Shown: positions 1-9,690 of the stretch, piece after piece
How positions within the stretch are numbered: the first letter of the stretch is position 1
Layout of the letters: the number at the start of each line of letters is the position of its first letter
Sequence record: OQ031493.1
Length of the DNA: 9,690 nucleotides
Reading direction: 5' to 3' (one strand)
Notes under the pieces: model-generated
Told to the model about the DNA's origin: nothing
Seen by the model: only the letters and a program-made list of their open reading frames with translations
The model's database searches: none
Translations under genes and position numbers: made by a program

Positions 1-1244
1 TTAGGCGCTTTAAGGCATAAAACTGACATGCTGATAGAATTATCATTAATGTCATCTTTTACTTTAGTAATAAAGAACTGCTGCGTAGATCCACGTTGAA
101 GCGTTGGATTTCGGTGAAAAGTACAACCCATCCCTTTATAAGGGGCTGCTTCTGCAATTAGCTCTTTAAATAGATCTGCAATGATTTGGTTATATTGAAG
201 TACATTCTCATATACAAATGAGAATGCTTCACGAGTTGTCATGTTAAACTTTGCTTTTAGTTTATTGGTTAGATGATACTTTAATAATTGACAACCTACT
301 CCCCACGGAATATGTAATTCATCATAATCATGCGGATCACTAATAGAAGTGATTACTGCACGTGCCGTAGCGTTGAGACGAGCACCAAACATGTGACGCC
401 GAGCAAGACCAGGCTTTTGAGCAATTCGTGATTTTGCGTAGATCTCGTAGAACTGGCCATATAGTCTTAGTCCTCGCATAGTCCTATTCTGAGCTTTAAT
501 TGGACTAAGTGGTACAGATGATGCATCAATACTAGCGAAGGTTAAGGTAGCATCAATTGCTGCTTCAATTGGTTTATCTAAGTAAGTACCAGATGTGGTT
601 GATTCTGCTACGAAACAGAGTTTAGAAGGAACTGGTAAATATTTAGGGAATAACTTATCTTTATTCTGAGCAACGAATTGAGCGAATTCGGATTTATTAT
701 TAGAGATAATATTTGCATCTAGTAGGAATTGGAAGATCTCATTGAAATTATCAATGAAGTGATTTAATCCTCTTTCAAATCCTCGATGCAGTAGCCTATC
801 TACTTTCCTGCGTGTTTCCTTAGAACCAATAGATTCTACATCGTATCGATAAGAAGTATCAGTTAGATATGCTAAGAAATCGAATTCTTTAGTTACTAGA
901 TATCCGGTTAGCATAATGATTAAACGTGGGTTAATTAGGCTACGTACATGTTTTGGTGTACGAACCCACATTGATGGTTCGATAGGACGGCTAGAAGTAT
1001 TGACAACTGGAGTATTACAAATATCACAGATTACTCCGAGTTTATGTGCGTCTTCGATTGCTCGACAATCACAGCTTACACTACTTTCAATTGCTTCTGA
1101 ATCTTGGAAATGAGAATAGAAATGCCTATCAAATTCTTCTTTCTCATCTGAGTTACTCGTATTGTAATCATTGGCATAAATTCGTTTACCCGTAAATTGA
1201 TCATGAACTTCATTATGATCAACAACTTTGGCATAAAGACCCAT
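1..1244 (-). CDS. rpoC: Non-virion multisubunit RNA polymerase, beta'-like N-terminal subunit (phiKZ gp55-like); 3'-partial, runs off the window
   Basis: Hand translation from the ATG at 1244 (SD AGGAG at 1255-1251) is open for 414 codons to the window edge: MGLYAKVVDHNEVHDQF... It has a Zn-binding pair (CDC...CDIC). RHMFGARLNATARAVIT matches beta' 'GKRVDYSGRSVI' and HRNPTLQRGS matches beta' 'NRAPTLHR'. It ends ...SMSVLCLKAP+AA, where NADFDGD is expected to begin. It lies directly downstream of chimallin, as in phiKZ-like phages. Confidence 0.93.
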   Translation of the reverse strand, partial: MGLYAKVVDHNEVHDQFTGKRIYANDYNTSNSDEKEEFDRHFYSHFQDSEAIESSVSCDCRAIEDAHKLGVICDICNTPVVNTSSRPIEPSMWVRTPKHVRSLINPRLIIMLTGYLVTKEFDFLAYLTDTSYRYDVESIGSKETRRKVDRLLHRGFERGLNHFIDNFNEIFQFLLDANIISNNKSEFAQFVAQNKDKLFPKYLPVPSKLCFVAESTTSGTYLDKPIEAAIDATLTFASIDASSVPLSPIKAQNRTMRGLRLYGQFYEIYAKSRIAQKPGLARRHMFGARLNATARAVITSISDPHDYDELHIPWGVGCQLLKYHLTNKLKAKFNMTTREAFSFVYENVLQYNQIIADLFKELIAEAAPYKGMGCTFHRNPTLQRGSTQQFFITKVKDDINDNSISMSVLCLKAP

Positions 1245-1269
1245 ACCAAACTCCTATTTATCGATTAAC

Positions 1270-1312
1270 AAAAAAAGGAGATATAAGCGGCCCCCGAAGG
1301 AGCCGCTATATC
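1270..1312 (-). terminator. Intrinsic terminator closing the chmA 3' region
   Basis: Minus strand reads GATATA-GCGGCTCC-TTCG-GGGGCCGC-T-TATATC-TCC-TTTTTTT: a GC-rich stem with one G.U pair, a C(UUCG)G tetraloop and a U7 tract. Confidence 0.85.
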
Positions 1313-1638
1313 AGTTTTTACAATGGACCACCAACAGAGCCTGGCCCGATCCTAGCGTCATCTACAAAGCTTAACCTCCGCTCTTCTCTGTAGCATACCG
1401 GCACTAGTATCATTTACCATCCATTGTAGTTTTTGATCACACGTCACCTTTTGAGTAACTCCTTTCGGTTAAGTGATCTATCATCCTCGTGTAGTGATAG
1501 GTCGACCTAGACTAAGTCCACTAGTCGATTACTTCACGGAACCTACTCCTAACCGTTATCACCGAAGTGAACCAGGGTCGCAGTATTAGAATCGGGATGT
1601 TACTTATTTAACATCCCTATCTACCGAGGTATTTCCTA
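1313..1638 (-). ncRNA. Putative structured non-coding RNA or structured 3' UTR of chmA
   Basis: There is no ORF of 60 aa or more. GC is 45% by hand count over 1321-1620, versus about 28% over 3541-3780. At least eight helices are visible, with UUCG and GAAA tetraloops, and their G.U pairs work on the minus strand. No known RNA family was recognised. Confidence 0.6.
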
Positions 1639-3519
1639 TTAGTACCAGGTACCCGGTGCATTATAGGAAGGAGCGCCGTAAGTTTGACCCATGCTGCCAG
1701 CCATACCAACTTGTGCACTACCAGAAACAGCCATGTTACCCATACCGGTGTAACCAGCGAAGCGCTGTTGACCGAAGTTGGTAATTAGGTTTTCCATGGT
1801 TACAGTTACACCAGCGGCTGCTGCTGCGGCATCCATTGCGGTGATGAATTTCGGGTTAAAGGTTAGACGACGAGCACGACCAGTATAGGTAACGTTACCT
1901 AGGTACATCTTGTCGAAGCCTTTACTGTTATTCATACGACGCACAATGTGGTCATTACCTACCTGAGTAGCATACCAGGTCTTCCACTCTTGGTCATTAC
2001 CTTCAGACATGTTCATGGCACCTAGAACGTCAAGATCACGACGGTCGCTTAGTTCGCCATGCTCATCAGTGTAGTGACCGAGGTCTACTTCATGATGGTT
2101 GTCAAAGATAATCGGACCAGCTTCAGCTAGGTTATAGAACTGACGGAAATCAGTGCCGTATAGGTTAGTTAGAGCTTGGAAGATCAGGCTAACTGCACGA
2201 GCTTGGTTTACGCCACCAGCTGCATCTAGGATGACTTGCTCAATAGCTGAGTTGTCGCCCATTGGATCGATATCGATCTGGAATGCAGGGTTCTGGTTAA
2301 CCATCTTGTTCATTAGCATTACGAAGTTGCTGTCGTCTGCCATGAATGCTTCGGTGCGAGTTTCAATCGCTTTACCTAGCTCTGAGTAATAACCAAGTGC
2401 ACCAATATCACGCATCTTACTAGTAGCGATCTTCGGCATTAGAGTACGAGCCCATGCCTGAGATGCAGTTGCACGATACGCGTTACCAAGCGCGAACAGC
2501 CACATTTCTAGAGTCCATGCTTGGATCCAGGACGCCTTACGAACGTCAGTAATAACGATGTAAGGAGTGAACTGCGGAGGTAGAACTGCACCAGGTAGAG
2601 TTACGCCAAACATGCCTTGTTGCTGGCCAGTGGTCGGAGTCCAATGTAGATCTACGAATAGACTAACTTGGTTTAGCTGGCTATCGGTATCATAGAACTC
2701 GTTCTCAGGTACGTTGGTTTTCTTACCACGGCTAGTGGAGATGACCAGGTCAGAACGGATCGGATTACCACAGCTATCTTTAACCGGAATACCATTGTAG
2801 TCTAGATTGCAGGTAAGCTGTTCGTTTTCTGCTTTGATGTGGGTCGCAATAGAGAACGGAGTCTCATTGTTACGACGCGCAATAGCATCTTCACAGATAT
2901 TAACGGATTCAACTAGTAGGTTCTTAACAGCTAGTTCATCTTTGAAGTCGAAGTCAGCATACACTGCACGTGGACCGGCAGATAGTACTTCTAGACCAGG
3001 GATGTTGTAACGGTTCCGTAGGAACTCGCCGATCTTGCTCCAGTATTGAGCAGTGAATACATCACGCGGTAGTACCTTCTCTTCAATGATGTCATCAGTT
3101 AGACCATTGTTGATTTTGTGGGTACGGGGACGGATGCGAGTACCAGGTAGGTTATCGAGTACTAGAGTACGAACGAATGCCTTCATGGAACCATTGATAT
3201 CTTTAGCTAGTTTAACAATGAGTAGACCAGCCATACCCACTTGTTGTGCATCGCGATCGAAACGATGGATATCGAAGTCATCAGGTAGGTCCTGATGGCG
3301 GATTGCTTCTTCTTTTACTTTAGTGAATACTTGTAGGGCATCTGCTGAACGAGCATCAGAGCCATCTAGCCGACCAGAGCGACGCATTAGATGGTTAATG
3401 CCAGTAGTAGACCCAGGCGCGCCAGTAGGACGTTGAGCTTGACGCTGTGCAGTGGGTTGCGGAGCCGGAGCGGTAGCTTGAGTTTGAACGGTGCCGATTT
3501 CGTTTTCGTTAACAGCCAT
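1639..3519 (-). CDS. chmA: Chimallin, major phage nuclear shell protein (phiKZ gp54 / 201phi2-1 gp105 family)
   Basis: 626 aa with a Q/P/A-rich N-terminal arm. Segments closely match recalled chimallin sequence: [87 protein letters not shown]. It has an aromatic C-terminus (TWY), an SD AAGGT upstream, and synteny with the RNAP beta' and DNA polymerase genes. Confidence 0.95.
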
Positions 3520-3591
3520 TTTAAATACCTTTACGATTATGGTTTCTTGATCAAGAAGAACCTAAGTACTTAGTATACTAGATTCAATTTA

Positions 3592-3615
3592 GTAATATAA
3601 ATCTCAAATTTTTTT
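3592..3615 (-). promoter_or_regulatory. phiKZ-type early promoter upstream of chmA
   Basis: Minus strand AAAAAAATTTGAGATTTATATTAC contains an exact TATATTAC, the reported phiKZ early promoter core, about 70 nt upstream of the chmA ATG. Two similar motifs occur at 4238-4262 and 6333-6357. Confidence 0.8.
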
Positions 3616-3830
3616 CATTACAACATAGACGCTATAATCTGCTATCAGCAGATCGTAACGAACACTATGTTCACTACATATTATTACAATCTGAGTATTA
3701 TTTATTTTTCATCTTACAATTTCCATATCTTCTTTTTTGAGTTTATGGGTATAAAGTTTGAATCCAGAAACTAATTTACGTCAGTCCTGTATTAAATAAT
3801 AACTATCAGTATTTTTATAAAATGCAGTTA

Positions 3831-4196
3831 TCATTTACTTCGCATATACTTACGAACTGTTCCAAAAAGAGAATGATACAGTTTGTATAGTTTACTAACT
3901 GGATCAACTTTATTATTATCAGTTGTATCAAATTTAGCAATAAATGGTGAATGTGCCGAAGCAGATGTTTCATTTACTTTAACTACACTACCAAATCGAT
4001 ATGCGACTAATACCTTTATTAATTCCTCATGGAGTTTAGTAGCAGTTGCTAATGGATTGGGATCATTAGGATCTATCTTAATCCTACGCTCGACATTGAA
4101 AAAGTTTACTACAATTTCTTTGCTAGTCATGTATACAGTAAGATCTTTGTTATTACCTAAATATAGTGGCGGATCTTCAACATTATTTTTAGCCAT
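3831..4196 (-). CDS. Hypothetical protein, 121 aa (gp53-like by position)
   Basis: ORF with SD AGGA, tandem stops (TGA TAA), genome-typical codon usage and a promoter-like motif upstream. No recognisable domain. Confidence 0.8.
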   Translation of the reverse strand: MAKNNVEDPPLYLGNNKDLTVYMTSKEIVVNFFNVERRIKIDPNDPNPLATATKLHEELIKVLVAYRFGSVVKVNETSASAHSPFIAKFDTTDNNKVDPVSKLYKLYHSLFGTVRKYMRSK

Positions 4197-4237
4197 TGTA
4201 TATTCCTATTTGTAATTACTACTGTTGTTACCAAACT

Positions 4238-4262
4238 ATGATATAGATCTCAATTAATTTTT
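4238..4262 (-). promoter_or_regulatory. Putative early promoter (variant core) for the 121-aa gene
   Basis: Minus strand AAAAATTAATTGAGATCTATATCAT aligns with the chmA promoter (shared TTGAGAT-Y-TATAT). Confidence 0.55.
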
Positions 4263-4277
4263 AATCGGATAATAACC

Positions 4278-5369
4278 ATGTATAATTTATTTAAGAATGC
4301 TCCGTCACGTAAATTGGGGCAGGTGGTTGATCCTAACATCCATTATATCCGACGAATCTACGCTGAGCAAATTAGGGACGTTAAAAGTTATTATAGACGG
4401 GCACCGAAGTATGTTGAATCTAAAAACATATTAGCACAAATGATTCGACATTTTAACGTAGAGTTACTAAGTGATGATGCTACTTTTATAAAGAACGTGG
4501 ACGATCGTTCACGTGCTATTATTCGTTCATTTGGTATTACATCATCTTTAAATAAAGGTAAGGTTCATGTAGGTGGTGTTACACTTGGTCCTCAAACTGA
4601 AGAAGTTCTAGTATCCACATCAGAGAGCTTTGATCTAAAAGATCTAAATAAAACATGGTATAAACTTTCCCCTGTTACGTATCTGTATCATACACGTACT
4701 GATACTAATTTACCTATCATGAACAATACCACACAGGGTAGAGGCTATGGTGTAACTCTAGTAAATATACCAATGCTTCTTGTGATGTACCGTTACTGGT
4801 ATCGATGGCAAGTTGAGAAGAATCCTGATGAAGTAGAAGACACTTATAGGTTTATAGGATCATTTGTATTGCCAAATATGGTTGACTCTTATTTAGATAT
4901 TTCTTTCTTTAATAGGTTAGCAAGGAATGCTTTAGATATTAAAAATCCAACATTCCCTATACCGCATCCATTTTACATCACTGATATGAATCCACGTATT
5001 GATAAACTATGTACAACTATCAATAGAGAATCCATATTAAAAGGTGTAGACATGGAAGGTTTATCATGGATAACACCAGCTATCGTACAATCTAATTTGT
5101 TCGATATGATGCGGCTCCCACGAGAACCTATTAACAGGAATAATGAATGGGCTTATGTATTGGCTCGCACACCCTTCATTAAGTATCTTGTAGGGCAGCT
5201 TTTAAAGAATACTGGTTATGATCAATCTTCTGTTAACACTGTATTAATTGATCTTATAGAAGCATCTAATGATCAAGCATTTAAGCAACAAGCAAATAGT
5301 GAGTTTGTAAAAGCTCAACAGGCACAAGTTGATTGGATGATAGATGCACTTAAAAGAAAAGAAATGTGA
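4278..5369 (+). CDS. Conserved phiKZ-like hypothetical protein, 363 aa (gp52-like by position; possibly late or virion-associated)
   Basis: This is the only long plus-strand ORF. It has an SD-like GGA 8 nt before the ATG, a TATG (late-promoter-like) at 4237-4240, and ends at a bidirectional hairpin. An inverted gene between the DNA polymerase and chimallin fits my recollection of this core block. No catalytic motif was recognised. Confidence 0.85.
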   Translation: MYNLFKNAPSRKLGQVVDPNIHYIRRIYAEQIRDVKSYYRRAPKYVESKNILAQMIRHFNVELLSDDATFIKNVDDRSRAIIRSFGITSSLNKGKVHVGGVTLGPQTEEVLVSTSESFDLKDLNKTWYKLSPVTYLYHTRTDTNLPIMNNTTQGRGYGVTLVNIPMLLVMYRYWYRWQVEKNPDEVEDTYRFIGSFVLPNMVDSYLDISFFNRLARNALDIKNPTFPIPHPFYITDMNPRIDKLCTTINRESILKGVDMEGLSWITPAIVQSNLFDMMRLPREPINRNNEWAYVLARTPFIKYLVGQLLKNTGYDQSSVNTVLIDLIEASNDQAFKQQANSEFVKAQQAQVDWMIDALKRKEM

Positions 5370-5370
5370 C

Positions 5371-5404
5371 ATAAACCCCCTCCTAAATTGGAGGGGGTTA
5401 TATG
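5371..5404. terminator. Bidirectional terminator-like hairpin between convergent genes
   Basis: AACCCCCTCC (5374-5383), loop TAAATT, GGAGGGGGTT (5390-5399): a 10-bp perfect stem between the stops at 5369 (+) and 5413 (-). Confidence 0.8.
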
Positions 5405-5412
5405 CCGTTTTA

Positions 5413-6135
5413 TTAGAAATTACCTTTCTTCATTTTAGAAAGTAATTTTCTACGTTCAGCTCGGTTAATTCCTGGGATAGCTGGTAATAGCATTTTATTA
5501 CTAAACTTACCTGGCTTGCGGTCATGATTTAGTAATTGATCAACTACAGCTTGGTCACTGCTTTTAACTCCATTATCCATTTCATCTAATGGGTCCATAA
5601 TAGCTTTAGCAGTCAATCTTAGATGAGTAACTAGTTCATCAAATGAACTATCGGTATTAATAAGTTGTTTATCAACACCTTCTTTAAGAGCTTGTTTAAT
5701 AGTTACGTCTTTTACCAGGATATTATCACATTCCCAAAGAGTTGTATGATGGGTATTTAACATTAATTCAAGTGAGACATTATTGTAATCGTTGTCAGCA
5801 CTTGAGTGCCAATTGAATTCATCAATATAGTCATTTAGACTCATTAACTTTGGTGGTTCGTTACTAGAGGTAATTAAACCAATTGGTTGAACATCATCTA
5901 GTGAACTTTTATCACTAGTAATTGCAGTTGTTTCAGTAGTAACATCAACTTCTTTTAATTCGTTGGTATAAGTTACATATACTAATTCTTCACTACCGTC
6001 ATCCAAAAGAACATAGGCTGTTGCTTTGGTGGAATCATCAGGTGCTAATCCATGGATCCTAATACGATTATCATTTACTAATTTACTATAATCATTCCAG
6101 GTAATTACGCGGACTTCTTTATTCTCTTTCATCAT
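5413..6135 (-). CDS. Hypothetical acidic protein with a basic C-terminal tail, 240 aa
   Basis: ORF with SD GAGGT. It overlaps the end of the upstream small ORF by 17 nt. It is D/E/T/S-rich and ends PGINRAERRKLLSKMKKGNF. No domain was recognised. Confidence 0.8.
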   Translation of the reverse strand: MMKENKEVRVITWNDYSKLVNDNRIRIHGLAPDDSTKATAYVLLDDGSEELVYVTYTNELKEVDVTTETTAITSDKSSLDDVQPIGLITSSNEPPKLMSLNDYIDEFNWHSSADNDYNNVSLELMLNTHHTTLWECDNILVKDVTIKQALKEGVDKQLINTDSSFDELVTHLRLTAKAIMDPLDEMDNGVKSSDQAVVDQLLNHDRKPGKFSNKMLLPAIPGINRAERRKLLSKMKKGNF

Positions 6136-6295
6136 TAGTTACCTCTTTTAATTTGTCTTTAATATAACTTCGGATAAATGCTCGTTTTTCTTCACGAGTT
6201 AACCCAGGTGGAGCGGTTGGTAATGTGATAGTACCACTGTTAATTGCCTTCTTCATCCGATCTAAGTCAAAATTAAATTCGGTATGATTTGTCAT
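6119..6295 (-). CDS. Small hypothetical protein, 58 aa (start revised to the ATG at 6295)
   Basis: The track's start at 6328 is a TTG lying at the predicted transcription start of the 6333-6357 promoter. The ATG at 6295 gives MTNHTEFNFDLDRMKKAINSGTITLPTAPPGLTREEKRAFIRSYIKDKLKEVTNDERE. The SD is weak. Confidence 0.65.
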   Translation of the reverse strand: MTNHTEFNFDLDRMKKAINSGTITLPTAPPGLTREEKRAFIRSYIKDKLKEVTNDERE

Positions 6296-6332
6296 TATAT
6301 TGAACCATATTAAGTTAGTAATTGGCAATCAG

Positions 6333-6357
6333 ACTATATAAATCTTAATTATTTTTT
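6333..6357 (-). promoter_or_regulatory. Putative early promoter (variant core) for the 58-aa/240-aa pair
   Basis: Minus strand AAAAAATAATTAAGATTTATATAGT sits immediately after the polymerase terminator and aligns with the other two motifs. Confidence 0.6.
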
Positions 6358-6360
6358 AGT

Positions 6361-6390
6361 ATATAAGCCTCCCACTAGGGGAGGCTATAT
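6361..6390 (-). terminator. Terminator-like hairpin after the DNA polymerase gene
   Basis: Minus strand ATAT-AGCCTCCC-CTAGT-GGGAGGCT-TATAT: an 8-bp stem directly after the stop at 6394. There is no classical U tract. Confidence 0.7.
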
Positions 6391-6393
6391 TTC

Positions 6394-8589
6394 TTAATAG
6401 AAGTCAGAGATGAGTCGATCGTTATTTTTATCAATAAGGAAAATACCTAGGGACTCTAAGGTTAGATAGAATACACCCATAGTGTTTCCAATGATAGTTC
6501 TAACGTCAGCAACACGCGTAATAACTTCTGGAATACGACCAGTTTCTACTACTGTACTCGGGATATGGAAATCACCAATACTGGTTTTATTTTCTTCAGT
6601 AACCCATGCTTGAATACGAGCAGCTAATTTCTTATCTTCGATACCATCAATCCATTCTTTGATCGCAGTTTTATTATTAAGAGTAACTGAGATCTTTACA
6701 TGTGAATAAGGTGGATCACCAGCGTCACCAAATGATGGAGCAAATACAGTCTTCCACACTAATCCCTTTTTATGGGTTGAGTTATCTTCAGATTTATAAG
6801 ACTCAGGTCGTTTAGTTTGACCACTTGTCAGATACTCAGCTTTACCACTTCTAACAGACTCAATAATTTCTCTTTCGATATCACCAACTTCTTTTAGAAT
6901 TGAAGCCAAGTCGATTTTCTCTTCAGTCTTTACAGTTTTAATGATATCTTCCATGAGTGTTTTAGCACGACTATTAATCTTCTTAGGTACTTTACTATCC
7001 CTTAGTCCTACACCCTTGATCTCCATTCGTGACTCATTAAACATTACCCCTTCTTGGGCATCCTGTGATGCAAAGTAATGTTTAGAACGAGTAGTTAAGG
7101 CCAGTACTGCGAAATAATATTCGTTCTTCATTGCAAATAGACGAAGCTTATCTTTAGATACACCCATATTAGCGGATTGAATCGCCAAGATATGCATAAC
7201 TACTTCAGACACTAGAAACACTAGTGCGAATACTAGTCGCTTAGCTTCATTGCTAAAAGTTACTTTACCAAAGAATTCCTCAACCCACCATTGTAATGTA
7301 AACATAGTGGAGTCAGTATCTGAAATAACAGCAGCTCGTCTATACACAGTTGGAAAAGCATGAATGCTTGATGGTACACATTTAGTCAAGAAGAAAGCTT
7401 CAATCAATAGACGATATTCATTAAGAGTTTCAGCGATATTTCGACCAGTGGCATAAACTTGGTTTAATGTATCTGGATCTGACTCTTTTAGTTTAGCTTT
7501 AGATCGACCTTTAACAGTATCAAAGCAAATAAAGCTAGCCAATAGATCCATATCACCATCATAAGTTGAATATTCTTCTTCAGTGATGATTTGTTCTTTT
7601 GTTCCAACCTGGCTTAATTTAATTAGAAAGCTCTTGATTAATTCTTTATTGTATTTATATAAGTGATATAGATCACCTACGTACATAACTGCTGCTCGTT
7701 CGACTGGTGTCATCCCAGTAGCTAGTTTTAAAATCTGCGCCGTGTAGTACTTATTTTGCCAATAGTGTTTAGTTGAATAAAGAACCATATCAACTACTTC
7801 TTCTGGCGTTGGGCAATGTAGATTAAAATTAGTTACTGCTTTTTGAATTAACTCCATATCAGCTACATTAATAGTGTTTACTAAATTAGCTTTTGTGATT
7901 TCTGGAGTATAATAATGCCTATTACCCATAATGAATTTTTCATTATTTGAGTTAGCATAAGAGGTACCAGTTCTACAGGTAGATGTTAAACTAGAGTGTG
8001 TGGACTTATAATAAAGAATAGTGGCAGCAGATACAGTACCGCCTGAATATGAGTTATTGTTAATTTTGAAGTTTTCTTGCTCGCCTTTACGTACTTGTGC
8101 AAGTTCTGTTTTAATTTGTGAATTCTCTTTATCGCCGGCCTGTAGGAAAGCAGCTGCTTCACGTTCAGCCTGCATCTGTTCACCTTTAACACGCTTACGG
8201 TTTTTCACACCTTCGGCAATATAGATGGAGTGCGTAGACTGTCTAACAGACTCTGGTAAATATGCGGTCATTGATGGAGATAATAATAGATTCTGTTTCT
8301 TAACACGGTTAAGAAAAGCCATAAATGAAACCGTCTTTAATTCCCTATCACCAAACTTATTTTTATCTAGAATAGTTGCTAATGGATTACGAAGTGCATA
8401 TTCGCCATTTTGACGTAATTGTTCTTTAACAAATTCTTTACATTCTTCTAAACTAATATTTAATTCATCTTTTGTCATTAATTGAAGATATTTGGCATTA
8501 TCATCAAGACATGCATTAATGATATCAATATCACGATGGTAATCATTGACATCTTTTAAAAACGGATTTGGTTGGGCAAATGCGGTCAT
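6394..8589 (-). CDS. polB: B-family DNA polymerase, C-terminal catalytic subunit of a split polymerase (phiKZ gp50-like)
   Basis: 731 aa. Motif B-like KINNNSYSG (residues 175-183), motif C ISDTDS (DTDS at residues 424-427, nt 7320-7309), thumb-like segments FAMKNEYY, KHYFA and EIKGVGLRDS. No exonuclease motifs or motif A (DxxSLYPS) are visible, consistent with the split PolB described for phiKZ-like phages. Confidence 0.9.
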   Translation of the reverse strand: MTAFAQPNPFLKDVNDYHRDIDIINACLDDNAKYLQLMTKDELNISLEECKEFVKEQLRQNGEYALRNPLATILDKNKFGDRELKTVSFMAFLNRVKKQNLLLSPSMTAYLPESVRQSTHSIYIAEGVKNRKRVKGEQMQAEREAAAFLQAGDKENSQIKTELAQVRKGEQENFKINNNSYSGGTVSAATILYYKSTHSSLTSTCRTGTSYANSNNEKFIMGNRHYYTPEITKANLVNTINVADMELIQKAVTNFNLHCPTPEEVVDMVLYSTKHYWQNKYYTAQILKLATGMTPVERAAVMYVGDLYHLYKYNKELIKSFLIKLSQVGTKEQIITEEEYSTYDGDMDLLASFICFDTVKGRSKAKLKESDPDTLNQVYATGRNIAETLNEYRLLIEAFFLTKCVPSSIHAFPTVYRRAAVISDTDSTMFTLQWWVEEFFGKVTFSNEAKRLVFALVFLVSEVVMHILAIQSANMGVSKDKLRLFAMKNEYYFAVLALTTRSKHYFASQDAQEGVMFNESRMEIKGVGLRDSKVPKKINSRAKTLMEDIIKTVKTEEKIDLASILKEVGDIEREIIESVRSGKAEYLTSGQTKRPESYKSEDNSTHKKGLVWKTVFAPSFGDAGDPPYSHVKISVTLNNKTAIKEWIDGIEDKKLAARIQAWVTEENKTSIGDFHIPSTVVETGRIPEVITRVADVRTIIGNTMGVFYLTLESLGIFLIDKNNDRLISDFY

Positions 8590-8650
8590 TTCACATATCT
8601 CTCAGTATACTTATTTTTAATTATAGTGAATGATTTCTCTCTCTTTAACT

Positions 8651-8691
8651 AAAAAAGAAAAGGAAAGAATGGGTACCCTATACGGGCACCC
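8651..8691 (-). terminator. Intrinsic terminator upstream of the DNA polymerase gene
   Basis: Minus strand GGGTGCCC-GTATA-GGGTACCC (8 bp, with a G.U that works only on this strand) followed by ATTCTTTCCTTTTCTTTTTT. Confidence 0.7.
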
Positions 8692-8756
8692 TAAATTGAG
8701 AGGTAGCACATCAACTTACATTCACATTAGATGATGTAAGCAAGTAAAAATAATAC

Positions 8757-8788
8757 AACATAAAAGGAGCCATAATGGCTCCTTTATA
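8757..8788 (-). terminator. Terminator after the 138-aa gene
   Basis: AAAGGAGCCA (8763-8772), a 3-nt loop, TGGCTCCTTT (8776-8785): a 10-bp stem just after the stop at 8790. The minus-strand tail is TTTTATGTTG. Confidence 0.8.
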
Positions 8789-8789
8789 G

Positions 8790-9215
<426 letters not shown>

Positions 9216-9240
9216 CTAAAATAGTTGGTTACATAGGGTA

Positions 9241-9624
9241 TTACTCATCTAGTAATACAACTACACCAAACAGACCTTTTGTATCCATTGGCACTGTAAT
9301 TAATACATGTCCATTTGGATATTTTTCTTTAAAGCTATTGATAAAGTCGGTACAATATTCAATAACATATCCTTTAGTAGAATAATTCTCTAACTCAATA
9401 TCTTCGTCAGGATCATCAAATGAGTCATGTCCATACATCAGCATATGGATATATATGTCATTATTAAGCGTATCCATATAACTTAACTTACGTGATTCTT
9501 CAAATAAATCAAGTGGTGTTGGACAATCTGGATATATCATTCGTTTTGTATATTCACGAAGCAAATGTTGCGAATATATTTCTGACTCTTTAGATTTAAA
9601 TACGATAAATACTCGTTTTTCCAT
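9241..9624 (-). CDS. Hypothetical protein, 127 aa
   Basis: ORF with SD AGGA 6 nt before the ATG and an acidic central stretch. No domain was recognised. Confidence 0.8.
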   Translation of the reverse strand: MEKRVFIVFKSKESEIYSQHLLREYTKRMIYPDCPTPLDLFEESRKLSYMDTLNNDIYIHMLMYGHDSFDDPDEDIELENYSTKGYVIEYCTDFINSFKEKYPNGHVLITVPMDTKGLFGVVVLLDE

Positions 9625-9690
9625 ATCGGTTCCTAGTAGGAAGCCTATGTGAACCGATAGGCTTTCCTATTTACGTCAATTGTTAATATG

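Follow-up and report, generated by a model that had tools for sequence, protein, structure and literature searches.

Among the genes of nucleus-forming jumbo phages, for which phiKZ is the model, the chimallin gene chmA comes first and is the most critical. What is encoded directly downstream of this gene? An earlier note, made from the DNA letters alone, had proposed a large structured RNA of about 370 nt on the minus strand directly 3′ of chmA, with a UUCG-loop terminator at its end. I analyzed the window, a stretch of 9,690 nucleotides from sequence record OQ031493.1, and the related phage loci. Folding and covariation both upheld the structured RNA and its terminator. It was shown that three domains (A, C, and D), each folding independently, make up the chmA 3′ UTR together with a strong predicted intrinsic terminator at its end, all on the chmA-sense strand. 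The 370 bases after chmA encode a real, evolutionarily conserved, multi-domain folded RNA. On the other hand, the idea of one single RNA of about 370 nt had to be given up, since the element is made of three separable modules whose combinations differ between phages.

The chmA locus and its 3′ UTR

The DNA belongs to a phiKZ-like jumbo phage, and positions 1270–1638 (minus strand) are the chmA 3′ UTR (Table 1), which corresponds to coordinates 47,529–47,922 in phiKZ. The ChmA protein is 100% identical to those of KTN4 and MRostami-2023c and 99.7% identical to phiKZ gp54. The next gene is gp55, which annotations in phiKZ and its relatives assign to an RNA polymerase beta subunit, and the chmA-gp55 order is kept, by tblastn synteny, in every locus with both ends present. 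PHIKZ054 has been described as part of a multi-gene operon (PMC8244752). The distance from the U-tract to the gp55 ATG is 25 nt in the window and 25–35 nt across all lineages. The exact sequence TATATTAC occurs once in the window, 73 nt upstream of chmA, and not in the UTR; the motif is conserved upstream of chmA in all relatives. This is presumably the phiKZ early-promoter consensus, and with this consensus no early promoter was found in the window sequence between the U-tract and the gp55 start. A middle or late promoter for gp55, used by the nvRNAP, may lie within the UTR, as the nvRNAP promoter consensus is poorly defined. The chmA 5′ UTR has a conserved hairpin with the palindrome UUGAUCAA.

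Table 1. Coordinates of genes and RNA features at the chmA locus
Feature	Position	Strand	Description
gp55 (nvRNAP β′ N-terminal subunit)	2–1255	−	RBS AGGAG 1255–1251; ATG 1244–1242; truncated by the window edge
Whole chmA 3′ UTR (domains A + C + D + terminator)	1270–1638	−	Unit for composition, ORF absence, folding z, and conservation
Intrinsic terminator (predicted)	1270–1312	−	GAUAUAGCGGCUCC-UUCG-GGGGCCGCUUAUAUC, then UCC + U7; MFE + RNAalifold
Domain D (110 nt)	1319–1428	−	P1 1428–1419 with 1328–1319; J1/2 GGUAAAU; model R1
Domain D P2, 10 bp	1411–1402 with 1357–1348	−	Then an 8/4-nt internal loop
Domain D P3, 8 bp	1393–1386 with 1369–1362	−	16-nt loop L3 AAGAGCGGAGGUUAAG (1385–1370)
Domain D P4 hairpin	1345–1330	−	GCCAG-GCUCUG-UUGGU
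Candidate domain D loop-loop pseudoknot	1335–1380	−	L3 CGGAG 1380–1376 with P4 loop CUCUG 1339–1335 (CUCCG in relatives)
Domain C, three-way junction	1435–1478	−	P1 GAUCAC/GUGAUC; junction UUAA; P2 CC-GAAA-GG; P3 GUUACU-CAAAA-GGUGAC; model R2
Domain A, four-way junction	1485–1629	−	Closed by P0, CUCG 1628–1625 with CGAG 1489–1486; RNAalifold consensus, 10 phages
Arm 3 of domain A	1494–1537	−	GUGAAG/CU-AUCAC closes UCGAC..UGGAC-UUA-GUCUA..GUCGA; contains helix 3 of the earlier note (1502–1528)
Arm 2 of domain A	1544–1585	−	UACU.CGACC ... UCAC-UUCG-GUGA (1559–1570, helix 2 of the earlier note) ... GGUU.G.AGUA; MFE + RNAalifold
Arm 1 of domain A, extended hairpin	1587–1623	−	UAGA..GGGAUGUUA-AAUAAG-UAACAUCCC..UCUA; contains helix 1 of the earlier note (1594–1617)
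chmA (chimallin, nuclear shell protein, 626 aa)	1639–3519	−	Pfam PF25677 Chimallin_Phikzvirus, E = 0, full length

The sequences and coordinates quoted in the earlier note were all correct on rechecking, and so was the contrast in base composition that it drew: the UTR of 369 nt has a GC content of 44.7%, compared with 26.0% in the 311-nt region upstream of chmA. It had also seen no substantial ORF, and indeed the longest ORFs in the UTR are 23–38 aa and none is conserved. The UTR folds better than its dinucleotide shuffles on both strands (z = −3.8 for the chmA-sense strand and −3.5 for the other strand). Its sequence is 95–100% identical in about 50 phiKZ-like phages and 84–86% identical in the PA1C group. 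Between phiKZ-like and PA1C-like phages, the UTRs are 77–91% identical, while the flanking genes and coding DNA are only about 56–61% identical.

Is this RNA a known one? The earlier note could not match it to tRNA, tmRNA, a group I intron, or the common small ribozymes, and this was borne out for these and the other Rfam families by Rfam cmscan and ARAGORN. No match at the gathering threshold was found in the window and 11 related loci for the 4227 models of Rfam 15, which include riboswitches, group I/II introns, hammerhead, twister, pistol, hatchet, HDV, 6S, SRP, RNase P, tmRNA, GOLLD, ROOL, and HEARO. At E ≤ 10, only terminator-like or chance matches appeared, with 12–20 bits against thresholds of 38–55. 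ARAGORN found no tRNA or tmRNA gene in the window. Hand counts of SD-like/GGA motifs were close to the expectation from composition and gave no enrichment. Although chmA has been intensively studied, an RNA on its message is undescribed in the searchable literature, which includes two transcriptome maps, a Grad-seq study, an ASO screen, Tn-seq, and a review from 2026.

Three domains and a terminator

Evidence for the fold comes from compensatory base changes, which are stronger evidence than the folding energy and exceed the controls as expected for a conserved structured RNA. RNAalifold reproduced helices 1, 2, 3, 5, and 6 of the earlier note and both helices nested in helix 6, with compensatory changes in all but the nearly invariant helix 2. 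The alignment of 10 phages has 8 compensatory pairs in domains A and C. The MAFFT alignment with PhiPA3 misplaces the inserted middle part of this phage and was left out of the counts. In domain A, 4 of the 10 phages have C-G instead of U-A in the closing helix P0, a compensatory change. Arm 1 has compensatory changes in the PA1C group (A-U to U-A and U-A to C-G), and arm 3 changes from U-A to C-G in the PA1C group and from A-U to G-C in W10-2. Arm 2 is nearly invariant among the 10 phages, so covariation is little informative there. PhiPA3 has the arms too and carries large insertions in them: the counterpart of arm 1 is GGGGUGUAC/GUACAUCCC, the tip of arm 2 is CUC-GAAA-GAG, and GUGGUAGC pairs, as read by eye, with GCUAUCAC around a long insertion in arm 3. 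Helix 4 of the earlier note, CUAUCA/UGAUAG, has mismatches in PA1C-type phages and gives way to a better conserved rival pairing of GUGAAG (1537–1532) with CU-AUCAC (1500–1494). In phiHQ, a different module takes the place of domain A, and Psa21 has that same module.

Domain C was found in PhiPA3 by model R2 (E = 4e-12), where P1 is AACCAC/GUGGUU, a compensatory change. P3 shows an A-U to G-C change in HPP-Temi. In a count that includes two weak rows, 98.4% of the cells are paired and 6 of the 14 pairs have changed on both sides. Phabio gave a weak match only (E about 0.1–0.9). C-like junctions were also seen by eye in 201phi2-1 and Psa21, and these were set aside as statistically insecure; my own descriptor of domain C was too loose, with 82 hits in 310 kb.

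Domain D is the best supported of the three domains as judged by comparative sequence analysis, and the covariation by which the earlier note proposed to judge its RNA is strongly positive here. Model R1 has 14 hits comprising 12 distinct sequences from phiKZ-like phages, PA1C-like phages, phiHQ, and three uncultivated phages; they span three chimallin lineages with 41–48% protein identity. Among the 12 distinct sequences, 96.9% of the cells are paired, both sides have changed in 22 of the 40 pairs, and about 45 unpaired bases are invariant. An earlier count on 8 rows gave both-sided change in 21 of 27 pairs. Control pairings slid along the alignment are only 33–57% paired. In 500 shuffles, none matched the real alignment on four of five measures, and 41 did so for the remaining one, the number of further pair types. 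Since D has many G-U pairs, it belongs to the chmA-sense strand. The conserved unpaired bases and the covarying fold together would almost certainly reflect a specific partner.

What do the conserved loops of D look like? The internal loop between P2 and P3 is YCN-(G/A)(A/U)(G/A)YG opposite AYGA. A K-turn has a 3-nt bulge and then tandem sheared G.A / A.G pairs. The PA1C type is compatible with this (CCA-GA.. / ..GA); several members have A at position 1b and the window has U at position 2b; the position 3b-3n covaries from G-C to A-U (pair 35-71). For the candidate pairing of L3 with the P4 loop, both sides are invariant except for one C-to-U change that preserves a G-U pair; complementarity indicates this contact, covariation does not. 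Two further pairings of the earlier note did not survive the comparison. In place of CCGGU in the possible pseudoknot CCGGU/AUCGG, the relatives have CCAGA, UCAGA, or CCUAA; the competing ACAGAG/CUCUGU pairing needs a U unique to the window, where the other 11 distinct sequences have C. The invariant GGCUCC of D is the same hexamer as in the 5′ arm of the terminator.

Could the element be something other than an RNA? Some GenBank records annotate “hypothetical proteins” of 31–38 aa here, and D resembles a MITE in having 9-bp terminal inverted repeats and AAAAC on both sides (1433–1429 and 1318–1314). Both a MITE-like DNA element and a gene for a small protein are nevertheless scarcely credible. 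The ORFs are not conserved; the ATG of the 31-aa ORF across D is missing in most relatives, and the compensatory substitutions in the stems alter any encoded peptide. The “inverted repeats” covary rather than keep their sequence, and the AAAAC flanks are limited to phiKZ-type copies, being missing in those of PA1C and of the phages L028, L030, and L060. Moreover, D and C are each single copy per genome: scans of the whole phiKZ genome with models R1 and R2 found no extra copies.

The predicted terminator has a stem of about 13 bp (1312–1280), a UUCG loop, and U7 (1276–1270). A simple terminator scanner missed it, as the U-run begins 3 nt past the stem. A C(UUCG)G hairpin with a U-tract lies 3′ of chmA in every relative examined, with modules present or absent. 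The modules are always upstream of the terminator and never downstream, and the distance from D to the terminator stem is always 6–8 nt. This layout raises the question of a classical riboswitch, in which D is the aptamer and alternative pairing decides on terminator formation and thereby controls gp55. D has the covarying stems and heavily conserved junctions of an aptamer, as well as a three-way junction with a long arm whose asymmetric internal loop could bend L3 onto the P4 loop, and right behind it come an intrinsic terminator and then gp55, for which no early promoter of its own was found. However, the MFE structure shows D and the terminator as separately folded units. My own inspection of the two D lineages found no conserved anti-terminator or anti-antiterminator pairing, and no conserved, mutually exclusive D/terminator pairing that could serve as an expression platform. 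The best alternative joins the P4 loop region to the terminator 3′ arm by 6 bp, against about 13 bp in the terminator stem. Given in addition the lack of an Rfam riboswitch match and the close relatives that have the same terminator without D, a classical riboswitch is highly unlikely.

Distribution and possible roles of the modules

D lies directly before the terminator (T) in four architectures: A-C-D-T, Y-C-D-T (phiHQ), D-T (L028 and L060), and X-D-T (L030). A search for the two-block pattern of D, its invariant L3 and P4 loop, added one new phage, L030, in viral contigs; the same pattern gave 8 matches in genome contigs, which were all chance matches in unrelated sequence with the rest of D missing. 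The PhiPA3 segment between C and the terminator was considered as another D and rejected, as R1 gave no match and its fold is different. Many relatives have only the terminator of 80 nt at this site, including Noxifer, D6, and at least 10 uncultivated phages, and other relatives carry different structured modules. For the ORFs that 201phi2-1, Phabio, and Viktualia have at the equivalent site, Pfam and PHROG gave no informative match. L028, L060, and L070 carry D, and their ChmA C-termini are 85–88% identical to those of D6 and Psa21, which have no D; D-less close relatives keep the same terminator and the same gp55 arrangement. This comparison showed that the UTR modules are accessory and pass from one phage lineage to another. 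D itself is a new RNA family, confined to the chmA 3′ UTRs of Pseudomonas-type chimalliviruses.

This distribution bears on a role in the phage nucleus, as a zip-code or export signal for local ChmA translation or as an RNA scaffold for shell nucleation, two ideas raised in the earlier note. The element is physically linked to chmA in all carriers, and in phiKZ- and PA1C-type phages the 5′-UTR palindrome UUGAUCAA could pair with UGAUCAA on the 3′ side of domain C. However, the UGAUCAA match is lost in PhiPA3, and the eCLIP peaks of ChmC are reported near start codons, not in 3′ UTRs. Since many nucleus-forming relatives lack the modules, having only the terminator, and some of these have ChmA C-termini closely similar to those of carriers, a core role in nucleus formation is less likely, and the nucleus-related role as a whole is highly unlikely.

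Does the UTR simply stabilize the message? Stacked helices might block 3′-to-5′ exonucleases and endonuclease entry and so prolong the life of a key early mRNA. The UTR is densely structured and ends an essential mRNA that is expressed at a very high level, and in an ASO study a translational block left chmA mRNA levels unaffected. What such a barrier requires is stable stems; it does not call for some 45 loop and junction bases that stay invariant while the stems turn over completely, and the relatives without modules already have a 3′ block in the universal terminator hairpin. A generic stabilizer is unlikely.

I tentatively favor a role in cis, which is plausible though short of probable: D would be a binding platform that tunes termination and read-through into gp55 and the stability of the chmA mRNA. 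At the 3′ end of the chmA transcript, D, perhaps aided by A and C, may bind a small ligand, a protein, or a phage RNA polymerase. The bound platform would then set the choice between stopping at the terminator and reading through into gp55, which encodes the essential nvRNAP β′ subunit, and might influence the stability of the terminated chmA mRNA. Such a mechanism would resemble antitermination RNAs that bind a polymerase or a protein more than a classical riboswitch with alternative pairing. This cis platform is suggested by the constant D-terminator spacing, the gp55 start close behind, and the lack of a recognizable early promoter between them. The read-through switch into the RNA polymerase gene imagined in the earlier note is likewise plausible, its layout being compatible. 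Since D-less close relatives keep the arrangement of terminator and gp55, any cis role would be dispensable.

The main rival is an RNA acting in trans that derives from the 3′ UTR, which is possible but somewhat doubtful. RNase E, for example, would process the chmA mRNA at the A-rich linkers, and the structured fragment (D + terminator or A-C-D-T), made early and in high copy from the strongest early promoter of the phage, would serve as a decoy or sponge. Its target could be a small signaling molecule, a conserved host factor, or a sensor or effector of immunity. All modules lie within the chmA transcript between the stop codon and the U-tailed terminator hairpin and have no promoter of their own, as in known 3′-UTR-derived sRNAs, and such RNAs have been reported for phiKZ (PHIKZ298) and PAK_P3, which are precedents. 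The modules are accessory, diverse, and lineage-variable, like the usual counter-defense cargo. Phages with P. aeruginosa as a common host, the phiKZ-like and PA1C-like ones, are far more similar in the UTR than in its flanks, and the variants are mosaic. The invariant unpaired bases of D imply a specific, conserved partner for such an RNA too. In contrast, manual inspection of the phiKZ Grad-seq data gave only two ncRNA candidates, neither at this locus, and ANNOgesic on dRNA-seq gave one phiKZ sRNA of 75 nt, which a northern blot did not confirm.

Two observations on the exchange of modules touch the cis platform and speak against it. Quite different modules occupy the same place in other phages, and horizontal exchange suits an accessory trans-acting function at least equally well.

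What would the partner of D tell us? It could reveal how the phage balances its shell protein against its own RNA polymerase, or it could reveal a new class of ligand- or polymerase-binding RNA or an RNA-based counter-defense. D might be the core of a new class of phage riboregulator, either a binder of the phage's own RNA polymerase or of a small molecule that sets nvRNAP dosage or an abundant early anti-defense decoy, and the chmA 3′ UTR might be an exchangeable “RNA cassette site” where half a dozen or more unrelated families of structured RNA reside; this broader proposal is speculative and rather less likely to hold than to fail. The set of modules exchanged at one site is a ready comparative system with natural presence/absence variants, and it is relevant to the engineering of therapeutic phiKZ-like phages.

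Comparison with known RNA systems

The large phage ncRNAs such as GOLLD, ROOL, and HEARO are likewise phage-borne, complex, conserved, and of unknown function. The chmA element differs in being much smaller, modular, and tied to the 3′ UTR of one gene, and cmscan gave no match to them at E ≤ 10. Purine and lysine riboswitch aptamers share with D a junction that is closed by P1 and has conserved bases, a long arm with an asymmetric internal loop in it, distal loops complementary to each other, and stems that covary. D differs from them in that no Rfam match, expression platform, or candidate ligand was identified, and in that it sits in a 3′ UTR, in a cassette that is accessory and passes horizontally between phages.

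HK022 put, lambda nut, and attenuating leaders are RNAs in the nascent transcript before a terminator that guards an essential downstream gene. By analogy, D may be compared with them as a structured nascent RNA just before a terminator with an essential gene beyond it. The differences from put and nut are that there is no sequence or structure similarity, that the chmA phage uses its own divergent multisubunit RNA polymerases, and that relatives manage without D. In flavivirus 3′ UTRs, xrRNA and dumbbell modules yield the sfRNA. These may be likened to the chmA 3′ UTR as independently folding, lineage-variable, shuffled modules of a viral 3′ UTR, although the likeness is by analogy alone, given another domain of life, other nucleases, and unrelated folds.

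The 3′-UTR-derived sRNAs of Gram-negatives, phiKZ 3′UTR_PHIKZ298, and PAK_P3 ncRNA1/2 agree with the chmA element in their position between stop codon and terminator, the absence of a promoter of their own, and their origin from an abundant mRNA. They are 90–210 nt long with one or two hairpins and short seeds, whereas the three domains of the chmA UTR are complex and extend over about 330 nt, and D by itself has about 45 unpaired bases that are invariant.

Locus and architecture of the chmA 3′ UTR

The window belongs to a phiKZ-like jumbo phage of Pseudomonas aeruginosa; over the queried stretch, identity is 100% to phage MRostami-2023c and 98.6-98.8% to phiKZ. At every locus having both ends, gp55 lies 3′ of chmA, and in every lineage 25-35 nt separate the U-tract of the terminator from the gp55 start. 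An earlier note, made from the sequence alone, had described the spacer as a GC-rich structured RNA lacking a substantial ORF, and all its quoted sequences and coordinates proved correct. The GC content is 44.7%, versus 26.0% in the 311 nt 5′ of chmA. The only ORFs are of 23-38 aa and are not conserved; some GenBank records list them as hypothetical proteins, and the 31-aa ORF within domain D has AAG for ATG in most relatives. For the sense strand, the folding energy is -122.4 kcal/mol, versus -100.6 ± 5.8 for shuffled sequences (z = -3.8). Since the antisense strand gives z = -3.5, energy alone does not indicate the strand.

Features of the chmA locus and of related loci (L0xx, chmA loci of related phages)
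Feature	Coordinates	Strand	Basis or remark
chmA (chimallin, ChmA)	3519..1639	-	Pfam PF25677, full-length match
gp55, N-terminal beta′ subunit of non-virion RNA polymerase	start 1244	-	annotations and tblastn
chmA-gp55 spacer	1270-1638	-	47,529-47,897 in phiKZ
Domain A, four-way junction	1485-1629	-	RNAalifold, MFE, own models
Domain C, GAAA hairpin and second hairpin	1435-1478	-	RNAalifold, MFE, own models
Domain D	1319-1428	-	RNAalifold, MFE, own models
Terminator, ~13-bp UUCG hairpin then U7	1312-1270	-	RNAalifold, MFE, own models
chmA 5′-UTR hairpin GGUUCUUCUUGAUCAAGAAACC	3541-3562	-	palindrome UUGAUCAA at centre
Long helix 5′ of chmA promoter	L009 2657-2716, L014 2664-2721, L028 2306-2365		
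Unrelated structured modules in chmA 3′ UTRs	L010 4790-4960, L013 4785-4990, L021 4350-4570, L054, L062, L064		
Inserted small ORFs	L010 4984-5550, L011 5037-5309, L013 5018-5350, L021, L027/L077		L010: 201phi2-1 gp106

RNAalifold run on ten phages of the phiKZ-like and PA1C-like groups, single-sequence MFE prediction and my own models agreed on three separate domains and a terminator. Domain A is closed by P0 (CUCG/CGAG), where the PA1C group has C-G in place of U-A. Three helices proposed earlier were recovered in it: the first, extended, as arm 1; UCAC-UUCG-GUGA as the tip of arm 2; and the third inside arm 3, enclosed by GUGAAG/CU-AUCAC. The proposed fourth helix has mismatches in PA1C-type phages, and its CUAUCAC strand is better conserved in the arm 3 pairing, which forms in 10/10 phages with a compensatory change. 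PhiPA3 has a long insertion in arm 3, enclosed by GUGGUAGC paired with GCUAUCAC. The fifth helix and its GAAA hairpin reappeared as domain C, together with a second hairpin. R2, the search model of domain C, matched PhiPA3 (E = 4e-12), where P1 changes from GAUCAC/GUGAUC to AACCAC/GUGGUU; in HPP-Temi, an A-U pair of P3 becomes G-C. The pair count for domain C is positive, with few independent lineages behind it. The UUCG terminator was also found, with its U7 tail. Structurally, domain D is firmly supported, and domains A and C reasonably so.

As for the flanks, gp55 (window 2-1244, minus strand) is 420 aa long in phiKZ-type phages versus 476-489 aa in PA1C, PhiPA3, Psa21, and others. In phiKZ (NC_004629.1, 47923-50761; L040/L041), the HNH endonuclease gp56 comes after gp55, and then, past a 370-nt gap, the 61-aa ORF gp56.1; beyond the window, the gp55 gene looks as if it were split by an endonuclease-bearing intron. 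The upstream context is ordinary: a divergent family B DNA polymerase (PF20286; 6394-8589, minus strand; cf. phiKZ gp50) and an SH3-fold polymerase-associated protein (PF20287; 8790-9206, minus strand; cf. phiKZ gp49).

Domain D, a conserved RNA

R1, the search model of domain D, matched only chmA 3′ UTRs. The carriers are all phiKZ-like phages, the PA1C / PS119XW / HPP-Temi group, phiHQ, and three uncultivated phages, namely L028 (metagenome) and L030 (= L070) and L060 (both IMG/VR), and they span three chimallin lineages with 41-48% protein identity. The domain had been proposed earlier as a sixth helix system, and covariation bears it out. Among 12 distinct sequences, standard pairs occupy 96.9% of cells, and both sides have changed in 22/40 pairs. 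Of 500 column shuffles, none reached the observed values on four of five measures, and 41 did so on the fifth (further pair types). Moving the partner by 1-3 columns lowered pairing to 33-57%. P1, P2 (10 bp), and P3 (8 bp) are almost totally rewritten between the phiKZ and L028 types, and the frequent G-U pairs place the structure on the chmA-sense strand. Domain D is therefore a bona fide conserved RNA. A coding or MITE-like element is less likely, being contradicted by the covarying stems and by copy number: domains C and D each occur once in the whole phiKZ genome.

Unvarying parts are J1/2 GGUAAA, the P3 loop L3 A(A/C)GAGCGGAGG.., an AYGA strand, and CCAGGCUCYGUUGGUGG. A pure stability element is less likely, as invariant loops would be superfluous for it. 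A candidate small hairpin P4 (GCCAG/UUGGU) and a candidate contact of L3 CGGAG with the P4 loop CUCYG are suggested by complementarity, both sides being invariant; the window's own C-to-U change still permits a G-U pair in the contact. The 8/4 internal loop that separates P2 from P3 resembles a K-turn in some members, not all. The pseudoknot CCGGU/AUCGG and the alternative pairing ACAGAG/CUCUGU of the earlier note are not conserved.

An exchangeable cassette between chmA and gp55

The chmA 3′ UTR is an accessory, modular, and exchangeable cassette. In Noxifer, D6, and at least ten uncultivated phages, the spacer is just a terminator of 76-102 nt; elsewhere it has other structured modules or extra small ORFs. 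A ~150-nt module without a match in Rfam, AAAGGUCUGACG...UGACCUGCCAAAGUC...ACGGUGAUGUAA...AGGUAAACCGUAUUA, is common to phiHQ (L004 ~640-800), where it takes the place of domain A, and Psa21 (L009 ~4910-5055), with 73% identity. Unrelated structured modules are hosted by 201phi2-1-like and uncultivated phages. A hairpin with loop CCUAAAUACUGG occurs in 201phi2-1, Viktualia, L021, L062, and L064. Among the modules at the site are a long hairpin whose conserved loop is (G/A)CCUAAAUNCUGG, a helix GGAUGACGGCUC...GGGAUCAUCC, a terminator-proximal hairpin CCAGUUARNUCUGG, and a module GGCAGGGUGCGC...GCCCUGCCCC common to L016/L055 and L058. Since many nucleus-forming relatives lack the modules, a nucleus-specific localisation or scaffold role is less likely.

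In several relatives, small ORFs (90-188 aa) with no assigned role are inserted ahead of gp55, after the terminator region of chmA, which makes this site a hotspot for protein-coding cargo too. One of them, 201phi2-1 gp106, scores below the cutoff against the phiKZ major capsid protein family (22.8 bits versus 27; E = 3e-5).

Module turnover is fast: L028, L060, and L070 have domain D while D6 and Psa21 have none, despite 85-88% identity between the two sets in the ChmA C-terminus. Compared with PA1C, the UTR of the window has 77% global identity, or 84-86% within the part aligned by BLAST; next to it, the chmA 3′ end is 61% and the gp55 5′ end 56% identical. Domain D of PA1C is 86-91% identical to phiKZ-like copies, which puts it as near to them as they are to one another (90-95%), and only 65-71% identical to the L028 type. 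Mosaics were found as well: W10-2, SL2, T2P, and PA7 have a PA1C-type P2/J region, and HPP-Temi has a phiKZ-type loop in domain C. These sequence comparisons indicate UTR transfer and ongoing recombination between P. aeruginosa jumbo phage lineages. In phiKZ-type phages, AAAAC flanks domain D on both sides (window 1429-1433 and 1314-1318, minus strand) and resembles a target-site duplication; it was not found around domain D in PA1C, L028, L030, and L060.

Promoters, possible roles, and known RNAs

TATATTAC, the core of the early promoter, occurs once in the window (3592-3599, minus strand), 73 nt 5′ of chmA and preceded by an A-run. It is retained before chmA in all relatives, and together with the GGUUCUUCUUGAUCAAGAAACC hairpin it is kept across phages whose chimallins are only ~40% identical. 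Kissing dimers could arise through the palindrome UUGAUCAA, which might alternatively pair with UGAUCAA on the 3′ side of domain C (~1438-1432). Just 5′ of the promoter, Psa21, D6, and L028 have a long helix AGACGGGUUCACUUAA...GCUAUUAUAUAGC...CAGACAAACCCGUCU, whose CACUUAA string also occurs in the junction of domain C.

Since TATATTAC is absent from the chmA 3′ UTR and PHIKZ054 was placed in a multi-gene operon (Wicke et al., PMC8244752), gp55 is probably transcribed early by polymerases that read through the chmA terminator; a middle or late promoter is possible, its consensus being loose. The chmA 3′ UTR is a multi-domain, sense-strand, conserved RNA ending at the terminator, and domain D adjoins the terminator in all four D-containing architectures, 6-8 nt from the stem. 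The preferred reading is tentative: domain D may be a specific binding platform in cis, which would affect 3′-end formation, read-through into gp55, or 3′-end stability. Against this stand close relatives with the same terminator and no domain D, and the lack of an alternative pairing between domain D and the terminator. The main rival, only slightly less probable, is a processed and abundant 3′-UTR-derived RNA that would serve in trans as decoy or sponge: it fits the invariant loops and the accessory, exchanged distribution, but a processed species is unreported. A classical riboswitch is less likely, as no expression platform was found here.

A search with ARAGORN detected no tRNA or tmRNA gene in the window. 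The cmscan search proposed in the earlier note (Rfam 15) gave no match at gathering thresholds for the window and 11 related loci, and only terminator-like or chance matches at E <= 10. Coordinate tables aside, an RNA at the chmA 3′ UTR is absent from the phiKZ dRNA-seq, ONT-cappable-seq, and Grad-seq papers, and from the ASO, Tn-seq, and ChmC eCLIP papers and a 2026 review. The element is real and undescribed in the sources searched; it is a new RNA family, or more exactly several modules, carried on a transcript central to the biology of a model jumbo phage.
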